Notes under the pieces: generated by a model
Told to the model about the DNA's origin: nothing
Database searches by the model: none
What the model saw: the letters and a program-made list of their open reading frames with translations, nothing else
Shown here: positions 1 through 64,000 of the stretch, piece after piece
How positions within the stretch are numbered: position 1 is the stretch's first letter
Layout: each line of letters begins with the position of its first letter
Source: Escherichia coli
GTDB taxonomy: Bacteria; Pseudomonadota; Gammaproteobacteria; Enterobacterales; Enterobacteriaceae
Reading direction: 5' to 3' (one strand)
Assembly (NCBI RefSeq): GCF_003018255.1
Contig: NZ_CP027440.1
DNA: 64,000 bases
Position numbers and translations under genes: made by a program

Positions 1-52
1 TATAGAAAATCAGATACAACAAAAATGGCAGGTAGATGATGTGAAGATAAAT

Positions 53-126
53 TGGAGCGGGCGAAGGGAATCGAACCCTCGTATAGAGCTTGGGAAGCTC
101 TCGTTCTACCATTGAACTACGCCCGC
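53..126 (-). tRNA. glyU: tRNA-Gly (anticodon CCC)
   Basis: Reverse complement reads GCGGGCGTAGTTCAATGGTAGAACGAGAGCTTCCCAAGCTCTATACGAGGGTTCGATTCCCTTCGCCCGCTCCA: acceptor stem pairs, T-arm GGTTCGATTCC, anticodon loop CTTCCCAAG, encoded CCA. Confidence 0.9.
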
Positions 127-204
127 TTCGAGATGCGTAAGGCATTATAAACCTTACGCTCTCCTTAGCAAGTGCCGCGCTGCTGACTGCTGATTAATTC
201 GCCA

Positions 205-981
205 TCAGCATTTTGGCTTGCTGCCCTGAGGCGGCAAGTAACGTAGCGGATCAATTGCCGTTGCACGGTAACGAATCTGGAAATGCAGGCGAACCGATGC
301 CGCATCAGTGCTCCCCATAGTGGCGATTTTTTGCCCAGCCTTCACGCTTTGCCCATTATTTACCAGCATCGTGTCATTATGGGCGTAAGCCGTAATGTAA
401 TCTTCACTGTGTTTAATCATGATGAGATTACCGTAGCCACGCAGCTGGTTGCCCACATACACCACCTTTCCTGCACCCGCGGCGTAAATAGGTGTACCCC
501 GTGGAGCTGAGATATCAATCCCTTTATTGCCGCCATCAGCTGTCGAATACGGCATGATAACTTTCCCTGTCGTTGGCCATAACCAACAACGTTGCCCTAC
601 TGGCGGCCAGGAAGATTTCGGTACTGCTGATGACGGTGTAACCGATGCGGTTTTGGTCGTTGATTTGGCGGTTGATTTACGTGTACTACTATTTTTCGCC
701 CCACCCAGTTTTAGTTTCTGACCAACTTCAATGGTGTAAGGGGGGGAAATGCCGTTCAGTCGCGCCAGCTCTTTTACGCTAGTTCCCGTGGTGCGCGAAA
801 TACGATATAGCGTATCCCCCCGTTTCACGGTGTAAACGGAGCCGGAATACGTTCCTGTATCGGATGATTTGCTACCCGAGCAGCCCGCCAAAAGCAGTCC
901 AATCGATAACAACATCACGATACCCAGAGATTTTTTATTCAGGCGTCCCGCACTCAAAATCTTTCCTCGCTTAAAAAACAA
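205..981 (-). CDS. ygeR: LysM-domain / M23-peptidase family lipoprotein
   Basis: ORF 258 aa; lipobox LLAGCSG, LysM-like segment YTVKRGDTLYRISRTTG, C-terminal M23-like region; exact start uncertain (K-12 protein recalled as slightly shorter). Confidence 0.8.
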   Translation of the reverse strand: MFFKRGKILSAGRLNKKSLGIVMLLSIGLLLAGCSGSKSSDTGTYSGSVYTVKRGDTLYRISRTTGTSVKELARLNGISPPYTIEVGQKLKLGGAKNSSTRKSTAKSTTKTASVTPSSAVPKSSWPPVGQRCWLWPTTGKVIMPYSTADGGNKGIDISAPRGTPIYAAGAGKVVYVGNQLRGYGNLIMIKHSEDYITAYAHNDTMLVNNGQSVKAGQKIATMGSTDAASVRLHFQIRYRATAIDPLRYLPPQGSKPKC

Positions 982-1411
982 GACGCCATATCATAGCAGC
1001 CAGCCTCTTGATACCCAATCTCTTGCTTCTGGAAAAACGCGGTAATAGAGAAAGAGGTTAATTTCATTTGGCAAAGGGAAGTATCATCAGCAAAATATTC
1101 ACTGTAGATGTATCGAATTTTCTGACTCATTTACCCTATTTCCCATCCTGATGCGTAATAATCCCAATTTATCACATTGATTTTATCGCCACTCATATTG
1201 ATACGTATCACTGCCCCTATTCAGGGTCCTGTTTCGTATCATATCTGTGTTTTTTTAACATCATCACACTTCCTTCCTCCCTTAACGCTTATCGTCGTTT
1301 CTGGCGTAAATCTTGCCTGCTTAGACTAAATCTTTGCCATAAGAACCAAATGTTCAAATCGAGGGGATTTCTATGGAAGCGCGGGAAGCAACCGCTACAG
1401 GTGAATCATGC

Positions 1412-3670
1412 ATGCGCGTAGATGCCATTGCTAAGGTCACCGGGCGGGCACGATATACTGACGATTATGTTATGGCGGGCATGTGTTACGCGAAATATGT
1501 ACGTAGCCCTATCGCACATGGTTATGCCATAAGTATTAATGATGAACAAGCCAGAAGTTTACCGGGCGTACTGGCGATTTTTACCTGGGAAGATGTGCCT
1601 GATATCCCATTCGCTACAGCTGGGCATGCCTGGACACTTGACGAAAACAAGCGCGATACCGCCGATCGCGCACTGCTAACTCGCCATGTTCGTCATCATG
1701 GTGACGCCGTTGCCATCGTCGTGGCCCGTGATGAACTCACGGCAGAAAAAGCGGCGCAATTGGTCAGCATTGAGTGGCAAGAATTACCCGTTATCACCAC
1801 GCCAGAAGCGGCGCTGGCAGATGACGCTGCACCAATCCATAACGGCGGCAATTTACTAAAACAAAGCTCGATGTCGACGGGTAATGTCCAACAAACAATC
1901 GATGCCGCCGATTACCAGGTGCAGGGGCACTATCAGACTCCCGTTATTCAACATTGTCATATGGAAAGCGTGACATCGCTGGCATGGATGGAGGATGACT
2001 CGCGAATTACCATCGTTTCCAGCACCCAGATCCCGCACATTGTTCGCCGTGTGGTTGGTCAGGCGCTGAATATTCCCTGGTCATGCGTACGAGTCATCAA
2101 ACCGTTTGTCGGTGGCGGTTTTGGTAATAAACAGGATGTACTGGAAGAGCCAATGGCGGCATTCCTGACCAGCAAGCTTGGCGGCATTCCGGTGAAAGTT
2201 TCCCTTAGCCGTGAAGAGTGTTTCCTCGCAACCCGTACCCGCCACGCTTTTACTATTGACGGGCAAATGGGCGTGAACCGCGACGGAACATTGAAAGGTT
2301 ATAGTCTGGATGTTCTGTCTAACACCGGCGCTTATGCATCTCACGGGCACTCCATCGCTTCTGCGGGCGGAAATAAAGTCGCTTACCTTTATCCTCGTTG
2401 TGCCTACGCTTACAGTTCAAAGACCTGCTATACCAACCTCCCCTCGGCTGGTGCGATGCGTGGTTATGGCGCGCCACAAGTCGTATTTGCCGTTGAGTCT
2501 ATGCTTGATGACGCCGCGACAGCGTTAGGTATTGATCCTGTTGAAATTCGTTTACGCAACGCCGCCCGCGAAGGAGATGCTAATCCGCTCACGGGCAAAC
2601 GTATTTACAGCGCAGGGTTGCCGGAGTGTCTTGAAAAAGGCCGGAAAATCTTTGAATGGGAAAAACGCCGTGCAGAGTGCCAGAACCAGCAAGGCAATTT
2701 ACGCCGCGGCGTTGGCGTCGCCTGTTTTAGCTACACCTCTAACACCTGGCCTGTCGGCGTAGAAATAGCAGGCGCGCGCCTGTTGATGAATCAGGATGGA
2801 ACCATCAACGTGCAAAGCGGCGCGACAGAAATCGGTCAGGGGGCCGACACCGTCTTCTCGCAAATGGTAGCAGAAACCGTGGGGGTTCCGGTCAGCGACG
2901 TTCGCGTTATTTCAACCCAAGATACCGACGTTACGCCGTTCGATCCCGGTGCATTTGCCTCACGCCAGAGCTATGTTGCCGCGCCTGCGCTGCGCAGTGC
3001 GGCACTGTTATTAAAGGAGAAAATCATCGCTCATGCCGCTGTCATGCTACATCAGTCAGCGATGAATCTTACCCTGATAAAAGGCCATATCGTGCTGGTT
3101 GAACGACCGGAAGAGCCATTAATGTCGTTAAAAGATTTGGCGATGGACGCCTTCTACCACCCTGAACGCGGCGGGCAGCTCTCTGCCGAAAGCTCCATCA
3201 AAACCACCACTAACCCACCAGCGTTTGGCTGTACCTTTGTTGATCTGACGGTCGATATTGCGCTGTGTAAAGTCACCATCAACCGCATCCTCAACGTTCA
3301 TGATTCGGGCCATATTCTTAATCCGCTACTGGCAGAAGGTCAGGTACACGGCGGAATGGGAATGGGCATTGGCTGGGCGCTATTTGAAGAGATGATCATT
3401 GATGCGAAAAGCGGCGTGGTCCGTAACCCCAATCTGCTGGATTACAAAATGCCGACCATGCCGGATCTGCCACAACTGGAAAGCGCGTTCGTCGAAATCA
3501 ATGAGCCGCAATCCGCATACGGACATAAGTCACTGGGTGAGCCACCAATAATTCCTGTTGCCGCTGCTATTCGTAACGCGGTGAAGATGGCTACCGGTGT
3601 TGCAATCAATACACTGCCGCTGACGCCAAAACGGTTATATGAAGAGTTCCATCTGGCAGGATTGATTTGA
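1412..3670 (+). CDS. xdhA: xanthine dehydrogenase, molybdenum-binding large subunit
   Basis: ORF in track 1373..3670; start trimmed to Met giving 752 aa (MRVDAIAKVTGRARY...), the length I recall for K-12 XdhA; aldehyde oxidase/xanthine dehydrogenase family. Confidence 0.9.
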   Translation: MRVDAIAKVTGRARYTDDYVMAGMCYAKYVRSPIAHGYAISINDEQARSLPGVLAIFTWEDVPDIPFATAGHAWTLDENKRDTADRALLTRHVRHHGDAVAIVVARDELTAEKAAQLVSIEWQELPVITTPEAALADDAAPIHNGGNLLKQSSMSTGNVQQTIDAADYQVQGHYQTPVIQHCHMESVTSLAWMEDDSRITIVSSTQIPHIVRRVVGQALNIPWSCVRVIKPFVGGGFGNKQDVLEEPMAAFLTSKLGGIPVKVSLSREECFLATRTRHAFTIDGQMGVNRDGTLKGYSLDVLSNTGAYASHGHSIASAGGNKVAYLYPRCAYAYSSKTCYTNLPSAGAMRGYGAPQVVFAVESMLDDAATALGIDPVEIRLRNAAREGDANPLTGKRIYSAGLPECLEKGRKIFEWEKRRAECQNQQGNLRRGVGVACFSYTSNTWPVGVEIAGARLLMNQDGTINVQSGATEIGQGADTVFSQMVAETVGVPVSDVRVISTQDTDVTPFDPGAFASRQSYVAAPALRSAALLLKEKIIAHAAVMLHQSAMNLTLIKGHIVLVERPEEPLMSLKDLAMDAFYHPERGGQLSAESSIKTTTNPPAFGCTFVDLTVDIALCKVTINRILNVHDSGHILNPLLAEGQVHGGMGMGIGWALFEEMIIDAKSGVVRNPNLLDYKMPTMPDLPQLESAFVEINEPQSAYGHKSLGEPPIIPVAAAIRNAVKMATGVAINTLPLTPKRLYEEFHLAGLI

Positions 3671-3680
3671 GGATAACATC

Positions 3681-4559
3681 ATGTTTGATTTTGCTTCTTA
3701 CCATCGCGCAGCAACCCTTGCCGATGCCATCAACCTGCTGGCTGACAACCCGCAGGCCAAACTGCTCGCCGGTGGCACTGACGTACTGATTCAGCTCCAC
3801 CATCACAATGACCGTTATCGCCATATTGTTGATATTCATAATCTGGCGGAGCTGCGGGGAATTACGCTGGCGGAAGATGGCTCACTACGTATCGGCTCTG
3901 CAACGACATTTACCCAGCTCATTGAAGATCCTGTAACTCAACGTCATCTCCCGGCGTTATGTGCTGCGGCCTCATCCATTGCCGGACCGCAGATCCGTAA
4001 CGTCGCTACCTACGGTGGAAATATTTGCAACGGTGCCACCAGCGCAGATTCTGCCACGCCAACGCTAATTTATGACGCGAAACTGGAGATCCACTCCCCG
4101 CGCGGTGTTCGTTTCGTCCCGATTAATGGCTTTCACACCGGGCCGGGCAAAGTGTCTCTTGAGCATGACGAAATCCTTGTCGCCTTTCATTTTCCGCCCC
4201 AGCCGAAAGAACACGCGGGCAGCGCGCATTTTAAATATGCCATGCGCGACGCAATGGATATTTCAACGATTGGCTGCGCCGCACATTGCCAACTGGATAA
4301 CGGCAATTTCAGCGAATTACGCCTGGCATTTGGTGTTGCCGCGCCAACGCCAATTCGCTGCCAACATGCCGAACAGACTGCACAAAATGCGCCATTAAAC
4401 CTGCAAACGCTGGAAGCCATCAGCGAATCAGTCCTGCAAGATGTCGCCCCGCGTTCGTCATGGCGGGCCAGTAAAGAGTTTCGTCTGCATCTCATCCAGA
4501 CGATGACCAAAAAAGTGATTAGCGAAGCCGTCGCCGCGGCGGGGGGAAAATTGCAATGA
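3681..4559 (+). CDS. xdhB: xanthine dehydrogenase, FAD-binding subunit
   Basis: 292 aa ORF directly downstream of xdhA; CO dehydrogenase flavoprotein-like; stop overlaps xdhC start (ATGA). Confidence 0.9.
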
Positions 4560-5035
4560 ATCACAGCGAAACAATTACCATCGAATGCACCATTAACGGG
4601 ATACCTTTTCAGCTTCACGCCGCACCAGGCACGCCGCTCTCGGAATTACTCCGCGAACAAGGACTGCTAAGTGTCAAACAAGGGTGCTGCGTGGGTGAAT
4701 GTGGTGCCTGTACGGTGCTGGTCGACGGCACAGCAATAGACAGTTGCTTATACCTTGCCGCCTGGGCTGAAGGAAAAGAGATCCGCACGCTGGAAGGTGA
4801 AGCGAAAGGCGGAAAACTTTCTCATGTTCAGCAGGCTTATGCGAAATCCGGCGCAGTGCAGTGCGGGTTTTGTACGCCGGGCCTGATTATGGCTACCACG
4901 GCAATGCTGGCGAAACCACGCGAGAAGCCATTAACCATTACGGAAATTCGTCGTGGACTGGCGGGAAATCTTTGTCGCTGCACGGGGTATCAGATGATTG
5001 TAAATACAGTTCTGGATTGCGAGAAAACGAAGTAA
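4556..5035 (+). CDS. xdhC: xanthine dehydrogenase, [2Fe-2S] iron-sulfur subunit
   Basis: 159 aa; 2Fe-2S cysteine motifs [11 protein letters not shown] and CGFCTPG. Confidence 0.9.
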
Positions 5036-5041
5036 AAGGAT

Positions 5042-5065
5042 ATCCGGCCTGAATTCAGGCCGGAT
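5042..5065. terminator. perfect hairpin between convergent xdhC and ygeV (likely bidirectional terminator)
   Basis: ATCCGGCCTGAATTCAGGCCGGAT is a perfect palindrome between the two convergent stops. Confidence 0.55.
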
Positions 5066-5074
5066 TCACTGAGG

Positions 5075-6853
5075 TTATGTGTTTAACAACTCATATTTCT
5101 TAATCTTGCGATAGAGCGTAGCAATGCCGATGCCCAGTTCATCAGCAACTTCCTTCTTGCTGTTATGACGTGAAAGCGCCTCGCGGATCATTTGCTTTTC
5201 CATCTCCTCCAGCGCCGTGCCGCCCGCATCATCGAGTGCCAGGTGCGCCTCACTGACCTCTGTTACATCACTTTGCTCCGTTGTGCCATTATTCAGCAGA
5301 TTTGGCGGCAATAGCGTGCTGTCGATAACTTCACCTGAAGGAACCACGTTAACCAGATATTCCATCAAATTGCTTAACTCGCGCAGGTTTCCGGGCCAAC
5401 GATGCTTACGCAATATTTCGACGACATCGGGAGCAATGCCCGGATAAACCGATCCCAGACGACGGGTATGCAGATGTAAAAAGTAATGCACCAGTAGTTC
5501 AATATCTTCCTGACGTTCACGCAGCGGTGGCAGAGTTATCGGGATAACATTAAGTCGGTAGAAGAGATCTTCGCGGAATTTACCTTCGGAAATGAACTGG
5601 GCCAAATTCTGGTTAGTTGCAGAAATGATGCGAATGTCGACTTGTATTGGGCTACTGGCACCAATCGGCAGAATTTCACGTGCCTCAATAGCGCGCAGTA
5701 ATTTAGCCTGCAACATTAATGGCATATCACCTATTTCATCGAGAAACAGCGTGCCCGTATTCGCCGCCTGAATCAACCCTGTTTTACCGTTGGCAGAAGC
5801 GCCAGTAAATGCGCCTTTAACATAACCGAACAGTTCGCTCTCCAGAAGCTGCTCCGGAATCGCGGCACAGTTGATAGCAATAAAAGGTTTATTCCGTCTT
5901 CCGCTCAACTTATGGATTGCACGGGCGACGACTTCTTTACCCGTGCCGCTTTCGCCAACCACCATAACGCTGGATGGGCTGGGTGCAATACGGCTAATGA
6001 GTCGTTTTAATTGCCGCATAACACGGCACTCGCCAACCAATTGTTCAATATGCGGTTCATCAGGTGCATTTGCTACAGAAAAACTGGTATGCGATTGGTG
6101 AAACGCCATTAAAAATAATTGTCGGCCCTGAATGTTATGCAATTGACCAATGATTAATTCACTTTTATCGTCCCACGAAACAATATGCTGCATATGTCCA
6201 TGGGTAAAATTACTCTCAAATGTTAATGGTCTGAAACGAACAGGTTTCCCAATAATATTATTTTGCACAACACCGAGTGTTTTTAAGGCAGTCTGATTAA
6301 CAAACTGAACCCGATTTTCGTCATCAACAACTAAAACGCCCTGATCCATATTATCGATCATGGTCGCGAATATTTTACTGATGTTATCTCCTGGCCCCTG
6401 ATCCTCCAGAAGTTTCGAAACAAAAATGGTGGATATATGGCGAACGTAATCAGAAAATTCGCGTAAATTATCACTGATATGTTCTTGTTGCTCGTGGGTA
6501 ACGGCAATCAAACTTATCACCCCAACACAACGATCCTGTAAAATGACAGGCGTACCCAGAAATGCTTTTTCGCGGCAATTTTCTTTACTATCGCAACCTT
6601 CACAAAGGGGATCGAAGCGAGACTGTGTCACAACTTTTTCAGTTTTCGTTTCCAGGACGTGGCGGAGCAGGCGTGAGTTGCCGCTCAACTGGCGACCAAG
6701 AAACTTCCCATACGCGCCCGTTCCGGCGACGCGACACAAGTTTTCATCAACGATCTCAACCTCAAGCTGCAAAACGCTGGCAAGCATTCTGGCAAAACGC
6801 TGAATTGTCGGTTGAATTTGCATCAATACTGACTGCGTAGTAGCAAGCTCCAT
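5075..6853 (-). CDS. ygeV: sigma-54-dependent transcriptional activator (bacterial enhancer-binding protein)
   Basis: 592 aa; Walker A GESGTGKE, sigma-54 contact motif GAFTGA, C-terminal HTH (IATLYRKIKKY), N-terminal sensory region. Confidence 0.9.
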   Translation of the reverse strand: MELATTQSVLMQIQPTIQRFARMLASVLQLEVEIVDENLCRVAGTGAYGKFLGRQLSGNSRLLRHVLETKTEKVVTQSRFDPLCEGCDSKENCREKAFLGTPVILQDRCVGVISLIAVTHEQQEHISDNLREFSDYVRHISTIFVSKLLEDQGPGDNISKIFATMIDNMDQGVLVVDDENRVQFVNQTALKTLGVVQNNIIGKPVRFRPLTFESNFTHGHMQHIVSWDDKSELIIGQLHNIQGRQLFLMAFHQSHTSFSVANAPDEPHIEQLVGECRVMRQLKRLISRIAPSPSSVMVVGESGTGKEVVARAIHKLSGRRNKPFIAINCAAIPEQLLESELFGYVKGAFTGASANGKTGLIQAANTGTLFLDEIGDMPLMLQAKLLRAIEAREILPIGASSPIQVDIRIISATNQNLAQFISEGKFREDLFYRLNVIPITLPPLRERQEDIELLVHYFLHLHTRRLGSVYPGIAPDVVEILRKHRWPGNLRELSNLMEYLVNVVPSGEVIDSTLLPPNLLNNGTTEQSDVTEVSEAHLALDDAGGTALEEMEKQMIREALSRHNSKKEVADELGIGIATLYRKIKKYELLNT

Positions 6854-7222
6854 AGCTTTACCTTCCAGACTTACTTAAAAGTCGATCATTGAAGACGTTG
6901 ATGGTTCATAGATCATGATGATATTAACTCAGGCGAAATTGGCTTTGATAAAAACATAAGATTTTTATCACTTTCTAATGAAATTATGGAAGAGATATCA
7001 CATTTCTATATCAATATGAGAATTACGGCGGTGAGTTTATCAAACTGAAGAGAGATCGCCTGTCCCTTTATCTTATTTCTGATACTTAGCAGCAAATAAA
7101 TAACGCGATAAAAAAAGCCAAACGTTTTCGTATTTTACAAACAACCAGAAGCTGGCATCAATTTGTGATCAACCCCACACATTATCCGTCAAATTAGTCT
7201 TTTGCAGCCCCGTGGATAATTC

Positions 7223-7238
7223 TGGCACACTTATTGTT
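7223..7238 (+). promoter_or_regulatory. candidate sigma-54 -24/-12 promoter upstream of ygeW
   Basis: TGGCACacttaTTGTT: exact -24 TGGCAC, correct spacing, -12 TTGT instead of TTGC; about 90 nt upstream of the ygeW ATG. Confidence 0.35.
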
Positions 7239-7328
7239 AGTCCCAGGTATAGCTGTGAAAACACCAATCACGTTGGCAAGTCACAGTGAAATAAACCACT
7301 TTGCCTGTCATTCCACTACCGGGACTTT

Positions 7329-8519
7329 ATGATGAAAACTGTTAATGAGCTGATTAAGGATATCAATTCGCTGACCTCTCACCTTCACGAGAAAGATTTT
7401 TTGTTAACGTGGGAACAGACGCCAGATGAACTGAAACAAGTACTGGACGTTGCCGCAGCATTAAAAGCACTGCGTGCTGAAAACATCTCAACCAAAGTCT
7501 TTAATAGTGGATTAGGTATTTCCGTATTCCGCGACAACTCCACCCGTACCCGCTTCTCTTATGCTTCCGCGCTTAACCTGCTCGGCCTTGCACAGCAAGA
7601 TCTCGACGAAGGCAAATCACAAATCGCTCACGGCGAAACCGTGCGTGAAACCGCCAATATGATCTCCTTCTGCGCCGACGCTATTGGTATTCGCGACGAT
7701 ATGTATCTGGGCGCAGGCAACGCCTATATGCGTGAAGTTGGCGCTGCACTTGATGACGGTTACAAGCAGGGTGTGCTGCCGCAACGTCCGGCTTTAGTGA
7801 ACCTGCAATGCGATATTGACCACCCGACTCAGTCAATGGCTGACCTGGCATGGTTACGTGAACACTTTGGTTCACTGGAAAACCTGAAAGGTAAAAAAAT
7901 CGCCATGACCTGGGCCTACTCCCCAAGCTATGGCAAACCGCTCTCTGTACCACAAGGCATCATCGGTCTGATGACTCGCTTCGGTATGGATGTCACCCTG
8001 GCCCATCCGGAAGGCTACGACCTGATCCCGGATGTCGTTGAAGTCGCTAAAAACAATGCTAAAGCCTCCGGCGGTAGCTTCCGTCAGGTCACCAGCATGG
8101 AAGAAGCCTTCAAAGACGCAGACATCGTTTATCCGAAGTCATGGGCACCTTACAAAGTGATGGAAGAGCGTACTGAATTGCTGCGTGCGAACGATCACGA
8201 AGGCTTAAAAGCACTGGAAAAACAGTGTCTGGCACAGAACGCGCAACACAAAGACTGGCATTGTACTGAAGAGATGATGGAACTGACCCGTGATGGCGAA
8301 GCCCTGTACATGCACTGCCTGCCAGCTGATATCAGCGGCGTATCCTGCAAAGAAGGTGAAGTGACTGAAGGCGTATTCGAAAAATACCGTATCGCTACCT
8401 ACAAAGAAGCCAGCTGGAAGCCTTATATCATCGCCGCGATGATCCTGTCCCGTAAATACGCCAAACCAGGTGCACTGCTCGAGCAACTGCTGAAAGAAGC
8501 GCAAGAACGCGTGAAATAA
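7329..8519 (+). CDS. ygeW: carbamoyltransferase (ornithine/aspartate transcarbamylase fold; recalled as oxamate carbamoyltransferase)
   Basis: 396 aa; carbamoyl-phosphate binding motif STRTR (NSTRTRFSYASA). Confidence 0.85.
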   Translation: MMKTVNELIKDINSLTSHLHEKDFLLTWEQTPDELKQVLDVAAALKALRAENISTKVFNSGLGISVFRDNSTRTRFSYASALNLLGLAQQDLDEGKSQIAHGETVRETANMISFCADAIGIRDDMYLGAGNAYMREVGAALDDGYKQGVLPQRPALVNLQCDIDHPTQSMADLAWLREHFGSLENLKGKKIAMTWAYSPSYGKPLSVPQGIIGLMTRFGMDVTLAHPEGYDLIPDVVEVAKNNAKASGGSFRQVTSMEEAFKDADIVYPKSWAPYKVMEERTELLRANDHEGLKALEKQCLAQNAQHKDWHCTEEMMELTRDGEALYMHCLPADISGVSCKEGEVTEGVFEKYRIATYKEASWKPYIIAAMILSRKYAKPGALLEQLLKEAQERVK

Positions 8520-8525
8520 CCCCTC

Positions 8526-8547
8526 GGGCCGATCAGCTGGTCGGCCC
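8526..8547 (+). terminator. hairpin downstream of ygeW (weak terminator or mRNA stabiliser)
   Basis: GGGCCGA-tcagctgg-TCGGCCC stem-loop right after the ygeW stop; weak T tract. Confidence 0.35.
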
Positions 8548-8576
8548 TCTATTTCCAGAGGCCAAAAGGATAGGAT

Positions 8577-9773
8577 ATGTCCGTTTTCTCATTGAAGATT
8601 GATATCGCCGATAACAAATTTTTCAACGGCGAAACATCACCGCTTTTTTCGCAAAGCCAGGCAAAACTGGCACGCCAGTTCCACCAGAAAATTGCTGGTT
8701 ATCACCCAACACCGCTTTGTGCGCTGGACGATCTCGCAAACCTGTTTGGTGTAAAGAAAATTCTCGTCAAAGACGAATCAAAACGATTCGGTCTGAACGC
8801 CTTCAAAATGCTTGGCGGTGCGTACGCCATCGCTCAATTATTGTGTGAAAAATATCATCTTGATATCGAAACGCTGTCATTTGAGCACCTGAAAAATGCC
8901 ATCGGCGAAAAAATGACTTTCGCGACTACCACCGACGGCAACCACGGGCGCGGTGTGGCATGGGCAGCACAGCAACTCGGACAGAATGCGGTGATTTACA
9001 TGCCGAAAGGTTCTGCTCAGGAACGCGTTGACGCCATTCTAAACCTCGGTGCCGAGTGCATCGTCACGGATATGAACTATGACGATACCGTTCGCCTGAC
9101 CATGCAACACGCGCAGCAGCACGGCTGGGAAGTGGTACAGGACACGGCATGGGAAGGTTACACCAAAATCCCAACCTGGATCATGCAAGGCTACGCAACA
9201 CTGGCGGATGAAGCCGTCGAGCAAATGCGTGAAATGGGCGTCACCCCGACACACGTTCTGCTGCAAGCCGGTGTCGGTGCAATGGCCGGTGGTGTGCTGG
9301 GTTATCTGGTCGACGTCTATAGCCCGCAAAATCTGCACAGCATTATTGTTGAACCTGACAAAGCTGACTGTATTTATCGCTCCGGCGTCAAAGGCGACAT
9401 CGTCAACGTTGGCGGTGATATGGCCACCATCATGGCGGGCCTGGCCTGCGGCGAACCTAACCCACTGGGCTGGGAAATCCTACGTAACTGCGCCACCCAA
9501 TTCATCTCCTGCCAGGACAGCGTTGCCGCATTAGGTATGCGCGTGCTGGGTAATCCGTATGGCAACGACCCGCGCATCATCTCCGGTGAATCCGGCGCTG
9601 TCGGTTTGGGCGTTCTCGCAGCGGTTCATTATCACCCGCAACGTCAAAGCCTGATGGAAAAACTGGCGCTGAACAAAGATGCCGTGGTGCTGGTTATCAG
9701 CACTGAAGGCGACACCGACGTGAAGCACTACCGCGAAGTTGTCTGGGAAGGCAAACACGCTGTAGCACCTTAA
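8577..9773 (+). CDS. ygeX: PLP-dependent 2,3-diaminopropionate ammonia-lyase
   Basis: 398 aa; fold-type II PLP enzyme lysine motif (NAFKMLGGAY). Confidence 0.85.
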   Translation: MSVFSLKIDIADNKFFNGETSPLFSQSQAKLARQFHQKIAGYHPTPLCALDDLANLFGVKKILVKDESKRFGLNAFKMLGGAYAIAQLLCEKYHLDIETLSFEHLKNAIGEKMTFATTTDGNHGRGVAWAAQQLGQNAVIYMPKGSAQERVDAILNLGAECIVTDMNYDDTVRLTMQHAQQHGWEVVQDTAWEGYTKIPTWIMQGYATLADEAVEQMREMGVTPTHVLLQAGVGAMAGGVLGYLVDVYSPQNLHSIIVEPDKADCIYRSGVKGDIVNVGGDMATIMAGLACGEPNPLGWEILRNCATQFISCQDSVAALGMRVLGNPYGNDPRIISGESGAVGLGVLAAVHYHPQRQSLMEKLALNKDAVVLVISTEGDTDVKHYREVVWEGKHAVAP

Positions 9774-9830
9774 TCACCCTATTGGAACTGCTCCCTGCAA
9801 AACGGGGAGTAAAAAATCTGGAGAAAAATA

Positions 9831-11042
9831 ATGGCTAAGAATATTCCATTCAAACTGATTCTTGAAAAAGCAAAAGATTACCAGGCAGACATGACTCGCT
9901 TCCTGCGCGATATGGTTGCTATTCCCAGTGAAAGCTGCGACGAGAAACGCGTAGTACATCGTATTAAAGAAGAGATGGAAAAAGTCGGCTTCGATAAAGT
10001 TGAAATCGACCCGATGGGCAACGTTCTCGGTTATATCGGCCACGGCCCGCGTCTGGTGGCAATGGACGCTCATATCGATACCGTCGGCATTGGCAACATC
10101 AAAAACTGGGACTTCGATCCGTACGAAGGCATGGAAACTGATGAGCTGATCGGTGGTCGCGGTACTTCCGACCAGGAAGGCGGCATGGCATCTATGGTTT
10201 ATGCCGGTAAAATCATTAAAGACCTCGGTCTGGAAGATGAATATACCCTGCTGGTTACCGGTACTGTGCAGGAAGAAGACTGCGACGGCCTGTGCTGGCA
10301 GTACATTATTGAACAATCCGGCATTCGCCCGGAATTTGTGGTCAGTACCGAACCAACCGACTGCCAGGTATACCGTGGTCAGCGCGGTCGTATGGAAATT
10401 CGTATTGATGTTCAGGGTGTGAGCTGCCACGGTTCTGCACCAGAACGCGGTGACAACGCCATTTTCAAAATGGGTCCGATTCTTGGCGAATTACAAGAAC
10501 TCTCCCAACGTCTGGGTTATGACGAATTCCTCGGCAAAGGCACCCTCACCGTTTCTGAAATCTTCTTCACATCCCCAAGCCGTTGCGCTGTAGCAGATAG
10601 CTGCGCCGTCTCTATTGACCGCCGTCTGACCTGGGGCGAAACCTGGGAAGGCGCGCTGGACGAAATCCGCGCCCTGCCTGCAGTACAGAAAGCTAACGCG
10701 GTTGTTTCTATGTACAACTACGACCGTCCGTCCTGGACTGGCCTGGTTTACCCAACCGAATGCTACTTCCCGACCTGGAAAGTGGAAGAAGATCACTTCA
10801 CCGTTAAAGCACTGGTGAATGCCTACGAAGGTCTGTTTGGCAAAGCGCCGGTTGTTGATAAGTGGACCTTCTCAACTAACGGCGTATCTATCATGGGCCG
10901 TCACGGCATTCCGGTGATCGGCTTTGGCCCGGGTAAAGAACCTGAAGCGCATGCACCTAACGAAAAAACCTGGAAATCTCACCTGGTGACCTGTGCCGCG
11001 ATGTACGCTGCAATCCCGTTAAGCTGGCTGGCAACCGAATAA
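9831..11042 (+). CDS. ygeY: M20-family metallopeptidase / amidohydrolase (ArgE/DapE-like)
   Basis: 403 aa; M20-type metal-ligand pattern. Confidence 0.8.
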
Positions 11043-11094
11043 TTACTCTTCACTTATTCCCCTCCGGTTCGCCGGAGGGTTTTTGGAGTTTGCT

Positions 11095-12480
11095 ATGCGC
11101 GTATTGATCAAAAACGGCACTGTCGTTAACGCAGATGGACAAGCCAAACAAGATTTGCTGATTGAGAGCGGGATTGTTCGCCAATTGGGCAGCAATATTT
11201 CGCCGCAGGTCCCGTATGAAGAAATTGATGCCACTGGCTGTTACGTTTTCCCTGGCGGCGTGGATGTCCATACGCATTTCAATATTGATGTCGGCATCGC
11301 GCGCAGTTGTGATGATTTTTTTACCGGTACCCGCGCAGCTGCGTGTGGCGGTACAACAACCATTATTGACCATATGGGATTTGGCCCGAATGGCTGCCGG
11401 TTACGCCATCAACTGGAAGTTTATCGCGGTTATGCCGCCCACAAAGCAGTCATCGACTACAGCTTTCACGGTGTCATTCAACATATCAATCACGCTATCC
11501 TCGACGAAATTCCGATGATGGTTGAGGAAGGACTGAGCAGTTTTAAACTCTATTTAACCTATCAATATAAACTCAACGATGATGAAGTGTTGCAGGCATT
11601 ACGCCGCTTGCATGAATCCGGCGCGCTGACCACCGTGCACCCGGAAAATGACGCAGCTATCGCCAGCAAGCGGGCGGAGTTTATCGCCGCAGGGTTAACC
11701 GCGCCGCGTTATCATGCCTTGAGTCGACCTCTGGAATGCGAAGCGGAAGCCATCGCCCGCATGATTAACCTGGCACAAATTGCCGGTAACGCCCCGCTCT
11801 ATATCGTGCACCTGTCTAACGGCTTAGGTCTGGATTATCTGCGTCTTGCCCGTGCGAATCACCAGCCAGTCTGGGTTGAAACCTGCCCACAATATCTCCT
11901 GTTGGACGAACGCAGTTACGATACAGAAGATGGCATGAAGTTCATTCTTAGCCCACCGCTGCGTAACGTACGCGAGCAGGACAAACTGTGGTGTGGCATC
12001 AGCGATGGTGCGATTGACGTGGTAGCGACCGATCACTGCACATTCTCGATGGCTCAACGCCTGCAAATTTCTAAAGGCGATTTCAGTCGCTGCCCAAATG
12101 GCTTACCCGGTGTGGAAAACCGCATGCAGTTACTGTTTTCCAGTGGCGTTATGACGGGACGTATAACACCGGAACGTTTTGTTGAATTAACCAGCGCGAT
12201 GCCCGCCAGGCTGTTTGGCCTGTGGCCGCAAAAAGGATTATTAGCGCCCGGTTCCGATGGCGACGTGGTGATTATCGACCCACGTCAGAGTCAACAAATT
12301 CAGCATCGCCATCTCCACGACAACGCCGACTACTCGCCATGGGAGGGTTTTACCTGTCAGGGCGCGATTGTCAGAACTTTATCCCGTGGTGAAACGATTT
12401 TCTGTGACGGCACCTTTACAGGCAAAGCCGGGCGAGGTCGTTTCCTGCGACGCAAACCGTTTGTCCCTCCCGTGCTCTAA
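11095..12480 (+). CDS. hyuA: cyclic amidohydrolase (D-hydantoinase/dihydropyrimidinase family)
   Basis: Track ORF 11083..12480; start trimmed to MRVLIKNG (461 aa); metal-binding HxH motif GGVDVHTHF. Confidence 0.85.
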   Translation: MRVLIKNGTVVNADGQAKQDLLIESGIVRQLGSNISPQVPYEEIDATGCYVFPGGVDVHTHFNIDVGIARSCDDFFTGTRAAACGGTTTIIDHMGFGPNGCRLRHQLEVYRGYAAHKAVIDYSFHGVIQHINHAILDEIPMMVEEGLSSFKLYLTYQYKLNDDEVLQALRRLHESGALTTVHPENDAAIASKRAEFIAAGLTAPRYHALSRPLECEAEAIARMINLAQIAGNAPLYIVHLSNGLGLDYLRLARANHQPVWVETCPQYLLLDERSYDTEDGMKFILSPPLRNVREQDKLWCGISDGAIDVVATDHCTFSMAQRLQISKGDFSRCPNGLPGVENRMQLLFSSGVMTGRITPERFVELTSAMPARLFGLWPQKGLLAPGSDGDVVIIDPRQSQQIQHRHLHDNADYSPWEGFTCQGAIVRTLSRGETIFCDGTFTGKAGRGRFLRRKPFVPPVL

Positions 12481-12527
12481 CCACTGCCAGGGATCTATAC
12501 ACAATCAAGAATGATGAGTGAGGAAAA

Positions 12528-13460
12528 ATGAGTAAGAAAATTGTTCTCGCCCTGGGCGGGAATGCGCTGGGCGATGACCTGGCCGGACAAATGAAAGCGG
12601 TAAAAATTACTTCTCAGGCAATTGTTGATTTAATTGCCCAGGGACATGAAGTTATCGTCACTCACGGTAACGGGCCACAGGTGGGCATGATTAACCAGGC
12701 CTTTGAAGCTGCCGCAAAAACTGAAGCGCACTCGCCAATGCTGCCGATGTCTGTCTGTGTTGCCTTAAGCCAGGGTTATATTGGTTACGATCTACAAAAC
12801 GCATTAAGAGAAGAACTGCTTTCTCGTGGCATTAATAAACCTGTAGCAACGCTGGTTACCCAGGTCGAAGTCGATGCTAACGACCCGGCATTCCTCAACC
12901 CGACCAAGCCGATCGGTTCGTTCTTTACCGAGCAGGAAGCAGAGCAACTGACAAAACAGGGTTACACTCTGAAAGAAGATGCTGGTCGCGGCTATCGCCG
13001 TGTTGTTGCCTCGCCGAAACCGGTTGATATTATTGAAAAAGAGACGGTAAAAGCGCTGGTAGAAGCAGGCCAGGTAGTGATCACCGTTGGCGGTGGTGGC
13101 ATTCCCGTTATTCGTGAAGGGAACCATCTGCGCGGTGCCAGTGCGGTTATCGATAAAGACTGGGCCAGCGCCCGTTTAGCAGAAATGATTGATGCCGATA
13201 TGCTGATCATTCTGACTGCGGTAGAAAAAGTGGCCATTAACTTCGGTAAAGAGAATGAACAGTGGCTCGATCGCCTGTCATTAAGTGATGCTGAACGCTT
13301 TATCGAAGAAGGTCATTTTGCGAAAGGTTCTATGCTGCCTAAAGTGGAAGCTGCCGCCTCGTTTGCTCGCTCTCGCGCAGGTCGTGAAGCACTGATTACC
13401 GTATTGAGCAAAGCGAAAGAAGGGATTGAAGGCAAAACCGGAACGGTGATTTGTCAGTAA
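12528..13460 (+). CDS. yqeA: carbamate kinase-like protein
   Basis: 310 aa; amino-acid kinase family N-terminus KIVLALGGNALG. Confidence 0.85.
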   Translation: MSKKIVLALGGNALGDDLAGQMKAVKITSQAIVDLIAQGHEVIVTHGNGPQVGMINQAFEAAAKTEAHSPMLPMSVCVALSQGYIGYDLQNALREELLSRGINKPVATLVTQVEVDANDPAFLNPTKPIGSFFTEQEAEQLTKQGYTLKEDAGRGYRRVVASPKPVDIIEKETVKALVEAGQVVITVGGGGIPVIREGNHLRGASAVIDKDWASARLAEMIDADMLIILTAVEKVAINFGKENEQWLDRLSLSDAERFIEEGHFAKGSMLPKVEAAASFARSRAGREALITVLSKAKEGIEGKTGTVICQ

Positions 13461-13466
13461 TTTAAA

Positions 13467-13497
13467 GGCCGGGTGGGTAATACCATCCGGCCATTTT
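13467..13497 (+). terminator. intrinsic terminator after yqeA
   Basis: GGCCGGGTGG-gtaata-CCATCCGGCC hairpin followed by ATTTTC. Confidence 0.5.
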
Positions 13498-13500
13498 CAT

Positions 13501-15126
13501 TTAAGCCACTTCCAGCACTTCTTTCGTCGCTTTAACGCCCTGATGCATCAACATCATTAACGCCTCAAGTACGCCGCCGCCAATCGCCCGGGCTTTATCA
13601 GAAACGCTGGTGAAATCAGCCGTTTCACCACGAGGATCGATATCACCAATTTTAAAACCACCGACCACTGCCAGTCCGTCGTTCAACAAGCCACGCACCA
13701 TCCCCGTCAACGGTGCTTTAATTTCATGCTCACCAATCCAGGCAATCACATCGCCCTCTTTCACCAGATCGCCTAATTTCACGTTGGATCGCATAATGCC
13801 TGCAGCAGGAGCACGGATCACCCGTCGGGTGGTATGCCCCATAATATTGCCAGGAACACCGGTATTCTCCTGCGCACAACCAGAGTAAATCACCTGACCG
13901 AGCCAGTGCCCGCGATTTGTTTCAATTACCGCATGACAATCCTTCCCTGCAGTAAAGCCCGGCCCAAGCGCGATTGTTACTGGTGCCATATCTGCCCGCG
14001 TCCCCAAATTCTGTTTCGCCAGAATAGCGTCCACCACGCAAAGCGGTTTCAGTTCATCAAGCAATGAACAGGCGGGATCTACTATCACAGGGATGAATCC
14101 GCATTCGGTAAGTTTCATCGCCTCCGCAGAGCTGGTTGCCAGGCGGGCGGTGACGCCTTCGACCGTCATTTCGCCATCGAACACGGCCTGGGCAAATGCC
14201 ACGGTACAACGAATCACTGTCGGTTTTTCCACTTCCAGCATGATCACTTTAAAACCCGCATGATACAGACGTAGCGCTACACCACTGGCGATATCCCCCG
14301 CACCACGAATCACCACCAGCTGGTGTCCGGAAGGATGAGAAGGCTTCATCATCAGCCCACCCGGCGCGTTATTTTTCACCTGTAATATTTCTGCCAGCAC
14401 GCTGATGGCGATCTCCTGCGGCGTTTCCGCACCTATGTTGTAACCAACGGGCGCATGTAAACGGGCAATATGTTCTTCAGCCACGCCTTTCTCACGCAAT
14501 TGGCGCAGGAAAAGCTGAACCTTGCGGCGACTTGCCAGCAACCCCAGCCATGCAATGGGTTGTTCAATGAGTTTGTCGAGGGCTTCACGATCCTGATTAT
14601 TCGTGGCAATCAGGACAAAATTATCAGGGCGAATATCCAGTGCTTCCACTGCCGCACCAAACGACTCAGCATGGAGAAGCGTGGTTGATGGTGGGAATAG
14701 TTCAGGATTGAGGCTTTCGCGATAAATATCGGCAACGGCGATATCAAATCCTAATAGCGCCGCACTCTGGGCTATCGCCCGGTTGACATGCCCCGCGCCA
14801 ATCAACACCAGACGTGGACGCATACCATGGACGCTGATAAATACTGACATTGCACCTCCACAATCTGACCCGACAGCATCCGCACCGTTACGAGCCATAC
14901 GTCCATGGAATAATCGCGGCTTACGTTCCTGCAATGCCTGAAGCGACTCTTCAATCACCTTCCGCTCAACCATTCCGCCACCAATTGTACCGACGATAGA
15001 GCCATCGGCGCGCACTAACATTTGTGCAGAATGGCGGGGGGTTGAGCCTCGGCTATCAACAATTTGCGCCATCGCAAACGGACAATTTTGCTCTTCGAGT
15101 TTTGCAGCCTCTGTGAAAATATTCAT
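13501..15126 (-). CDS. yqeB: XdhC/CoxI-family molybdenum-hydroxylase accessory protein
   Basis: 541 aa; Rossmann-like LVLIGAGHV; family recalled as selenium-dependent molybdenum hydroxylase system protein YqeB. Confidence 0.8.
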   Translation of the reverse strand: MNIFTEAAKLEEQNCPFAMAQIVDSRGSTPRHSAQMLVRADGSIVGTIGGGMVERKVIEESLQALQERKPRLFHGRMARNGADAVGSDCGGAMSVFISVHGMRPRLVLIGAGHVNRAIAQSAALLGFDIAVADIYRESLNPELFPPSTTLLHAESFGAAVEALDIRPDNFVLIATNNQDREALDKLIEQPIAWLGLLASRRKVQLFLRQLREKGVAEEHIARLHAPVGYNIGAETPQEIAISVLAEILQVKNNAPGGLMMKPSHPSGHQLVVIRGAGDIASGVALRLYHAGFKVIMLEVEKPTVIRCTVAFAQAVFDGEMTVEGVTARLATSSAEAMKLTECGFIPVIVDPACSLLDELKPLCVVDAILAKQNLGTRADMAPVTIALGPGFTAGKDCHAVIETNRGHWLGQVIYSGCAQENTGVPGNIMGHTTRRVIRAPAAGIMRSNVKLGDLVKEGDVIAWIGEHEIKAPLTGMVRGLLNDGLAVVGGFKIGDIDPRGETADFTSVSDKARAIGGGVLEALMMLMHQGVKATKEVLEVA

Positions 15127-15173
15127 ACCAACCTCAATGGATATCCTTTCAGTAACCCGGAATACCCGGGCCG

Positions 15174-15944
15174 CTAATTCACAAATCTGCGCGCGATTGC
15201 AGGATGTTCTTGTATATCGCCCAGCCAGATTGCCTCTACGTCGTGTTGTTGCAGCGGTTGAAGGAGCTCGCTTTGCGCAATCGCATTCTCACATTGAGAA
15301 AAACGGTTAATGAACCAGACTCGCCGACAACCTTGCGGTACGTTTTTAAACGCCCCCTGAGGGTGGCGAACCAGCGCAACGAGATCGCTCAGTTGCAAGG
15401 TTGCATCAGGTGTTAACCCGGTAATATCAGCAAACTGCGACCAGCGATGGACATTTTCTGTGCTCACTTTCGCACCCAAAATATGTCCTCCCATCACAGC
15501 AATCACGCAGCAACTGCTTTTAGGTATGCAAGGTTCGTGCTCATCAGGCGCTTTTAACGGCATTCCACGCGAGCCATCTGCCTCAATGAGAATTACGTCA
15601 CACTCTGATCGTTGTACCAGTGCATCAATCGCTTCTGGCGTAAATCCCTGCACTTTTCCCTGGTTCGCTTTCCAGCTGTGAAAACAAAATGAAATGGGGG
15701 ATATAAAAGACGCATGAGGAAGCATGGCGGGATCACGACAGAAAACCACGGGCCAGTGAGATGTTGGCATAAACATATGTGTCGTCGTAGTGATTAATAC
15801 ACGCCTGCCGCTCGCCTGGAACAGTTCTGCCAGCCAAAAAAGCAAGCTGGTTTTCCCCCCAGCACCAACAACAGAAATCACAGTGGGACGTTTCTGCGCG
15901 CCTAAATCAATGAATAATGCCGATGGGTCAATTATACTTTTCAC
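15174..15944 (-). CDS. yqeC: putative selenium-dependent molybdenum hydroxylase accessory protein (P-loop)
   Basis: 256 aa; P-loop-like VVGAGGKTSLLFWL. Confidence 0.75.
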   Translation of the reverse strand: MKSIIDPSALFIDLGAQKRPTVISVVGAGGKTSLLFWLAELFQASGRRVLITTTTHMFMPTSHWPVVFCRDPAMLPHASFISPISFCFHSWKANQGKVQGFTPEAIDALVQRSECDVILIEADGSRGMPLKAPDEHEPCIPKSSCCVIAVMGGHILGAKVSTENVHRWSQFADITGLTPDATLQLSDLVALVRHPQGAFKNVPQGCRRVWFINRFSQCENAIAQSELLQPLQQHDVEAIWLGDIQEHPAIARRFVN

Positions 15945-16047
15945 GCGTCTTTATGGACCTCTCTGGGATAAATTACCCTCAACTTAATCCATCAGGAAGT
16001 AACGCAATTATCAGGCGTTATTAGCTCCTGTAAATAATGGAATCACT

Positions 16048-16626
16048 ATGTCAGCCATCGACTGTATAATTACCGCCGCAGGATTATCATCAAGAATGGG
16101 GCAATGGAAAATGATGTTACCCTGGCAACAGGGAACAATTCTTGATACAAGTATCAAAAATGCGTTGCAGTTTTGTAGCCGAATTATTTTAGTCACCGGC
16201 TATCGTGGTAATGAACTGCACGAACGTTATGCGAACCAGAGCAATATCACTATTATCCACAACCCAGATTATGCGCAGGGTTTACTGACATCAGTAAAGG
16301 CCGCAGTACCCGCGGTGCAAACAGAACATTGTTTTCTCACCCACGGAGATATGCCAACCCTCACCATCGATATTTTTAGAAAAATCTGGTCGTTACGAAA
16401 TGATGGCGCAATACTGCCACTCCATAATGGCATCCCCGGCCATCCGATTTTAGTGTCAAAACCATGCCTGATGCAGGCAATCCAGCGACCCAATGTCACC
16501 AATATGCGTCAGGCACTCCTTATGGGAGAACATTATTCCGTCGAAATAGAAAATGCAGAAATAATTTTAGATATTGATACTCCTGACGACTTTATTACAG
16601 CGAAGAAAAGGTATACTGAAATTTAG
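16048..16626 (+). CDS. mocA: molybdenum cofactor cytidylyltransferase
   Basis: 192 aa; nucleotidyltransferase N-terminal motif ITAAGLSSRMG; divergent from yqeC. Confidence 0.85.
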   Translation: MSAIDCIITAAGLSSRMGQWKMMLPWQQGTILDTSIKNALQFCSRIILVTGYRGNELHERYANQSNITIIHNPDYAQGLLTSVKAAVPAVQTEHCFLTHGDMPTLTIDIFRKIWSLRNDGAILPLHNGIPGHPILVSKPCLMQAIQRPNVTNMRQALLMGEHYSVEIENAEIILDIDTPDDFITAKKRYTEI

Positions 16627-16677
16627 AAAACGTAGTTAAACGATTGCGTTCAAATATTTAATCCCTCCAGCACTCTT

Positions 16678-16692
16678 TATCATAATGATAAG
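16678..16692. promoter_or_regulatory. perfect 7-1-7 palindrome TTATCAT-A-ATGATAA upstream of ygfK
   Basis: Read directly from the sequence; further TGATAA/TTATCAC-type half-sites nearby (16723-16730 GTGATAAA). Confidence 0.3.
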
Positions 16693-16859
16693 GAATCACT
16701 GATTTTGAGAAAAGAGAAAAAGTGATAAATGGGCTGGCAATAATAATTTTCAGGAGTGATTTTAATTCTCATTTGGCACCTGTGAGTTCATTCACAAAAA
16801 GCCATTAAGTTTCGAGCCGCCTCACATTTTTTTATATTTCCCGCCAAACCTGGCAAGAG

Positions 16860-16875
16860 TGGTGCGATTGTTGCT
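16860..16875 (+). promoter_or_regulatory. candidate sigma-54 -24/-12 promoter upstream of ygfK
   Basis: TGGtgCGattgTTGCT: GG-N10-GC spacing with TTGC -12 element; about 75 nt upstream of the ygfK ATG. Confidence 0.35.
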
Positions 16876-16947
16876 CTATCCCCCTAAACCACCGGATTTC
16901 TCAACACCGGTCACTCAATGATATCTGTATAAGCTAAGGAGAGGGTT

Positions 16948-19900
16948 ATGGGGGATATTATGCGTCCCATTCCGTTTGAGGAACTTTTGACGCGCATATT
17001 TGATGAATACCAACAACAACGCTCAATCTTTGGTATTCCCGAGCAACAGTTTTACTCACCCGTAAAAGGTAAAACTGTTAGCGTCTTCGGTGAAACCTGT
17101 GCCACTCCCGTCGGCCCTGCCGCTGGCCCGCACACGCAGCTCGCGCAAAATATTGTCACTTCCTGGCTGACTGGCGGACGCTTCATCGAACTAAAAACCG
17201 TCCAAATTCTTGACCGCCTGGAGCTGGAAAAGCCCTGTATCGATGCCGAAGACGAGTGCTTTAACACCGAATGGTCTACCGAATTTACCCTGCTTAAAGC
17301 CTGGGATGAATACCTCAAAGCCTGGTTTGCCCTGCACCTTCTCGAAGCGATGTTCCAGCCTTCTGATTCCTGTAAATCGTTCATCTTTAATATGAGCGTC
17401 GGTTACAACCTCGAAGGTATTAAGCAACCGCCGATGCAGCAGTTCATCGACAATATGATGGACGCATCTGACCATCCGAAATTCGCTCAATACCGCGATG
17501 CACTTAATAAGCTACTCCAGGATGACGCATTTTTAGCCCGCCACGGCTTACAGGAAAAACGCGAAAGCTTGCAAGCCTTACCCGCTCGCATCCCCACCAG
17601 CATGGTACAAGGGGTTACCCTCTCCACCATGCACGGCTGTCCTCCGCATGAAATCGAAGCCATTTGCCGCTACATGCTGGAAGAAAAAGGGCTCAACACC
17701 TTTGTGAAACTCAACCCGACCTTACTGGGGTACGCGCGTGTTCGTGAGATCCTCGATGTCTGCGGTTTCGGTTACATCGGCTTAAAAGAAGAGTCATTTG
17801 ATCACGACCTCAAGCTGACGCAAGCACTGGAAATGCTGGAACGCCTGATGGCACTGGCAAAAGAAAAATCACTCGGCTTTGGCGTAAAACTGACTAACAC
17901 TCTCGGCACCATTAATAACAAAGGCGCACTGCCCGGTGAAGAGATGTATATGTCAGGCCGTGCGCTGTTCCCGCTCTCCATCAACGTTGCAGCAGTTCTC
18001 TCTCGCGCCTTTGACGGCAAACTGCCCATTTCTTATTCCGGTGGTGCCAGTCAGCTGACTATCCGCGATATTTTTGATACTGGTATTCGCCCTATTACTA
18101 TGGCAACCGACCTGCTGAAACCTGGCGGCTATCTGCGCTTAAGTGCCTGCATGCGCGAGCTGGAAGGCTCAGATGCCTGGGAGCTTAACCACGTTGACGT
18201 CGAACGACTGAACAGACTGGCAGCAGACGCGTTAACCATGGAATACACCCAGAAACACTGGAAGCCAGAAGAGCGTATTGAAGTGGCTGAAGACCTGCCG
18301 CTGACCGATTGCTACGTTGCCCCCTGTGTTACTGCCTGCGCTATCAAGCAAGATATTCCGGAATACATCCGTCTGCTTGGCGAACACCGCTATGCCGACG
18401 CGCTGGAACTCATCTATCAACGCAACGCCCTGCCCGCCATTACCGGTCATATTTGCGATCACCAGTGCCAATACAACTGTACCCGCCTGGATTACGACAG
18501 TGCGCTGAATATCCGCGAACTGAAAAAAGTCGCGCTGGAAAAAGGTTGGGATGAATATAAGCAACGCTGGCACAAACCAGCCGGTTCTGGTTCACGCCAT
18601 CCGGTTGCCGTGATTGGTGCAGGTCCGGCGGGTCTGGCAGCAGGTTACTTCCTTGCCAGAGCGGGCCATCCGGTTACGCTGTTTGAACGCGAAGCCAATG
18701 CGGGCGGCGTGGTGAAAAATATCATTCCTCAGTTCCGTATTCCTGCAGAGTTAATTCAGCACGATATCGATTTTGTTGCCGCTCACGGCGTAAAATTTGA
18801 GTATGGCTGCTCACCGGATCTGACCGTTGAACAGTTAAAAAATCAGGGCTTCCACTATGTTCTGATTGCCACCGGCACTGATAAAAATAGCGGTGTGAAA
18901 CTGGCGGGCGACAACCAAAATGTCTGGAAATCACTCCCCTTCCTGCGTGAATACAACAAGGGCACAGCGCTCAAGCTGGGCAAACATGTGGTCGTTGTCG
19001 GGGCGGGTAACACGGCAATGGACTGCGCTCGTGCGGCGTTACGCGTTCCAGGCGTAGAAAAAGCAACGGTCGTTTACCGTCGTTCACTGCAAGAGATGCC
19101 AGCATGGCGCGAAGAGTATGAAGAAGCGTTGCACGACGGCGTGGAGTTCCGTTTCCTGAATAATCCGGAACGTTTCGATGCTGATGGCACCTTAACCTTG
19201 CGCGTTATGTCGCTTGGCGAACCTGATGAGAAAGGTCGTCGCCGTCCGGTTGAAACCAACGAAACAGTAACACTGCATGTAGACAGCCTGATCACCGCCA
19301 TTGGTGAACAGCAGGATACTGAAGCCCTGAATGCGATGGGCGTGCCGCTGGACAAAAACGGCTGGCCAGACGTCGACCATAATGGCGAAACGCGTCTGAG
19401 TGACGTCTTTATGATCGGCGACGTACAGCGCGGACCATCCTCCATTGTCGCTGCTGTCGGAACCGCGCGTCGGGCGACCGATGCCATCCTGAGTCGGGAA
19501 AATATCCGTTCCCACCAGAACGATAAATACTGGAATAACGTCAATCCGGCGGAAATCTATCAACGTAAAGGCGATATCTCTGTCACTCTGGTGAACAGTG
19601 ACGATCGTGACGCGTTTGTCGCGCAGGAAGCCGCTCGCTGCCTTGAATGTAACTACGTTTGCAGCAAGTGTGTGGATGTCTGCCCGAACCGCGCCAACGT
19701 ATCCATTGCGGTCCCAGGCTTCCAGAACCGTTTCCAGACGCTGCATCTCGACGCCTACTGCAACGAATGCGGCAACTGCGCCCAATTCTGCCCGTGGAAC
19801 GGTAAACCGTACAAAGACAAAATCACCGTCTTCAGCCTGTCGCAAGACTTTGATAACAGCAGCAACCCAGGCTTCCTTGTGGAAGATTGCCGGGTACGCG

Positions 19901-20046
19901 TACGTCTGAATAACCAAAGCTGGGTGTTAAACATCGACAGCGAAGGTCAGTTCAACAACGTACCACCGGAGCTGAACGATATGTGCCGCATCATTAGCCA
20001 TGTCCACCAGCATCATCATTATCTGCTGGGCCGTGTGGAGGTGTAA
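16948..20046 (+). CDS. ygfK: large Fe-S flavoprotein oxidoreductase (glutamate synthase beta-like domain plus 4Fe-4S ferredoxin domains)
   Basis: 1032 aa; dinucleotide-binding [14 protein letters not shown]; Cys clusters CLECNYVCSKCVDVCP and CNECGNCAQFCP. Confidence 0.85.
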   Translation: MGDIMRPIPFEELLTRIFDEYQQQRSIFGIPEQQFYSPVKGKTVSVFGETCATPVGPAAGPHTQLAQNIVTSWLTGGRFIELKTVQILDRLELEKPCIDAEDECFNTEWSTEFTLLKAWDEYLKAWFALHLLEAMFQPSDSCKSFIFNMSVGYNLEGIKQPPMQQFIDNMMDASDHPKFAQYRDALNKLLQDDAFLARHGLQEKRESLQALPARIPTSMVQGVTLSTMHGCPPHEIEAICRYMLEEKGLNTFVKLNPTLLGYARVREILDVCGFGYIGLKEESFDHDLKLTQALEMLERLMALAKEKSLGFGVKLTNTLGTINNKGALPGEEMYMSGRALFPLSINVAAVLSRAFDGKLPISYSGGASQLTIRDIFDTGIRPITMATDLLKPGGYLRLSACMRELEGSDAWELNHVDVERLNRLAADALTMEYTQKHWKPEERIEVAEDLPLTDCYVAPCVTACAIKQDIPEYIRLLGEHRYADALELIYQRNALPAITGHICDHQCQYNCTRLDYDSALNIRELKKVALEKGWDEYKQRWHKPAGSGSRHPVAVIGAGPAGLAAGYFLARAGHPVTLFEREANAGGVVKNIIPQFRIPAELIQHDIDFVAAHGVKFEYGCSPDLTVEQLKNQGFHYVLIATGTDKNSGVKLAGDNQNVWKSLPFLREYNKGTALKLGKHVVVVGAGNTAMDCARAALRVPGVEKATVVYRRSLQEMPAWREEYEEALHDGVEFRFLNNPERFDADGTLTLRVMSLGEPDEKGRRRPVETNETVTLHVDSLITAIGEQQDTEALNAMGVPLDKNGWPDVDHNGETRLSDVFMIGDVQRGPSSIVAAVGTARRATDAILSRENIRSHQNDKYWNNVNPAEIYQRKGDISVTLVNSDDRDAFVAQEAARCLECNYVCSKCVDVCPNRANVSIAVPGFQNRFQTLHLDAYCNECGNCAQFCPWNGKPYKDKITVFSLSQDFDNSSNPGFLVEDCRVRVRLNNQSWVLNIDSEGQFNNVPPELNDMCRIISHVHQHHHYLLGRVEV

Positions 20047-20048
20047 TC

Positions 20049-21377
20049 ATGTTGATTCTGAAGAATGTCACCGCAGTGCAGTTACACCCAGCGAAAGTGC
20101 AGGAAGGCGTTGATATCGCCATCGAAAATGATGTGATTGTCGCTATCGGCGATGCCCTGACGCAACGCTACCCCGATGCCAGCTACAAAGAGATGCATGG
20201 TCGGATTGTGATGCCAGGAATTGTCTGCTCGCACAACCATTTTTACTCGGGGCTGTCCCGCGGAATTATGGCAAACATCGCCCCCTGCCCGGATTTCATC
20301 TCAACGCTGAAAAATCTCTGGTGGCGACTCGATCGCGCCCTTGATGAAGAGTCGCTCTATTACAGCGGACTGATTTGTTCCCTGGAAGCGATTAAGGGCG
20401 GATGTACATCGGTTATCGATCACCATGCCTCTCCGGCGTATATCGACGGGTCGCTCTCCACATTGCGCAACGCATTTTTAAAAGTTGGCCTGCGCGCGAT
20501 GACCTGTTTTGAAACTACTGACCGTAACAACGGTATCAAAGAGTTGCAGGAAGGTGTAGAAGAAAACATCCGCTTCGCCCGTCAGATTGATGATGCGAAG
20601 AAAGCGGCAACTGAACCGTATCTGGTAGAGGCTCATATTGGTGCTCACGCGCCGTTTACTGTGCCGGATGCCGGTCTGGAAATGCTGCGTGAGGCCGTGA
20701 AAGCCACAGGCCGTGGTTTACATATTCACGCTGCGGAAGACCTTTACGATGTTTCCCATAGTCATCACTGGTACGGCAAAGATCTGCTGGCACGATTAGC
20801 GCAATTCGATCTCATCGACAGCAAAACGCTGGTCGCTCATGGGCTTTATCTGTCTAAAGACGACATCGCGTTGCTCAATCAGCGTGATGCATTCCTGGTG
20901 CATAACGCCCGTTCAAACATGAACAACCATGTCGGCTACAACCATCATCTTTGCGACATCCGCAATCTGGCGTTGGGTACGGACGGTATTGGTTCAGATA
21001 TGTTTGAAGAGATGAAATTTGCCTTCTTTAAACATCGCGATGCGGGTGGTCCGCTGTGGCCTGACAGCTTTGCCAAAGCTCTGGCTAACGGCAACGAACT
21101 GATGAGCCGCAACTTTGGCGCGAAATTTGGCCTTCTGGAAGCCGGTTACAAAGCCGATTTAACCATTTGCGATTACAACTCGCCGACGCCGCTGCTGGCA
21201 GACAATATCGCCGGGCATATCGCTTTCGGTATGGGCTCAGGCAGCGTTCACAGCGTGATGGTCAATGGTGTGATGGTCTATGAAGACCGTCAGTTTAACT
21301 TCGATTGCGATTCCATTTATGCGCAAGCCAGAAAAGCCGCTGCCAGTATGTGGCGTCGGATGGATGCGCTGGCATAA
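20049..21377 (+). CDS. ssnA: amidohydrolase-superfamily aminohydrolase (chlorohydrolase-like)
   Basis: 442 aa; metal-binding HxH (CSHNHF); starts 3 nt after the ygfK stop. Confidence 0.85.
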   Translation: MLILKNVTAVQLHPAKVQEGVDIAIENDVIVAIGDALTQRYPDASYKEMHGRIVMPGIVCSHNHFYSGLSRGIMANIAPCPDFISTLKNLWWRLDRALDEESLYYSGLICSLEAIKGGCTSVIDHHASPAYIDGSLSTLRNAFLKVGLRAMTCFETTDRNNGIKELQEGVEENIRFARQIDDAKKAATEPYLVEAHIGAHAPFTVPDAGLEMLREAVKATGRGLHIHAAEDLYDVSHSHHWYGKDLLARLAQFDLIDSKTLVAHGLYLSKDDIALLNQRDAFLVHNARSNMNNHVGYNHHLCDIRNLALGTDGIGSDMFEEMKFAFFKHRDAGGPLWPDSFAKALANGNELMSRNFGAKFGLLEAGYKADLTICDYNSPTPLLADNIAGHIAFGMGSGSVHSVMVNGVMVYEDRQFNFDCDSIYAQARKAAASMWRRMDALA

Positions 21378-21427
21378 ATAACAGCTCCCCTCTTCTTTCA
21401 GAGAAGAGGGGAAATTAAGGAAAGACG

Positions 21428-22207
21428 ATGATTGAACAATTTTTCAGACCCGACTCTGTCGAACAGGCGCTGGAACTGAAGCGCCGCTACCAGGATGAAG
21501 CCGTCTGGTTCGCCGGGGGCAGCAAACTCAACGCTACACCAACCCGTACCGATAAAAAGATTGCCATTTCCTTACAGGATCTGGAACTGGACTGGGTTGA
21601 CTGGGATAACGGTGCACTGCGGATTGGCGCGATGTCTCGCTTGCAAACACTGCGTGATGCGCGATTTATTCCTGCAGCACTGCGTGAAGCTCTCGGTTTT
21701 GTTTACTCACGCCATGTTCGTAATCAGTCGACCATTGGTGGTGAAATTGCCGCCCGGCAAGAAGAGTCAGTGCTGCTTCCCGTCCTGCTGGCACTGGATG
21801 CTGAACTGGTTTTTGGCAACGGCGAAACTCTGTCAATTGAGGAGTACCTGGCCTGCCCATGCGATCGCCTGCTAACCGAAATCATCATTAAAGATCCGTA
21901 TCGCACCTGTGCGACTCGCAAAATTAGCCGTTCTCAGGCAGGTTTAACCGTCGTGACGGCAGCCGTTGCAATAACAGACCACGACGGTATGCGAATTGCG
22001 CTGGATGGCGTAGCCAGTAAAGCACTGCGTCTGCACGATGTTGAAAAACAAAACCTGGAAGGTGATGCCCTTGAACAGGCTGTCGCCAACGCCATTTTCC
22101 CGCAGGAAGATTTGCGGGGCAGCGTGGCCTATAAACGCTATATCACGGGAGTTCTGGTAGCCGACCTTTATGCCGACTGCCAACAGGCTGGGGAGGAAGC
22201 CGTATGA
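21428..22207 (+). CDS. ygfM: FAD-binding molybdopterin dehydrogenase subunit-like protein
   Basis: 259 aa; CO dehydrogenase flavoprotein-like; stop overlaps xdhD start. Confidence 0.8.
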   Translation: MIEQFFRPDSVEQALELKRRYQDEAVWFAGGSKLNATPTRTDKKIAISLQDLELDWVDWDNGALRIGAMSRLQTLRDARFIPAALREALGFVYSRHVRNQSTIGGEIAARQEESVLLPVLLALDAELVFGNGETLSIEEYLACPCDRLLTEIIIKDPYRTCATRKISRSQAGLTVVTAAVAITDHDGMRIALDGVASKALRLHDVEKQNLEGDALEQAVANAIFPQEDLRGSVAYKRYITGVLVADLYADCQQAGEEAV

Positions 22208-25074
22208 TCATCCACTTTACTTTAAATGGCACGCCCCAGGAGCTAACCGTTAATCCTGGTGAAAACGTGCAAAAGCTGTTGTTTAACATGGGAATGCACT
22301 CTGTACGCAACAGCGATGATGGCTTTGGGTTTGCCGGTTCTGACGCAATTATCTTTAACGGTAATATCGTTAACGCGTCCTTGCTTATCGCCGCACAGTT
22401 AGAGAAGGCAGATATTCGTACCGCAGAATCTCTGGGCAAATGGAATGAGTTAAGTCTGGTTCAACAGGCCATGGTTGATGTTGGCGTGGTGCAGTCTGGT
22501 TATAACGATCCAGCTGCGGCTCTGATTATCACCGATCTTCTCGATCGCATCGACGCACCTACCCGCGAAGAGATCGACGACGCGCTCTCAGGTCTGTTTA
22601 GCCGCGATGCTGGCTGGCAGCAATACTATCAGGTCATTGAACTGGCGGTTGCACGTAAAAATAATCCGCAGGCCACCATTGATATCGCTCCGACTTTCCG
22701 TGACGACCTTGAAGTCATTGGCAAGCATTATCCTAAAACTGATGCCGCGAAAATGGTGCAGGCGAAACCCTGCTATGTTGAAGATCGCGTAACGGCTGAC
22801 GCCTGCGTCATTAAAATGTTACGTAGCCCACACGCTCACGCACTGATTACTCATCTGGATGTCAGCAAAGCTGAAGCCTTACCGGGCGTCGTTCACGTTA
22901 TTACTCACCTGAATTGCCCGGATATTTACTATACCCCGGGTGGTCAGAGCGCACCGGAACCGTCACCGCTTGACCGCCGAATGTTCGGCAAGAAAATGCG
23001 TCACGTCGGCGATCGCGTTGCTGCGGTCGTCGCTGAAAGTGAAGACATTGCGCTCGAAGCACTGAAGCTCATCGACGTTGAATATGAAGTGCTTAAGCCG
23101 GTAATGTCGATTGACGAGGCAATGGCGGAAGATGCGCCTGTCGTGCACGATGAACCGGTGGTGTATGTTGCTGGTGCACCAGATACTCTGGAGGAAGATA
23201 ACTGTCATGCAGCCCAGCGCGGCGAGCATATGATCATCAACTTCCCGATCGGTTCTCGCCCACGCAAAAATATCGCTGCCAGTATTCATGGTCATATTGG
23301 TGATATGGACAAAGGCTTTGCCGATGCCGATGTGATCATTGAGCGAACCTATAACTCAACGCAGGCGCAGCAGTGCCCGACTGAAACACATATCTGCTTT
23401 ACCCGTATGGACGGCGATCGTCTGGTGATCCACGCCTCCACCCAGGTACCATGGCACTTACGCCGCCAGGTCGCGCGCCTCGTGGGCATGAAACAACATA
23501 AAGTTCATGTCATTAAAGAACGTGTAGGCGGCGGTTTTGGCTCTAAACAGGACATCCTGCTGGAAGAAGTGTGCGCCTGGGCAACTTGCGTGACCGGGCG
23601 TCCGGTACTTTTCCGCTACACCCGTGAAGAAGAGTTTATTGCTAACACCTCTCGTCACGTAGCGAAAGTCACCGTCAAACTGGGCGCGAAAAAAGATGGT
23701 CGCCTGACGGCAGTGAAGATGGATTTCCGCGCCAACACTGGTCCTTACGGTAACCACTCACTCACCGTACCGTGTAACGGACCGGCGCTGTCGCTGCCGT
23801 TATATCCATGCGATAACGTCGATTTCCAGGTCACCACCTACTACAGCAACATTTGCCCAAATGGTGCTTATCAGGGTTATGGCGCACCGAAAGGTAACTT
23901 CGCTATCACCATGGCGTTAGCGGAACTGGCGGAACAATTGCAGATCGACCAACTGGAAATTATTGAACGTAATCGTGTACACGAAGGGCAGGAGTTGAAA
24001 ATTCTCGGTGCGATTGGTGAAGGTAAAGCGCCGACATCCGTTCCTTCCGCCGCCAGCTGCGCACTGGAAGAGATCCTGCGTCAGGGTCGCGAGATGATCC
24101 AATGGTCTTCACCAAAACCGCAAAATGGTGACTGGCACATCGGTCGCGGCGTCGCCATTATCATGCAGAAATCAGGGATCCCAGATATCGATCAGGCTAA
24201 CTGCATGATCAAACTGGAATCAGACGGTACCTTTATCGTTCATTCTGGCGGTGCGGATATTGGTACTGGTTTGGATACTGTGGTGACGAAACTGGCAGCA
24301 GAAGTGCTGCACTGCCCCCCGCAGGACGTGCATGTTATCTCCGGTGATACCGATCATGCGTTGTTTGATAAAGGCGCATATGCCTCGTCCGGTACTTGCT
24401 TCTCGGGTAACGCTGCGCGTTTGGCAGCGGAAAATCTGCGGGAGAAAATCCTGTTCCACGGCGCGCAAATGTTGGGTGAGCCAGTGGCAGATGTTCAACT
24501 AGCAACGCCGGGCGTCGTTCGCGGCAAGAAAGGCGAAGTTAGTTTCGGAGAGATAGCCCATAAAGGCGAAACCGGCACCGGCTTTGGTTCACTGGTGGGA
24601 ACTGGCAGTTATATCACGCCTGATTTCGCCTTCCCGTATGGCGCAAACTTCGCTGAAGTTGCCGTCAACACGCGTACGGGTGAAATCCGCCTGGATAAAT
24701 TCTACGCCTTGCTGGACTGCGGTACACCGGTCAATCCAGAGTTAGCGCTGGGACAAATCTACGGTGCCACCCTGCGTGCTATCGGCCACAGTATGAGCGA
24801 AGAGATCATTTATGACGCCGAAGGTCACCCGTTAACGCGTGATTTACGCAGTTACGGCGCACCGAAAATTGGTGACATTCCGCGTGATTTCCGCGCTGTG
24901 CTGGTGCCGAGCGACGATAAAGTCGGCCCATTCGGGGCGAAATCGATCTCGGAAATCGGTGTAAATGGCGCCGCTCCGGCGATTGCTACCGCAATTCACG
25001 ATGCCTGCGGCATCTGGTTACGCGAATGGCATTTCACACCGGAGAAAATACTCACCGCGCTGGAAAAAATATAA
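22204..25074 (+). CDS. xdhD: molybdenum hydroxylase large subunit (xanthine dehydrogenase family) with N-terminal extension
   Basis: 956 aa; Mo-pterin hydroxylase family with a Cys-poor ferredoxin-like N-terminal region. Confidence 0.85.
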   Translation: MIIHFTLNGTPQELTVNPGENVQKLLFNMGMHSVRNSDDGFGFAGSDAIIFNGNIVNASLLIAAQLEKADIRTAESLGKWNELSLVQQAMVDVGVVQSGYNDPAAALIITDLLDRIDAPTREEIDDALSGLFSRDAGWQQYYQVIELAVARKNNPQATIDIAPTFRDDLEVIGKHYPKTDAAKMVQAKPCYVEDRVTADACVIKMLRSPHAHALITHLDVSKAEALPGVVHVITHLNCPDIYYTPGGQSAPEPSPLDRRMFGKKMRHVGDRVAAVVAESEDIALEALKLIDVEYEVLKPVMSIDEAMAEDAPVVHDEPVVYVAGAPDTLEEDNCHAAQRGEHMIINFPIGSRPRKNIAASIHGHIGDMDKGFADADVIIERTYNSTQAQQCPTETHICFTRMDGDRLVIHASTQVPWHLRRQVARLVGMKQHKVHVIKERVGGGFGSKQDILLEEVCAWATCVTGRPVLFRYTREEEFIANTSRHVAKVTVKLGAKKDGRLTAVKMDFRANTGPYGNHSLTVPCNGPALSLPLYPCDNVDFQVTTYYSNICPNGAYQGYGAPKGNFAITMALAELAEQLQIDQLEIIERNRVHEGQELKILGAIGEGKAPTSVPSAASCALEEILRQGREMIQWSSPKPQNGDWHIGRGVAIIMQKSGIPDIDQANCMIKLESDGTFIVHSGGADIGTGLDTVVTKLAAEVLHCPPQDVHVISGDTDHALFDKGAYASSGTCFSGNAARLAAENLREKILFHGAQMLGEPVADVQLATPGVVRGKKGEVSFGEIAHKGETGTGFGSLVGTGSYITPDFAFPYGANFAEVAVNTRTGEIRLDKFYALLDCGTPVNPELALGQIYGATLRAIGHSMSEEIIYDAEGHPLTRDLRSYGAPKIGDIPRDFRAVLVPSDDKVGPFGAKSISEIGVNGAAPAIATAIHDACGIWLREWHFTPEKILTALEKI

Positions 25075-25083
25075 GTAATAAAT

Positions 25084-25113
25084 GGCCGCTTCGGCGGCCT
25101 GTTTCTCTGTTTG
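25084..25113 (+). terminator. intrinsic terminator after xdhD
   Basis: GGCCGC-ttcg-GCGGCC hairpin followed by TGTTTCTCTGTTT. Confidence 0.6.
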
Positions 25114-25238
25114 AACGATGACTAAATAGTGACTGCGAAAATGAGATAAGCCGTTCTCAAGGCGTCCTGCGCCCCAAATTCGTGGGAATTTATTTTACTA
25201 ATTCAGATGATCAAATTTACTTTAAAAGGAGTGAAGGG

Positions 25239-26639
25239 ATGTCTGATATAAACCATGCAGGTTCTGACCTTATATTTGAACTGGAGGATCGCCCTCCCTT
25301 TCATCAGGCTCTCGTAGGTGCCATTACCCATCTGTTGGCAATTTTCGTTCCGATGGTAACCCCCGCGTTAATCGTGGGTGCGACCTTACAGCTTTCCGCT
25401 GAAACAACTGCCTATCTTGTTTCTATGGCGATGATCGCCTCTGGTATTGGTACCTGGTTACAAGTAAACCGCTACGGCATCGTCGGTTCTGGTCTTCTCT
25501 CAATTCAGTCAGTCAATTTTTCATTTGTTACGGTCATGATTGCGCTGGGCAGCAGCATGAAAAGCGACGGTTTTCACGAAGAGTTAATCATGTCGTCGCT
25601 CCTCGGCGTCTCCTTCGTTGGCGCATTTCTGGTTGTCGGCTCTTCTTTTATCCTGCCCTATTTACGTCGGGTTATTACGCCTACCGTCAGCGGTATTGTG
25701 GTACTGATGATCGGCTTAAGCCTGATTAAAGTCGGCATTATCGATTTTGGTGGAGGATTTGCAGCCAAAAGCAGCGGTACGTTCGGCAATTACGAACATC
25801 TCGGCGTTGGTTTATTGGTTTTAATTGTGGTGATCGGCTTTAACTGCTGTCGCAGTCCGTTGCTACGCATGGGAGGGATCGCCATTGGGCTATGTGTCGG
25901 CTATATCGCATCGTTATGCCTGGGCATGGTGGATTTCAGCAGTATGCGCAATTTGCCGTTAATCACCATCCCGCATCCGTTCAAATACGGCTTTAGTTTT
26001 AGCTTCCATCAGTTCCTGGTGGTTGGCACGATTTATCTGCTTAGCGTGCTGGAAGCAGTCGGCGATATCACCGCCACGGCAATGGTTTCCCGCCGCCCCA
26101 TTCAGGGGGAAGAGTATCAGTCCCGACTGAAAGGCGGCGTGCTGGCAGATGGTCTGGTTTCTGTTATCGCCTCCGCTGTCGGTTCATTACCATTAACCAC
26201 GTTTGCGCAAAATAATGGGGTTATTCAGATGACTGGCGTCGCTTCACGTTATGTCGGGCGAACCATCGCGGTAATGCTGGTTATCCTCGGCTTATTTCCG
26301 ATGATTGGCGGCTTCTTCACGACCATTCCCTCGGCAGTTCTGGGAGGCGCAATGACGTTGATGTTTTCCATGATTGCCATCGCTGGGATTCGCATCATCA
26401 TCACCAACGGATTAAAGCGCCGAGAAACACTTATTGTCGCCACGTCTTTAGGTTTAGGGCTTGGCGTCTCCTACGATCCCGAAATTTTTAAAATATTGCC
26501 AGCCTCTATTTATGTATTAGTTGAAAACCCTATTTGTGCTGGCGGGTTAACTGCGATTTTATTAAATATTATCCTCCCTGGTGGCTACCGACAGGAAAAC
26601 GTTCTGCCTGGTATTACCTCAGCGGAAGAGATGGATTAA
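25239..26639 (+). CDS. xanQ: xanthine permease (NCS2/NAT family)
   Basis: Track ORF 25182..26639; start trimmed to MSDINHAG (466 aa); multi-span hydrophobic transporter. Confidence 0.85.
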   Translation: MSDINHAGSDLIFELEDRPPFHQALVGAITHLLAIFVPMVTPALIVGATLQLSAETTAYLVSMAMIASGIGTWLQVNRYGIVGSGLLSIQSVNFSFVTVMIALGSSMKSDGFHEELIMSSLLGVSFVGAFLVVGSSFILPYLRRVITPTVSGIVVLMIGLSLIKVGIIDFGGGFAAKSSGTFGNYEHLGVGLLVLIVVIGFNCCRSPLLRMGGIAIGLCVGYIASLCLGMVDFSSMRNLPLITIPHPFKYGFSFSFHQFLVVGTIYLLSVLEAVGDITATAMVSRRPIQGEEYQSRLKGGVLADGLVSVIASAVGSLPLTTFAQNNGVIQMTGVASRYVGRTIAVMLVILGLFPMIGGFFTTIPSAVLGGAMTLMFSMIAIAGIRIIITNGLKRRETLIVATSLGLGLGVSYDPEIFKILPASIYVLVENPICAGGLTAILLNIILPGGYRQENVLPGITSAEEMD

Positions 26640-26653
26640 CAGTAAAGGAGTCA

Positions 26654-27973
26654 ATGATGTCAGGAGAACACACGTTAAAAGCGGTACGAGGCAGTTTTAT
26701 TGATGTCACCCGTACGGTCGATAACCCGGAAGAAATTGCCTCTGCGCTGCGGTTTATTGAGGATGGTTTATTACTCATTAAACAGGGAAAAGTGGAATGG
26801 TTTGGCGAATGGGAAGACGGAAAGCATCAAATTCCTGACACCATTCGCGTGCGCGACTATCGCGGCAAACTGATAGTACCGGGCTTTGTCGATACACATA
26901 TCCATTATCCGCAAAGTGAAATGGTGGGGGCCTATGGTGAACAATTGCTGGAGTGGTTGAATAAACACACCTTCCCTACTGAACGTCGTTATGAGGATTT
27001 AGAGTACGCCCGCGAGATGTCAGCGTTCTTCATCAAGCAGCTTTTACGTAACGGAACCACCACGGCGCTGGTGTTTGGCACTGTTCATCCACAATCCGTT
27101 GATGCGCTGTTTGAAGCCGCCAGTCATATCAATATGCGTATGATTGCCGGTAAGGTGATGATGGACCGAAACGCACCGGATTATCTGCTCGACACTGCCG
27201 AAAGCAGCTATCACCAAAGCAAAGAACTGATTGAACGCTGGCACAAAAATGGTCGTCTGTTGTATGCGATTACGCCACGCTTCGCCCCTACCTCATCTCC
27301 TGAACAGATGGCGATGGCGCAACGCCTGAAAGAAGAATATCCGGATACGTGGGTACATACCCATCTCTGTGAAAACAAAGATGAAATTGCCTGGGTCAAA
27401 TCGCTTTATCCTGACCATGATGGTTATCTGGATGTTTACCATCAGTACGGTCTGACCGGTAAAAACTGTGTCTTTGCTCACTGCGTCCATCTCGAAGAAA
27501 AAGAGTGGGATCGTCTCAGCGAAACCAAATCCAGCATTGCTTTCTGTCCGACCTCCAACCTTTACCTCGGCAGCGGCTTATTCAACTTGAAAAAAGCATG
27601 GCAGAAGAAAGTCAAAGTGGGCATGGGAACGGATATCGGTGCCGGAACAACTTTTAACATGCTGCAAACGCTGAACGAAGCCTACAAGGTATTGCAATTA
27701 CAAGGCTATCGCCTCTCGGCATATGAAGCGTTTTACCTAGCCACGCTCGGCGGAGCGAAATCTCTGGGCCTTGACGATTTGATTGGCAACTTTTTACCTG
27801 GCAAAGAGGCTGATTTCGTGGTGATGGAACCCACTGCCACTCCGCTACAGCAGCTGCGCTATGACAACTCTGTTTCTTTAGTCGACAAATTGTTCGTGAT
27901 GATGACGTTGGGCGATGACCGTTCGATCTACCGCACCTACGTTGATGGTCGTCTGGTGTACGAACGCAACTAA
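26654..27973 (+). CDS. guaD: guanine deaminase
   Basis: Track ORF 26534..27973 has a spurious 40-aa extension overlapping xanQ; true start MMSGEHTLK (439 aa) preceded by AGGAG; HxH motif FVDTHIHYP. Confidence 0.9.
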   Translation: MMSGEHTLKAVRGSFIDVTRTVDNPEEIASALRFIEDGLLLIKQGKVEWFGEWEDGKHQIPDTIRVRDYRGKLIVPGFVDTHIHYPQSEMVGAYGEQLLEWLNKHTFPTERRYEDLEYAREMSAFFIKQLLRNGTTTALVFGTVHPQSVDALFEAASHINMRMIAGKVMMDRNAPDYLLDTAESSYHQSKELIERWHKNGRLLYAITPRFAPTSSPEQMAMAQRLKEEYPDTWVHTHLCENKDEIAWVKSLYPDHDGYLDVYHQYGLTGKNCVFAHCVHLEEKEWDRLSETKSSIAFCPTSNLYLGSGLFNLKKAWQKKVKVGMGTDIGAGTTFNMLQTLNEAYKVLQLQGYRLSAYEAFYLATLGGAKSLGLDDLIGNFLPGKEADFVVMEPTATPLQQLRYDNSVSLVDKLFVMMTLGDDRSIYRTYVDGRLVYERN

Positions 27974-28008
27974 TAATAAAACTTTAACATCCTCGTGAGG
28001 ACATCATT

Positions 28009-29376
28009 ATGTCTGGAGACATCCTACAAACACCGGACGCACCAAAGCCACAGGGCGCGCTGGATAATTATTTTAAAATTACCGCTCGTGGCAGTACCAT
28101 TCGTCAGGAAGTACTGGCTGGCTTAACGACCTTTCTGGCCATGGTTTATTCCGTTATCGTCGTTCCGGGAATGCTGGGCAAAGCAGGTTTTCCTCCCGCA
28201 GCTGTGTTTGTTGCCACCTGTCTGGTCGCGGGCTTCGGCTCGTTGCTGATGGGGTTATGGGCCAATTTGCCAATGGCGATTGGTTGCGCTATTTCCTTGA
28301 CGGCGTTTACCGCATTCAGTCTGGTACTCGGGCAACAAATTAGCGTTCCTGTCGCACTGGGCGCAGTCTTTCTGATGGGCGTCATCTTCACCGCTATTTC
28401 CGTAACCGGTGTGCGTACCTGGATCTTACGTAATTTGCCGATGGGGATCGCTCACGGTACAGGTATCGGTATCGGCCTGTTTCTGCTGCTGATTGCTGCT
28501 AACGGTGTGGGAATGGTTATCAAAAACCCGATTGAAGGCTTGCCAGTGGCGCTCGGTGCGTTTACCTCCTTCCCGGTGATGATGAGCTTACTGGGGCTGG
28601 CGGTCATCTTCGGTCTGGAGAAGTGTCGCGTACCCGGCGGGATCTTGTTGGTGATTATTGCAATTTCGATCATCGGCTTAATCTTTGACCCAGCGGTGAA
28701 GTACCACGGTCTGGTGGCGATGCCAAGCCTGACTGGCGAAGATGGTAAGTCTCTGATTTTCAGCCTCGATATTATGGGCGCACTCCAGCCAACTGTACTT
28801 CCGAGTGTACTGGCATTGGTGATGACCGCAGTGTTCGACGCCACTGGCACCATCCGTGCCGTCGCCGGTCAGGCGAATTTGTTGGATAAAGACAACCAGA
28901 TCATCAACGGCGGCAAAGCCCTGACCAGTGACTCAGTAAGTTCAATATTCTCCGGCCTGGTGGGCGCAGCGCCCGCGGCGGTTTATATCGAATCAGCGGC
29001 AGGAACCGCCGCCGGGGGGAAAACCGGTTTAACCGCAGCCGTTGTTGGTGCGTTGTTCCTGATGATTCTGTTTTTATCACCGTTGTCGTTTCTGATCCCC
29101 GGTTATGCTACTGCCCCCGCTCTGATGTACGTGGGTTTGCTGATGTTAAGCAACGTCTCGAAGCTGGATTTCAACGATTTTATTGACGCAATGGCTGGCC
29201 TGGTGTGTGCCGTGTTCATCGTTCTGACTTGTAATATCGTTACCGGTATTATGCTGGGCTTTGTAACATTGGTGGTGGGTCGCGTCTTTGCGCGCGAATG
29301 GCAAAAGCTGAATATTGGTACGGTGATCATTACTGCCGCACTGGTCGCGTTTTACGCGGGTGGTTGGGCAATCTAA
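28009..29376 (+). CDS. ghxQ: guanine/hypoxanthine permease (NCS2, AzgA-like)
   Basis: 455 aa; polytopic membrane protein. Confidence 0.85.
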
Positions 29377-29382
29377 TAGATC

Positions 29383-29404
29383 CTCCGCGCCTTTCAGCGC
29401 GGAG
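29383..29404. terminator. hairpin between convergent ghxQ and ygfS (probable bidirectional terminator)
   Basis: CTCCGCGC-ctttca-GCGCGGAG, followed by ATTTCTTTC on the + strand. Confidence 0.5.
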
Positions 29405-29411
29405 ATTTCTT

Positions 29412-29903
29412 TCACAGAGGATTCTCACCGCTGGCAACAATACGCTGCTGGCGGACTCGCCTGAGTTCTCTTTCAGTAAGCAACTGCAGCGCCTGTGTTG
29501 GGCAAGATTCAACGCAGGCTGGCCCCTCTTCCCGCTGTTCACAGAGATCGCATTTCACGATTTGTTGCCGGGTATCCCCCGGCAACGACTGAATGGTGAT
29601 CATTCCAAACGGGCACGCACTGACGCAACTCTGACAGCCAATACAACGGGCAGAATTGGTCTGCACCACCTGCTCGCCCATCGTCAGCGCCCCCACGGGG
29701 CAAGCGCTAACACAAGGGGCGTTTTCACACTGATGGCACATCACCGGCGCACTGATGCTGTCCAGTCGCTGTACCTTCAGCCGGGGTAAAAAGACATCGG
29801 CATTCAACTCCTGTTCTGAAGGGTGAGCGACCACACAGGCTACTTCACAAGTACGGCAGCCAATACAGTCAGCCGGATTAACGATAATTAACGATTTCAT
29901 CAC
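29412..29903 (-). CDS. ygfS: 4Fe-4S ferredoxin-type electron-transfer protein
   Basis: 163 aa (possibly 162 from the second Met); multiple CxxCxxCxxxCP motifs. Confidence 0.85.
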
Positions 29904-31819
29904 GATGCCTTCGTATCAAACAGAGTTAACATATCGCGCGCCGCCTGCCTTCCTGCGGCCATTGCAGTGACAACCAGATCCGCGCCATGAACAGCATCAC
30001 CACCAGCAAAGACTTTTTTCAGATGCGTCTGGGTAGGTAAATACCCGACGTCACCGGTTTGAATCAGGCCCCATTTATCGAGTTTAATTCCGCTGCCCTG
30101 CAACCACGGCATGGCATGCGCCTGGAAACCAAAGGCCATAATGAGAACATCGGCGGGCAATTCAAACTCTGAACCCGCTACCGGACGAGGACGACGGCGA
30201 CCATCCGGCCCCGGCTCACCCATGGCGGTACGAATCAGGCCCACCGCAGTTAAACGCCCATCTTCGTCACAAGCGATATATTGCGGCTGAACATTGAACT
30301 GAAACTTGACACCTTCCTCGCGCGCATTGACCACCTCTTTGCGCGAGCCCGGCATACTGACTTCATCACGACGATACGCGCAGGTCACGCTGGCGGCATT
30401 GAGGCGGATGGAAGTCCGCAAACAATCCATGGTCGTATCGCCACCGCCCAATACCACGACTCGCTTACCTTCCACATCCGTCAGCGGATACTCTTCAGAC
30501 TCCGGCAACCCCATGAGCTGGCGGGTATGGGCAGTCAGGAACGGTAGAGCCTGAATGACACCGGGCGCATCTTCATGCGGCAGATCTGCTCGCATCATCC
30601 CGTAAGTCCCCACGCCGATGAAAACTGCATCATATTCAGAAGTTAAATCGCTAAAGGTAATATCGCGGCCAATTTCACAGTTAAGATGAAAGTCGATTCC
30701 CATTGCGGTGAATATCTCTCGCCGCTGGCTTAATACCGTTTTATCGAGTTTGAAAGGAGGTATGCCAAAAGTCAGCATACCGCCAATTTCTGGATGGCGA
30801 TCAAAGACATCAACCTGAACTCCTGCGCGCGCCAAAATATCAGCACACCCTAACCCTGCAGGCCCTGCGCCAATCACCGCCACTTTTTCGATACGGGGAA
30901 CAACTTTGCTGACATCGGGACGCCAGCCCATCGCCAGCGCGGTATCGGTAATGTAGCGTTCCAGATTCCCGATAGAGACTGCGCCAGAGTGATCTTTCAA
31001 AGTACATGCGCCTTCACAAAGACGGTCCTGTGGACATACCCTGCCGCAGATTTCTGGCAAGGAACTGGTCTGGTGGCAAAGTTCTGCCGCTTCAATAATC
31101 TTTCCTTCCTGCACCAGACGGATGTAATCCGGAATAGCGTTATGCAGCGGGCAATGCCAGTTGCAGTTAGCTTTTTCGGCGCAATAAACACAGCGGTCAC
31201 TCTCATAAGTCGCTTGTTGTGGATCCAGCCCGTAATAGATTTCGCCAAAGTGGGTTTTCCGTTCACTCGCTGAAATTTTATCTGCGCCTTTACGCGAGTT
31301 AACGGGGAGCAACGCTGCACTGCGAGATGGCTGAGCGTCTGATGACGCTTTTCCTGCTGCCGTTTTGCGCTGGCGGGCCACCTTTATCTGCTGCAACCCT
31401 TTATCGTCCATCAGCCGTAACGCCTGTGTTGGGCAGACTTCAATACAGGCTTGCGTGCCGGAACTGCGCTGGTTACAAAGGTCGCATTTCTGCGCAATCG
31501 TATCGACCATCTCAACGACGCCAAAGGGGCAAGCGATTGCGCATCTTTTACAACCAATACATTTTTGCTCGTCCAGTTGTACGCTATCGGGCTGGAAAGT
31601 CAGAGCATTAACCGGACAAGCCGTAACGCAAGGGGCATTGTTGCAGTGATGGCAGGCCACCGGATTCGCAGCCTGGCCTTTCCCTACAACGTGGATACGC
31701 GGTCGAAAGTCACTGTGACTCAGCGGCCAGTTTTCTTGATTATGTGCCATCGCACAGGCAATTTCACAAGCATGACAGCCTATACATTCCGCAGCTTCAG
31801 CAGCGATAAACTTATTCAT
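29900..31819 (-). CDS. ygfT: Fe-S flavoprotein oxidoreductase (N-terminal 4Fe-4S ferredoxin domain plus glutamate synthase beta-like FAD/NAD(P) domain)
   Basis: Track ORF to 31834; start trimmed to [15 protein letters not shown] (639 aa); [14 protein letters not shown] dinucleotide-binding motif. Confidence 0.8.
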
Positions 31820-32101
31820 TTGCATCCCTTTCATTTAATGAGTTATGTCTTCTCAAATTTCGCGATGCAATAAATGGGCATGTATTAGGTAGCATGGCCG
31901 ATTTAATTATAATTTTGCGACTGAGTTCAAATTATTGCCCCTCAATCTATGCAGCTTTCATTATTTCAACATTGCCGATCAAAAGAATGCTATCCAGATA
32001 AAAACGATTAAATGCGAGAGTGCGACATGCCAGAATGATTAATGAAATATCAATATGAGAAAATTACAGATAATTCCATTGTCAGGTTCTCTTCTCATTT
32101 T

Positions 32102-32116
32102 CGTGGTTTAACCACG
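32102..32116. promoter_or_regulatory. palindrome CGTGGTT-T-AACCACG in the ygfT-uacT divergent region
   Basis: 7-bp arms with 1-nt centre, read directly from the sequence; about 140 nt upstream of the uacT start. Confidence 0.3.
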
Positions 32117-32169
32117 ATTATGTGATTACCTCCGCAATTCCTGTCTCTAACTCCCCTTCCTCGCAAAAC

Positions 32170-32185
32170 TGGCACTCCACGAGCA
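32170..32185 (+). promoter_or_regulatory. weak candidate sigma-54 -24/-12 element upstream of uacT
   Basis: TGGCACtccacgaGCA: exact -24, correct GG-N10-GC spacing, -12 lacks the TT. Confidence 0.25.
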
Positions 32186-32253
32186 TGTATTTAGACAGTT
32201 TCATGAACGTAAACGGTTGCTTTTTACTCTGGCGGGCGAAAGGAGAAACACTG

Positions 32254-33702
32254 ATGAGCGCCATAGATTCCCAACTTCCCTCATCTTCTGGGCAAGACCG
32301 CCCAACTGATGAGGTTGACCGCATATTATCACCAGGAAAGCTGATCATACTCGGTCTGCAACACGTCCTTGTCATGTACGCAGGTGCAGTCGCTGTTCCT
32401 CTTATGATTGGCGACCGACTGGGCCTCTCAAAAGAAGCTATTGCGATGCTCATTAGCTCGGATCTCTTTTGCTGCGGGATCGTCACATTATTGCAATGTA
32501 TCGGTATCGGCCGCTTTATGGGGATCCGCCTGCCGGTGATTATGTCGGTGACCTTCGCCGCTGTAACACCAATGATAGCCATTGGGATGAACCCGGATAT
32601 CGGCCTGCTGGGGATATTTGGTGCCACTATCGCCGCGGGTTTTATCACCACATTATTAGCGCCACTTATCGGTCGCTTGATGCCTTTATTCCCGCCACTG
32701 GTTACCGGTGTGGTTATTACTTCTATCGGACTTAGCATCATTCAGGTGGGTATTGACTGGGCCGCAGGAGGTAAAGGGAATCCGCAATATGGTAATCCCG
32801 TTTATTTAGGTATCTCCTTTGCCGTCTTAATTTTTATCTTGCTCATTACTCGCTATGCGAAAGGATTTATGTCCAACGTCGCCGTATTACTGGGGATTGT
32901 ATTTGGCTTTTTACTTTCGTGGATGATGAATGAAGTCAATTTATCCGGGCTACATGATGCCTCGTGGTTTGCGATTGTCACCCCGATGTCGTTTGGTATG
33001 CCGATTTTTGATCCCGTTTCCATTCTGACCATGACTGCCGTGTTAATCATCGTGTTTATCGAGTCGATGGGGATGTTCCTGGCACTGGGTGAAATAGTTG
33101 GTCGTAAACTCTCTTCACACGATATTATTCGCGGGCTGCGTGTCGATGGCGTAGGGACAATGATAGGCGGAACGTTTAACAGCTTCCCCCATACGTCATT
33201 TTCACAAAACGTTGGCCTGGTTAGCGTGACGCGCGTTCATAGCCGCTGGGTGTGTATTTCTTCGGGAATTATATTAATCCTGTTTGGCATGGTGCCAAAA
33301 ATGGCGGTGCTGGTCGCCTCCATTCCGCAATTTGTGCTGGGCGGTGCTGGGCTGGTGATGTTCGGCATGGTACTGGCGACAGGGATTCGAATTCTGTCGC
33401 GCTGTAACTACACCACCAACCGTTACAACCTCTATATTGTGGCGATCAGTCTCGGCGTTGGCATGACGCCAACGCTCTCTCACGATTTCTTTTCTAAGTT
33501 ACCGGCCGTACTGCAACCGTTGCTGCATAGCGGCATTATGCTCGCAACCCTTAGCGCCGTTGTGCTGAACGTCTTCTTTAATGGCTATCAGCATCATGCT
33601 GATCTGGTGAAGGAATCCGTCTCTGATAAAGATTTAAAAGTCAGGACAGTACGTATGTGGCTTCTGATGCGCAAGCTGAAGAAAAATGAGCATGGAGAAT
33701 AA
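32254..33702 (+). CDS. uacT: uric acid (urate) transporter, NCS2/NAT family
   Basis: Track ORF 32122..33702; start trimmed to MSAIDSQLP (482 aa) preceded by AGGAGAAA. Confidence 0.85.
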   Translation: MSAIDSQLPSSSGQDRPTDEVDRILSPGKLIILGLQHVLVMYAGAVAVPLMIGDRLGLSKEAIAMLISSDLFCCGIVTLLQCIGIGRFMGIRLPVIMSVTFAAVTPMIAIGMNPDIGLLGIFGATIAAGFITTLLAPLIGRLMPLFPPLVTGVVITSIGLSIIQVGIDWAAGGKGNPQYGNPVYLGISFAVLIFILLITRYAKGFMSNVAVLLGIVFGFLLSWMMNEVNLSGLHDASWFAIVTPMSFGMPIFDPVSILTMTAVLIIVFIESMGMFLALGEIVGRKLSSHDIIRGLRVDGVGTMIGGTFNSFPHTSFSQNVGLVSVTRVHSRWVCISSGIILILFGMVPKMAVLVASIPQFVLGGAGLVMFGMVLATGIRILSRCNYTTNRYNLYIVAISLGVGMTPTLSHDFFSKLPAVLQPLLHSGIMLATLSAVVLNVFFNGYQHHADLVKESVSDKDLKVRTVRMWLLMRKLKKNEHGE

Positions 33703-33703
33703 T

Positions 33704-33829
33704 ATGAATCTTTTAATGCGCGCTATATTCAGTCTGCTGTTGATTTTTACTCTCTCTATTCCTGTCATTTCTGATTGTGTTGCAATGGCCATTGAAAGTC
33801 GCTTCAAATATATGATGCTGCTTTTTTAA
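33704..33829 (+). CDS. yqfG: small hydrophobic protein (41 aa)
   Basis: ATG 1 nt after the uacT stop; translation MNLLMRAIFSLLLIFTLSIPVISDCVAMAIESRFKYMMLLF; below the ORF-track size cutoff; identification from memory of a K-12 small protein at this position. Confidence 0.5.
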   Translation: MNLLMRAIFSLLLIFTLSIPVISDCVAMAIESRFKYMMLLF

Positions 33830-33951
33830 ATGGTTTTTACCTGTCGACATCCGCTCAAAACGGGCGGTTGTCGATAAACGCTCACTTGGTTAATCATTTC
33901 ACTCTTCTATTATCTATAATGATGAGTGATCAGAATTACATGTGAGATATT

Positions 33952-34500
33952 ATGCAAACGGAACACGTCATTTTATTGAATGCACAGGGAGTTCCCACGG
34001 GTACGCTGGAAAAGTATGCCGCACACACGGCAGACACCCTCTTACATCTCGCGTTTTCCAGTTGGCTGTTTAATGCCAAAGGGCAATTATTAGTTACCCG
34101 CCGCGCCCTTAGCAAAAAAGCGTGGCCTGGCGTGTGGACTAACTCGGTTTGTGGGCACCCACAACTGGGAGAAAGCAACGAAGACGCGGTGATCCGCCGT
34201 TGCCGTTATGAGCTTGGCGTGGAAATTACGCCTCCTGAATCTATCTATCCTGACTTCTACTATCGCGCCACCGATCCGAATGGCATTGTGGAAAATGAAG
34301 TGTGTCCGGTATTTGCCGCACGCACCACCAGTGCGTTACAGATCAACGATGATGAAGTGATGGATTATCAATGGTGTGATTTAGCAGATGTATTACACGG
34401 TATTGATGCCACGCCGTGGGCGTTCAGTCCGTGGATGGTGATGCAGGCAGCCAATAGTGAAGCAAGAAAATTGTTGTCTGCTTTCGCGCAGCACAATTAA
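33952..34500 (+). CDS. idi: isopentenyl-diphosphate delta-isomerase (type 1)
   Basis: 182 aa; Nudix-like IPP isomerase. Confidence 0.9.
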
Positions 34501-34524
34501 AAAACCCCGACATTTGCCGGGGTT
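34495..34524 (-). terminator. intrinsic terminator of lysS (hairpin shared with the idi 3' end)
   Basis: AACCCCG-acatttgc-CGGGGTT hairpin; minus strand reads hairpin then TTTTTAAT. Confidence 0.6.
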
Positions 34525-34542
34525 GTGAGCATAACGTAATGC

Positions 34543-36060
34543 TTATTTCACCGGACGCATCGCCGGGAACAGAATAACGTCGCGGATGGTATGACTGTTG
34601 GTGAACAGCATTACCATACGGTCGATACCAATTCCCAGACCTGCTGTCGGCGGTAAGCCGTGTTCCAGTGCGGTGACGTAATCTTCGTCGTAGAACATCG
34701 CTTCGTCGTCACCTGCATCTTTCGCGGCAACCTGATCCAGGAAGCGCTGCGCCTGATCTTCCGCGTCATTCAGCTCGCTAAAGCCGTTACCGATTTCACG
34801 CCCACCAATGAAGAACTCAAAGCGGTCTGTGATTTCCGGGTTAACGTCGTTACGACGCGCCAGAGGAGAAACTTCTGCCGGATATTCAGTAATGAAGGTC
34901 GGCTGGATCAGATGTGCTTCTGCCACTTCTTCGAAGATCTCGGTAACGATACGGCCCAGACCCCAGCTCTTCTCAACGTGGATGCCGATAGATTCAGCAA
35001 TCGCTTTCGCAGAGTCGAAGTTGTCCAGATCCGCCATGTCGGTTTCCGGGCGATATTTCTTGATCGCTTCACGCATGGTCAGTTTTTCGAACGGTTTACC
35101 GAAGTCCAGCGTTACGTCGCCGTAGGTCACTTCCGTCTTACCGAGAATATCCTGTGCCAGAGTACGGAACAGCGATTCGGTCAGCTCGATCAGATCTTTG
35201 TAATCTGCGTAAGCCATATAGAGTTCCATCATGGTGAACTCTGGGTTATGACGTACGGAAATACCTTCGTTACGGAAGTTACGGTTGATTTCGAATACAC
35301 GCTCGAAGCCACCGACCACCAGACGCTTGAGGTACAGTTCCGGCGCGATACGCAGGTACATGTCGAGATCCAGCGCATTATGGTGGGTGATGAACGGACG
35401 CGCAGCGGCACCGCCAGGGATCACCTGCATCATCGGCGTTTCAACTTCCATAAAGCCGCGGTTCACCATGAACTGGCGAATACCAGAGAGGATCTGCGAG
35501 CGCACTTTAAAGGTGTTGCGGGATTCATCGTTAGAGATGAGATCCAGATAACGCTGACGATAGCGCGCTTCCTGATCCTGCAAGCCGTGGAATTTATCCG
35601 GCAGCGGACGCAGTGCTTTGGTCAGCAGACGCAGCTCGGTACAGTGGATAGACAGTTCGCCGGTTTTGGTTTTGAACAGTTTACCTTTCGCGCCGAGGAT
35701 ATCGCCGAGGTCCCATTTTTTGAACTGCTCGTTGTAAACGCCTTCCGGCAGATCGTCACGGGCAACGTACAGCTGAATGCGGCCCCCCACGTCCTGCAGG
35801 GTAACGAAAGACGCTTTACCCATAATACGACGGGTCATCATGCGGCCGGCAACGGCGACTTCGATGTTCAGCGCTTCCAGTTCTTCGTTCTCTTTACCGT
35901 CGAATTCTGCGTGCAATTGGTCAGAGGTATGATCGCGACGGAAATCGTTCGGGAAGGCAATCCCCTGCTCGCGCAGGTTCGCCAGCTTCTCACGACGCGT
36001 TTTCAGTTCATTGTTAAGATCGACTACCGCGTCAGCGCCCTGTGCGTGTTGTTCAGACAT
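34543..36060 (-). CDS. lysS: lysyl-tRNA synthetase (class II)
   Basis: 505 aa; class II aaRS. Confidence 0.95.
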
Positions 36061-36069
36061 GTTGGTTCC

Positions 36070-37168
36070 TCATAACCCTGCTTTCAAACTTGCTTCGATA
36101 AATTGATCCAGGCTGCCGTCCAGCACGGCCTGCGTGTTACGGGTTTCTACCCCGGTACGCAGATCTTTAATGCGGGAGTCATCAAGGACATAAGAACGAA
36201 TCTGGCTGCCCCAGCCGATGTCGGATTTGTTATCTTCCATCGCCTGCTTCTCGGCATTTTTCTTCTGCATCTCCAGTTCATAAAGCTTCGCTTTCATCTG
36301 CTTCATGGCCTGGTCTTTGTTCTTGTGCTGGGAACGGTCGTTCTGGCACTGGGTCACGATCCCAGTTGGGATGTGAGTAATACGCACCGCAGATTCGGTA
36401 CGGTTAACGTGCTGACCGCCCGCGCCGGACGCGCGATAAACGTCAATGCGCAGATCCGCCGGGTTGATTTCGATATCAATATCATCATCAACTTCCGGGT
36501 AAACAAACGCAGAGCTGAACGACGTGTGGCGACGACCGCCGGAGTCAAACGGGCTCTTACGCACCAGGCGGTGAACGCCAGTTTCTGTACGCAGCCAGCC
36601 GTAAGCGTAATCGCCGGAGATTTTGATCGTCACGGATTTAATACCCGCCACTTCACCTTCCGACTCTTCGATGATTTCAGTTTTGAAACCACGCGATTCT
36701 GCCCAGCGCAGATACATACGCTCAAGCATGCTCGCCCAGTCCTGTGCTTCCGTACCGCCAGACCCCGCCTGAATATCGAGGTAGCAGTCGGCGCTGTCAT
36801 ATTCGCCAGAGAACATACGGCGGAACTCAAGCTGCGCCAGTTTTTCTTCCAGAGCGTCGAGTTCAGCAACGGCTTCGTTAAAGGTTTCTTCGTCGTCAGC
36901 TTCTACAGCCAGTTCCAGCAGACCAGAAACATCTTCCAGCCCCTGTTTCATTTGGTCGAGGGTATCGACAACGGCTTCGAGAGAGGAACGCTCTTTACCC
37001 AGCGCCTGTGCGCGTTCGGGTTCGTTCCAGACATCCGGCTGTTCCAGCTCGGCGTTTACTTCTTCCAGACGCTCTTTCTTGGCGTCATAGTCAAAGATAC
37101 CCCCTAAGAACGTCGGAGCGTTCCGTGAGGTCCTGAATGCGATTATTTACCGGATTAATTTCAAACAT
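36070..37168 (-). CDS. prfB: peptide chain release factor 2 (requires programmed +1 ribosomal frameshift)
   Basis: Frame 0 reads [25 protein letters not shown] then in-frame TGA at the CTT TGA C shift site; +1 frame continues DYDA... into the 293-aa track ORF; total 365 codons. Confidence 0.95.
37088..37106 (-). other. prfB +1 frameshift site with internal Shine-Dalgarno-like element
   Basis: Minus strand reads AGGGGGTATCTTTGAC: SD-like AGGGGG three nt upstream of the CTT-TGA-C slippery/stop context. Confidence 0.9.
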
Positions 37169-37258
37169 GGTCTGATTTCTTTTATTGAGCTAGTCAAAAT
37201 GCGGTGATAAGAGCGGGATTGTACCCAATCCACGCTCTTTTTTATAGAGAAGATGACG

Positions 37259-38992
37259 CTAAATTGGCCAGATATTGTCGATGATAATTTGCAGGCTGCG
37301 GTTGCCGCGAAACTCGTTGATATCGAGCTTGTAAGCCAGTTGCACTTCGCGCACGCCGTTATCCGGCCAGAGGGCGGTATCGACATTAAAAGCAATACCA
37401 TCCAGCAGCGGACCGCCGCCGACCGGCTCGACCATGACTTTCAAATGACGCTCGCCCACCAGCCGCTGTTGCAGCAGACGGAAATGACCGTCAAACAGCG
37501 GCTCCGGGAACATCTGCCCCCACGGGCCAGCATCGCGCAGCAGCTGCGCCACTTCCATAGTCATTTCGGCCGGGCTTAACGGACCGTCTGACACCACTTC
37601 GCCTTGCAATAGTGAAGGATCCAGCCACTCGGTAACCAGCTCGCCAAACCGTTGTTGAAAGAGTTCGAATTTATCCTCTTCCAGCGACAAACCCGCCGCC
37701 ATCGCATGGCCGCCAAACTTGAGCATCATGCCGGGGTAGAGTGTGTCTAATCGCTCCAGCGCATCACGCATATGCAGCCCCTGAATGGAGCGACCGGAAC
37801 CTTTCAGCGTACCGTCACCTGCTGGCGCAAACGCGATAACCGGACGGTGAAAACGCTCTTTGATGCGCGAAGCCAGAATACCGACAACGCCCTGATGCCA
37901 TTCGGGGTGGTACATTGCCAGCCCGCCGGGTAACGTGTCGCGGCTGCGCTCCAGTTTCTCGCACAGGGTCAGGGCTTCAATCTGCATTCCTTGTTCGATC
38001 TCTTTTCGCGTCTGGTTTAGCGCATCGAGTTCATTTGCCAGCACGCGCGCTTCGCCGATGTTGTCGCACAGCAACAGCGCCACACCGACGGACATATCGT
38101 CCAGTCGCCCGGCAGCATTGAGACGTGGCCCCAGCGCAAAACCTAAATCGCTGGCGGCGAGTTTTAGTGCATCACGGTTTGCCACTTCCAGCAGCGCTTT
38201 AATCCCTGGACGGCACTTTCCGGCACGGATGCGACTCATCCCCTGCCAGGTGAGGATGCGGTTATTGGCGTCCAGCGGCACGACGTCCGCCACTGTCCCC
38301 AACGCTACCAGATCCAGCAGTTCTGCCAGGTTAGGAATTGCGACGCCGCGCTCATCAAACCAGCCCTGATCGCGCAAAAAGGTGCGCAGCGCCAGCATCA
38401 GATAAAACGCCACACCCACGCCTGCCAGTGATTTCGACGGAAAATTACAGTCGCGCAAGTTAGGGTTAATGATCGCTTCCGCCGCGGGTAATGTTTCGCC
38501 CGGCAAATGGTGATCGGTAACAATAACCGGAATGCCCAACGAGCGAGCGTGTTCAACGCCCGAATGGGAGGAAATACCGTTATCCACCGTGACAATTAAC
38601 TGCGCGCCACGGGCATGGGCCTGATCGACCACTTCCGGGCTTAAGCCGTAACCGTCTTCGAAACGGTTTGGAACCAGGTAGTCGATATTGCTGCAACCAA
38701 GCGAGCGCATCGCCAGCACGCTTAGAGCCGTGCTGGTCGCACCGTCGGCGTCGAAATCACCGACCACAATAATCCGCGTTCCTTCGCGAAAAGCGTTGTA
38801 AAGGATCTCAACGGCCTTTTCGACGCCGCTCAGTTGCTGCCAGGGCAGCATGCCTTTAACACTGCGTTCCAGTTCCTGCGCGCTACGCACACCCCGGCTG
38901 GCATATAAACGGCGCAGCAAGGGAGGCAATTCAGCGGGCAAGTCGGCCGTTTCATCGACTTCTCGGCGACGAAGTTGTATCTGTTGTTTCAC
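37259..38992 (-). CDS. recJ: single-stranded-DNA-specific 5'-3' exonuclease RecJ
   Basis: 577 aa; DHH phosphoesterase motifs (DFDADGATS, VTDHHLPG). Confidence 0.95.
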   Translation of the reverse strand: MKQQIQLRRREVDETADLPAELPPLLRRLYASRGVRSAQELERSVKGMLPWQQLSGVEKAVEILYNAFREGTRIIVVGDFDADGATSTALSVLAMRSLGCSNIDYLVPNRFEDGYGLSPEVVDQAHARGAQLIVTVDNGISSHSGVEHARSLGIPVIVTDHHLPGETLPAAEAIINPNLRDCNFPSKSLAGVGVAFYLMLALRTFLRDQGWFDERGVAIPNLAELLDLVALGTVADVVPLDANNRILTWQGMSRIRAGKCRPGIKALLEVANRDALKLAASDLGFALGPRLNAAGRLDDMSVGVALLLCDNIGEARVLANELDALNQTRKEIEQGMQIEALTLCEKLERSRDTLPGGLAMYHPEWHQGVVGILASRIKERFHRPVIAFAPAGDGTLKGSGRSIQGLHMRDALERLDTLYPGMMLKFGGHAMAAGLSLEEDKFELFQQRFGELVTEWLDPSLLQGEVVSDGPLSPAEMTMEVAQLLRDAGPWGQMFPEPLFDGHFRLLQQRLVGERHLKVMVEPVGGGPLLDGIAFNVDTALWPDNGVREVQLAYKLDINEFRGNRSLQIIIDNIWPI

Positions 38993-38997
38993 GCGAA

Positions 38998-39708
38998 TTA
39001 TTTACCGCTGGTCATTTTTTGGTGTTCGTCGAGGAATTCTTTCATCTCTTTCGGCGGCTGGTAACCCGGAACAAGTGTGCCATTGCTCAGCACAATTGCC
39101 GGAGTGCCGCTAACGCCAAGCTGGACGCCAAGTGCGTAATGATCGGCAATATCCACGTCGCAGCTGGCTGGTGCGACGCTTTTACCTGCCATCACATCAT
39201 CAAACGCTTTGTTTTTATCTTTCGCACACCAGATAGCTTTCATTTCTTTCTCTGCATCGCTGTCCAGCCCCTGGCGCGGGAAAGCAAGATAACGCACGGT
39301 GATCCCCAGCGCGTTATAGTCTGCCATTTGCTCATGCAGTTTGTGGCAGTAACCACAGGTAATATCAGTAAACACGGTGATGACGTGTTTTTCCTGCGGC
39401 GCTTTATAAACGATCATCTCTTTTTCAAGCGCATTCAACTGCTTTAACAGCATCTTATTGGTGACATTGACCGGAGCCGTGCCACTAACGTCATACATTG
39501 GCCCCTGAATGATATGTTTACCATCATCGGTGATGTACAACACACCGCTGTTAGTCAGAACTGTCTTCATGCCAGCTACGGGCGCGGGCTGAATATCGCT
39601 GCTTTTGATGCCCATTTTGGCTAACGTTTGTTGAATTGCCGCGTCATCAGCCTGAACAAAGCCTGAAAACGCTGCCAACAAGGTAAATAACATAAAACCT
39701 TTCTTCAT
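38998..39708 (-). CDS. dsbC: periplasmic disulfide isomerase DsbC
   Basis: 236 aa; signal peptide; thioredoxin active site CGYC. Confidence 0.95.
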   Translation of the reverse strand: MKKGFMLFTLLAAFSGFVQADDAAIQQTLAKMGIKSSDIQPAPVAGMKTVLTNSGVLYITDDGKHIIQGPMYDVSGTAPVNVTNKMLLKQLNALEKEMIVYKAPQEKHVITVFTDITCGYCHKLHEQMADYNALGITVRYLAFPRQGLDSDAEKEMKAIWCAKDKNKAFDDVMAGKSVAPASCDVDIADHYALGVQLGVSGTPAIVLSNGTLVPGYQPPKEMKEFLDEHQKMTSGK

Positions 39709-39732
39709 AAATTTTCCTGTTCTTTTCAGACA

Positions 39733-40629
39733 TCACGCCCGCGGGTGATGCTGTTGATGAAGTTGCCGCAGACGCTCGGTAGCGACATGCGTATAAATTT
39801 GCGTGGTGGAGAGATCGCTGTGGCCCAGTAGCATCTGCACCACGCGTAAATCCGCACCATGATTTAATAAGTGAGTGGCAAAAGCGTGACGCAACACATG
39901 CGGTGACAGCTTTTCGCTGTCGATACCCGCCAGCACGGCATAATGTTTAATGCGGTGCCAGAAGGTCTGTCGCGTCATCTGCTGCGCACGCTGGCTGGGA
40001 AACAACACGTCAATTGACACACCATTCAACAGCCACGGACGCCCATGTTCCAGATAGGTTTCCAGCCAGTAAACCGCCTCTTCACCTAACGGCACCAGGC
40101 GCTCTTTGTTGCCTTTACCAATGACCCGCACTACGCCCTGACGCAGGCTGATATCACTCATTGTCAGCCCGACCAGTTCAGAGACACGCAGTCCGGTAGC
40201 ATACAACACTTCAAGCATGGCTTTATCGCGTAGCTCCAGTGGCTGATCAATTAATGGTGCCTGTAATAAACGTTCGACCTGCGCTTCGCTTAAATCTTTT
40301 GGCAAACGCTGGGGCAATTTCGGTGAAGCGAGATGCGCACTGGGATCATCTTCACGAAACTTTTCGCGATAAAGATACTGGAACAATCGGCGCACTGCAC
40401 TCAGCAAACGCGCTGAGCTGGTGGCTTTATACCCGCCCTCCAGCCGTTCTGCCAGTAATGCCTGCAAATCGTCACTTTGCGCCGTCGCCAGCGTCAACCC
40501 GCGGTGATGCAACCACTCCACCATCATTGACAGATCGCGACGGTAAGCGTTCAACGTATTTTCAGCCAGATTTTTTTCCAGCCACAGAGCATCAAGAAAC
40601 TGCTCGATGCGTGCCAGATCCTGTTTCAC
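39733..40629 (-). CDS. xerD: site-specific tyrosine recombinase XerD (chromosome dimer resolution)
   Basis: 298 aa; tyrosine recombinase catalytic region (RHAFATHLL, LGHSDLSTTQIYTHV). Confidence 0.95.
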   Translation of the reverse strand: MKQDLARIEQFLDALWLEKNLAENTLNAYRRDLSMMVEWLHHRGLTLATAQSDDLQALLAERLEGGYKATSSARLLSAVRRLFQYLYREKFREDDPSAHLASPKLPQRLPKDLSEAQVERLLQAPLIDQPLELRDKAMLEVLYATGLRVSELVGLTMSDISLRQGVVRVIGKGNKERLVPLGEEAVYWLETYLEHGRPWLLNGVSIDVLFPSQRAQQMTRQTFWHRIKHYAVLAGIDSEKLSPHVLRHAFATHLLNHGADLRVVQMLLGHSDLSTTQIYTHVATERLRQLHQQHHPRA

Positions 40630-40740
40630 TTGCGCCCCTTATGGTCACTCATTTGATCCATTATGCCTTATTGTGCCGTGACTAAAGCGATTCTGATACA
40701 CTAGCCGCAAAAGCCACAGCAGAATCGAGAAGCTTACGTT

Positions 40741-41262
40741 ATGAATATGGGTCTTTTTTACGGTTCCAGCACCTGTTACACCGAAATGGCGGCAGAAAAA
40801 ATCCGCGATATTATCGGCCCAGAACTGGTGACCTTACATAACCTCAAGGACGACTCCCCGAAATTAATGGAGCAGTACGATGTGCTCATTCTGGGTATCC
40901 CGACCTGGGATTTTGGCGAAATCCAGGAAGACTGGGAAGCCGTCTGGGATCAGCTCGACGACCTGAACCTCGAAGGTAAAATTGTTGCGCTGTATGGGCT
41001 TGGCGATCAACTGGGATACGGCGAGTGGTTCCTCGATGCGCTCGGTATGCTGCATGACAAGCTCTCGACCAAAGGCGTGAAGTTCGTCGGCTACTGGCCA
41101 ACGGAAGGATATGAGTTTACCAGCCCGAAACCGGTGATTGCTGACGGGCAACTGTTCGTGGGTCTGGCGCTGGACGAAACTAACCAATATGACCTTAGCG
41201 ACGAGCGTATTCAGAACTGGTGCGAGCAAATCCTCAACGAAATGGCAGAGCATTACGCCTGA
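40741..41262 (+). CDS. fldB: flavodoxin 2
   Basis: 173 aa; FMN-binding N-terminus [11 protein letters not shown]. Confidence 0.9.
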
Positions 41263-41301
41263 TGTCACTGACGGCTTAGCGCATATGCTTTGCCGTCATC
41301 T

Positions 41302-41968
<667 letters not shown>

Positions 41969-42198
41969 TCACGAAAATCCAGTACCTGGCTATTGTAACG
42001 TGTTTTTCGACTTCTTTTGCGGGAATATCAGTAAACACAATCGCGATCGCGAAATTAATTCACAACAATTCAAGGGCTTCATTTTTTTGGAAGTCGCCTC
42101 GCAGAAGGCACAGATCGCGTAGTGAAAGCACTTGCATTGCCTCATAGCTCTTTTACCATTAGTCATTAATACGCCGTTAAGCAACTCAGGACTCTATT

Positions 42199-43179
42199 AT
42201 GGCTTTTACACCTTTTCCTCCCCGTCAGCCTACGGCGTCTGCCCGTTTACCGCTGACGCTGATAACGCTTGATGACTGGGCGCTTGCCACCATTACTGGC
42301 GCGGACAGCGAAAAATATATGCAGGGTCAGGTGACAGCAGATGTCAGCCAGATGACAGAAAATCAGCATCTGCTCGCCGCCCATTGCGACGCCAAAGGTA
42401 AAATGTGGAGCAATTTACGTCTGTTCCGCGACGGCGATGGCTTTGCATGGATTGAACGGCGCAGTGTGCGTGAACCGCAGCTGACTGAACTGAAAAAATA
42501 TGCGGTGTTCTCTAAAGTGACCATCGCGCCGGACGATGAGCGTGTGCTGCTTGGTGTTGCCGGTTTTCAGGCGCGCGCCGCGCTGGCAAATATCTTTAGT
42601 GAACTGCCTTCGAAAGAAAAACAGGTAGTTAAAGAAGGCGCGACCACTTTGCTATGGTTTGAACACCCTGCAGAACGTTTCCTGATCGTAACCGATGAAG
42701 CCACTGCCAATATGCTGACCGATAAACTGCGCGGTGAAGCGGAACTGAACAATAGCCAACAGTGGCTGGCATTAAACATTGAAGCGGGTTTCCCGGTGAT
42801 TGATGCCGCCAACAGCGGGCAGTTTATCCCACAGGCGACCAACCTCCAGGCGCTGGGCGGCATTAGCTTTAAAAAAGGCTGCTATACCGGACAAGAGATG
42901 GTGGCGCGAGCAAAATTCCGTGGTGCCAACAAACGCGCGCTCTGGTTGCTGAAGGGTAGCGCCAGCCGACTGCCGGAAGCGGGTGAAGACTTAGAGCTGA
43001 AAATGGGCGAGAACTGGCGTCGTACCGGTACGGTGCTGGCTGCGGTCAAACTGGAAGATGGTCAGGTTGTGGTGCAGGTTGTCATGAATAACGATATGGA
43101 ACCGGACAGCATCTTCCGCGTGCGTGACGATGCGAATACATTGCGTATCGAGCCACTGCCATATTCGCTGGAAGAGTAA
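42199..43179 (+). CDS. ygfZ: folate-binding protein YgfZ (Fe-S cluster repair / tRNA modification associated)
   Basis: 326 aa; conserved KGCYTGQE motif. Confidence 0.9.
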
Positions 43180-43186
43180 ATCTCTG

Positions 43187-43243
43187 TATCGCATCAGGCA
43201 TTTATCGCCTGATGCGACACTGGTGTGTCTTTTCAGGCCTACA
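43187..43243. repeat. REP/BIME-type extragenic palindromic element
   Basis: GCCTGATGCGACactggtgtgtcTTTTCAGGCCTAC preceded by the inverted partial copy TCGCATCAGGC. Confidence 0.65.
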
Positions 43244-43255
43244 ACGACGCACCAA

Positions 43256-43918
<663 letters not shown>

Positions 43919-44078
43919 TTACTCCGGAAAAACGTACACGCACATGTATACCTCTCCAGCGTAACTGAGAATAGTTCCAGTGAACACCTGTTAGCTAAAA
44001 TAAATTCTGATTTGAGATTAATCTCCGAAAAATCATGAAATTAAATGCGAAATTTCAACTAACAGGCGTGAGTTCAAT

Positions 44079-44390
44079 TTAAAGGCATTTAAATTCAATC
44101 ACATAAAACTGTGTCTGGTCGGGATAGATGTCGGCAATGACCTTTTTCAGTTCAGTCAGGGTCATATTTTCCTGCTTTGCATGTTTTTCCGTCAGCGTAT
44201 CCAGCGTTACGGTTGAGGTTGCGGTGACTTCAATCGTGCAAAAATAACTGTCATCTTCAAACCGTCCGACACGAAGCACATCACCCGTTTTGAAGTGCGA
44301 TTCAGACTCGTCGCGGATGGTGATGGTTTTACGCCCAGCCAGAATGTCATCCTGGAAACGTTGAAAAAAAGTGATGTCGTTTGGCTGCAT
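44079..44390 (-). CDS. yqfB: ASCH-domain protein
   Basis: 103 aa. Confidence 0.85.
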
Positions 44391-44407
44391 GGTACTATTT
44401 CCTGTAA

Positions 44408-45868
<1,461 letters not shown>

Positions 45869-45877
45869 TTAGCCGAT

Positions 45878-45912
45878 GTGCCTGATGTGCTCCGCTCATC
45901 AGGCCTGGCACT
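45878..45912. repeat. REP-like palindromic element downstream of bglA
   Basis: TGCCTGATGtgctccgctCATCAGGCCTGGCA. Confidence 0.5.
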
Positions 45913-46032
45913 CTTTTAATATATTGAGCTCGCAATATTTTATATTACGCCTCAGTCGAAACACACAAAGCGCACTTTATTAACAAGCTAAAAGGCGCCG
46001 AAGCGCCTTTAGAAAATAGTCGAATCAGTGAA

Positions 46033-48906
46033 TTACTGGTATTCGCTAATCGGTACGCAGGAGCAGAACAGGTTACGGTCGCCGTAAACATCATCCAGAC
46101 GTTTCACTGTCGGCCAGTATTTGTCTGCCACGCCTGCCGGGAATACCGCAACTTCACGGCTGTACGGATGCGCCCACTCGGCGACCAGTTCGCTCTGAAT
46201 GTGCGGCGCGTTCACCAGCGGGTTATCTTCCAGCGGCCAGACACCGGCTTTCACCTGGTTAATTTCTGCGCGGATAGCCAGCATCGCGTCGATAAAGCGA
46301 TCCAGTTCCACTTTGCTTTCGGATTCGGTCGGTTCAACCATCAGCGTACCCGCCACCGGGAATGACATGGTCGGCGCGTGGAAACCGTAGTCGATCAGAC
46401 GCTTGGCAATATCCAGTTCGCTGATGCCGGTTTCTTCTTTCAGCGGACGAATATCAAGAATACATTCGTGCGCCACGCGACCGTCGCGACCGGTATACAG
46501 CACCGGGAAAGCATCCTGCAGGCGGCTGGCAATATAGTTGGCGTTAAGAATTGCCACCTGGCTTGCTTTTTTCAGCCCTTCTGCGCCCATCATGCGGATG
46601 TACATCCAGCTGATTGGCAGGATAGAGGCACTACCGAACGGTGCCGCAGAAACCGCGCCCTGACGGGTTAACATGCCTTCGATTTGCACCACGCTATGAC
46701 CCGGTACAAACGGTGCCAAATGCGCTTTCACACCGATCGGTCCCATACCTGGGCCGCCGCCACCGTGCGGAATGCAGAAAGTTTTATGCAGGTTAAGGTG
46801 CGAGACGTCCGCGCCAATAAAGCCCGGTGAGGTGATGCCGACCTGGGCGTTCATGTTCGCGCCATCAAGGTAAACCTGACCGCCGAACTGATGCACGACT
46901 TCACACACTTCACGGATCGTTTCTTCGTACACGCCGTGGGTGGAAGGATAAGTCACCATGATGCAGGAGAGATTATCGCCCGCCTGTTCCGCTTTCGCGC
47001 GCAGGTCAGTCAGATCGATGTTGCCATTTTTATCACATGCCACAACCACCACCTGCATTCCTGCCATATGTGCAGAAGCGGGGTTAGTTCCGTGCGCAGA
47101 AGCCGGGATCAGGCAGATATCGCGATGCCCTTCGTTGCGGCTTTCATGATAATGACGAATCGCCAGCAGGCCCGCATATTCGCCCTGTGCACCAGAGTTC
47201 GGCTGCATACAAACGGCGTCGTAACCGGTCAGTTTCACCAGCCAGTCAGCCAACTGCGCAATCATCTGCTGATAACCTTCTGCCTGTTCCGGCGGGCAGA
47301 ACGGGTGCAGTTCGGCAAATTCCGGCCAGGTGATGGGGATCATCTCGGCGGCGGCGTTCAGTTTCATGGTGCAGGAACCCAGCGGGATCATCGCCTGATT
47401 CAGCGCCAGATCTTTACGCTCCAGCGAGTGCATATAGCGCATCATTTCGGTTTCGCTGTGGTAGCGATTAAACACCGGATGGGTGAGGATTTCGTCGTCG
47501 CGCAACATTGCAGGCTGAATAGAGCGGCTATCGTGAGCCACGTCTTTGTCCAGCGTGTCGATGTCCAGTCCGTGGTTATCGCCCAGCAGTACGCTGAAAA
47601 GCTGCATCACGTTTTCACGCGTGGTGGTTTCATCAAGGGTGATCCCAACCGCGTTCAGAATATCGCTACGCAGGTTGATTTCAGCCGCTTCGGCACGCGC
47701 CAGTACGCCCGCTTTGTCGGCCACTTCCACACACAAAGTGTCGAAATAGTGCGCATGACGCAGTTTCAGACCTTTTTGTTGCAGGCCCGCCGCCAGGATA
47801 TCGGTCAGACGGTGGATGCGGTTAGCGATACGTTTCAGGCCCACCGGGCCGTGATAAACGGCATACAGGCTGGCGATGTTTGCCAGCAGTACCTGGGAAG
47901 TACAAATGTTGGAGTTCGCTTTCTCACGGCGAATATGTTGCTCGCGAGTCTGCATCGCCATGCGCAGAGCGGTATTGCCAGCTGCATCTTTCGATACACC
48001 GATAATACGGCCCGGCATTGAGCGTTTGTATTCATCTTTCGCCGCAAAGAATGCTGCGTGTGGGCCACCGTAGCCCATCGGCACACCGAAGCGTTGCGCC
48101 GAACCAAAGACAATATCCGCGCCCTGTTTACCAGGCGCAGTTAACAGCACCAGCGCCATAATATCGGCGGCGACACTGACCACAATTTTGCGTGATTTCA
48201 GTTCGCTGATGAGCGCAGTGTAGTCGTGGATTTCACCGGTTGTGCCAACCTGCTGTAACAGCACGCCGAAGACGTCCTGATGGTCGAGCACTTTTTGCGC
48301 GTCATCGACAATCACTTCAAAACCAAAGGTTTCGGCACGAGTACGTACCACATCCAACGTTTGCGGATGGACGTCAGAAGCAACAAAGAAGCGGTTGGCA
48401 TTTTTCAGTTTGCTGACGCGTTTAGCCATCGCCATTGCTTCGGCGGCAGCGGTGGCCTCGTCCAGAAGAGAAGCAGAGGCCATATCCAGTCCAGTCAAAT
48501 CCAGCGTTACCTGCTGGAAGTTGAGCAGTGCTTCAAGGCGGCCCTGGGAGACTTCAGGTTGATACGGAGTATACGCGGTATACCAGCCCGGATTTTCCAG
48601 CATGTTACGCAGAATAACCGGCGGTAGCTGCACGGCGGTGTAACCCATGCCGATGTAAGACGTGAAGCGTTTATTGCGACTGGCAATAGCCTTGAGTTCC
48701 GCCAGCGCGGCGTATTCGGTCGCCGGTGCGCCAACCTGCGGCGGGGTCGCAAGCTGAATATCTTTCGGCACAATCTGGCCGGTCAGCGCGTTTAACGATT
48801 GTGCGCCAACGGCATTCAGCATTTCTTGCTGTTGCGCGGCGTCCGGTCCGATATGGCGTTCAATAAAAGCGCCGCTGTTTTCAAGCTGGCTTAACGTCTG
48901 TGTCAT
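46033..48906 (-). CDS. gcvP: glycine dehydrogenase (decarboxylating), glycine cleavage P protein
   Basis: Track ORF extends to 48990; start trimmed to MTQTLSQLE (957 aa). Confidence 0.9.
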
Positions 48907-49024
48907 GAGCGATGGTTCCTGAAACGTGCAGTGAATTGTGAACCTCTCTCCTTGCGAAGAGAGTGAGGGTGAGGCGTAAAAGTTCCTCACCCTGATCCTC
49001 TCCCGCAGAAGAGGAATAAAGCCG

Positions 49025-49414
49025 TTACTCGTCTTCTAACAATGCTTCGTATGCGATCGCATCCAGCAGTGATTCCAGTTCGCTTTCATCGCTGGCTTTG
49101 ATTTTAAAGATCCAGCCACCTGCATACGGTTCGCTGTTCACCAGTTCCGGGGAATCGCTCAGTGCGTCGTTTACCGCCACGATTTCACCGCTTACTGGCG
49201 CATAAATGTCTGACGCCGCTTTTACTGACTCAGCAACCGCGCAGTCATCGCCCGCGCTAACCGTTGCGCCTACTTCCGGCAGGTCAACAAACACCATATC
49301 GCCTAACAGCTCCTGAGCGTGTTCGGTGATGCCAACGGTGTAAGTGCCGTCGGCTTCTTTACGCAGCCATTCGTGTTCTTTGCTGTATTTCAGTTCTGCT
49401 GGTACGTTGCTCAT
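49025..49414 (-). CDS. gcvH: glycine cleavage system H protein (lipoyl carrier)
   Basis: 129 aa from [10 protein letters not shown]; lipoyl-lysine region ESVKAASD. Confidence 0.95.
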
Positions 49415-49437
49415 CAATCAATCTCCAAAAAAGTAAA

Positions 49438-50532
49438 TCACGCGACGGCTTTGCCGTTACGCACAAAAACAGGTTTCGTCACTTTAACCGGCATTTCACG
49501 GTTGCGAATTTGCACAATCGCTGTTTCACCAATACCTTCCGGCACGCGCGCCAGCGCAATGCTGTAACCCAGCGTCGGGGAGAAAGTCCCGCTGGTGATA
49601 ATGCCTTCATGCTGGTTGCCCTGCGCATCAGTAAAACGTACCGGCAGTTCATTACGCAGCACGCCTTTTTCGGTCATCACCAGACCAACCAGTTTTTCTG
49701 TGCCATGCTCACGCTGCACTTCCAGGGCTTCACGACCGATGAAGTCACGATCTGCCGGTTCCCAGGCGATAGTCCAGCCCATATTGGCGGCTAAAGGAGA
49801 GATGGTTTCGTCCATCTCCTGACTATAAAGATTCATACCCGCTTCCAGACGCAGCGTGTCACGCGCGCCCAGGCCGCATGGCTTAACGCCCGCTTCCACC
49901 AGCGCGCGCCAGAAATCCGCCGCTTTTTCATTGGGCAGCGCAATTTCATAGCCCGCTTCACCGGTATAACCAGTGGTGGCAATAAACAGATCGCCCGCCT
50001 GCACGCCAAAGAACGGTTTCATCCCTTCCACCGCCTGACGCTGAGCGTCATTAAACAGTGTGGCAGCTTTTGCCTGCGCATTCGGCCCTTGCACGGCAAT
50101 CATGGAAAGGTCATCACGAACGGTAATTTCGATGCCGAAAGGTTCAGCGTGTTGGGTAATCCAGGAGAGGTCTTTTTCGCGGGTGGCGGAGTTTACAACG
50201 AGGCGGAAGAAATCTTCAGTAAAGTAGTAGACGATGAGGTCATCTATCACACCGCCAGAGGCATTCAACATCCCCGAGTAAAGGGCTTTGCCGCTTTTGG
50301 TGAGCTTCGCCACATCGTTCGCCAGCAGATAACGCAGAAACTCCCGGGTGCGGCTGCCGCGAAGATCGACGATGGTCATATGTGACACATCAAACATTCC
50401 GGCATCGGTACGTACCGCATGATGTTCGTCGATTTGCGAACCGTAATGCAGCGGCATCATCCAGCCGTGGAAATCTACCATGCGAGCGCCGCAAAGCGTG
50501 TGTTGTTCGTACAAAGGAGTCTGTTGTGCCAT
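49438..50532 (-). CDS. gcvT: aminomethyltransferase, glycine cleavage T protein
   Basis: 364 aa. Confidence 0.95.
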
Positions 50533-50870
50533 CTTGTCCTCATTGAATAAGCGGGGCTGACAACTTTTTCATGGTGAAATTATCACCACGAAACCCAGCA
50601 TCGGAGCCACTCCCGGTCCCCAACGCAATCGTTCTCTTTTGCCTGAACTTACCACCGAAACAGACTGTTAACCATAAGGTAAAATTGATCATCACATTAG
50701 CTTATGGTTAAAAAGCGCCAAAATCGCAACAGAATAAAAAACCAAAAAATGAACAAATCTCTATATAAAGATAAATAGATGAGAAAGTTAATTTGAATAA
50801 GACAACATTAAGAACTAAAAAAATGTCAAAAAACACTAAATAAAAAATTCGTAACATTAGAAAATATAAT
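50533..50870 (-). promoter_or_regulatory. gcvTHP promoter / upstream regulatory region (AT-rich)
   Basis: Strongly AT-rich tract with A-runs upstream of gcvT; known to carry GcvA, Lrp, PurR and CRP sites (individual sites not mapped here). Confidence 0.6.
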
Positions 50871-50902
50871 GCGAAATCGCAGGTGAAATTAGTTTATTTC
50901 AA

Positions 50903-50936
50903 ATGAGGAAAATCTCCCGGCGAAAAAACCGGGAGA
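50903..50936 (-). terminator. intrinsic terminator of the ubiH-ubiI transcript
   Basis: TCTCCCGG-cgaaaaaa-CCGGGAGA hairpin; minus strand follows with TTTTCCTCATTT. Confidence 0.6.
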
Positions 50937-50979
50937 TGAAAGTGTGATGGGTATCAAATAAACAGCAGAAGAGAAATTT

Positions 50980-52182
50980 TTAACGCAGCCATTCAGGCAA
51001 ATCGTTTAATCCCATTGCCTGGCGGATAAGTTGCGGCTTAACGCCTGGAAGCGTGTCGGCCAGTTTCAGACCAATATCACGCAGCAGTTTTTTCGCCGGA
51101 TTGGTACCGGAAAACAGATCGCGGAATCCCTGCATACCAGCCAGCATCAGCGCCGCACTGTGCTTACGGCTACGCTCATAGCGGCGTAGGTAAATGTACT
51201 GCCCGATGTCTTTCCCCTGACGATGCAACCGTTTCAGTTCAGCAATCAGCTCTGCAGCATCCATAAAGCCGAGATTTACCCCCTGCCCCGCGAGCGGGTG
51301 AATGGTATGCGCGGCGTCGCCCACCAGCGCCAGACGGTGCGCGGCAAACTGGCGCGCATAACGCCCCGTCAGTGGGAACACCTGACGTGCGCTCTCAACC
51401 TTGCATAAGCCCAGGCGATTATCAAAAGCGATATTTAACGCGCGATTAAATTCGTCTTCACTTGCCTGCTGCATCCGCTGCGCTTCCTCTGGCGACAGTG
51501 ACCAGACAATCGAGCAAAGATGCGGATCGCTAAGCGGTAAAAAGGCCAGAATGCCTTCGCCATGGAAAACCTGCCGCGCCACCGCATCATGCGGTTCTTC
51601 CGTGCGAATGGTCGCTACCAGCGCGTGATGCTGATAATCCCAGAAAGTCAGCGGAATATCGGCTTTGTTGCGCAACCAGGAATTAGCACCGTCCGCGCCA
51701 ATCACCAGACGCGCCGTTAACATGCTGCCATCTTTCAGCGTCAGGAAGGTTTCATTTTCTCCCCAGGCGACCTGCTGTAATTCTGCGGGGGCCAACAGAG
51801 TGATATCTGACGACTGCTGCGCTTTGTTCCACAGCGCGTAGTGAATCACTGAGTTTTCAACGATATGCCCAAGATGGCTATAGCCCATGCTTTGATCGTC
51901 AAACGAAATGTGACCAAAACTGTCTTTGTCCCACACTTCCATACCGTGATAACAACTGGCCCTACGAGAGAGAATGTCCTGCCAGACGCCAAGACGGGTG
52001 AGTAATTTTTCGCTGGCGGCATTGATAGCCGAAACGCGCAGTTGTGGTGGTGCATCCGCCGCCAGAGGTTCCGGTACGCGCTGCTCCAGTACGGCAACGC
52101 GTAAGCCGCTACCCTGCAAGCCGCAGGCAACCGCCAGCCCCACCATGCCGCCGCCAACAATGGCTACATCAACACTTTGCAT
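50980..52182 (-). CDS. ubiI: FAD-dependent monooxygenase (2-octaprenylphenol hydroxylase)
   Basis: 400 aa; VAIVGGGMVGLA FAD-binding fingerprint. Confidence 0.9.
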   Translation of the reverse strand: MQSVDVAIVGGGMVGLAVACGLQGSGLRVAVLEQRVPEPLAADAPPQLRVSAINAASEKLLTRLGVWQDILSRRASCYHGMEVWDKDSFGHISFDDQSMGYSHLGHIVENSVIHYALWNKAQQSSDITLLAPAELQQVAWGENETFLTLKDGSMLTARLVIGADGANSWLRNKADIPLTFWDYQHHALVATIRTEEPHDAVARQVFHGEGILAFLPLSDPHLCSIVWSLSPEEAQRMQQASEDEFNRALNIAFDNRLGLCKVESARQVFPLTGRYARQFAAHRLALVGDAAHTIHPLAGQGVNLGFMDAAELIAELKRLHRQGKDIGQYIYLRRYERSRKHSAALMLAGMQGFRDLFSGTNPAKKLLRDIGLKLADTLPGVKPQLIRQAMGLNDLPEWLR

Positions 52183-52204
52183 TGTTTATTCCTTAAAACC
52201 GCCT

Positions 52205-53383
52205 TCAACGCGCCACCCACCCGAGGGTGCGCTGCGCCAGCACATCGCGTGCTGGGGTGAATAATTCCATTGCCATCAGCCCGATGTTGCGCCCGACAAC
52301 CAGCGGCCCCCAACGGTTGGCAAAAAGATGTACAAGGCTGTCCGTGACGCCGATGGTTGCTTCGCGATCGCGCTGTCGACGCTGCTGATAACGGCACAAT
52401 ACGCCGTAATCACCCATGTCTTCTCCGCGCTCCTGCGCCTGAGTCAGGGTTTCCGCAAGGCTCATGACATCTCGCATACCGAGGTTGAACCCTTGCCCGG
52501 CAATCGGGTGCAGAGTTTGCGCCGCATTGCCCACCAGCACGGTACGATGGGTAATAGGTCTGGCGGCGCGGGTTAACGCCAGCGGATAAGCACTGCGTTT
52601 ACCAGCGTGGGTAATTTTCCCAAGTCGCCAACCAAAGGCCGACTGGAGTTCACGGCAAAACTTCTCGTCGCTCCAAGACAGTACCTCTTCGCGCCGTTCC
52701 AGTGGATGACACCAGACCAGCGAACAGCGTCCGTCAGACATCGGCAACATCGCCAGCGGGCCATATTGTGTAAAGCGTTCAAAAGCGCGCCCTTCATGCG
52801 CAACGGAAGTCGCAACGTTGGCAATCACAGCCAGTTGTTCGTAAGGCTCCTGCTGCCAGTCAACGCCGCACACGGTGGCTAACGCTGAATGGGTGCCATC
52901 AGCGGCTACCAGCACGCAGCCCGTCAGCGTCTCGCCACTCTCCAGCGTCACTTCAACGTGACTCTGAGTACGGGCAACGTTAGCCACGCGATCAGGACAA
53001 TGCAGCGTTACGCCAGGTGCTTTGCGCAGCAATGCAAACAGCCGTTGCCCGACATTATGCAATTCGACAACCTGCCCCAGCGCCGCCAGTTGGTAATCTT
53101 CTGCGGCGAGGGTGACGAATCCGGCATGACCACGATCGCTGACATGCACGGTAGTGATGGCGGTTGCGCAATCCGCCAGAGATTGCCAGACGCCGATGCG
53201 CGCCAGTTGCTGACAGGTACCCGCCGCCAGCGCTATCGCTCGTCCATCAAAGCCCGGATGAGCATGTGACTCTGGCGCAGTCGCTTCAATCAAATGTACC
53301 GGCAGCGCCCCGTGACTTAACCGGGAAATAGCCAGCGCCAGCGTCGCGCCCGCCATGCCGCCACCGACGATGATTACGCTCAT
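52205..53383 (-). CDS. ubiH: 2-octaprenyl-6-methoxyphenol hydroxylase (FAD-dependent)
   Basis: 392 aa; VIIVGGGMAGATLA. Confidence 0.9.
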   Translation of the reverse strand: MSVIIVGGGMAGATLALAISRLSHGALPVHLIEATAPESHAHPGFDGRAIALAAGTCQQLARIGVWQSLADCATAITTVHVSDRGHAGFVTLAAEDYQLAALGQVVELHNVGQRLFALLRKAPGVTLHCPDRVANVARTQSHVEVTLESGETLTGCVLVAADGTHSALATVCGVDWQQEPYEQLAVIANVATSVAHEGRAFERFTQYGPLAMLPMSDGRCSLVWCHPLERREEVLSWSDEKFCRELQSAFGWRLGKITHAGKRSAYPLALTRAARPITHRTVLVGNAAQTLHPIAGQGFNLGMRDVMSLAETLTQAQERGEDMGDYGVLCRYQQRRQRDREATIGVTDSLVHLFANRWGPLVVGRNIGLMAMELFTPARDVLAQRTLGWVAR

Positions 53384-54705
53384 TGCTTTCTCGCAGCAGC
53401 CATCAACGCTTCGATTTCTTCCGGCTTTTTCACCACGCTGGCGGTGAGGTTTTCGTTGCAGGTTTCGGTAATCACAATGTCGTCTTCAATACGAATGCCG
53501 ATACCGCGATATTGTTCTGGCACATCCGCATCCGGCGCGATATACAGACCAGGCTCTACGGTCAGTACCATCCCCGGTTCCAGAATGCGCGAGCGATCCT
53601 GACCATAAACGCCAACGTCATGGACATCCAGTCCTAACCAGTGGCTAAGGCCATGCATAAAGAAAGGACGATGGGCGTTCTGAGCGATCAGTTCATCAAC
53701 ATCACCCTTCAGGATGCCGAGTTTTACCAGGCCGCTAACCATGATACGCACCACTTCACCAGTGACTTCCTGCATGGAAGTTCCCGGACGATACAGGCGC
53801 AGGCTGGTTTCAAGAGACTCCAGCACAATGTCATAGATTTCACGCTGAGCCTGAGTGAATTTGCCGTTGACCGGGAAGGTGCGGGTAATGTCGCCAGCGT
53901 AACCTTTGTATTCACAACCCGCGTCAATCAACACCAGATCACCGTCACGCAGTTCACACTCGTTTTCGGTGTAGTGCAAAATGCAGCCGTTTTCACCGCT
54001 GCCAACAATGGTGTTATAGGAAGGGTAACGCGCACCGTGGCGGTTAAACTCGTGGTGAATTTCGCCTTCCAGATGGTACTCGAACATCCCCGGACGGCAT
54101 TTTTCCATCGCCCGGGTATGCGCCAGTGCGGTGATTTCACCCGCGCGGCGAAGTACGGCAATCTCTTCTGGTGATTTGAACAGGCGCATTTCATGAACAA
54201 CAGGACGCCAGTCGATCATCGTAGCCGGGGCAGTGAGATTCTGTCGCGAGCCTTTACGCAGCTTTTCCAGCGCGCTGTTCACGATTTCATCAGCATAGGT
54301 ATATTCGCCCTGAGCGTGATAAACCACATCCAGACCATTAAGCAGTTGATAAAGTTGCTGATTGATTTCGCTGAATGCCAGTGCGCGGTCAACGCCCAGT
54401 TTCTCTGGCGCGGCATCCTGGCCTAAGCGACGACCAAACCAGATCTCTGCCGTCAGGTCGCGAACGCGGTTAAACAAAACGCTGTGGTTATGAGTGTCGT
54501 CGCTTTTAATCAGCACCAGCACCGCTTCCGGTTCGTTAAAGCCGGTGAAGTACCAGAAGTCACTGTTCTGACGATAGGGGTATTCGCTGTCGGCGCTACG
54601 TGTTACTTCTGGTGCAGCAAAAATCAGCGCGGCGCTGCCGGGTTGCATTTGCTCCACCAGGGCCTGACGGCGACGCTGAAACTCTTGCCGGGATATCTCA
54701 CTCAT
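53380..54705 (-). CDS. pepP: Xaa-Pro aminopeptidase (M24)
   Basis: Track ORF extends to 54918 with a Lys/Arg-rich spurious extension; start trimmed to MSEISRQEF (441 aa). Confidence 0.9.
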   Translation of the reverse strand: MSEISRQEFQRRRQALVEQMQPGSAALIFAAPEVTRSADSEYPYRQNSDFWYFTGFNEPEAVLVLIKSDDTHNHSVLFNRVRDLTAEIWFGRRLGQDAAPEKLGVDRALAFSEINQQLYQLLNGLDVVYHAQGEYTYADEIVNSALEKLRKGSRQNLTAPATMIDWRPVVHEMRLFKSPEEIAVLRRAGEITALAHTRAMEKCRPGMFEYHLEGEIHHEFNRHGARYPSYNTIVGSGENGCILHYTENECELRDGDLVLIDAGCEYKGYAGDITRTFPVNGKFTQAQREIYDIVLESLETSLRLYRPGTSMQEVTGEVVRIMVSGLVKLGILKGDVDELIAQNAHRPFFMHGLSHWLGLDVHDVGVYGQDRSRILEPGMVLTVEPGLYIAPDADVPEQYRGIGIRIEDDIVITETCNENLTASVVKKPEEIEALMAAARKQ

Positions 54706-54730
54706 AACACTCTCCTTACGTTTTTTGTTT

Positions 54731-55309
54731 TTAGTGTAGAGTCGGTTTTTGTACTTCTGGCGCGGTCGGTTGCGGATGAGTAAAGGTGTCGTGGCATAAC
54801 AGCGCGGCAACACGAACGTATTCGATGATCTCTTCAAGCGACATTTCAAGCTCTTCCTGATCTTCGTCTTCGTCGTAGCCCAGCTGCGCGATGTTACGCA
54901 GATCGTCGATGGCTTCACCGGTTTCTCCGGTCACTTTGTCCAGCTTCGGTTGCGTAACGCCAAGACCAAGCAGGAAGTGATTGACCCAACCTGCCAGCGC
55001 ATCAGCCCGATCGAAAACGCTGACATCATCGCCATCAGGCAGATAAAGCTGAAAAAGGAAGCCGTCATCCTGCAGGGCATCGCTGGTGGCAGAGTGCATT
55101 TTACGCAGTGCCTGTGCCAGCTCATGACCGAAAGCCATGCCTTCGTTCGTCAGGTCGTGAAGTAGCGGCAGCCATGAGCTGTCATCGTTACCGCCACATA
55201 TCATCCCGCTGATTAAACCATGCATCTCAGCAGGGGTCAGACCCGTCCCTTGTTGGTTCAGATACTGGTTCATTTCGTTGTAACCAGGCATTTCGTTCTG
55301 TATAGACAT
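54731..55309 (-). CDS. ygfB: UPF0149-family protein YgfB
   Basis: 192 aa from [10 protein letters not shown]. Confidence 0.85.
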
Positions 55310-55410
55310 AAGCATTCGTCGTCAAAGGGAGGAATATTCATGATATGCTACCACTTTGGGCCCTGGTGGACCAGAAAAGGGCTTGTCTCTTCTCATCAGG
55401 GTAGCTATAG

Positions 55411-55806
<396 letters not shown>

Positions 55807-55847
55807 CACTTTTCGGTTTACTGTGGTAGAGTAACCGTGAAGACAAA

Positions 55848-56031
55848 ATTTCTCTGAGATGTTCGCAAGCGGGCCAGTCCCCTGAGCCGATATTTCATAC
55901 CACAAGAATGTGGCGCTCCGCGGTTGGTGAGCATGCTCGGTCCGTCCGAGAAGCCTTAAAACTGCGACGACACATTCACCTTGAACCAAGGGTTCAAGGG
56001 TTACAGCCTGCGGCGGCATCTCGGAGATTCC
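55848..56031 (+). ncRNA. ssrS: 6S RNA (RNA polymerase sigma-70 holoenzyme regulator)
   Basis: Matches my recollection of E. coli 6S RNA from ATTTCTCTGAGATGTTCGCAAGCGGGCCAG... to ...CATCTCGGAGATTCCCT; lies between zapA and fau; 3' end approximate to a few nt. Confidence 0.85.
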
Positions 56032-56105
56032 CTTCTTATCTGGCACCAGCCATGACGCAACTACCAGAACTCCCACTGACATTATCCCGACAAGAAATCC
56101 GCAAA

Positions 56106-56654
56106 ATGATTCGGCAACGTCGTCGTGCGTTAACGCCGGAACAACAGCAGGAAATGGGTCAACAAGCCGCTACCCGGATGATGACTTATCCCCCGGTGGT
56201 GATGGCACATACGGTCGCTGTATTCCTCTCTTTTGATGGCGAACTCGACACCCTGCCACTCATAGAACAACTCTGGCGCGCCGGTAAGCGCGTATATCTT
56301 CCAGTTTTGCATCCCTTCAGTGCCGGTAATTTGCTGTTCCTGAATTACCATCCGCAAAGCGAACTGGTGATGAACAGGTTGAAGATCCATGAGCCCAAAC
56401 TGGATGTGCGTGACGTGCTACCCCTTTCCCGATTAGACGTGTTGATCACACCGCTGGTCGCCTTTGATGAGTACGGTCAGCGCCTGGGAATGGGCGGTGG
56501 TTTTTATGATCGGACCTTACAAAACTGGCAGCACTATAAAATGCAACCGGTGGGTTATGCGCATGATTGTCAGTTGGTGGAAAAACTCCCCGTTGAAGAG
56601 TGGGATATCCCTCTTCCTGCGGTGGTTACACCGTCGAAAGTCTGGGAGTGGTGA
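56106..56654 (+). CDS. fau: 5-formyltetrahydrofolate cyclo-ligase
   Basis: Track ORF 55908..56654 runs through ssrS; start trimmed to MIRQRRRALTPEQ (182 aa). Confidence 0.85.
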   Translation: MIRQRRRALTPEQQQEMGQQAATRMMTYPPVVMAHTVAVFLSFDGELDTLPLIEQLWRAGKRVYLPVLHPFSAGNLLFLNYHPQSELVMNRLKIHEPKLDVRDVLPLSRLDVLITPLVAFDEYGQRLGMGGGFYDRTLQNWQHYKMQPVGYAHDCQLVEKLPVEEWDIPLPAVVTPSKVWEW

Positions 56655-56713
56655 GGGCGACACACCTGCATCGCCCTGATTGACATCGTTGATTCTTTAA
56701 CCTAATTTAGTGA

Positions 56714-56852
56714 GTAAGGGTAAGGGAGGATGACTCCTCCCCTGAGACTGACTGTTAATAAGCTGGGAAACTTATGAGTAACAGTACAATCAGTATGATG
56801 ACAAGTCGCATCATAACCCTTCTCCTTCAAGCCCTCGCTTCGGTGAGGGCTT
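56714..56852 (+). ncRNA. sibC: SibC antisense sRNA (type I antitoxin), approximate ends
   Basis: Fully overlaps ibsC on the opposite strand; candidate -35 TTGACA (56680-56685) and -10 TAATTT (56702-56707); 3' hairpin GCCCTC-gcttcggtg-AGGGCTTT at 56829-56852; length about 139 nt fits Sib RNAs. Confidence 0.55.
56754..56813 (-). CDS. ibsC: Ibs-family type I toxin, 19-aa hydrophobic peptide
   Basis: Minus-strand ORF ATGATGCGACTTGTCATCATACTGATTGTACTGTTACTCATAAGTTTCCCAGCTTATTAA = MMRLVIILIVLLLISFPAY; below the ORF-track size cutoff. Confidence 0.7.
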
Positions 56853-56995
56853 TACCGTTACAGCCCCATGCTGCCCTGCCATCGTAAATCCCCATTAAAT
56901 AAACACAACGCATTGATCTGACTTTGATTTATTTTCTGGAGCAGACTCGCAAAGTAGAATGCGCAATGCGGCAACGGTGTGGAGAAGGGATAAAA

Positions 56996-57029
56996 AAACG
57001 GGCAAGTCAGTGACCTGCCCGTTGATTTT
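56996..57029 (-). terminator. intrinsic terminator downstream of serA (T tracts on both sides)
   Basis: AACGGGCA-agtcagtgacc-TGCCCGTT hairpin flanked by AAAAAAA (minus-strand T run) and GATTTTCA. Confidence 0.55.
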
Positions 57030-57042
57030 CAGATAAGGGGAT

Positions 57043-58275
57043 TTAGTACAGCAGACGGGCGCGAATGGTACCCGGAATAGCTTTCATTGCCTGCAGCGCT
57101 TTTTCGGCAACGTCTTCGTCGGCTTCAATATCAATAACTACATAACCCATCTGGGCGGAAGTTTGCAGATATTGCGCGGCGATGTTGACGCCCTGCTCGG
57201 CAAAAATTTTGTTGAGCGCAGTCAGCACACCCGGACGGTTTTCGTGGATGTGCATCAGACGACGACCACCGTGCAGTGGCAGCGAGACTTCCGGGAAGTT
57301 CACCGCAGAGAGCGTTGAACCATTATCAGAATACTTGATCAATTTACCCGCAACTTCCAGACCGATATTCTCCTGCGCTTCCTGAGTCGAACCACCAATG
57401 TGTGGCGTCAGAAGGACATTGTCGAATTCACACAGCGGAGAGGTAAATGGATCGCTATTGGTCGCCGGTTCCGTCGGGAATACGTCGATTGCCGCCCCTG
57501 CCAGATGTTTGCTCGCCAGCGCGTCACACAGCGCTGGAATATCCACCACAGTACCGCGCGAAGCATTAATCAGCAGCGAGCCGGGCTTCATTAGCGAAAT
57601 CTCTTTCGCGCCCATCATATTTTTGGTGGACGGATTCTCTGGTACATGCAGACTCACCACATCGCTCATATTCAGCAGGTCAGAAAGATGCTGTACCTGA
57701 GTGGCGTTGCCCAGCGGCAGTTTGTTTTCAATATCATAAAAGTAAACATACATTCCCAGCGATTCAGCCAGAATGCCCAATTGCGTACCAATATGACCGT
57801 AGCCGATGATACCCAGCTTTTTGCCGCGCGCTTCAAAAGAACCCGCCGCCAGTTTGTTCCACACGCCACGATGCGCTTTAGCATTGGCTTCCGGCACGCC
57901 GCGCAATAGCAGCAGCAGTTCGCCAATCACCAGCTCCGCAACAGAGCGCGTATTTGAGAACGGTGCGTTAAATACCGGGATCCCGCGTTTTGCCGCCGCA
58001 TCCAGATCAACCTGGTTTGTTCCGATACAGAAACAGCCAATAGCGACCAGTTTTTCTGCGGCGTTGATCACGTCTTCAGTCAGATGGGTACGGGATCGCA
58101 GGCCGATGAAGTGGGCATCGCGGATGGATTCTTTTAATTGTTCATCATCCAGCGCGCCTTTGTGAAATTCGATGTTGGTGTAACCCGCTGCACGAAGGCT
58201 TTCCAGCGCCTTTTGGTGCACGCCTTCTACCAGCAGAAACTTAATCTTGTCTTTCTCCAGCGATACCTTTGCCAT
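57043..58275 (-). CDS. serA: D-3-phosphoglycerate dehydrogenase
   Basis: 410 aa; NAD-binding GIIGYGHIGTQLG; C-terminal ACT-like regulatory region. Confidence 0.95.
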   Translation of the reverse strand: MAKVSLEKDKIKFLLVEGVHQKALESLRAAGYTNIEFHKGALDDEQLKESIRDAHFIGLRSRTHLTEDVINAAEKLVAIGCFCIGTNQVDLDAAAKRGIPVFNAPFSNTRSVAELVIGELLLLLRGVPEANAKAHRGVWNKLAAGSFEARGKKLGIIGYGHIGTQLGILAESLGMYVYFYDIENKLPLGNATQVQHLSDLLNMSDVVSLHVPENPSTKNMMGAKEISLMKPGSLLINASRGTVVDIPALCDALASKHLAGAAIDVFPTEPATNSDPFTSPLCEFDNVLLTPHIGGSTQEAQENIGLEVAGKLIKYSDNGSTLSAVNFPEVSLPLHGGRRLMHIHENRPGVLTALNKIFAEQGVNIAAQYLQTSAQMGYVVIDIEADEDVAEKALQAMKAIPGTIRARLLY

Positions 58276-58530
58276 TTACCCAATCCTGTCTTTTGAAATG
58301 TTGTGTGCGGATTTGCATCCGCCTTTCAACATATCAAAAAATAATATTGCGGCAATATGAACGTTTGCGTCACGATATTGAGGAAATATCACGCAAAGGT
58401 ATTTCTTGGATGAATATGCTGGTTTAGAGGGTTTATTTAGAGCAATCGACAATAGCCAGGTAAAAACGTGACACATGTCACCAAATTTAATGAAGAGAAT
58501 TTTTTTAACGGGGGAGGTTCCCCCGTCAGA

Positions 58531-59190
58531 TCATTTCACAATGGTTTTGACACCGTCAGGTGTGCCAATCAGCGCAACGTCCGCGCCACGGTTAGCAAAC
58601 AAGCCAACAGTCACCACGCCAGGAATCGCATTTATGGCGTTTTCCATCGCTATCGGGTCAAGGATTTCCATGCCGTGGACGTCGAGGATCACGTTGCCGT
58701 TATCGGTCACCACGCCCTGACGGTATTCCGGACGACCGCCCAGTTTCACCAGCTGGCGCGCCACTGCACTACGTGCCATCGGGATAACTTCTACTGGCAG
58801 CGGGAATTTGCCCAGAATATCAACCTGCTTGGAGGCGTCGGCAATACAGATAAATTTTTCCGCAACCGAAGCAATGATTTTTTCACGGGTCAGCGCCGCG
58901 CCGCCGCCTTTGATCATTTGCATGTGGCCGTTGATTTCATCTGCGCCATCAACGTAGATGCCAAGGCTGTCGACTTCGTTGAGATCAAAAACGTGAATGC
59001 CGAGGCTTTTCAGTTTTTCAGTGGAAGCATCTGAACTGGAAACGGCCCCTTCAATCTGGCCTTTCATCGTGCCGAGCGCGTCAATAAAGTGTGCGGCGGT
59101 GGAACCTGTACCTACACCAACAATGGTGCCGGGCTGAACATACTGAAGTGCCGCCCATCCTACTGCTTTTTTCAATTCATCCTGCGTCAT
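58531..59190 (-). CDS. rpiA: ribose-5-phosphate isomerase A
   Basis: Track ORF to 59262; start trimmed to [18 protein letters not shown] (219 aa). Confidence 0.9.
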
Positions 59191-59571
59191 GATCGTTTCG
59201 CCTGTGGTATGAAATTTCACACGCATTATATACAAAAAAAGCGATTCAGACCCCGTTGGCAAGCCGGGTGGTTAACTCATCCATAAAATATCGCGCAATG
59301 GCGGGCATCCCCTTTCGCCCCGCAAATAAAGCATACAACGGTCTGGGTATGCCGCTCCACGATGCGAACAGAGGCAATAACGCCACGCCATTCAACACAA
59401 CCAGGGCGCGAACTCGCTGAGCGAAATGCATTAGCGCAAATCCCTGATCTTTTAAGCTGCGCGTTAACCACTGATACAAATGTTACCCGCCAACGACTTC
59501 GGTATATGCAACCTGACACAAAATTGTGTCATAGTGCAGGAAAAAGCATTTACCAGGAGCAGACAACAGCA

Positions 59572-60465
59572 ATGAAACGCCCGGACTACAGAACATTACA
59601 GGCACTGGATGCGGTGATACGTGAACGAGGATTTGAGCGCGCGGCACAAAAGCTGTGCATTACACAATCAGCCGTCTCACAGCGCATTAAGCAACTGGAA
59701 AATATGTTCGGGCAGCCGCTGTTGGTGCGTACCGTACCACCGCGCCCGACAGAACAAGGGCAAAAACTGCTGGCACTGCTACGCCAGGTGGAGTTACTGG
59801 AAGAAGAGTGGCTGGGCGATGAACAAACCGGTTCAACTCCGCTGCTGCTTTCACTGGCGGTCAACGCTGACAGTCTGGCGACGTGGTTGCTTCCGGCGCT
59901 GGCTCCTGTGTTAGCTGATTCGCCTATCCGCCTCAACTTGCAGGTAGAAGATGAAACCCGCACTCAGGAACGTCTGCGCCGCGGCGAAGTGGTCGGCGCG
60001 GTGAGTATTCAACATCAGGCGCTGCCGAGTTGCCTTGTCGATAAGCTCGGTGCGCTCGACTATCTGTTCGTCAGCTCAAAACCGTTTGCCGAAAAATATT
60101 TCCCTAACGGCGTAACGCGTTCGGCATTATTGAAAGCACCTGTGGTCGCTTTTGACCATCTTGACGATATGCACCAGGCCTTTTTGCAGCAAAACTTCGA
60201 TCTGCCTCCTGGCAGCGTACCCTGCCATATCGTTAATTCTTCGGAAGCGTTCGTGCAACTTGCTCGTCAGGGCACCACCTGCTGTATGATCCCGCACCTG
60301 CAAATCGAGAAAGAGCTGGCCAGCGGTGAACTGATTGACTTAACGCCAGGGCTATTTCAACGACGGATGCTCTACTGGCACCGCTTTGCTCCTGAAAGCC
60401 GCATGATGCGTAAAGTCACTGATGCGTTGCTCGATTATGGTCACAAAGTCCTTCGTCAGGATTAA
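59572..60465 (+). CDS. argP: LysR-type transcriptional regulator ArgP (IciA)
   Basis: Track ORF 59362..60465; start trimmed to [15 protein letters not shown] (297 aa); N-terminal HTH. Confidence 0.9.
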
Positions 60466-60478
60466 TCCATCAAATAAT

Positions 60479-60500
60479 GCCTGATAGCACATATCAGGCG
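60479..60500. repeat. hairpin / REP-like palindrome downstream of argP
   Basis: GCCTGATAGCACATATCAGGCG. Confidence 0.4.
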
Positions 60501-60668
60501 TTATCCTCACTTCTTTTTGTATTCCTTGAATCACATCACAAAATAGACAAATCTCAGGCGGCAAAAAACGACGTCTGAATGCATTTTTTTTGCTGGCGAC
60601 AAACCCACGTAAAAAGCTCACCGTAAGCGCAAATACCCTCATTTTGATTGCGTTTTACGGAGCAAATA

Positions 60669-62813
60669 ATGTCTAAGGTGCAGGAGTGGCAACAGCTTGC
60701 CAACAAGGAATTGAGCCGTCGGGAGAAAACTGTCGACTCGCTGGTTCAGCAAACCGCGGAAGGGATCGCCATCAAGCCGCTGTATACCGAAGCCGATCTC
60801 GATAATCTGGAGGTGACAGGTACCCTTCCTGGTTTGCCTCCCTACGTTCGTGGCCCGCGTGCCACTATGTATACCGCCCAACCGTGGACCATCCGTCAGT
60901 ATGCTGGTTTTTCAACAGCAAAAGAGTCCAACGCTTTTTATCGCCGTAACCTGGCCGCCGGGCAAAAAGGTCTTTCCGTTGCGTTTGACCTTGCCACCCA
61001 CCGAGGCTACGACTCCGATAACCCACGCGTGGCGGGCGACGTCGGCAAAGCGGGCGTTGCTATCGACACCGTGGAAGATATGAAAGTCCTGTTCGACCAG
61101 ATCCCGCTGGATAAAATGTCGGTTTCGATGACCATGAATGGCGCAGTACTACCAGTACTGGCGTTTTATATTGTCGCCGCAGAAGAGCAAGGTGTTACAC
61201 CCGATAAACTGACCGGCACCATTCAAAACGATATCCTCAAAGAGTATCTTTGCCGCAACACCTATATTTACCCGCCAAAACCGTCAATGCGTATTATCGC
61301 AGACATCATCGCCTGGTGTTCCGGCAACATGCCGCGATTTAATACCATCAGTATCAGCGGTTACCACATGGGTGAAGCGGGTGCCAACTGCGTGCAGCAG
61401 GTAGCATTTACGCTCGCCGATGGGATTGAGTACATCAAAGCAGCAATCTCCGCCGGGCTGAAAATTGATGACTTCGCTCCTCGTCTGTCGTTCTTCTTCG
61501 GCATTGGCATGGATCTGTTTATGAACGTCGCCATGTTGCGTGCGGCACGTTATTTATGGAGCGAAGCGGTCAGTGGATTTGGCGCACAGGATCCGAAATC
61601 ACTGGCGCTGCGTACCCACTGCCAGACCTCAGGCTGGAGCCTGACTGAACAGGATCCGTATAACAACGTTATCCGCACCACCATTGAAGCACTGGCTGCA
61701 ACGCTGGGCGGTACTCAGTCACTGCATACCAACGCCTTTGATGAAGCGCTTGGTTTGCCTACCGATTTCTCAGCACGCATTGCCCGCAATACCCAGATCA
61801 TCATTCAGGAAGAATCAGAACTCTGCCGCACCGTCGATCCACTGGCCGGATCCTATTACATTGAGTCGCTGACCGATCAAATCGTCAAACAAGCCAGAGC
61901 TATTATCCAACAGATCGACGAAGCCGGTGGCATGGCGAAAGCGATCGAAGCAGGTCTGCCAAAACGAATGATCGAAGAGGCCTCAGCGCGCGAACAGTCG
62001 CTGATCGACCAGGGCAAGCGTGTCATCGTTGGTGTCAACAAGTACAAACTGGATCACGAAGACGAAACCGATGTACTTGAGATCGACAACGTGATGGTGC
62101 GTAACGAGCAAATTGCTTCGCTGGAACGCATTCGCGCCACCCGTGATGATGCCGCCGTAACCGCCGCGTTGAACGCCCTGACTCACGCCGCACAGCATAA
62201 CGAAAACCTGCTGGCTGCCGCTGTTAATGCTGCTCGCGTTCGCGCCACCCTGGGTGAAATTTCCGATGCGCTGGAAGCCGCTTTCGACCGTTATCTGGTG
62301 CCAAGCCAGTGTGTTACCGGCGTGATTGCGCAAAGCTATCATCAGTCTGAGAAATCGGCCGCCGAGTTCGATGCCATTGTTGCGCAAACGGAGCAGTTCC
62401 TTGCCGACAATGGTCGTCGCCCGCGCATTCTGATCGCCAAAATGGGCCAGGATGGGCACGATCGCGGCGCGAAAGTGATCGCCAGCGCCTATTCCGATCT
62501 CGGTTTCGACGTAGATTTAAGCCCGATGTTCTCTACACCTGAAGAGATCGCCCGCCTGGCCGTAGAAAACGACGTTCACGTAGTGGGCGCATCCTCACTG
62601 GCTGCCGGTCATAAAACGCTGATCCCGGAACTGGTCGAAGCGCTGAAAAAATGGGGACGCAAAGATATCTGCGTGGTCGCGGGTGGCGTCATTCCGCCGC
62701 AGGATTACGCCTTCCTGCAAGAGCGCGGCGTGGCGGCGATTTATGGTCCAGGTACACCTATGCTCGACAGCGTGCGCGACGTACTGAATCTGATAAGCCA
62801 GCATCATGATTAA
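60669..62813 (+). CDS. scpA: cobalamin-dependent methylmalonyl-CoA mutase
   Basis: Track ORF 60648..62813; start trimmed to [10 protein letters not shown] (714 aa); B12-binding DxHxxG motif ([10 protein letters not shown]). Confidence 0.9.
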
Positions 62814-63801
62814 TGAAGCCAAGCTAGCAGAAAGTATTCGCCGCTTACGTCAGGGTGAGCGTGCCACGCTCGCCCAGGCCATGACGTTGGTGGAAAGCCG
62901 TCACCCGCGTCATCAGGCGCTAAGTACACAGCTGCTTGACGCCATTATGCCGTTCTGTGGTAACGCCCTGCGACTGGGCGTTACCGGCACACCCGGCGCG
63001 GGGAAAAGTACCTTTCTTGAAGCCTTTGGCATGTTGTTGATTCGTGAGGGATTAAAGGTTGCGGTTATTGCGGTCGATCCCAGCAGCCCGGTCACTGGCG
63101 GTAGCATTCTCGGGGATAAAACCCGCATGAATGACCTTGCGCGTGCCGAGGCGGCGTTTATTCGCCCGGTACCCTCCTCCGGCCATCTGGGCGGTGCCAG
63201 TCAGCGAGCGCGGGAATTAATGCTGTTATGCGAAGCGGCGGGTTATGACGTAGTGATTGTCGAAACGGTTGGCGTCGGGCAGTCAGAAACGGAAGTCGCC
63301 CGCATGGTGGACTGTTTTATCTCGTTGCAAATTGCCGGTGGCGGCGATGACCTGCAGGGCATTAAAAAGGGGCTGATGGAAGTGGCAGATCTGATCGTTA
63401 TCAACAAAGACGATGGCGATAACCATACCAATGTCGCCATTGCCCGGCATATGTACGAGAGTGCCCTGCATATTCTGCGACGTAAATACGACGAATGGCA
63501 GCCACGGGTTCTGACTTGTAGCGCACTGGAAAAACGTGGAATCGATGAGATCTGGCACGCCATCATCGACTTCAAAACCGCGCTAACTGCCAGTGGTCGT
63601 TTGCAACAAGTGCGGCAACAACAATCGGTGGAATGGCTGCGTAAACAAACCGAAGAAGAAGTACTGAATCACCTGTTCGCGAATGAAGATTTCGATCGCT
63701 ATTACCACCAGACGCTTTTAGCGGTCAAAAACAATACGCTCTCACCGCGCACCGGCCTGCGGCAGCTCAGTGAATTTATCCAGACGCAATATTTTGATTA
63801 A
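62806..63801 (+). CDS. argK: G3E-family P-loop GTPase (methylmalonyl-CoA mutase chaperone MeaB/ArgK)
   Basis: 331 aa; Walker [10 protein letters not shown]; overlaps the scpA stop by 8 nt. Confidence 0.9.
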
Positions 63802-63811
63802 AGGAATTTTT

Positions 63812-64000
63812 ATGTCTTATCAGTATGTGAACGTTGCCACTATCAACAAAGTGGCGGTCATTGAGTTTAACTATGGCCGAAAACTTAATGCCTTAAGTAA
63901 AGTCTTTATTGATGATCTTATGCAGGCGTTAAGCGATCTCAACCGGCCGGAAATTCGCTGTATCATTTTGCGCGCGCCGAGTGGATCCAAAGTCTTCTCC
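63812..64000 (+). CDS. scpB: methylmalonyl-CoA decarboxylase (crotonase fold), 5' partial at window edge
   Basis: ATG at 63812 after AAGGAA; MSYQYVNVATINKVAVIEFNYGRKLNAL...; runs off the window. Confidence 0.8.
   Translation, partial: MSYQYVNVATINKVAVIEFNYGRKLNALSKVFIDDLMQALSDLNRPEIRCIILRAPSGSKVFS

What the first reader, a model, noticed from the sequence alone, without database searches (positions are those of the whole stretch)
33704..33829. Unlisted 41-codon hydrophobic ORF abutting the uacT stop
An ATG begins 1 nt after the uacT TAA and encodes a 41-aa peptide with one hydrophobic helix-like segment (MNLLMRAIFSLLLIFTLSIPVISD...). Translational coupling to a transporter gene suggests a small membrane accessory or regulatory peptide. 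It falls below the ORF-track cutoff.
Basis: partly seen in the sequence, partly recalled or inferred. Interest (0 to 1): 0.4.

Follow-up and report, generated by a model that had tools for sequence, protein, structure and literature searches.

The report
Known small membrane gene yqfG
The 41-codon ORF right after the urate transporter gene uacT is the already described E. coli small membrane protein gene yqfG, so it is not a new gene, although its relatives always sit directly behind a uacT-type transporter gene and its function remains unknown.

Summary
An ATG at 33704 starts 1 nt after the uacT TAA and opens a 41-codon frame ending at 33829, with a GGAG 6 nt upstream. The ORF is not new. RefSeq annotates it as yqfG ("protein YqfG") at this position, and matching DNA is present in 5384 of 5426 complete E. 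coli genomes. The peptide is 39/41 identical to K-12 YqfG. Published work shows that tagged YqfG is integral to the membrane and is cleaved by the intramembrane protease RseP in vivo and in vitro. An ORF of this length alone is not beyond chance (P≈0.09). Conservation makes the case instead: the frame has no stops in any of the 10 aligned 41-codon orthologs, variable sites fall 24/10/35 by codon position, and pN/pS is 0.08–0.16 within Escherichia. I also found a small family of 38–45-aa relatives in Citrobacter, Kluyvera, Klebsiella, Enterobacter (by name only, context not examined) and Apirhabdus/Erwinia. In all 10 lineages whose context I examined, the gene directly follows an NCS2 permease gene, and in 9 of them the gap is −1 to +4 nt. 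The downstream genes vary. Residues 25 and 29 are small in all 23 members. This supports, but does not prove, a role as a permease partner. Verdict: already known gene, low interest, with a testable accessory-subunit hypothesis.

The parts
33704..33829 (+). yqfG CDS: 41 codons plus TAA, encoding a small single-helix membrane protein. The allele is WP_001298502.1, which differs from K-12 YqfG at F3L and L14I.
   Evidence: Sequence and translation. RefSeq annotation in the 100%-identical record NZ_CP116067.1 and in K-12 DH5alpha. The K-12 sequence is listed as a 'Previously known sORF'. Purifying selection.
33694..33697 (+). Shine-Dalgarno-like GGAG, 6 nt upstream of the yqfG ATG, inside the last uacT codons (GGA GAA).
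   Evidence: Read from the sequence. Purine-rich SD-like elements sit at the same place in the other lineages: GGTG, AGGA, GAGGA, AGGAGG, GGGAG. No significant occluding mRNA structure (z=0.08).
32254..33702 (+). uacT (ygfU), urate/H+ symporter of the NCS2 family, 482 aa. It is the upstream cistron, and its stop lies 1 nt before the yqfG start.
   Evidence: RefSeq annotation mapped from L001. Xan_ur_permease Pfam hits on the orthologous genes.
33842..33876 (+). Stable stem-loop 13 nt after the yqfG stop. It probably marks the 3' end of the uacT-yqfG transcript (stabiliser or terminator). There is no U-tract.
   Evidence: dG is -24.1 kcal/mol, z is -5.4, and 0 of 200 shuffles fold as well. Hairpins of equal strength but different sequence occupy the same position in K-12, E. 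albertii, Citrobacter sp. R56 and C. amalonaticus.
33868..33897 (+). Sigma-70 promoter of idi (TTGTCG-18-AATCAT), which shows that idi is transcribed separately from uacT-yqfG.
   Evidence: Genomic SELEX table, row yqfG > idi (PMC3946193). The hexamers were located in the window sequence.
33826..33897 (-). yqfH, a convergent 23-aa ORF (MINQVSVYRQPPVLSGCRQVKTI) that overlaps the yqfG stop by 4 nt and covers the hairpin. It is a neighbour and not part of the yqfG function proposed here.
   Evidence: RefSeq annotation. Discovered by tagging (PMC6001520). The frame is not conserved outside the E. coli lineage.

Best explanation
The ORF is yqfG, a known E. coli gene for a 41-residue single-helix inner-membrane protein. 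It is the second cistron of a uacT-yqfG unit. Ribosomes finishing uacT at UAA (33700-33702) meet an AUG 1 nt later with a GGAG 6 nt upstream, so YqfG is probably made by termination-reinitiation or tightly coupled initiation, in step with the permease. The transcript appears to end at a conserved stem-loop (33842-33876), and idi has its own promoter. The peptide is predicted to insert with its N-terminus (Arg6) in the cytoplasm and its conserved C-terminal ESRFxY/F motif on the periplasmic side. It is removed by the site-2 protease RseP. Its most likely role is as a small partner subunit or regulator of the UacT-type urate permease, packing against it through the conserved Pro20 and the small-xxx-small pair at residues 25 and 29. 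I put this role at about 0.35-0.4. What is shown: the gene's identity, selection on the peptide, membrane integration and RseP cleavage of tagged K-12 YqfG (from the literature), and the strict permease linkage. What is inferred: the coupling mechanism, the topology, and the interaction with UacT.
For: Identity. RefSeq names the ORF yqfG in every one of the 24 listed rows that cover it. DNA matching the region occurs in 5384 of 5426 complete E. coli genomes. It has the same coordinates relative to uacT and idi in L001 and L002. It is 95% identical to the K-12 sequence, which a Ribo-seq supplement lists under 'Previously known sORFs'. Coding. The frame has no stops in any of the 10 aligned 41-codon orthologs, variable columns fall 24/10/35 by codon position, and pN/pS is 0.08-0.16 within Escherichia (shuffle fractions 0.0005 and 0 of 2000) and 0.44-0.57 against Citrobacter (p about 0.02). 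This is the lowest of the six frames in all five Citrobacter-level comparisons. Within Escherichia one antisense frame is equally low (0.08 vs E. albertii) or close (0.24 vs 0.16). In-frame indel alleles keep the frame. Membrane protein and RseP substrate. HA-MBP-YqfG is integral to the membrane and is cleaved by wild-type RseP but not by the E23Q mutant (PMC4597795). It was cleaved in all four assays, including by chromosomally encoded RseP and by purified RseP (PMC10470546, Table 1). The AF2 model is a single helix. Link to the permease. A profile search of 1.84 billion proteins finds only 31 representatives. In all 10 lineages whose context I examined (Escherichia, the C. amalonaticus group, Kluyvera, K. 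michiganensis-type, K. aerogenes-type, Apirhabdus/Erwinia-type and 4 unnamed contigs or assemblies) the gene directly follows a Xan_ur_permease gene. The gaps are -1, +1, +3 or +4 nt, except in Kluyvera where the gap is 66 nt. The downstream gene varies: idi, AraC-like regulators, FdhF-like oxidoreductase, XdhC/YqeC, MocA-like, a phosphatase. The partner permeases include a lineage only about 42% identical to E. coli UacT. Arg6 (aligned in 22 of 23 and offset in one), Pro20, small residues at 25 and 29, and [S/G]RF are conserved in 23 of 23 members. Operon limits are set by the conserved hairpin and the idi promoter.
Against: No experiment accessible to me shows a YqfG-UacT interaction or a yqfG phenotype, and both RseP papers call its function unknown. 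Close UacT orthologs in C. freundii, Pluralibacter and Serratia oryzae lack the peptide gene, so the permease does not generally need it. Kluyvera has a 66-nt spacer and its own SD, so stop-start coupling is not universal. All RseP data use N-terminally tagged constructs of the K-12 allele, and the authors themselves warn that tags can alter topology. The Ribo-seq signal looks low, because the adjusted p-value is blank. I could not read the original discovery paper (Hemm 2008) here. E. coli isolates carry stop-loss, frameshifted and indel alleles, so constraint is not absolute.
Confidence: 0.85

Rival explanations
1. YqfG is a genuine small membrane protein whose target is not UacT. It might modulate another membrane complex, or be a marginally functional peptide that RseP simply clears. 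On this view its position behind the permease reflects operon hitch-hiking.
For: Several close UacT orthologs lack it. No functional link has been published. Stop-loss, frameshift and indel alleles circulate in E. coli. RseP cleaves many unrelated small membrane proteins.
Against: Linkage to an NCS2 permease holds in all 10 lineages examined, despite different downstream genes and permeases only about 42% identical. No family member was found away from a permease in any fetched locus or elsewhere in the window. The peptide is under purifying selection.
Confidence: 0.3
2. YqfG is a signal-peptide-like pre-peptide. Residues 1 to about 23-29 would act as a Sec signal sequence, leader peptidase would cut after a small-x-small site, a 12-18-residue C-terminal peptide (…IESRFKYMMLLF) would be released to the periplasmic face, and RseP would then clear the remnant signal peptide.
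For: The layout is n-h-c-like: Arg6, a 13-16-residue hydrophobic core, Pro20, and small residues at 25 and 29 (AMA in E. coli, ALG in Citrobacter). RseP's known housekeeping substrates are remnant signal peptides, and YqfG was tested because it resembles them. The most conserved motif, [S/G]RF, lies in the would-be mature part.
Against: The -3/-1 rule is met in only 12 of 23 members at site A and 18 of 23 at site B, with Q, R, D, E or N at -3 in many. The two always-small positions are spaced i, i+4, which fits a helix-packing motif equally well. HA-MBP-YqfG accumulated at the expected full-length size and was converted to a smaller form only when active RseP was present. AF2 models one continuous helix.
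Confidence: 0.08
3. Only the act of translating the ORF matters. Ribosomes reading through from uacT to the stem-loop could protect the mRNA 3' end or prevent premature Rho termination, and the peptide would be a by-product.
For: The ORF abuts uacT and ends 13 nt before a conserved strong hairpin. It is AT-rich (GC 0.35, against 0.49 for uacT and 0.50 for idi). Footprint counts appear low.
Against: The amino-acid sequence is constrained: pN/pS is 0.08-0.16 within Escherichia, Arg6/Pro20/SRF are conserved, and positions 25 and 29 stay small across lineages with completely diverged DNA. In Klebsiella-type loci the next gene starts 12-18 nt after the peptide stop, with no room for a comparable hairpin.
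Confidence: 0.06
4. YqfG is a type I toxin-like hydrophobic peptide controlled by an antisense transcript from the convergent yqfH side.
For: Its size and hydrophobicity resemble Hok/Ibs/Ldr-type toxins. RseP also cleaves Hok toxins. A convergent transcribed ORF overlaps its 3' end.
Against: The RseP papers report growth inhibition for Hok constructs but not for over-expressed YqfG. The yqfH region is not conserved where yqfG is. No toxin-antitoxin RNA family matches the region. Stable linkage to a metabolic permease is not typical of type I loci.
Confidence: 0.02
5. It is a chance ORF in AT-rich spacer DNA.
For: ORFs of this length are common by chance: P=0.093, and the window holds 252 ATG-ORFs of at least 41 aa.
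Against: Cross-genus conservation of the frame, a coding-type substitution pattern, and the published protein work.
Confidence: 0.01

Closest known systems
YqfG of Escherichia coli K-12 (NC_000913.3:3032817-3032942, + strand; small membrane protein attributed to Hemm et al. 2008)
   Same: Same locus (uacT | yqfG | yqfH | idi), same length, same 1-nt stop-start spacing, and 39/41 identical residues.
   Different: This window carries the allele with Leu3 and Ile14 (WP_001298502.1) instead of Phe3 and Leu14. Residue 14 lies inside the Ile8-Phe15 stretch that was Pro-scanned for RseP cleavage. The RseP susceptibility of this allele has not been tested.
RseP (S2P) substrates: remnant signal peptides and class I small membrane proteins (YkgR, HokB, HokE, Blr, YshB)
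   Same: A short single-span hydrophobic peptide with a very small periplasmic tail. The K-12 protein was cleaved in all four assay formats.
   Different: There is no sequence relationship to the other substrates. The physiological meaning of the cleavage is unknown, and all the data come from N-terminally tagged constructs.
Small single-pass partners of transporters and membrane enzymes encoded beside their partner (KdpF in kdpFABC, CydX in cydABX; also AcrZ-AcrB and MgtS-MgtA). This comparison rests on my general knowledge of these systems.
   Same: A hydrophobic helix of 30-50 residues. For KdpF and CydX the gene sits in the same operon as the partner. YqfG-family genes are always fused to the 3' end of an NCS2 permease gene.
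   Different: There is no homology (no Pfam or NCBIfam hit) and no interaction or phenotype data for YqfG. I am not aware of any small subunit described for an NCS2 permease.
Unnamed 38-42-aa 'hypothetical proteins' of Klebsiella michiganensis/oxytoca/pasteurii, K. aerogenes, Enterobacter, Citrobacter amalonaticus/enshiensis, Kluyvera and Apirhabdus
   Same: They are detected by a YqfG profile at E values from 1e-16 to 8e-4 in a 1.84-billion-protein library. They share R…P-[AV]-[VI]…small-xxx-small…[S/G]RF-x-aromatic, and they occupy the same position after a permease.
   Different: They are only 26-56% identical to E. coli YqfG. Some partner permeases are only about 42% identical to UacT. None is named or studied.

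Membership tests
YqfG (E. coli K-12 small protein gene yqfG) | Near-identical 41-aa sequence | tested here: met
   39/41 identical to the K-12 DH5alpha/MG1655 sequence. 100% identical to WP_001298502.1, which RefSeq names 'protein YqfG'.
YqfG (E. coli K-12 small protein gene yqfG) | Position between uacT and idi, same strand as uacT, start 1 nt after the uacT stop | tested here: met
   Annotation tables of L001 and L002 and the window sequence.
Translated, selected protein-coding gene | Reading frame kept open, with synonymous changes exceeding non-synonymous changes across species | tested here: met
   No stops in any of the 10 aligned 41-codon orthologs. Codon-position variability is 24/10/35. 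pN/pS is 0.08-0.57, the lowest of the six frames at Citrobacter distance; within Escherichia one antisense frame is equally low or close. Shuffle test gives fractions of 0.0005 and 0 of 2000 within Escherichia.
Translated, selected protein-coding gene | Direct detection of the protein or of ribosome occupancy | not testable with these tools
   Literature only. It is listed as a previously known sORF with Ribo-seq fold-change values but a blank adjusted p-value. The primary tagging paper (Hemm 2008) is not held in the library.
Single-span small membrane protein | One hydrophobic segment long enough to span the bilayer | tested here: met
   The best 19-mer (residues 4-22) has mean Kyte-Doolittle 2.22. 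AF2 gives a helix over residues 3-40 with pLDDT 83. Membrane integration of HA-MBP-YqfG is reported in PMC4597795.
RseP / S2P substrate | Type II (N-in, C-out) orientation with a short periplasmic tail | tested here: inconclusive
   Arg6 is the only charge before the hydrophobic core. The tail carries D24, E31, R33 and K35, net 0. The literature gives only a TMHMM prediction for YqfG, and the tail is described as about 12 aa.
RseP / S2P substrate | RseP-dependent cleavage | not testable with these tools
   Shown for tagged K-12 YqfG in vivo (plasmid-borne and chromosomal RseP) and in vitro. Not tested for this allele (F3L, L14I) or for the untagged protein.
Sec signal peptide cleaved by leader peptidase | Conserved -3/-1 small-residue cleavage site after the hydrophobic core | tested here: inconclusive
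   E. coli has candidate sites (SDC, AMA). Across 23 family members the rule holds in only 12/23 at site A and 18/23 at site B.
Bacterial lipoprotein | Lipobox L-[AS]-[GA]-C with an invariant Cys | tested here: not met
   The sequence is I-S-D-C, with Asp at -1. Cys25 is replaced by G, S or A in every member outside Escherichia.
Operon-encoded small subunit of a transporter (KdpF/CydX-like arrangement) | Gene strictly linked to the partner's gene across taxa | tested here: met
   In 10 of 10 lineages it lies directly after a Xan_ur_permease gene, while the downstream genes vary.
Operon-encoded small subunit of a transporter (KdpF/CydX-like arrangement) | Physical association with the partner, or an effect on it | not testable with these tools
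   No published data were found. The structure tool returns no interface metrics, so I did not attempt a co-fold.
Type I toxin-antitoxin | Toxic peptide plus a conserved antisense RNA | not tested
   No Rfam match. The convergent yqfH region is not conserved. No toxicity is reported for over-expressed YqfG in the papers I read.

The most novel reading that the evidence does not exclude
The YqfG family would be a dedicated single-helix accessory subunit or regulator of UacT-type (NCS2) urate permeases. It would be made in step with the permease through stop-start coupling, would dock through the conserved Pro20 and the small-xxx-small pair (residues 25 and 29) with the [S/G]RF motif at the periplasmic face, and would be tuned by RseP proteolysis. 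To my knowledge this would be the first small-protein partner described for the nucleobase-ascorbate transporter family.
Probability: 0.35. Interest if true: 0.5.

Novelty: already known. Interest (0 to 1): 0.2.

Why it matters
As submitted, the finding rediscovers an annotated gene, so it adds nothing new about the genome. What may be worth keeping is the comparative result. YqfG belongs to a small Enterobacteriaceae family, otherwise labelled 'hypothetical', that is always encoded directly behind a UacT-type permease gene, including one permease lineage only about 42% identical to E. coli UacT. It carries a conserved helix-packing motif. This gives a function-unknown small protein, already used as a model RseP substrate, a concrete and testable partner. 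If the partnership is real, it would connect RseP proteolysis to purine and urate uptake.

Tried and rejected
1. Pfam and NCBIfam scans of the E. coli, Citrobacter and Kluyvera peptides and of YqfH gave no family. The only hits were sub-threshold chance matches (psbA, DUF1514, DUF5337).
2. A PDB profile search gave only hydrophobic chance matches at E>0.2.
3. An Rfam scan of 31800-34600 at E≤1 gave three sub-threshold hits, none credible.
4. A search for an mRNA structure hiding the yqfG SD and AUG found none in E. coli (z=0.08) or C. amalonaticus, and only a weak one in Citrobacter sp. R56 (z=-1.5).
5. The consensus promoter/terminator scan did not flag the post-yqfG hairpin, which has no U-tract, or a plus-strand promoter.
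6. The antisense 45-aa ORF (33713..33850) was considered as the real gene and rejected. Its first codon position would be the most variable, and its pN/pS is about 0.9-1.15 in four of the five Citrobacter-level comparisons and 0.55 in the fifth (L089), where the sense frame is still lower at 0.44.
7. A lipoprotein reading of Cys25 was rejected.
8. Hemm 2008, Fontaine 2011 and the EcoSal 2020 review could not be read because they are not held.
9. One literature search was swamped by unrelated 'UACT' acronyms.
10. A fused UacT-linker-YqfG AlphaFold run was considered and not run, because the tool returns only pLDDT and secondary structure, which cannot show an interface.

Full report
**1. Observation**

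Window 33704..33829 (+) reads ATG…TAA and translates to MNLLMRAIFSLLLIFTLSIPVISDCVAMAIESRFKYMMLLF, 41 residues. The uacT stop codon TAA occupies 33700-33702, so the ATG begins exactly 1 nt after it. A GGAG lies at 33694-33697, 6 nt upstream, formed by the last Gly and Glu codons of uacT. The ORF listing reports the frame as 47 aa from an upstream in-frame ATG at 33686, and another ATG sits at 33692. Those upstream ATGs are not conserved in other genera. The ATG next to the permease stop is conserved.

The peptide is strongly hydrophobic. GRAVY is 1.46 and the best 19-mer, residues 4-22, has a mean Kyte-Doolittle value of 2.22. AlphaFold2, run with a 19-sequence family alignment, gives one continuous helix over residues 3-40 with mean pLDDT 83.

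On length alone the ORF is not remarkable. Shuffles of the local sequence leave 40 further sense codons open 9.3% of the time, and the window contains 252 ATG-ORFs of at least 41 aa in six frames. Whether the ORF is real therefore has to come from other evidence.

**2. Identity**

A megablast of window 33560-33960 against all complete RefSeq E. coli genomes matches 5384 of 5426 genomes. Under the match RefSeq lists 'uacT | yqfG: protein YqfG | protein YqfH | idi' in every row that covers the ORF. In the 100%-identical record NZ_CP116067.1, yqfG (WP_001298502.1) maps to window 33704-33829, uacT to 32254-33702, yqfH to 33826-33897 on the minus strand, and idi to 33952-34500. K-12 DH5alpha has the same layout. 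A Ribo-seq supplement lists K-12 yqfG at NC_000913.3:3032817-3032942(+), sequence MNFLMRAIFSLLLLFTLSIPVISDCVAMAIESRFKYMMLLF, under 'Previously known sORFs' (PMC10746267). The window allele differs from it only at F3L and L14I.

The finding is therefore a rediscovery of a named gene.

**3. What is published**

- PMC4597795 attributes the small membrane proteins to Hemm et al. 2008 and calls YqfG a small membrane protein of unknown function, predicted to be type II (N-in, C-out).
- That paper shows HA-MBP-YqfG is integrally membrane-associated. Wild-type RseP converts it to a smaller form, but the E23Q or Δloop mutants do not.
- Pro substitutions within Ile8-Phe15 change cleavage by RseP loop mutants in an allele-specific way.
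- PMC10470546 classes YqfG as a 'Class I' substrate. It was cleaved with plasmid-borne RseP, with chromosomal RseP, as a 3xFLAG fusion, and in vitro by purified RseP.
- A bioRxiv paper notes that its periplasmic tail is about 12 aa, which explains why it can reach RseP without a prior site-1 cut.
- The authors caution that tags may alter topology and that physiological relevance is unproven.
- I could not read Hemm 2008, Fontaine 2011 or the EcoSal review because they are not held. The original expression evidence is therefore cited second-hand.
- In the acid-stress Ribo-seq table, yqfG has footprint fold-changes but a blank adjusted p-value. This suggests low counts, and it shows no acid response.

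**4.

A single-sequence search found homologs only in Escherichia, including cryptic clades. Some carry in-frame indels within the hydrophobic core that preserve the frame: 43, 45 and 38 aa.

Fetching uacT loci from one genome per species showed three things:
- E. albertii has the same ORF.
- Citrobacter sp. R56 has a 51%-identical 41-aa ORF that also starts 1 nt after the uacT stop.
- Kluyvera has a 38-aa relative 66 nt downstream.

C. freundii, Pluralibacter and Serratia oryzae have nothing there.

Across 10 orthologs of 41 codons:
- The frame has no stops, while four of the five other frames do. The exception is one antisense frame, which is almost stop-free.
- Variable alignment columns fall 24/10/35 at codon positions 1/2/3.
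- pN/pS is 0.08 against E. albertii and 0.16 against cryptic Escherichia. In 2000 random placements of the same number of changes, the fraction reaching these values was 0.0005 and 0 respectively.
- pN/pS is 0.44-0.57 against the Citrobacter group (p about 0.02).
- The sense frame is lowest in all five Citrobacter-level comparisons. Within Escherichia the almost stop-free antisense frame is equally low (0.08 vs E. albertii) or close (0.24 vs 0.16), but it drifts to about 1 in four of the five Citrobacter-level comparisons and to 0.55 in the fifth, L089.

The peptide sequence is under purifying selection.

**5. A wider family, always behind an NCS2 permease**

A profile of 19 members searched against 1.84 billion representative proteins returned only 31 hits at E≤1e-3. 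Among them were new, more divergent peptides of 38-45 aa. Source names place them in Klebsiella michiganensis/oxytoca/pasteurii (seen on more than 1000 contigs), K. aerogenes (one record from Salmonella enterica subsp. diarizonae), the Enterobacter cloacae complex, and Apirhabdus apintestini / Erwinia sp. HR93. All are labelled hypothetical. There is no Pfam or NCBIfam model.

I examined the genomic context in 10 lineages. In every one the peptide gene directly follows a Xan_ur_permease gene of 482-490 aa. The gaps are:

| Gap (nt) | Lineages |
|---|---|
| −1 (TAATG or TGATG overlap) | K. michiganensis-type, one metagenomic contig |
| +1 | Escherichia, Citrobacter group, L089, Apirhabdus-type |
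| +3 | K. aerogenes-type, L097 |
| +4 | L094 |
| +66 | Kluyvera |

A purine-rich SD-like element precedes each start. The downstream gene differs between lineages: idi, AraC-type regulators, an FdhF-like molybdopterin oxidoreductase, XdhC/YqeC, a MocA-like gene, or a phosphatase.

The partner permease in the Klebsiella-type loci is only about 42% identical to E. coli UacT. Its best match in this window is still uacT, and xanQ reaches only about 25%. An HMM scan of every stop-to-stop segment of at least 25 codons in all fetched loci and in the window found no member anywhere else. It also found none after about 70 other UacT relatives, including Morganella, Hafnia, Edwardsiella, Aeromonas and Burkholderiales.

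Conserved features across 23 distinct sequences:
- Arg near the N-terminus
- Pro20
- small residues at both position 25 (C/G/S/A) and position 29 (A/G/S), a small-xxx-small spacing
- [S/G]32-Arg33-Phe34
- an aromatic residue at position 36

Cys25 is specific to Escherichia, and I-S-D-C is not a lipobox.

**6. Operon architecture**

A stem-loop at 33842-33876 (ΔG −24.1 kcal/mol, z −5.4) follows yqfG. K-12, E. albertii, Citrobacter sp. R56 and C. amalonaticus each have an equally strong hairpin at the same place with a different sequence, so the structure is what is conserved. It has no U-tract, so I read it as a 3'-end stabiliser or a factor-dependent terminator.

Genomic SELEX places a constitutive σ70 promoter for idi (TTGTCG-18-AATCAT) between yqfG and idi (PMC3946193). 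In this window that corresponds to 33868-33897. uacT-yqfG is therefore a unit separate from idi. No significant structure occludes the yqfG start in E. coli, and no Rfam family matches the region.

**7. Mechanism**

The best-supported picture has five steps:
1. yqfG is translated from the uacT mRNA by ribosomes that have just terminated at the uacT stop. This is inferred from the conserved −1 to +4 nt junction and the SD.
2. The peptide inserts as a single helix with Arg6 on the cytoplasmic side. This is a prediction. Membrane integration is shown only for a tagged form.
3. Residues 20-34 present a proline kink, a small-xxx-small face and the SRF motif near the periplasmic surface.
4. RseP degrades the peptide. 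This is shown for tagged K-12 YqfG.
5. Its function is to act on the co-encoded permease. This is inferred from strict linkage, and I put it at 0.35-0.4.

Evidence against a partner role: several close UacT orthologs lack the gene, E. coli isolates carry stop-loss and frameshift alleles, and no interaction or phenotype has been reported.

Rivals:
- A membrane peptide with a target unrelated to UacT (0.3).
- A cleaved signal-peptide-like pre-peptide (0.08). This is weakened because the −3/−1 rule holds in only 12/23 and 18/23 members, and because the tagged full-length form was stable without RseP.
- Translation-only cis function (0.06). This is contradicted by selection on the residues.
- A type I toxin (0.02).
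- A chance ORF (0.01).

**8. Comparison with known systems, and novelty**

The ORF is a member of YqfG by sequence and by position. Functionally it resembles operon-encoded single-helix partners such as KdpF and CydX, but it shares no homology with them. That comparison rests on my general knowledge of those systems. The gene itself is already known.

As far as I can see in the searchable library, what has not been described is that YqfG belongs to a permease-linked family spanning two deep NCS2 lineages and carries a conserved packing motif. That is a hypothesis-generating extension and not a discovery of a new kind of element.

**Verdict**

- Observation: confirmed.
- Interpretation: partly supported.
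- Novelty: already known.
- Interest: 0.2.

Noticed in passing
window 33826..33897 (-): yqfH is a 23-aa ORF validated by tagging in K-12 and reported by PRM mass spectrometry. It lies on top of the conserved hairpin and overlaps the yqfG stop by 4 nt. Its frame is not conserved: the residues across the hairpin differ in E. albertii, it is frameshifted in E. coli SCPM (L081), it has a premature stop in cryptic Escherichia, and it is absent in Citrobacter. It looks like a young, lineage-specific ORF riding on an RNA structure.
   Followed up: partly
window 33842..33876 (+): A strong stem-loop (dG -24.1 kcal/mol, z -5.4) sits 13 nt after the yqfG stop with no U-tract. Hairpins of similar strength but different sequence occupy the same position in K-12, E. 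albertii, Citrobacter sp. R56 and C. amalonaticus, so the structure is maintained through compensatory change.
   Followed up: partly
window 33713..33850 (-): A 45-aa antisense ORF is open in 9 of 10 orthologs. Its pN/pS is about 0.9-1.15 in four of the five Citrobacter-level comparisons and 0.55 in the fifth, and its first codon position would be the most variable. It is a mirror image of the hydrophobic sense frame, not a gene.
   Followed up: yes
window 33704..33829: yqfG is markedly AT-rich: GC is 0.35, against 0.49 for uacT and 0.50 for idi. The U-rich codons of a hydrophobic peptide explain part of this, and it is also compatible with an origin from spacer DNA.
   Followed up: no
proteins P0002, P0015, P0018, P0024, P0038, P0066, P0076 (E. 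coli isolates): Natural yqfG alleles include in-frame insertions and deletions inside the hydrophobic core (43, 45 and 38 aa), stop-loss extensions (57-66 aa) and frameshifted forms. Constraint within E. coli is therefore not absolute.
   Followed up: no
L004 (Citrobacter freundii): In this genome uacT is followed by a terminator and then directly by the 3' end of lysS. Both yqfG and idi are missing, so the uacT-lysS interval is a variable spot in Enterobacteriaceae.
   Followed up: no
L006 4450..4515 and L090 (Kluyvera): Kluyvera is the only lineage with a long (66-nt) spacer between the permease and the peptide gene. The spacer holds a strong hairpin (GGCGCUGGGA...UCCCAGCGCC, z -2.5 for the region), and the peptide gene has its own SD.
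   Followed up: no
L092, L094, L099, L102 (Klebsiella-type and Apirhabdus-type loci): In these loci the permease-peptide pair sits in a purine/urate catabolic neighbourhood: YgfT-like Fe-S flavoprotein, FdhF-like molybdopterin oxidoreductase, xanthine-dehydrogenase-type genes, and MocA, XdhC and YqeC maturation genes. In the Klebsiella-type loci the FdhF-like gene starts only 12-18 nt after the peptide stop.
   Followed up: partly
window 32122..33702 (+): The longest uacT ORF starts at GTG 32122 (526 aa), but RefSeq and all orthologs use the ATG at 32254 (482 aa).
   Followed up: partly
protein P0041: A record named 'protein YqfG, partial [Vibrio parahaemolyticus]' sits on a 216-nt contig and is 93% identical to the E. 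coli sequence. This is most likely E. coli contamination of that assembly.
   Followed up: no

Follow-up and report, generated by a model that had tools for sequence, protein, structure and literature searches.

The canonical autoregulatory +1 frameshift site of prfB in an Escherichia coli genome: anatomy, joined product and conservation

The prfB locus and its surroundings

The window analysed in this work, a stretch of 64,000 nucleotides from the E. coli contig NZ_CP027440.1 (assembly GCF_003018255.1), is ordinary core genome that leads from glyU through xdh, ygf, prfB-lysS and gcv to scpA, and the whole of it is collinear with the genome of E. coli DETEC-S792 at 99.03% identity. A tRNA-Gly(CCC) gene (53..126, minus strand), 6S RNA (ssrS; 55848..56031, plus strand) and a Sib antitoxin sRNA (56680..56830, plus strand), the latter lying opposite the annotated ibsC type I toxin gene, are also present, all of them expected E. 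coli features. The subject of this report is the frameshift site of prfB, the gene of release factor 2 (RF2), which is carried by the minus strand; positions 37270..36040 are, therefore, read below as the reverse complement. In RefSeq, a 1.3-kb locus that is 100% identical to that of the window is found in DETEC-S792, where the CDS of prfB is given in two pieces, labelled "programmed frameshift", and the gene has recJ as its upstream and lysS as its downstream neighbour.

In the window, lysS (34543..36060, minus strand, assigned from the list of open reading frames, the sequence and the RefSeq annotation) follows the stop codon of prfB after a gap of 9 nt. The GAGGA Shine-Dalgarno-like sequence of lysS overlaps the stop codon TGA of prfB (36072..36070; the region concerned is 36058..36072, minus strand), an arrangement that suggests that the two genes may be tightly co-expressed or translationally coupled. 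On the other side, the spacer between recJ and prfB contains a GC-rich hairpin (GAGCGTGGATTGGGTACAATCCCGCTC in the minus-strand reading, 37205..37245). This hairpin is scored as a terminator on the plus strand alone (37216..37231, followed by ACGCTCTTTT), that is, antisense to recJ and prfB, while, seen from the gene strand, it stands after the recJ stop codon and has a poor T-run. Additionally, a consensus scan for promoters and terminators over 36000..37600 returned no more hits than in shuffled sequences, with no convincing prfB promoter among them.

Reading frames and anatomy of the frameshift site

The start codon of prfB (ATG, 37166..37168, minus strand), which is shared with the RefSeq prfB CDS of the identical locus, opens a run of 25 sense codons (ORF0, 37094..37168) whose translation is identical to residues 1-25 of the E. 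coli RF2 of known structure, and which appears in the list of open reading frames as a 25-aa ORF (37091..37168). From the start codon to the shift site and slightly beyond, the sequence reads ATG TTT GAA ATT AAT CCG GTA AAT AAT CGC ATT CAG GAC CTC ACG GAA CGC TCC GAC GTT CTT AGG GGG TAT CTT TGA C TAT GAC GCC. Codons Arg22 and Gly23 form an internal Shine-Dalgarno-like AGGGGG (37100..37105), which is separated from CTT, codon 25 (Leu25; 37094..37096), by a spacer of three nucleotides, TAT (Tyr24; 37097..37099), this being the E-site codon when CTT is held in the P site. Translation in the 0 frame stops after Leu25, at an in-frame TGA (codon 26; 37091..37093) that is specific to RF2 and would act as the sensor of its level. 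The first T of this stop completes the slippery run CTT-T (37093..37096), whose role has been described previously (PMC12421855, PMC10798248), and the stop is followed by C (37090), which produces UGAC, a weak termination context known to be a conserved feature of these sites (PMC12421855).

In the +1 frame, ORF1 (36070..37092, minus strand) extends from GAC (Asp26) to Leu365 over 340 codons, without interruption, and closes with ...SLKAGL and a TGA stop (36072..36070); its residues, 26-365, match those of the RF2 structure 1gqe. This frame is open from 37146, and the first ATG, GTG or TTG found in it is the ATG at 36951, which corresponds to Met73 of RF2. Because the +1 frame offers no start codon before Met73, a mechanical ORF finder reports just 293 amino acids (36070..36951, minus strand), that is, residues 73-365, a part of ORF1. 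The remainder of RF2 is encoded in the +1 frame alone; the 0 frame stops within 2 codons and the +2 frame within 11. In fact, after the regulatory stop, the 0 frame reads TGA-CTA-TGA and continues into sequence that is unrelated to RF2.

An earlier sequence-only reading of this DNA had described 25 codons that end at an in-frame UGA inside CTT-TGA-C, as well as an AGGGGG placed three nucleotides upstream of CTT, and both descriptions hold to the nucleotide (AGGGGG at 37105..37100, a spacer that is exactly TAT, TGA at 37093..37091 as codon 26 and C at 37090). It had also attributed to the frameshift the fact that only a 293-aa ORF is listed, which agrees with the start of this ORF at Met73 in the +1 frame. 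The same reading gave no strand, which is the minus one, and its range, 37088..37168, goes 3 nt beyond the stop, which is harmless.

Motif rarity, pairing with 16S rRNA and downstream sequence

When both strands of the 64-kb window are searched with at most one mismatch, a single occurrence of the composite motif AGGGGGNNNCTTTGAC is found, against a chance expectation of 0.06 and one or more matches in 6 of 100 dinucleotide shuffles; the parts of the motif are, singly, common in the window (ten occurrences each of CTTTGAC and AGGGGG). The AGGGGG element, which is the hyper-conserved consensus of the prfB frameshift cassette (PMC12421855), forms the strongest anti-Shine-Dalgarno duplex of the whole prfB mRNA (−11.7 kcal/mol for the 10-mer, −11.7 to −12.6 kcal/mol overall), and its 10-mer ranks in the top 0.11% of all the 10-mers of the window for such pairing. 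For this calculation, the anti-Shine-Dalgarno tail of E. coli 16S rRNA was taken from established knowledge, as rrs lies outside the window.

Folding of the 84 nt downstream of the stop gave −19.2 kcal/mol, which is no better than in shuffled sequences (z = −0.67), so that no stimulatory structure was detected in this segment. Likewise, no Rfam family was found on the frameshift site when the whole window was searched at the gathering threshold. Both absences are consistent with the known mechanism, which is independent of structure. A more permissive search (E ≤ 10) of 36950..37300 returned six weak matches (E from 2.3 to 8.9, 10-19 bits, far under the gathering threshold), which we attribute to chance and which fall mostly in the recJ-prfB spacer; all the weak chance matches cluster on the hairpin described above.

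Identity of the joined product

Joining Leu25 directly to Asp26 produces a protein of 365 amino acids. This protein matches the NCBIfam model TIGR00020 (prfB) with 525.9 bits, well over the curated cutoff of 370, its residues 12-362 covering positions 2-353 of the 353 in the model, while the models of RF1 give only 304-306 bits, which is under their own cutoffs. The sequence-only reading had pointed to an alignment with RF2 as the way of checking its proposal. When this alignment was made with the crystal structure of E. coli RF2 (1gqe, chain 1gqe_A), residues 1-365 aligned with residues 1-365, gapless over L25/D26 (E = 8.1e-241), and 364 of the 365 positions were identical; many ribosome-bound RF2 chains also align with the joined protein. 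As the alignment with 1gqe has no gap, the junction is exactly as proposed. Additionally, the joined protein contains the tripeptide involved in stop codon recognition, SPF, at residues 205-207 and the peptidyl-hydrolysis motif GGQ at residues 250-252. Together with the two-piece CDS annotated by RefSeq on the identical locus and the agreement of the cassette with that of K-12 MG1655 (see below), these results bear out the earlier attribution of the site to the autoregulatory frameshift of RF2.

Comparison with E. coli K-12

The site of the window and that of prfB in K-12 (b2891) are base-for-base the same in the leader, ORF0, AGGGGG, the TAT spacer and CTT-TGA-C. They also have in common the position of the site at codon 26, the recJ-prfB-lysS neighbourhood and the annotation as a joined CDS, and their proteins agree at 364 of 365 residues. 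In the 221 nt that include the shift cassette, ORF0 and the recJ-prfB spacer, the window departs from K-12 MG1655 at a single, synonymous position, in the codon for Tyr27. Along the whole gene (1,099 nt) there are 16 nucleotide differences, 15 of which are synonymous in the joined frame, the remaining one being a replacement at residue 246 (A246/T246). Such a bias toward synonymous changes indicates that the joined reading frame is under purifying selection.

Two of these differences lie at Tyr27 and at residue 246. Tyr27 is encoded by TAT in the window and by TAC in K-12, and the former creates a second TGA in the 0 frame (37087..37085, minus strand; the site as a whole is 37085..37090), located two codons after the regulatory UGA. 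About one-fifth of the sampled E. coli genomes match the window at 100% identity in the 131 nt around the site and presumably share TAT; across species, among the matches listed in the scan described below, TAT is found in 16 cases and TAC in 27. Residue 246 of RF2 (36430..36432, minus strand) is Ala (GCG) in the window and Thr (ACG) in K-12 MG1655. It has been reported that, K-12 apart, all bacteria have the canonical Ala or Ser at this position, and that the Thr246 protein of K-12 is methylation-dependent and less active than the Ala form (PMC5373646).

Conservation in E. coli

The prfB locus is present in a single copy in 5,425 of 5,426 complete E. coli genomes. Of the 5,425 genomes with a match, 5,398 carry the 131-nt segment that surrounds the site with an identity of at least 99%, and a 35-nt core (37124..37090) is 100% identical, in one copy each, in 5,416 of the 5,426. 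As for the exceptions, one genome has no match to the prfB locus, another has a match on a record labelled as a plasmid, and about eight have no match to the 35-nt core.

Two genomes of serotype O157:H7, SS17 (NZ_CP008805.1, 3830554-3830604) and SS52 (NZ_CP010304.1, 3793977-3794027), have CTTGAC, with one T fewer than CTTTGAC, so that their prfB is contiguous and in frame. In both of them, the annotated CDS of prfB is unjoined and bears the same protein accession, and they are the only two of the 5,426 genomes in such a state. Either an artefact, of a homopolymer or of curation, or a genuine loss of RF2 autoregulation could account for this. If the loss were real, the frameshift would be dispensable in at least some E. 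coli backgrounds.

Conservation across bacteria

In a scan of species-representative genomes with the plain pattern AGGGGGNNTCTTTGAC, at least 120 stretches were matched. For 106 of the 120 matches listed, the +1 frame that opens at GAC encodes a homologue of RF2 (phmmer E from 1e-7 to 1e-226), and in most of these loci, which number at least 106, the site is found 20-26 codons after an in-frame ATG. The matches listed include Bacillota, Fusobacteriota, Bacteroidota, Gemmatimonadota, Myxococcota and Desulfobacterota, in addition to Alpha-, Beta- and Gammaproteobacteria, and TAT is the commonest spacer among them (62 of the 106 sites confirmed as RF2). Concerning the 14 matches listed that were not confirmed, four end with the locus (9-271 nt downstream) and about nine, one of them from an archaeon, look like chance. 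A further case, at 3947-3962 (plus strand) of match L038, belongs to a Bacteroidetes metagenome-assembled genome (MAG; JAJTCJ010000035.1) and has a prfB-like cassette 20 codons after an ATG (...TTAAGGGGGCATCTTTGACATCGAC), followed by a +1 ORF of just 69 amino acids with no RF2 match; it could be an assembly error of the MAG or a disrupted gene. On these figures, the motif appears to be close to diagnostic for prfB, a statement about its specificity and not about its prevalence among prfB genes, because the probe was the motif itself.

As regards prevalence, the frameshift cassette has been found in 64% of 12,753 genomes surveyed (PMC12421855). The cassettes of other bacteria share the plan of the one described here, with AGGGGG, 3 nt, CTTT, GA and C at about codons 20-26 (Baranov et al. 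2002; PMC12421855). Although other lineages use different spacer codons (TCT, TTT, CAT) and ORF0 lengths, there is no difference in kind. By contrast, the in-frame prfB genes known from Thermotogota and from about one-third of bacteria (PMC12421855), to which the SS17 and SS52 records may be added, encode the same RF2 protein without an internal stop and, hence, without the feedback loop, whereas prfB in the window has the stop.

Weighing of the alternatives

Other explanations of an RF2 gene divided in this manner have to be considered. The TGA could be a sequencing or assembly error, or an inactivating mutation, which would make of prfB either a contiguous ORF or a pseudogene, and it is true that the contiguous state, CTTGAC, exists in the records of SS17 and SS52. 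However, RF2 is an essential translation factor, the 35-nt cassette is shared, without change, by K-12 and by 5,416 of 5,426 independent complete genomes, the cassette recurs at the same codon of RF2 genes across phyla, and 15 of the 16 substitutions with respect to K-12 are synonymous in the joined frame. Invariance across genomes and phyla and the synonymous pattern effectively refute this explanation. A second possibility starts from the leakiness of UGA-C as a stop context (PMC12421855): ribosomes might remain in the 0 frame at the UGA, through readthrough or selenocysteine insertion, with no bypass into the +1 frame. This would lead, two codons later, to the second stop of TGA-CTA-TGA and, after it, to non-RF2 sequence, while the +1 frame alone gives RF2 and the solved structures match over the junction with no extra residue; moreover, the downstream structure is not significant (z = −0.67) and there is no Rfam match at the site. 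Decoding in the 0 frame is excluded by the second stop and by the presence of Leu25 directly before Asp26 in the solved protein.

The two remaining explanations, also very improbable, deal with the origin of the product and with the level at which the frame is restored. According to the former, the functional protein would be the 293-aa ORF initiated at the internal ATG (36951, Met73), which is, indeed, the sole ORF with a start codon reported in the +1 frame by the mechanical finder, and ORF0 would be an unrelated leader peptide. Nevertheless, residues 1-25 from ORF0 and residues 26-72 from the +1 frame are identical to the N-terminal domain of the solved full-length RF2, the prfB family model covers the protein from residue 12, the +1 frame stays open before Met73 and is conserved there, and just upstream of the ATG at 36951 (CTCGACCAA) there is no Shine-Dalgarno-like element. 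According to the latter, the frame would be restored in the RNA and not by the ribosome, through slippage of the transcription machinery at the short homopolymers of the site, GGGGG and TTT. Productive slippage by RNA polymerase is known from runs longer than these 3-5 nt, which makes this explanation implausible, while the conserved RF2-specific stop, the 3-nt Shine-Dalgarno spacing and the C at +4 fit the ribosomal mechanism (PMC12421855). It is also contradicted by the experiments cited in PMC12421855 (its references 12, 14, 18 and 19), which, according to this source, demonstrated ribosomal frameshifting on the identical K-12 sequence both in vitro and in vivo.

Mechanism and significance

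We consider it nearly certain (a probability of about 97%) that the feature in the window is E. coli prfB with its canonical autoregulatory +1 programmed ribosomal frameshift. The grounds for this are the exact anatomy of the site, the identity of the joined product, the identity of the site with that of K-12, and its conservation in E. coli and across phyla, and none of the data speak against it. The frameshifting itself, its efficiency and its dependence on RF2 are what we infer from the literature on the identical K-12 sequence. For the mechanism we follow PMC12421855 and PMC10798248; the primary work cited there includes Craigen et al. 1985, Craigen and Caskey 1986 and Weiss et al. 1987 and 1988 (cited in PMC12421855), as well as Marquez et al. 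2004 and Devaraj and Fredrick 2010 (cited in PMC12421855/PMC10798248).

In this mechanism, ribosomes would initiate at the ATG at 37168, read 25 codons and then pause, CUU (Leu25) occupying the P site and UGA the A site, where the C after UGA would make a poor termination signal. If RF2 were plentiful, the UGA would be read and a short, unstable peptide of 25 residues would be released. If RF2 were scarce, AGGGGG would pair with the anti-Shine-Dalgarno tail of 16S rRNA, and the very short spacing would strain or destabilise the pairing in the P and E sites, as in the "compressed spring" model of the frameshift (PMC10798248). The peptidyl-tRNA-Leu would then slip from CUU to UUU, GAC (Asp26) would enter the A site, and translation through the 340 codons that remain would produce the full-length, 365-aa RF2. 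In E. coli, the efficiency of the frameshift is about 40-60%, also given as about 50% (PMC10798248). As the abundance of RF2 would decide between termination and frameshift, RF2 would set the rate of its own synthesis through negative feedback.

The set-point of this feedback in the window might differ from that of K-12 as a result of the Ala246 form of RF2 and the tandem UGA derived from TAT, although we regard this as rather unlikely. If it were so, the more active Ala246 protein would lead to more termination and less shifting per RF2 molecule on the same cassette, and the tandem UGA in the 0 frame could back-stop near-cognate readthrough. Both Ala246 and TAT are polymorphisms that are common in nature, and whatever effect they had would be no more than quantitative.

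The canonical frameshift of prfB is, in any case, already known, and its presence is ordinary and expected in an E. coli genome. It matters for annotation alone, since a simple ORF finder shortens RF2 to 293 amino acids or splits the gene in two; therefore, the CDS of prfB in the window is best given as the join of 37168..37094 and 37092..36070 (minus strand), flagged with ribosomal slippage. The study of programmed +1 frameshifting was founded on this example, known since 1985-86.

Follow-up and report, generated by a model that had tools for sequence, protein, structure and literature searches.

The long-range inverted repeat in the spacer between yqfB and trhA (yqfA) of Escherichia coli is most plausibly a DNA-level regulatory feature of trhA, made up of a proximal FabR operator (O1), a weak auxiliary operator farther upstream (O2) and an IHF-like bend that would assist the mutual stabilisation of the two. 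We put the probability of this reading at about 60%. This is a genuine, conserved feature that works at the level of DNA and for the most part already has an explanation. O1 was previously known, and O2 and the IHF-like site are predictions drawn from sequence patterns. An inverted repeat is seen because any near-palindromic operator that is present twice forms an inverted repeat with its second copy, and each of the arms is a TGTTAG/CTAACA half-site of a FabR-type palindrome. A promoter or operator architecture was among the explanations offered in the original prediction. That explanation is supported by the left arm, which corresponds to a validated FabR box, and by the right arm, which corresponds to a FabR-like palindrome at fixed spacing.

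The original prediction described a pair of complementary octamers between yqfB and yqfA, and both its coordinates and its gene names are correct. The octamers match exactly at the positions listed in Table 1, within the 163-nt spacer that separates the two genes, and each is present in one copy in the window (the whole 64-kb stretch of DNA that was analysed). By itself, such an octamer match would not have been statistically convincing. Exact 8-bp inverted repeats with loops of 3-100 nt are commonplace: the window contains 181 of them, and one arises in 12% of spacer sequences shuffled with their dinucleotides preserved. Our repeat search extends the pair to 18-nt arms that are complementary at 15 of 18 positions, and this extension is rarer than the octamer pair, being matched in just 2 of 300 shuffles. 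The spacer itself is a single-copy sequence with 95-100% identity in 5425 of 5426 complete E. coli genomes.

Table 1. Features of the yqfB-trhA region, in window coordinates; positions in the fourth column are relative to the predicted trhA start.
Feature	Coordinates	Strand	Position	Sequence	Basis or remark
trhA (yqfA)	43256-43915	-			PAQR-family membrane homeostasis protein; gene under the promoter studied
Predicted trhA start	43951	-	+1		Homology to mapped Salmonella start; 36-nt 5' UTR
-10 hexamer	43958-43963	-	-12 to -7	TACGCT	Salmonella promoter sequence ends ...TACGCTAGAGGCG, last base = +1
Near-invariant spacer between -35 and -10	43964-43978	-		GGAACTATTCTCAGT	80-species alignment
FabR operator O1 of trhA/yqfA	43979-43996	-	-45 to -28	AGCTAACAGGTGTTCACT (sense)	
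Predicted -35 hexamer	43981-43986	-	-35 to -30	TGTTCA	3/6 to consensus; within O1
Extended left arm, 18 nt	43984-44001				Repeat search
Left arm octamer	43987-43994			CCTGTTAG	Exact sequence match; inside O1
T-tract, UP-element-like	43997-44007	-	-56 to -46	GAATTTATTTT	Outer part of left 18-nt arm
IHF-consensus-like element	44031-44043	+	-92 to -80	AATCATGAAATTA	Third conservation island
Extended right arm, 18 nt	44052-44069				Repeat search
Distal FabR-like palindrome O2	44057-44074	-	-123 to -106	AACTCACGCCTGTTAGTT (sense)	
Right arm octamer	44059-44066			CTAACAGG	Exact sequence match; inside O2
yqfB (N4-acetylcytidine amidohydrolase)	44079-44390	-			Upstream neighbour, same strand; stop codon 4 nt from O2

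Other palindromic or structured sequences were encountered in the vicinity. An 11-nt inverted repeat with a 4-nt loop (TTCAATTTAAA / TTTAAATTCAA, 44073-44098) spans the stop and last codons of yqfB and abuts the distal box. Where ygfZ and trhA converge, the plus strand of their intergenic spacer (43166-43239) gives a sub-threshold Rfam match to naRNA4/CssrE, scoring 27.1 bits against a gathering threshold of 59.5 (E 0.03), which probably reflects a REP-type palindromic element.

The proximal box is a bona fide FabR operator that has already been published. To score this and other candidate boxes, we used a symmetrised FabR weight matrix built from the E. coli fabA and fabB boxes together with 75 trhA boxes, one from each species where a first pattern search had found it. 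O1 is the top match to this matrix in the whole window, with a score of 24.8, and it resembles the E. coli boxes of fabA (AGCGTACACGTGTTAGCT) and fabB (GGCGTACAAGTGTACGCT). All 80 species retrieved, which range from Escherichia to Erwinia and Pectobacterium, have this box ahead of trhA, and it overlaps the core promoter elements of trhA as positioned from a start mapped by dRNA-seq in Salmonella. The sequence also fits the FabR core published in a Salmonella study (ACAnnTGTnnnnT), the plus strand at 43984-43996 reading ACAccTGTtagcT.

Experimental evidence on FabR control of this gene comes from three organisms. In Salmonella, ChIP-chip, ChIP-qPCR and transcriptomics have established that the yqfA promoter is bound by FabR in vivo and repressed by it, and a Klebsiella fabR deletion mutant overexpresses yqfA. 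In E. coli, a 3-nt mutation of the FabR box of trhA derepressed the gene and abolished its response to FabR and to oleate in a plasmid fusion (PMC9017321). Alignment of the mutant primer of that study (…TTTTAGCTAGTGGGTGTTCACTGG…) with the wild-type minus strand (…TTTTAGCTAACAGGTGTTCACTGG…) places the substitution, ACA>GTG, at 43989-43991, inside the left arm of the repeat. Studies in E. coli are at odds on whether FabR regulates yqfA at all. The place of trhA/yqfA as third member of the FabR regulon is established.

The layout of the trhA promoter was assembled largely by homology. Differential RNA-seq of Salmonella SL1344 identified a primary yqfA start with a 37-nt 5' UTR, and the last base of the reported promoter sequence (ATTTTAGCTAACATGTGTTCACTGGAACCATTCTCAGTTACGCTAGAGGCG) is +1, which falls seven nt after TACGCT. 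The -35 hexamer of trhA was placed from this -10 element, a 17-bp spacer and the position of the start site. Both a TAnnnT sequence at a fixed offset from O1 and a T-rich tract upstream of O1 are kept across the 80 species compared (80 of 80 for the former). The tract in E. coli, GAATTTATTTT, resembles an UP element. A consensus promoter scan left the trhA promoter below threshold, with its weak -35 and its TACGCT -10, and the E. coli start-site data of Kim 2012 hold no start at this promoter. We rejected the TATTTT directly upstream of O1 as a -10 element, given that several species have T in place of its A and that the Salmonella start lies 38 nt farther downstream.

The 15-nt spacer between the -35 and -10 hexamers (43964-43978) is almost invariant, reading G[GA]AAYCATTCTCAGT across the 80 species from Escherichia to Erwinia, and this is far above the conservation usual for a promoter spacer. 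It could be an extended FabR contact or the site of another regulator. Readings of the conserved CTGGAAYCATTCTCAG block as a sigma-E, sigma-32 or sigma-54 element, made by eye, gave no fit.

O2 is a probable auxiliary FabR site, predicted from its sequence and its pattern of conservation. The E. coli copy is weak, with a matrix score of 0.8 (rank 18 among 63,982 window positions), whereas fabA, fabB and O1 score 22-27. Its core, ACGccTGTtagtT, departs from the FabR core by one mismatch, an ACG in place of ACA (A8 of the consensus is G). O2 also lies outside the core promoter elements and would therefore be an auxiliary operator at most, and never a primary one. Among the 80 species, the best upstream match to the matrix stands 75-78 bp from O1 in 36, and in 23 of these the match has an empirical p<1e-4. 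These 36 species include members of Escherichia, Citrobacter, Salmonella, Klebsiella, Raoultella and Enterobacter, as well as Leclercia, Kluyvera, Yokenella, Pluralibacter, Phytobacter and Superficieibacter. Near-perfect FabR boxes occupy the O2 position in several species (TGGTAACACGTGTTAGCT, TGCGTACACCTGTTAGTT and AGAGAACACCTGTTAGTT), and six species with no yqfB upstream retain the distal box as well. In one species (L074), the primary box itself has ACGCCTGT. Absence of the repeat from close relatives had been named as the outcome that would count against it, and both arms are in fact kept well beyond Escherichia.

The phylogenetic footprint reveals O2 as an island of conservation within an otherwise diverged, AT-rich spacer. 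In the alignment, AC.nnTGT.AG keeps its A, C, G, T and G without variation, and the central nn is the most variable part, as would be expected of two bases outside the specificity of FabR. Across 37 sequences, the core is ACAnnTGT in 22 and ACGnnTGT in 15. What is kept is the right half, TGTTAGYT, together with the inner ACR of the left half, and the outer left half is unconserved. In six other E. coli genomes, the box cores, the central motif and the -10 element are all left intact by the spacer SNPs. The only SNP inside O2 (44067 C>T, in E. coli strain 7CC) converts ACGccTGT into the canonical ACAccTGT. In the putative RNA helix considered below, the same substitution replaces G.U pairing at one position by A-U.

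A second arrangement was found in six further species, again without yqfB upstream, in which the best match to the FabR matrix is 65-66 bp from O1 and thus about one helical turn closer. Three of these boxes are strong (p<=1.1e-4) and three are weak. The species concerned (L054, L065, L061, L060, L017 and L043) also have no IHF-like motif. The occurrence of a second box at either 65-66 or 75-78 bp hints at conserved helical phasing. In Atlantibacter subterranea (L053), yqfB adjoins trhA and the spacer is about 28 bp shorter, with neither the distal box nor the IHF-like motif; adjacency to yqfB alone therefore does not require either element.

Accessible literature contains no mention of a second FabR box or an IHF site at trhA; either may have been described before. 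Published ChIP data are unable to separate sites 78 bp apart. Alternative readings of the distal box as a FadR or a CRP site fit poorly when compared by eye with the consensus sequences.

Between the two boxes lies the third island of conservation, which reads TAAYnnnnnTGATT on the sense strand of the alignment. The E. coli element, AATCATGAAATTA, agrees with the IHF consensus at eight of nine specified positions, and GAAAAA stands immediately 5' of it. For this assignment, we take the consensus to be WATCAANNNNTTR with a 5' A/T tract. The conserved columns of the element are exactly the positions that the consensus specifies. Of the 36 species with a distal box, 33 have this motif at an unchanged position when one mismatch to WATCARNNNNTTR is allowed, and 11 of these matches are perfect, including that of Klebsiella pneumoniae (AATCAAAAAGTTA). 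Two Phytobacter species (L037 and L041) also have the motif, and in these the matrix mis-ranked an ACG-variant distal box. In the remaining 42 species, no IHF-like motif was found at that position (0 of 42). The co-occurrence of O2 and the IHF-like element is confounded by the common descent of the spacer, and AT-rich DNA in general offers IHF matches with one mismatch fairly often.

The mechanism that we propose would operate as follows. FabR bound at O1 would cover the -35 hexamer and the edge of the UP-like T-tract, and RNA polymerase would thereby be excluded. O2 would serve as a weak auxiliary FabR operator. The IHF-like site would bend the intervening DNA and so allow mutual stabilisation of the FabR dimers on O2 and O1, which would tighten repression. 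The centre-to-centre distance between O1 and O2 is 77-78 bp, or about 7.4 helical turns, and the boxes therefore lie on different faces of straight DNA. The predicted centre of the bend is about 3.5 bp off the midpoint between them. Mutation of O1 alone abolished FabR control in the plasmid fusion, and so O2 is insufficient for repression and may not matter.

It is possible, if rather doubtful, that the trhA region forms a small repressosome, in which O2 and O1 would be joined by an IHF bend at about -85. Where the IHF-like site is missing, the distal box of the species groups concerned is about one helical turn closer, which would keep the phasing. Repression would then be cooperative and dependent on IHF, hence on growth phase, unlike that of fabA and fabB. 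The operators of those two genes resemble O1 in that all are sites for a TetR-family repressor (FabR/DesT), all are 18-bp imperfect palindromes with the core ACAnnTGT and all overlap a core promoter. Judging by their sequences, the fabA and fabB boxes take up the whole interval from -35 to -10, with a FadR activator site adjoining. In contrast, the trhA box lies over the -35 and the region upstream of it, and trhA has no FadR site. Furthermore, a second FabR-like box and an IHF-like site are found upstream of trhA, whereas nothing comparable exists at fabA or fabB. At fabB of E. coli K-12, a second match to the FabR matrix (GGGAAACAGGTGTACCCT, score 6.8) was observed 157 bp upstream of the known box; it is 222 nt upstream of the fabB start codon and inside the divergent gene mnmC.

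A better-known arrangement of this general kind is the Gal repressosome, in which GalR occupies OE and OI, spaced 113 bp apart, with HU at the apex. In its sequence pattern, the trhA region shares with it two operator-like palindromes for one repressor less than 120 bp apart, a putative site for a bending protein roughly midway between them and a weak distal operator that is insufficient on its own. The two would differ in their bending protein (HU for Gal, the sequence-specific IHF for trhA) and in their spacing (113 bp versus 78 bp). FabR is not known to form bridges as a dimer of dimers.

Among other explanations, it is unlikely that the distal box is a real, conserved DNA site of another protein, such as a regulator or a nucleoid protein, or a composite IHF/upstream activating region whose likeness to a FabR box is coincidental. 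The restriction of its conservation to the TGTTAGYT half and the inner ACR would suit such a site, as would a conserved TGAAA flank at O2 that is missing from the FabR boxes of fabA and fabB, the low matrix score in E. coli and a location (-123 to -106) that is unusual for a repressor operator. However, the pattern of conserved and variable positions in O2 mirrors the FabR core ACAnnTGT with its central nn free, many species have near-perfect FabR boxes there, and a second lineage carries a FabR-like box one helical turn closer, all of which count against this reading. We consider it very improbable that the right arm is a functionless chance match and that the proximal operator alone matters. 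The commonness of 8-bp inverted repeats (in the window and in shuffled spacers alike) would permit such a match, and the E. coli O2 ranks only 18 in the window; furthermore, mutating O1 alone removes FabR regulation. Nevertheless, chance is already disfavoured by conservation: O2 forms an island at a fixed spacing in 36 species while the spacer around it has diverged. The rarity of the 15/18 extension weighs in the same direction, as does the absence of core-disrupting SNPs from the six E. coli genomes, where the sole SNP in O2 improves the match.

The remaining alternative shifts the function from DNA to RNA. In a transcript reading through from yqfB into trhA, the arms could pair into a helix of 18-20 bp with a 50-nt loop, which could uncouple the two mRNAs as a 3' stabiliser or be a processing site for RNase III, and the distal box would then be conserved as the obligate complement of the constrained O1 and T-tract. 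We judge this to be quite improbable. In its favour, all three mismatches of the 18-nt arms become G.U pairs on the transcribed (minus) strand, and the sense RNA folds at -28.9 kcal/mol (z -4.4) as against -20.6 (z -3.0) for the antisense. A helix between the two boxes is part of the minimum-energy fold in 33 of 37 species, with a median z of -3.2, and the T-tract pairs with the conserved GAAA that flanks O2. A terminator scan of both strands between 43700 and 44500 returned no site, including downstream of yqfB, and the hairpin formed by the arms has a 50-nt loop and no U-run after its 3' arm. The potential for helix formation is lower in the six species without yqfB (0, 0, 11, 11, 15 and 7 pairs). 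G.U cells outnumber A.C cells by 83 to 9 on the sense strand across the alignment, although this count is dominated by three inherited columns.

Covariation speaks against an RNA helix. Pairing across the alignment is 84.8%, identical to the 84.8% in shuffles, with 261 of 500 shuffles as high, and both the number of changes on both sides and the covariation score equal expectation. The freely varying central nn pair in only 20-21 of 37 sequences, near the 50% expected. Since O1 is constrained for other reasons, complementarity of O2 would be conserved under RNA pairing and under a second operator alike. Both arms lie upstream of the trhA start, and therefore the helix is absent from trhA's own mRNA and only read-through from yqfB could carry both arms. 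The left arm is fully accounted for by a proven DNA operator, and a FabR-like core persists where yqfB is missing and is found at another spacing too. An Rfam scan of 43000-45000 returned nothing within 43916-44078, even at E<=10. Like intercistronic stem-loops of the RNase III type, the sequence lies between co-directional genes and could form a helix of some 18-20 bp, in which G.U pairing is confined to the transcribed strand. It differs from them in showing no covariation, in lying upstream of the trhA start and in being explained by two palindromic DNA sites. A variant of the two-operator reading, in which the O1 and O2 sites also form an RNA helix in yqfB read-through transcripts, is less likely.

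The addition that auxiliary elements would make to this known regulatory region is modest. There are nevertheless some general points for genome scanning. When a promoter region shows a long-range inverted repeat, a palindromic operator present twice can be all that lies behind it, and the same arrangement can incidentally produce an RNA hairpin that folds strongly and has a low z-score. The gene concerned encodes a bacterial PAQR homologue that affects membrane energetics, and fabA and fabB, the other members of the FabR regulon, set the unsaturated fatty-acid content of the membrane. If the two-operator reading is true, a weak, IHF-dependent auxiliary operator would make repression of trhA sensitive to the strain, the growth phase and the boundaries of the reporter construct. 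Such sensitivity could help to explain the conflicting results on FabR and yqfA in E. coli.

Follow-up and report, generated by a model that had tools for sequence, protein, structure and literature searches.

The spacer between gcvH and gcvP in the Escherichia coli DNA that we analysed (a 64 kb stretch, called the window below) contains a long imperfect inverted repeat which, judged by its architecture and its position, appears to be an eroded pair of BoxC elements. We give a probability of roughly 0.7 to the reading that the central hairpin of this eroded pair acts as a barrier to 3'-to-5' exonucleases and thereby stabilises the gcvT-gcvH mRNA. The function of the central hairpin is already known from the literature, and the feature is ordinary and largely explained: the repeat is no new regulatory RNA and belongs to a known type of intra-operon mRNA-protective hairpin, which has been catalogued at this exact site. 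The hairpin as the cause of the stabilisation, the identity of the nucleases and a protein output that follows the mRNA levels are the parts of this reading that we infer. The initial annotation of this DNA had placed the repeat in the spacer that separates gcvH from gcvP inside the gcvTHP operon, which the gene coordinates and the annotated genes confirm; the gcv genes lie on the minus strand, and the transcript is the reverse complement of the sequence quoted there. The operon is laid out as follows.

49438-50532, minus strand: gcvT.
49025-49414, minus strand: gcvH coding sequence, the upstream, stabilised gene, with its stop codon TAA at 49025-49027.
48943-49015, minus strand: the whole inverted repeat, a putative eroded tail-to-tail BoxC (PIT/TMECO) pair, predicted to form three hairpins on the gcvTHP mRNA.
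48907-48942, minus strand: the non-repeat part of the spacer, with the gcvP Shine-Dalgarno sequence AGGA at 48917-48920 and a small predicted hairpin at 48916-48935.
46033-48906, minus strand: gcvP coding sequence, the downstream, less stable gene, starting with the ATG at 48906 and not with the GTG at 48990.
45990-46010, minus strand: intrinsic terminator after gcvP, AAAGGCGC-TTCG-GCGCCTTTT, with its primary Term-seq 3' end at MG1655 3046123.

A repeat search delimited two arms at 48946-48974 and 48985-49013, each 29 nt long and 72% complementary, with a gap of 10 nt between them, and when run over the whole window it found this to be the longest inverted repeat of such type in the 64 kb. Just two further inverted repeats of this kind were found in the window, both of them short AT-rich overlapping palindromes; the second-longest, at 44071-44110, has 24-nt arms that are 71% complementary. 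The gcvH-gcvP repeat lies inside the 118-nt spacer (48907-49024), and its end is 37 nt 5' of the gcvP ATG. Folded as the mRNA strand, the 73-nt RNA reached -40.3 kcal/mol versus -23.6 +/- 3.1 kcal/mol for 200 dinucleotide shuffles, none of which folded as well (z = -5.4), and the 118-nt spacer folded at full length gave z = -4.4. The inverted repeat is not due to chance. Its minimum-energy RNA fold consists of three adjacent hairpins (49015-48996, 48993-48966 and 48963-48944) and not of one 30-bp hairpin; in the RNA ensemble the central hairpin had a pair probability of 0.98, and the outer arms were split about 40:55 between local hairpins and long-range pairing. Thus, the arms of about 30 nt around a 10-nt loop that the initial annotation had described do exist as a repeat, but the single long hairpin that it drew from them is populated alongside a second conformer. 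The three hairpins and the RNA 3' end discussed below are located as follows.

48996-49015, minus strand: hairpin 1, UCCUCUUC-UGCG-GGAGAGGA, 8 bp with one U.G pair, -11.8 kcal/mol.
48966-48993, minus strand: hairpin 2, the central one, AGGGUGAGG, a 10-nt loop and CCUCACCCU, 9 bp, G+C-rich, -15.1 kcal/mol.
48944-48963, minus strand: hairpin 3, CUCUCUUC-GCAA-GGAGAGAG, 8 bp with one U.G pair, -10.6 kcal/mol.
48962, minus strand: 3' end of the gcvTH RNA, at spacer nucleotide 63, equal to MG1655 3049097 and BW25113 3042456, 4 nt past hairpin 2.

Published RNA 3' ends from two strains fall on a single nucleotide of this structure. Term-seq of MG1655 mapped a 3' end at 3049097 (-) under each of the three growth conditions (Adams et al. 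2021, PMC7815308, supplementary file 1); it scored 412219 and 171112, whereas the gcvP terminator's own end scored 36065 and thus stands about 11-fold lower (PMC7815308). In BW25113 the same nucleotide was found, and the central hairpin is listed as a protective 3' structure of -15.7 kcal/mol (Dar and Sorek 2018, PMC5927463, S6 Table); its position in the window, 48962, was obtained in the present analysis by converting the published MG1655 and BW25113 coordinates through the annotation and an alignment of the spacers. An RNA that ends at this nucleotide retains hairpins 1 and 2 (-28.3 kcal/mol) and loses hairpin 3, and hairpins 1 and 3 are direct repeats of one another. In addition, gcvH/gcvP was scored as a differentially decaying pair in which the upstream gene is stabilised, with a half-life ratio of 2.21 +/- 0.02, which was 1.42 in the Moffitt dataset, and with a steady-state mRNA ratio of 5.03 +/- 1.33 (PMC5927463, S3 Table). 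The proposal of the initial annotation that the repeat could be an mRNA processing or stability element, to be checked by RNA end mapping, is therefore borne out by 3' ends 4 nt past the central hairpin in two studies and by a gcvH mRNA that is both longer-lived and more abundant. These measured consequences attach to the 9-bp central hairpin.

In the mechanism that we propose, an endonuclease would cut the gcvTHP mRNA downstream, and the ensuing backward degradation would stall 4 nt past the central hairpin; an abundant, longer-lived gcvT-gcvH RNA would be left behind while the gcvP segment would decay faster, and the operon would in consequence yield more T and H message than P message. The REP hairpin of malE-malF, on which Newbury et al. 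reportedly worked in 1987, is said to be the paradigm for such protection. The gcvH-gcvP site shares with the malE-malF type a stable intra-operon hairpin that has no U-tract, a 3' end just downstream of it, and an upstream gene that is longer-lived and more abundant. The two differ in that the malEFG hairpins are REP elements, whereas those of gcvH-gcvP would come from BoxC, and in that causality was shown by mutation for malE-malF, whereas the support at gcvH-gcvP is genome-wide and correlative; a search of the literature found no mutational study of the gcvH-gcvP hairpin. Dar and Sorek take their hairpins, like that of malE-malF, to block 3'-5' exonucleases once an endonuclease has cut the mRNA, and the gcvH-gcvP hairpin is itself among the 26 of their S6 Table, although most of these structures lie inside the downstream coding sequence and the gcvH-gcvP one is intergenic (PMC5927463).

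The same 3' end could arise by partial termination, with polymerase stopping at or after the hairpins in a non-canonical intrinsic or Rho-dependent manner, so that the spacer would be an attenuator and the gcvP level would be set at transcription. Some termination may contribute, because the mRNA ratio of 5.0 exceeds the half-life ratio of 2.2, and all the more that of 1.42 in the independent Moffitt data; moreover, in many other Enterobacterales and in Shewanella a hairpin with a T-run comes immediately after gcvH, and the Dickeya site has been read as an internal terminator of about 71% efficiency (PMC9239193). Against this, the three stems in E. coli are followed 3' by AUCAGG, CACUCU and GUUCAC, and since there is no T-run after any of them and the terminator scan was negative throughout 48907-49024, we rejected an intrinsic terminator. 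The listing of Adams et al. holds no Rho-termination region near the spacer (PMC7815308), and protective hairpins without U-tracts showed, as a class, no significant bicyclomycin effect or Rho dependence in the study of Dar and Sorek, who had left out operons for which Rho-dependent or intrinsic termination between the genes was known (PMC5927463). The Maher laboratory, too, saw no promoter, terminator or other activity for BoxC/PIT, according to Holder et al. 2015 (PMC4666352). Taken together, we regard termination as an unlikely explanation of the difference between the genes, which could also act together with the protection from decay that we favour. Two more Term-seq 3' ends in the operon are internal to open reading frames and marked as not Rho-dependent, namely MG1655 3048758 (-), 283 nt into gcvP, and MG1655 3050602 (-), 65 nt into gcvT (PMC7815308). 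The SMRT-Cappable-seq paper and its supplements make no mention of gcv.

The initial annotation also offered translational control of gcvP, which would mean that the repeat, especially in its long-hairpin form, alters access to the gcvP ribosome-binding site or uncouples gcvP from gcvH translation. The short distance from the end of the repeat to the gcvP ATG, the switching of the mRNA ensemble between two conformers and the fold of the full spacer, in which RNAalifold predicted the small hairpin at 48916-48935 (UUCACUG / CAGGAA) to pair part of the Shine-Dalgarno sequence, would all accord with such a role. However, the repeat includes neither the Shine-Dalgarno sequence nor the 36 nt that precede the gcvP ATG, and these 36 nt are almost invariant in the Enterobacteriaceae alignment, as opposed to the variable part of the spacer directly after gcvH; they are kept in most loci whichever repeat lies 5' of them, also where the repeat is much shorter or is replaced by a REP-like or ERIC-like sequence or by a single hairpin. 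In addition, no pairing between the repeat and the ribosome-binding site was predicted, and the effect is seen on mRNA level and half-life. Control of gcvP translation by the repeat is thus unsupported, and we consider it very improbable. The region of the small hairpin is without variation, so that covariation is uninformative for it; 48907-48942 could form a separate translational signal for gcvP.

The start of gcvP was judged from annotation and from the homologous loci. In RefSeq the start codon of gcvP is the ATG that corresponds to window position 48906, and in most of the 80 species loci that we compared the spacer ends in an ATG at the homologous position, with unrelated repeats, differing by genus, 5' of it. 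The extension of gcvP through the spacer up to GTG 48990, already suspected in the initial annotation to be spurious, was accordingly rejected. An internal gcvP promoter was rejected as well, because a promoter scan found no sigma-70-like site in 45900-50800.

The initial annotation missed the family to which the repeat belongs. The BoxC family itself has been known since the 1990s, and Hoyne and Maher are said to have dealt with the BoxC/PIT element in 2000. Earlier work by Bergler in 1992 and by Bachellier in the 1990s is cited in Holder et al. 2015, who give the BoxC core as CCCTCNCCC-N3-6-GGGNGAGGG-N3-GGGNGAGGG and count 23 copies in MG1655, five as close inverted pairs, tail-to-tail being a described arrangement (PMC4666352). 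When the window was searched by nhmmer with a profile of the 23 TMECO copies, the two best matches were the two halves of the repeat, on opposite strands and tail to tail.

48985-49014, minus strand: left BoxC-like half, tCCTCTTC-TGC-GGGAGAGGa-TCA-GGGTGAGGa, nhmmer E = 0.012.
48943-48974, plus strand: right BoxC-like half, CCTCTCTCC-TTGCG-AAGAGAG-TGA-GGGTGAGG, nhmmer E = 4.1, more eroded than the left half.

The left half has two mismatches to GGGNGAGGGNNNGGGNGAGGG in its 21-nt purine part and more C to T changes in the pyrimidine block, and hairpin 1 derives from the BoxC blocks CCCTCTCCC / GGGAGAGGG. Against the strict BoxC consensus both halves fall short, the plus-strand half more so than the minus-strand half, but the order of the blocks and their tail-to-tail inverted pairing, with the GGGTGAGG blocks facing each other, are those of BoxC. 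Aligned end to end and collinearly with the canonical pair at hrpB-mrcB, the repeat scored 39 versus 13 +/- 2.2 for shuffled sequences. Furthermore, Enterobacter cloacae, E. wuhouensis, E. asburiae and Pseudocitrobacter have textbook BoxC pairs (nhmmer E from 1e-8 to 6e-10) at this very site. These pairs follow immediately on the gcvH stop, align collinearly with the spacer of E. coli and have their flanks in common with it; BoxC variants at gcvH-gcvP were also found in Siccibacter and others. We therefore take the repeat to be, as far as such comparisons tell, an eroded tail-to-tail BoxC pair that is a relative of the family by descent and not a canonical member, an assignment that rests on architecture, on a weak profile score and, most strongly, on positional correspondence. 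It is possible that BoxC elements were inserted separately at this site in different genera.

Shared with BoxC are, in detail, the three-block layout (pyrimidine block, short loop, GGGAGAGG-type block, 3-nt loop, GGGTGAGG-type block), the intergenic location, and the tail-to-tail pairing seen at 5 MG1655 sites. By contrast, the gcv copy carries terminal G to A and internal C to T changes, its halves are 10 nt apart versus 16-27 nt in canonical tail-to-tail pairs, and it folds with about -40 kcal/mol versus -61 to -65 kcal/mol for the canonical pairs at the gcvH-gcvP site of other genera. BoxC DNA is described as folding in vitro into an intrastrand triplex of the purine-motif type; this potential is probably reduced in the gcv copy, as each of its two purine blocks has a terminal G to A change that would cost it triplets there. 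The gcvH-gcvP repeat is absent from the 23 published copies, a list that does contain the canonical pair downstream of gcvP, and a motif search of the window that allowed up to 3 mismatches gave 1 match versus 0.37 expected, which is not significant alone. When the 118-nt spacer and the 73-nt element were compared by BLAST with 5426 E. coli genomes, to E = 10, only the orthologous locus was returned; BoxC is otherwise present in a genome as multiple, highly similar copies, but with one locus returned per genome the gcv copy is too diverged to be linked by sequence search alone, and family membership needed the profile and cross-species synteny. The BoxC origin of the repeat is apparently unreported: a literature search found no paper that links the spacer to BoxC, although older BoxC lists may already include the locus.

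Other identities gave no match. With Rfam 15 at a permissive threshold all hits were below the gathering score, the best being whalefall-1 with 19.8 bits versus 37. REP/BIME elements are likewise dispersed extragenic palindromes that form mRNA hairpins, and hairpins of REP type fill the gcvH-gcvP spacer in Salmonella and Citrobacter, but REP/BIME elements have no sequence similarity to the E. coli gcv element; motifs of the GCCGGATG / CATCCGGC type are present in Citrobacter and Lelliottia spacers at this junction and absent from that of E. coli, and this identity was rejected.

A BoxC ancestry by itself would also suit a reading at the level of DNA, in which a decaying selfish element is tolerated in a permissive spacer, or acts there as a triplex, a cruciform or a recombination hot spot, and the RNA 3' end is incidental, as it would be with any stable hairpin. 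BoxC elements are dispersed repeats to which no function had been assigned, and Holder et al. 2015 found no regulatory role for them, only a link to local genome variability (PMC4666352); in line with this, the G-runs of the gcvH-gcvP copy are eroded, one E. coli genome has an apparent palindrome-mediated duplication of 52 nt at the element, an indel that removes ygfF ends next to the site of the canonical BoxC pair of MG1655, and Erwinia does without any hairpin at gcvH-gcvP. The pattern of variation argues the other way. The spacer was found in 5425 of the 5426 complete E. coli genomes, and in all sampled haplotypes the stems are unchanged and the loops vary: the window strain and MG1655 have 4 differences, all in loops, and in four other E. 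coli haplotypes the changes, a 1-nt indel among them, are confined to the loops of hairpins 2 and 3, the loop of hairpin 2 being the sole hypervariable part among E. coli strains. Across genera, the three-hairpin pairing is kept in 91.8% of cells (10 sequences from at least 6 genera), versus 55-74% for slid partners; compensatory change is seen in five pairs, and where one side alone has changed the result is mostly U.G, so the erosion has preserved the pairing. Hairpin 1 is paired in 97.5% of cells, with 2 compensatory pairs, and hairpin 3 in 89.9%, with 3. The RNA folding and the conservation across enterics that the initial annotation had named as checks of its structure thus both came out in favour of pairing. 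Also against the selfish reading, structurally equivalent but unrelated hairpins stand at the junction in most genera, and Salmonella has the same expression pattern with a different element. On this evidence we think it quite unlikely that the repeat is a mere passenger, and prefer the protective role of the central hairpin. In eroded copies the mRNA strand gains 3-6 kcal/mol on folding over its antisense counterpart; the difference is reversed in one Escherichia locus (L007) and nil in canonical copies, and it is too weak and inconsistent across species for use as a sign of RNA-level selection.

In one of the 5426 genomes, E. coli VTB96775v (NZ_CP178634.1; locus L086, 326-495), the gcvH-gcvP spacer is 170 nt long. 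Its 52 additional nucleotides repeat hairpins 3 and 2 in inverted orientation and look like the product of a palindrome-mediated duplication inside the element.

The junction was compared in 80 gcvH loci, one genome per species (L006-L085), from which the gcvH-gcvP spacers were extracted. BoxC pairs or single BoxC hairpins were found in Escherichia, Enterobacter, Pseudocitrobacter, Siccibacter, Lelliottia, Phytobacter, Cedecea and Pluralibacter, REP-like hairpins in Citrobacter and others, ERIC-like sequences in Kluyvera and some Citrobacter, and a hairpin with a T-run in Photorhabdus, Providencia, Serratia, Yersinia, Dickeya and Shewanella. A hairpin at gcvH-gcvP is not universally required, as the spacer of Erwinia (L054, L059, L083), with only 23 nt, has none. 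Salmonella has a REP-type hairpin at the junction, a Term-seq 3' end there and a gcvH/gcvP ratio of 2.64-fold (PMC5927463), and in Dickeya a 3' end after gcvH gives rise to gcvTH and gcvTHP isoforms, with about 71% termination (PMC9239193). The internal terminator of Dickeya and other Enterobacterales has its position, the gcvTH and gcvTHP isoforms and the lower gcvP in common with the E. coli site; the Dickeya-type terminator has a T-run, whereas the E. coli hairpins have none and the published reading for E. coli is protection from decay. Because both Salmonella and Dickeya show a 3' end after gcvH and lower gcvP, the outcome is kept while the element that provides the hairpin changes. A Providencia metagenome-assembled genome (L073) has up to 445 nt of tandem ERIC-like copies at gcvH-gcvP.

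RNA 3' ends were also seen at other BoxC copies. In a sample of the sites in the table of Adams et al., at least three other copies had a 3' end 3-4 nt past CCCTCTCCC/GGGAGAGGG hairpins, at MG1655 847200 (-), 3781065 (+) and 3959467 (-), and the primary 3' end of lldD is included among these three; an ERIC-associated 3' end was listed at MG1655 127845 (+) (PMC7815308). Our literature search found no statement that BoxC copies carry RNA 3' ends. We put forward, tentatively and at somewhat less than even odds, that BoxC elements in general are barriers to 3' exonucleases as REP elements are, and that gcvH-gcvP is a selected hairpin slot which unrelated elements refill and in which the pairing of the mRNA strand is kept despite erosion of the consensus. 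The slot may have been filled by BoxC in Escherichia and Enterobacter, by REP in Salmonella and Citrobacter, by ERIC-like sequences in Kluyvera and by terminators in Dickeya, Yersinia and Photorhabdus. With the gcv copy and at least three others carrying 3' ends just past their hairpins, BoxC repeats gain a plausible role at the RNA level, and a junction at which unrelated repeat families and terminators interchange, while gcvTH message continues to exceed gcvP message in E. coli, Salmonella and Dickeya, is a natural example in which to study the recruitment of dispersed repeats for setting the stoichiometry of an operon.

At the other end of gcvP, a comparison of window 45860-46032 with MG1655 3045300-3046124 (L001, 1-825) showed that the strain lacks both ygfF and the canonical BoxC pair (TMECO 10+11) that MG1655 has between gcvP and bglA. 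Homology to MG1655 starts at window position 45990, about 38 nt from the MG1655 site of the TMECO 10+11 pair, and an indel boundary adjoining a BoxC pair agrees with the reported variability near BoxC repeats. Another strain with an identical gcvH-gcvP spacer is annotated with gcvP followed directly by bglA. A short REP-like palindrome (GGCCTGATGAGCGGAGCACATCAGGC) was seen by eye on the minus strand at 45905-45945, in the interval that separates the gcvP terminator from the end of bglA, a convergent gene.

Follow-up and report, generated by a model that had tools for sequence, protein, structure and literature searches.

An inverted repeat spanning 44 bp upstream of gcvT in Escherichia coli is, with a probability that we put at roughly 85%, the promoter-proximal GcvA operator (site 3) of the gcvTHP operon fused to the -35 element of its promoter, gcvTp. 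It occupies positions 50668-50711 of the window, by which we mean the whole 64,000-nucleotide stretch of E. coli DNA that was analysed, and reads TTAACCATAAG GTAAAATTGATCATCACATTAG CTTATGGTTAA on the + strand (arm, 22-bp spacer, arm). A preliminary description of this DNA had claimed a perfect 11-bp repeat with an N22 spacer, and a script check confirmed that the 11-mers at 50668-50678 and 50701-50711 are exact reverse complements; with one mismatch allowed, a repeat finder extended the arms to 15 nt, with 14 nt between them. The gene that follows, gcvT (49438-50532, - strand, ATG at 50532), encodes 364 amino acids and is the first gene of gcvTHP, judged from a list of ORFs and from RefSeq annotation in E. 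coli genomes that match the window; the same sources place gcvH and gcvP after gcvT and the end of ubiI at 50980. The repeat thus starts 136 bp and ends 179 bp upstream of the ATG of the minus-strand gcvT gene, in agreement with the distance of about 135-180 bp given previously, within a gcvT-ubiI intergenic region of 447 bp and 35% G+C.

Repeats of this kind, counted as perfect arms of at least 11 bp with a spacer of at most 40 bp, are rare by chance: one was present in 29 of 5000 shuffles of the 447-bp intergenic region, and the whole window contains 5, compared with 0.64 expected from dinucleotide shuffles. The arm sequence has no second occurrence anywhere in the 64-kb window, and the element had a single location in each of 5404 E. 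coli genomes. The several copies per genome that mark REP elements, MITEs or IS terminal repeats were not seen, the arms being single in the window. Four further perfect inverted repeats, with arms of 11-12 bp, lie at window positions 5042-5065, 17045-17079, 21386-21412 and 43189-43217; among them are a spacerless 24-bp palindrome, ATCCGGCCTGAATTCAGGCCGGAT, and a hairpin, TCGCATCAGGC...GCCTGATGCGA.

The position of the repeat relative to the promoter could be fixed from published data. The mapped transcription start of gcvT precedes the ATG by 108 nt (PMC2760140 Table S1; Mendoza-Vargas et al. 2009) and is an A at 50640 (- strand), 3 nt from the gcvTp position on record; there is no gcvT entry in the start-site supplement of Kim et al. 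2012. The same Table S1 of PMC2760140 lists gcvTp as a known sigma-70 promoter with the -10 sequence 'cggtGGTAAGTTcagg' and a TG extension, corresponding to an extended -10 element TGgTAAGTT at 50646-50654 (- strand; GGTAAGTT on the sense strand), which is conserved among the 80 loci listed in our comparison. Counted from 50640, the repeat runs from -28 to -71. Its near arm (50668-50678; TTAACCATAAG on the + strand and CTTATGGTTAA on the gcvT sense strand) lies at -38 to -28, its unoriented 22-bp spacer at 50679-50700 and its far arm (50701-50711; TTAACCATAAG on the gcvT sense strand) at -71 to -61, so that the sense strand reads TTAACCATAAG-CTAATGTGATGATCAATTTTAC-CTTATGGTTAA, followed by CAGTCTGTTTCGGTGGTAAGTTCAGGCAAAAGAGAACGATTGCGT. 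The probable -35 hexamer, TGGTTA (50669-50674, - strand; -34 to -29), was placed at the standard 17-bp spacing from the mapped -10 element and falls inside the near arm. A generic sigma-70 promoter and terminator scan of 50500-51000 found nothing, and we attribute the blank promoter result to gcvTp being weak and activator-dependent. At +5 to +18 of gcvTp stands an unoriented PurR-box-like sequence, ACGCAATCGTTCTC (50623-50636), which we take to be a putative PurR site from the PUR-box consensus and the PurR repression of gcv. Most other genera among the loci listed have ACGCAAACGTTCTC or ACGCAAACGTTACC there, and nearly all of them are nearer to the palindromic consensus (ACGCAAACGTT...) than is E. 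coli.

Within this frame the repeat carries the signature of GcvA. The published consensus is 'T-N11-A containing 5'-CTAAT-3'' (PMC3658693), and on the gcvT sense strand the far arm leads straight into a LysR-type box of this form, T-AAG-CTAAT-GTG-A (50692-50704, - strand), that is T50704-AAGCTAATGTG-A50692, with CTAAT at 50696-50700. The box, the core of GcvA site 3, is centred at about -58 and adjoins the -35 element. Its T, its A and its TAAT are invariant in our 72-sequence alignment of the matches listed, with the C of CTAAT at 97% among the 68 distinct sequences listed. The far arm is the outer half of the T-N11-A/CTAAT box, the right half of which lies in the spacer, and the near arm comprises the -35 hexamer and the promoter-proximal edge of the GcvA site. 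According to PMC5002191, CTAAT is the sole clearly conserved GcvA motif, and mutagenesis has shown that it is important for binding.

CTAAT is under-represented in the window (38 matches, 88 expected), and three copies occur on the gcvT sense strand of the 447-bp region, at 50696, 50856 and 50888 (about -58, -218 and -250), all of which fit T-N3-CTAAT-N3-A. The second, T-TTT-CTAAT-GTT-A (CTAAT at 50856-50860, - strand; about -216 to -220), is probably GcvA site 2, and the third, T-AAA-CTAAT-TTC-A (50888-50892, - strand; about -248 to -252), is probably GcvA site 1. The published GcvA footprints are reportedly -34 to -69 for site 3, -214 to -241 for site 2 and -242 to -271 for site 1; the three CTAAT boxes presumably fall inside these intervals, and the site 3 interval inside the repeat. 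Footprints of 35 bp and 57 bp upstream of gcvTHP are given in PMC5002191, and the positions of the second and third boxes fit the 57-bp one.

A 30-mer, CATAAGGTAAAATTGATCATCACATTAGCT (50673-50702, - strand), is listed as a match to a GcvA matrix with a score of 17.96, against 19.44 for the gcvB site (PMC2760140 Table S4), and is identical to the string in the window. This match is weak evidence, as we assume the matrix to have been trained on known GcvA sites, this one included. Apart from CTAAT, GcvA sites are described as poorly conserved (PMC5002191), and sequence-based predictors, the PMC2760140 matrix aside, gave zero cross-validation scores for GcvA (PMC2987836), so that motif evidence is weak by itself. 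A literature search with the literal site sequence returned unrelated papers only.

The window is identical to MG1655 over the repeat and over all of the sequence from the repeat to the gcvT ATG. Wilson, Urbanowski and Stauffer reportedly described GcvA site 3 of gcvTHP in E. coli in 1995 (J Bacteriol 177:4940). The repeat shares with that site its locus and sequence in MG1655, its CTAAT within a T-N11-A box and its abutment on the -35 element, and the interval that we take to be protected, -34 to -69, lies within the 44 bp. PMC5002191 gives a protected stretch of 35 bp. Compared with this footprint, the repeat is a few base pairs longer at each end, and the outer 6 bp of its near arm are the -35 hexamer. 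The element is, then, already known as GcvA site 3 plus a -35 element; in the literature checked, we did not find described its 11-bp symmetry or the restriction of that symmetry to Escherichia, as against a cleaner inner dyad in other enterics.

For a comparison of gcvT loci from at least 80 Enterobacterales, one genome per species, we aligned the 260 bp that precede each gcvT start; the set of 72 consists of the window plus 71 loci of Enterobacteriaceae and contains 68 distinct sequences, from which column frequencies were taken. Among the matches listed, the 44 bp aligned without any indel in the window and the 71 Enterobacteriaceae loci, which fits a fixed activator-polymerase geometry. 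The conserved blocks in the 72 promoters listed were CATAAGCTAATG..ATG and CTTATGGTT; CATAA (50706-50702), TAAT (50699-50696), AT (50692-50691) and TGGT (50674-50671) were invariant, the G and C linking CATAA to TAAT and the near-arm CTTA were near-invariant, and the spacer columns 50679-50689 varied between genera. Across the 68 distinct Enterobacteriaceae sequences listed, near-arm CTTATGGTT was 94-100% conserved and far-arm CATAAG 99-100%, with CATAA invariant, and the outer AAC of the far arm (50709-50707) was GGT in most genera among the loci listed. The 17-bp spacing between the -35 and -10 elements was kept in 79 of the 80 loci listed, and the -10 region and the PurR-box-like sequence were also conserved.

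Conservation of the GcvA site extended over the window and the 71 Enterobacteriaceae loci but not to nine others listed (Erwiniaceae, Yersiniaceae and others), in which the CTAAT box did not align and CTTATGGTTAA, the -10 element and the PurR-like box were retained. As the near arm is kept where no CTAAT box aligns, its constraint may come mainly from the core promoter and not from GcvA. Erwinia, Pantoea, Winslowiella, Rahnella, Serratia and Edaphovirga (L072-L076 and L078-L081) show this arrangement, and the loci of Erwiniaceae share TTCG(A/C)CC(C/T)CGTTT just upstream instead of the CTAAT box. GcvA control of gcvT may be organised differently in these six genera.

The symmetry of the arms followed a different pattern from their sequence. 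Counted as strict Watson-Crick pairs over the 68 distinct sequences listed, complementarity was 94-100% over the six-pair core (CATAAG/CTTATG), but only 7%, 15% and 21% where 50707-50709 face 50670-50672, and it was 31% and 88% at the two outermost pairs, values that match the prediction from column compositions. Among the matches listed, a perfect 11/11 was limited to the window and the one further locus from Escherichia, with 7-8/11 in most genera; with the three perfecting positions complementary in only 7-21% of sequences, perfection is confined to Escherichia. The symmetry conserved across genera is instead an inner dyad distinct from the 11-bp repeat, GGTCAT-N11-ATGACC, which surrounds the same CTAAT in most Enterobacteriaceae (6/6 in 28 of the loci listed and 5/6 in 13). 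In the window, this 23-bp dyad (50687-50709, - strand) reads AACCAT-N11-ATGATC, with 4/6 arm positions complementary. Neither the outer repeat nor the inner dyad showed covariation beyond shuffle controls in the 72-sequence alignment, and the symmetry of the inner dyad thus rests on conserved columns. Compensatory evolution is not claimed here, covariation being within controls; the Citrobacter pair AGCCAT...ATGGCT is only an anecdote. The extra 11-bp symmetry is a feature of the Escherichia lineage without a demonstrated role of its own.

The palindromic TGATCA reported in the spacer is indeed there (50686-50691), although it is not concentric with the repeat, its centre lying 1 bp from the repeat centre, and is confined to Escherichia. 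It includes a Dam site, GATC at 50687-50690, in the middle of GcvA site 3, which was Escherichia-specific among the loci listed. We rejected a Pap-like Dam/Lrp methylation switch at this GATC, as the motif is absent outside Escherichia in the loci listed and is lost in the divergent E. coli isolate DCE7.

Within E. coli the site varies little. The stretch 50660-50714 was identical in 5215 of 5426 complete genomes; E. coli Nissle 1917 has one SNP, in the spacer, and DCE7 has one far-arm SNP (TTATCCATAAG) in addition to its loss of the spacer GATC. The gcvT promoter region was on a replicon labelled as a plasmid in 1 of 5425 matching E. coli records and had no match in 1 of 5426 E. coli genomes. 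The AT-rich sequence immediately upstream of the repeat, 50717-50870, is unusually variable and is either fast-evolving or recombinant: across 5425 complete E. coli genomes, 50400-51100 was matched at no more than 97.9%, and gcvP in the window is 100% identical to that of two strains. We take this variable stretch to be the Lrp-binding region. A 27-aa ORF of MG1655, yqfI (50823-50906, + strand), which is divergent from gcvT and overlies GcvA sites 1 and 2, has a premature stop at codon 7 in the window (MSKNTK*, compared with MSKNTKSKNNGIRKYNAKTEVKLVYFK in MG1655). Just past the ubiI stop, 50912-50937 (- strand) contains a perfect 9-bp GC-rich stem, ATCTCCCGG/CCGGGAGAT, followed by TTTT, which, judged from its sequence, is likely to be the intrinsic terminator of ubiI and was missed by the simple terminator scan.

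Three other accounts of the repeat were weighed against the GcvA operator. The perfect symmetry of the Escherichia site may have been produced by remodelling, in which the inner dyad decayed and the outer symmetry arose, either by selection for equivalent outer half-sites (tetramer geometry, looping) or in a single template switch (quasi-palindrome correction); the selected form could alter GcvA tetramer seating, binding orientation, or looping to sites 1 and 2. All three changes from GGT to AAC at 50709-50707 do raise complementarity to the invariant near arm, as the inner dyad drops to 4/6, and about 0.05 perfect cases would be expected among the 68 sequences by a rough column-frequency product that ignores phylogeny. 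The near-uniformity of 50660-50714 among E. coli genomes and the position of the Nissle 1917 SNP outside the arms point the same way. However, A at 50709, A at 50708 and C at 50707 arise separately in Citrobacter, Salmonella, Klebsiella and Enterobacter lineages, and such independent recurrence of single changes looks like stepwise drift by transitions. In addition, one arm is mismatched in DCE7, the invariance within E. coli continues from the repeat all the way to the ATG and so is not arm-specific, and Escherichia is represented in the comparison by the E. coli window and one other Escherichia locus only. We therefore regard remodelling of the Escherichia operator, by either route, as unlikely. 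It is more improbable still that the arms are half-sites of some other dimeric or tetrameric regulator, binding TTAACCATAAG and its inverted copy in competition with GcvA or RNA polymerase. Such a regulator would suit the rarity of a perfect 11-bp repeat and a near arm conserved beyond the range of the CTAAT box, but 33 bp between the arm centres is more than a simple dimer would span, the outer positions of the arms do not pair outside Escherichia in the loci listed, and the GcvA box, the -35 and the -10 account for every conserved block. Nor is there regulon-like recurrence, the arm sequence being unique in the 64-kb window, or a match to the Lrp consensus in the repeat. The idea of a dimeric-regulator site is thus right in that the repeat belongs to the site of a regulator, GcvA, and wrong in so far as it makes the arms, whose centres lie 33 bp apart, the two half-sites of a single dimer.

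The least probable account, to which we attach hardly any weight, has a DNA cruciform or an RNA hairpin formed by the repeat controlling the promoter. Single-strand DNA folding does give the 11-bp stem (z-score -2.8 relative to shuffles), and with G-T wobble allowed 92% of the cells pair across genera. The stem is AT-rich, however, at -7.3 kcal/mol, and its 22-nt loop is partly closed by weak internal pairs, whereas a structure of this kind calls for a stable stem and a short loop, and cruciforms extrude more readily when the loop is only a few nucleotides long. Shuffles equalled the wobble pairing in 491 of 500 cases, because the far arm differs from the near-arm complement only by transitions, and there was no excess of compensatory changes (3 cells changed on both sides, compared with 5.6 in shuffles). 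For an RNA structure, RNAalifold predicted 0 pairs in the 72-sequence alignment, an Rfam search gave just two chance-level hits, none near threshold, and no terminator-like T-run was found after the repeat, which lies upstream of the mapped start and hence outside the gcvT mRNA. Untranscribed, and with neither an Rfam family nor a conserved fold nor a T-run, the repeat does not resemble a structured RNA or an intrinsic terminator. With no covariation, no RNA family and a weak hairpin, the cruciform-prone element proposed for this site is unsupported.

The region had also been described as bound by GcvA and Lrp. For GcvA this is borne out by the CTAAT, the T-N11-A box and the matrix match, but the Lrp consensus YAGHAWATTWTDCTR, with up to 3 mismatches, found no match within 50668-50711; the scan as a whole ran at chance level (80 matches, 72 expected) and is uninformative. 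The sole intergenic match, TGGTTTTTTATTCTG (50730-50744, - strand, 3 mismatches; about -90 to -104), shows partial conservation in Citrobacter and Salmonella (GGTTTTTTATTCTG) and may be the limit of the Lrp region on the side of the promoter. Stauffer and Stauffer reportedly observed an Lrp footprint from -92 to -229 in 1994. With the start at 50640 we take this to be about 50732-50869, upstream of the repeat and not reaching it.

For the operator reading, we suggest the following mechanism. The far arm and the adjoining CTAAT would serve as the LysR-type T-N11-A recognition box centred at about -58, and the near arm would supply both TGGTTA, as the -35 hexamer, and CTTAT, as the margin of the GcvA site on the promoter side. 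GcvA, a LysR-type regulator, bound beside or over the -35 element, would contact RNA polymerase and activate transcription when glycine is present, and the same site would join a repression loop with GcvR, GcvA sites 1 and 2 and Lrp-bent DNA. In the published model, a GcvA-GcvR complex on the promoter region and Lrp-induced bending form a repression loop without glycine, and glycine binds GcvR, freeing GcvA so that gcvTHP transcription is activated (PMC13104608); activation in this model agrees with a site that abuts the -35 element. By analogy with gcvB, CATAAG-CTAAT-GTGATG (-66 to -50) may be the high-affinity recognition site and the block ending in CTTATG (-38 to -33) the promoter-proximal activation site. 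In a LysR-type oligomer with two-fold symmetry the outermost contacts would be opposed, so that CATAAG might be expected to recur inverted, as CTTATG, about 28 bp away; on this basis the two may be outer half-sites for GcvA subunits.

Generic LysR operators (Schell 1993 and later reviews) have a recognition-binding site, or RBS, with a T-N11-A dyad near -65, and an activation-binding site, or ABS, next to or over the -35. The gcvT site resembles them in its T-N11-A dyad at about -58, in a second conserved block that touches the -35 and in fixed spacing across the 72 listed species. It differs in that the arms of its dyad lie outward of the T and A (GGTCAT...ATGACC) and not inward of them, and in that the promoter-proximal block has one recognisable half-site. 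GcvA, unlike generic LysR regulators, senses its signal through its partner GcvR and does not itself bind glycine (PMC13104608). The GcvA sites between gcvA and gcvB are two 15-bp repeats, ATTAG-n5-CTAAT, at -65 and -43 of gcvB (PMC5002191). The gcvT site has in common with these the CTAAT signature, a two-site layout and a proximal site adjoining the -35 of the activated promoter, but it contains a single CTAAT with no ATTAG partner at n5 spacing, and the register of CTAAT within T-N11-A is different. Placing the gcvB operator and gcvT site 3 in the same promoter register was tried and rejected, the shared TAACC being 7 bp off and the CTAAT in the opposite orientation. Like the cruciform-forming repeats of the ColE1 type, the gcvT repeat has perfect arms, here of 11 bp; those repeats, however, combine long arms with a loop of a few nucleotides, and the gcvT repeat has a 22-bp spacer, a weak AT-rich stem and pairing that is not conserved.

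Beyond annotation the significance is small, as this is a rediscovery, from sequence only, of an element in one of the best-studied E. coli promoters. A by-product is a phylogenetic footprint over at least 80 Enterobacterales, in which the constrained bases of site 3 are CATAA, TAAT, AT and TGGT. In its symmetry the site of E. coli is unusual, most genera among those listed having a clean 23-bp LysR-type dyad that is absent in E. coli, and this matters when E. coli data are used to define the GcvA motif, so far resistant to modelling. If remodelling of the operator were true, the E. coli model promoter would be unrepresentative of how GcvA engages gcvT in other enterics.

Follow-up and report, generated by a model that had tools for sequence, protein, structure and literature searches.

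In Escherichia coli, ssrS, the gene for 6S RNA, is transcribed from tandem promoters (P1 and P2), and its transcripts are processed by RNase E/G (PMC12152304). Its co-transcription with fau (ygfA), the gene directly downstream, which the first-pass annotation of the DNA described here had taken as known, is backed by the literature (PMC2848244), although Rho-dependent termination within fau puts an end to most ssrS transcripts (PMC3299989). [quoted passage not shown]

We analysed a window of 64,000 nucleotides from E. coli (NCBI RefSeq assembly GCF_003018255.1, contig NZ_CP027440.1); the window is the whole stretch, and all positions are counted from its first letter. The locus under study, at 55848-56654, has the textbook arrangement, in the order zapA-ssrS-fau(ygfA)-sibC/ibsC-serA, and the RefSeq genes across the region are pepP, ygfB, zapA, ssrS, fau, ibsC and serA. 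The 1.5 kb around ssrS-fau are 100% identical to several E. coli chromosomes, the region is found in 5425 of 5426 complete E. coli genomes, and positions 55687-56253 are wholly identical to K-12 MG1655. These are known genes in a known place, and nothing about them is novel. We assign a probability of roughly 0.85 to the reading that the interval holds two real genes in one transcription unit and no 248-aa protein; the features on which this reading is built are collected in Table 1.

Table 1. Features of the ssrS-fau locus in the window
Feature	Position	Strand	Evidence and remarks
zapA CDS, 109 aa	55477..55806	+	Pfam PF05164 ZapA, E 8.7e-21; RefSeq zapA on identical DNA; upstream neighbour, carries the likely distal ssrS promoter
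Distal promoter-like element in zapA: TTGCAA 55588-55593, 17-nt spacer, TAGAGT 55611-55616	55588..55616	+	By eye and by conservation
Proximal promoter P1: ATGACA 55803-55808, 18-nt spacer, extended -10 TGnTAGAGT 55824-55832	55803..55832	+	Promoter scan
ssrS, 6S RNA, 184 nt	55848..56031	+	RF00013; identity to K-12; RefSeq ncRNA; fold
Non-coding 5' part of the 248-aa ORF	55908..56051	+	Frame unconserved outside Escherichia; no family model; no Shine-Dalgarno
C-rich, G-poor tract, candidate rut region	56020..56117	+	C/G 2.0-2.25
Spacer between 6S 3' end and conserved fau ATG, 20 nt	56032..56051	+	Length variable among genera
fau (ygfA), 5-formyltetrahydrofolate cyclo-ligase, 200 aa	56052..56654	+	PGAP; conservation; family models; best-supported CDS
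Internal Met19 codon	56106..56108	+	Start in K-12 RefSeq b2912 and UniProt (182-aa form)

The biological weight of the result is small, given that ssrS-fau is among the best-studied non-coding RNA loci and that this 6S copy is identical to the K-12 one. Its added value is modest and lies in two points: the K-12/UniProt start of fau is probably 18 codons too far downstream, and a protein that is an artefact of reading across the 6S gene has already entered public protein sets.

The 6S RNA gene and its neighbours

An Rfam scan of the whole window gave three matches above the gathering scores, the strongest of which is RF00013 (6S/SsrS; 139.8 bits against a gathering score of 46.4, E = 2.2e-28, by covariance-model search). 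Model positions 1-187 of 187 are aligned, without truncation, to exactly the interval that the first-pass annotation had assigned to 6S RNA, and the ssrS gene of K-12 MG1655 matches it at all 184 of 184 nucleotides; the covariance-model search and the alignment to ssrS, both of which that annotation had proposed as checks, thus bear out the assignment.

The minimum free energy (MFE) of the RNA is -80.5 kcal/mol (z = -5.6), and none of 200 shuffled sequences folds as well. As expected, the MFE fold is a long interrupted hairpin with a central bubble; the RF00013 alignment tracks the consensus structure line with one non-standard pair, and the MFE fold gives the same architecture independently. 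The long closing stem, the large central bubble and the terminal stem-loop that define an open-promoter mimic are all present, and every property of 6S RNA that can be tested in silico was found at this interval. RNA positions 25-44, GGCCAGUCCCCUGAGCCGAU, are the pRNA template in the central bubble (complement AUCGGCUCAGGGGACUGGCC); in E. coli, pRNA synthesis initiates at U44 of 6S, and the template is read from there. Because the window copy is 100% identical to the characterised K-12 RNA (PMC3299989), it is expected to bind the sigma-70 RNA polymerase holoenzyme and to accumulate in stationary phase. There it would mimic an open promoter and sequester the holoenzyme, to be released when the polymerase uses it as the template for a short product RNA.

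Of the 17 loci tested, 15 have a 6S match immediately upstream of fau. No match at the gathering threshold was found within 1.5 kb upstream of fau in the remaining two, those of Superficieibacter electus (L031) and Colwellia demingiae (L034). The sequence 5' of fau in Superficieibacter electus is unrelated to 6S; either the 6S-fau linkage is broken in this genome or the 6S gene lies further away.

Several other features were recorded in the window. Directly 3' of fau lies the SibC antitoxin RNA (RF00113, 136.5 bits) at 56680-56830 (+); the Rfam SIB_RNA match opens with TTGACA at 56680, and a small GC hairpin (GGGCGA..TCGCCC, 56655-56676) stands between the fau stop codon and this hexamer. The type I toxin gene ibsC (56755-56814, -; product MMRLVIILIVLLLISFPAY) is on the strand opposite to SibC. 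A terminator-like hairpin at 56997-57023 (-), with 12 pairs followed by a T run, lies just downstream of serA and is presumably the serA terminator. At the other end of the window, a tRNA-Gly with anticodon CCC occupies positions 53-126 (-; Rfam 71.6 bits, and ARAGORN).

The translation start of fau

The protein encoded downstream of ssrS exceeds the curated cut-offs of all three models that describe its family (PF01812, 160.6 bits against 27; TIGR02727, 177 against 84.9; NF007661, 443.6 against 343). With a match to an NCBIfam model at the equivalog level, Fau is predicted to convert 5-formyl-THF to 5,10-methenyl-THF in an ATP-dependent reaction. Three start coordinates for this one gene coexist in the databases. 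The first-pass annotation had placed the real start at the 56106 ATG, which is in frame and opens 182 codons plus a stop ending at 56654 (protein MIRQRRRAL...); this choice agrees with K-12 RefSeq (b2912 / NP_417387.3) and with UniProt 5FCL_ECOLI (P0AC28), but the comparative evidence favours 56052. NCBI PGAP, run on identical DNA, likewise calls the 200-aa form (MTQLPELPLTLSRQEIRKMIRQ...). The N-terminal peptide is (M)TQLPELPLTLSR in the 200-aa form and MIRQRR in the 182-aa form.

We compared the start region among 32 Enterobacteriaceae sequences (the window and L003-L033). The 56052 ATG is present in 32 of 32. The codon at 56106 is ATG in 13 (six Escherichia and seven Citrobacter or Pseudocitrobacter) and CTG, ATA, CTA, CAG, CAT, CTC, CAC, TTA or ACC in the other 19. 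The 54 nt between the two ATGs evolve as coding sequence: for codon positions 1/2/3, pairwise nucleotide diversity averages 0.24/0.16/0.45 over codons 2-18 and 0.21/0.09/0.47 over codons 12-18 (gene body, 0.14/0.07/0.51), highest at position 3 and lowest at position 2, and the sole indel within 56052-56105 is of 6 nt and keeps the frame. Residues 2-11 of the 200-aa protein are poorly conserved, and the Escherichia lineage L003 carries three non-synonymous changes there.

A search of 1.84 billion representatives returned 13,611 relatives at E <= 1e-10, and conservation was scored on an alignment of 131 full-length representatives with 37-79% identity. The residue at position 17 of the 200-aa form (56100-56102) is Arg in 129 of 129 representatives, which places it among the approximately 16 most conserved positions, and position 13 is R or K in 106 of 128. 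In the structure-based alignment, the counterparts of R13 and R17 are K10 and R14 in human MTHFS and K3 and R7 in the Aquifex enzyme; an Arg stands opposite R17 in each of the four structures that are aligned that far. The motif [KR]-x-x-[LI]-R is therefore present in the 200-aa form (R13, I16, R17) and absent from the 182-aa form, which starts at M19. The invariant Arg reportedly contacts ATP in the MTHFS structures and has a catalytic role there; a literature search on the residue roles of human K10 and R14 returned nothing usable. The column that holds Met19 is mostly Q, T, H or K, with Met outside the eight commonest residues of the 131 representatives, and 129 of 131 have at least 6 residues N-terminal to this column. 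As a separate observation, from a protein cluster, a 200-aa Fau with at least 90% identity to the E. coli protein carries the label Staphylococcus aureus (WP_113608265.1), probably through assembly contamination.

Since R17 is invariant and the only in-frame start codons upstream of it are 55908, which lies in the 6S gene, and 56052, we place the fau start at 56052. The fau CDS is, very probably, 56052..56654, and E. coli itself would be expected to initiate there. The 56106 ATG reads, on this comparison, as an internal methionine codon specific to Escherichia and a few relatives, and the 182-aa annotation of K-12 and UniProt is probably too short by 18 residues, having lost the invariant N-terminal Arg of its family.

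The alternative that fau is translated from 56106, with 56032-56105 as an untranslated leader carrying a Rho loading site, appears unlikely. In its favour, many database entries give the 182-aa form, the ATG has an A-rich context (AAAATG) that does not speak against it, and Rho would have free access to a C-rich leader that is not translated; but such a start would delete both R13 and R17 from the protein, it requires an ATG that 19 of the 32 Enterobacteriaceae lack and a Met that the wider family does not conserve, and it leaves unexplained both the coding pattern of the preceding 54 nt and the fact that the Pfam and TIGRFAM domain models (PF01812 and TIGR02727) begin at R13, six residues upstream of Met19. 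We found no reason for the K-12 choice of this start, which might rest on data outside this analysis. Trotochaud and Wassarman reportedly described, in 2004, a ygfA start-codon mutant (M2).

Use of both ATGs in Escherichia, with the 200-aa enzyme made alongside a 182-aa isoform truncated at its N-terminus, seems improbable to us as well. All six Escherichia sequences have both codons, and no Shine-Dalgarno sequence was found at any of the three candidate ATGs (best duplex -0.7 to -1.5 kcal/mol, compared with -7.3 for zapA), so the initiation signals fail to separate 56052 from 56106. In-frame internal initiation near the 5' ends of other E. coli genes is documented in a Ribo-RET preprint (bioRxiv 10.1101/520783), the text of which does not mention ygfA/fau; our literature search found no paper joining ygfA with ribosome profiling. 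Against a functional second form, the internal ATG is not conserved, and the short protein, being without the invariant Arg, would likely be inactive. For expressing or modelling E. coli Fau, the 200-aa form starting at 56052 is advisable, or else both forms.

The open reading frame across the 6S RNA

The third start in circulation is that of a 248-aa ORF (55908..56654), which is present in the window as listed. Its ATG is nucleotide 61 of the 6S RNA, and before it reaches the conserved fau ATG the ORF runs through 124 nt of ssrS and the 20 nt of the spacer. In the ORF listing, an ORF opens at whichever ATG, GTG or TTG comes first behind a stop codon. From 55830 onward no stop codon interrupts the fau frame, and the mechanical ORF therefore starts inside 6S; this frame is free of stops as far as 56654 in all Escherichia sequences. 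Among 26 loci of other genera, the distance from 6S to fau varies between roughly 16 and about 125 nt, with length differences not divisible by 3, and relative to fau the 3' half of the 6S gene consequently falls into three different frames (RHIHLEPRVQGL.., TKGSRVTACGG.., NCDDTFTLNQGF..). Stop codons shut the upstream extension of the fau frame at differing points among these genera, with the 6S sequence nearly invariant, and only in Escherichia does the 55908 ATG stand in the fau frame. In Raoultella terrigena (L024, at ~1326-1449) and Klebsiella spallanzanii (L026, at ~1345-1446), about 100-125 nt are inserted between the 3' end of 6S and the ATG of fau; outside these two loci the distance is 16-25 nt.

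The family models agree with this picture. PF01812 and TIGR02727 match residues 61-242 only of the 248-aa translation and NF007661 residues 52-248 only, no Pfam, TIGRFAM or NCBIfam model was found over residues 1-51, and RefSeq annotates the ncRNA ssrS, not a CDS, over the 5' part. In its frame, its start codon and its substitution pattern among relatives, 55908-56051 does not behave as coding sequence. It is non-coding, and the 248-aa ORF is a read-through artefact, exactly as the first-pass annotation had judged. That it represents a genuine longer protein (MWRSAVGEHAR...) with an N-terminus encoded in the 6S gene is extremely improbable: the frame is open in all Escherichia sequences and an identical protein occurs in public collections, but the extension is frame-shifted or closed by stops in all other genera, has neither a family model nor a RefSeq annotation, and would start without a Shine-Dalgarno sequence at an ATG inside a tightly folded, abundant RNA, and 61 codons in a row without a stop, given three frames to choose from, are nothing out of the ordinary.

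The identical 248-aa protein in public collections comes from automatic calls on Logan/ENA contigs. Longest-ORF gene callers run fau across 6S in this way, and with the artefact already in public sets, RNA genes should be masked before ORFs are called. A minus-strand ORF of 108 aa (55756..56082) was also considered as a gene across 6S and rejected, the interval being a nearly invariant structured RNA. The listing over-extends two further genes of the window in the same mechanical way: pepP appears as a 512-aa ORF with a GTG start (53380-54918, -) that overlaps ygfB, the real protein beginning MSEISRQEF..., and ygfB is listed at 194 aa (54731-55315, -), two codons longer than the RefSeq CDS (54731-55309).

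Transcription, Rho termination and comparison with known systems

P1 was the only sigma-70-like site found by the promoter scan on both strands of 55400-57100 (9 of 12 matches, with TG before the -10); its -10 hexamer (TAGAGT, 55827-55832) is conserved across genera, and its predicted start, near 55839, lies approximately 9 nt before the mature 6S 5' end. The distal element, at 8 of 12 matches, falls below the threshold of the scan. Both its hexamers stay unchanged across 31 sequences of about 10 genera, synonymous codon positions of zapA included, which suggests a double constraint, as zapA coding sequence and as distal ssrS promoter. This element is likely P2 of ssrS; transcription from it would start near 55624, some 224 nt before the 6S 5' end. 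Kim and Lee are said to have placed the ssrS transcription starts at -9 and -224 in 2004, and Lee et al. reportedly dealt with the two ssrS promoters in 2013; the two elements in the window fit the tandem P1/P2 arrangement. For a separate fau promoter there is no room in the 20-nt spacer.

The course of expression at the locus would be as follows, with co-transcription, the P1/P2 promoters, RNase E/G processing and Rho termination taken from the literature. The ssrS gene would be transcribed from P1 and from the distal promoter inside zapA, and transcription would run on into fau. Rho would stop most transcripts within the first ~100 nt after 6S, at a conserved C-rich tract, and their 3' ends would be trimmed back to give mature 6S; the transcripts that read through would serve as the fau mRNA, translated from the 56052 ATG 20 nt past the 6S 3' end in the absence of a recognisable Shine-Dalgarno sequence. 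Rho termination sites were reportedly treated by Chae et al. in 2011. The tract at 56020-56117 has the highest C/G ratio in a scan of 55840-56657, and over 16 loci the median C/G is 2.39 in the region from -20 to +60 around the conserved ATG compared with 1.0 in the rest of the CDS; this tract is a candidate Rho loading (rut) site.

A broader proposal can be made from these observations, namely that the 182-aa annotation is truncated and that the C-rich first ~60 nt of the true CDS would act as the Rho loading site, coupling 6S maturation to fau translation. Taken as a whole, we regard it as a tentative idea with the odds against it, and the part that links translation with Rho is, on its own, speculative. 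If it were true, inefficient initiation at 56052 would set the balance between Rho termination (6S 3' ends) and read-through (Fau), and the maturation of 6S RNA would be coupled to the translation of a folate-salvage enzyme.

Of the known systems, E. coli K-12 is the nearest. K-12 ssrS (b2911) and the window gene agree in sequence, in their flanking genes (zapA upstream, fau downstream), in their promoter elements and in the pRNA template region; the K-12 record is 183 nt long and ends one nucleotide earlier than the 184 nt given by Rfam and PGAP. K-12 fau/ygfA (b2912) is the same gene as that in the window, from which it differs at 8 nucleotide positions of the CDS (SNPs), and its annotated start is the equivalent of 56106 (182 aa), as opposed to the 56052 (200 aa) given by PGAP and by the comparative evidence. 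At the protein level the solved MTHFS structures are those of human (3HXT/3HY3), B. anthracis (2JCB), B. subtilis YqgN (1YDM) and A. aeolicus (1SOU), and no structure of E. coli Fau was found. The 200-aa form of Fau aligns to these structures from residue 12-14 to the C-terminus (E 7e-23 to 7e-16) and has the N-terminal [KR]-x-x-[LI]-R helix motif in common with them; identity is low, and E. coli Fau has an extra, variable N-terminal tail of approximately 11 residues. The gene arrangement, finally, is of the type described for Coxiella burnetii, in which 6S lies effectively within the 5' leader of the cyclo-ligase gene, as it does in the window (PMC4064990).
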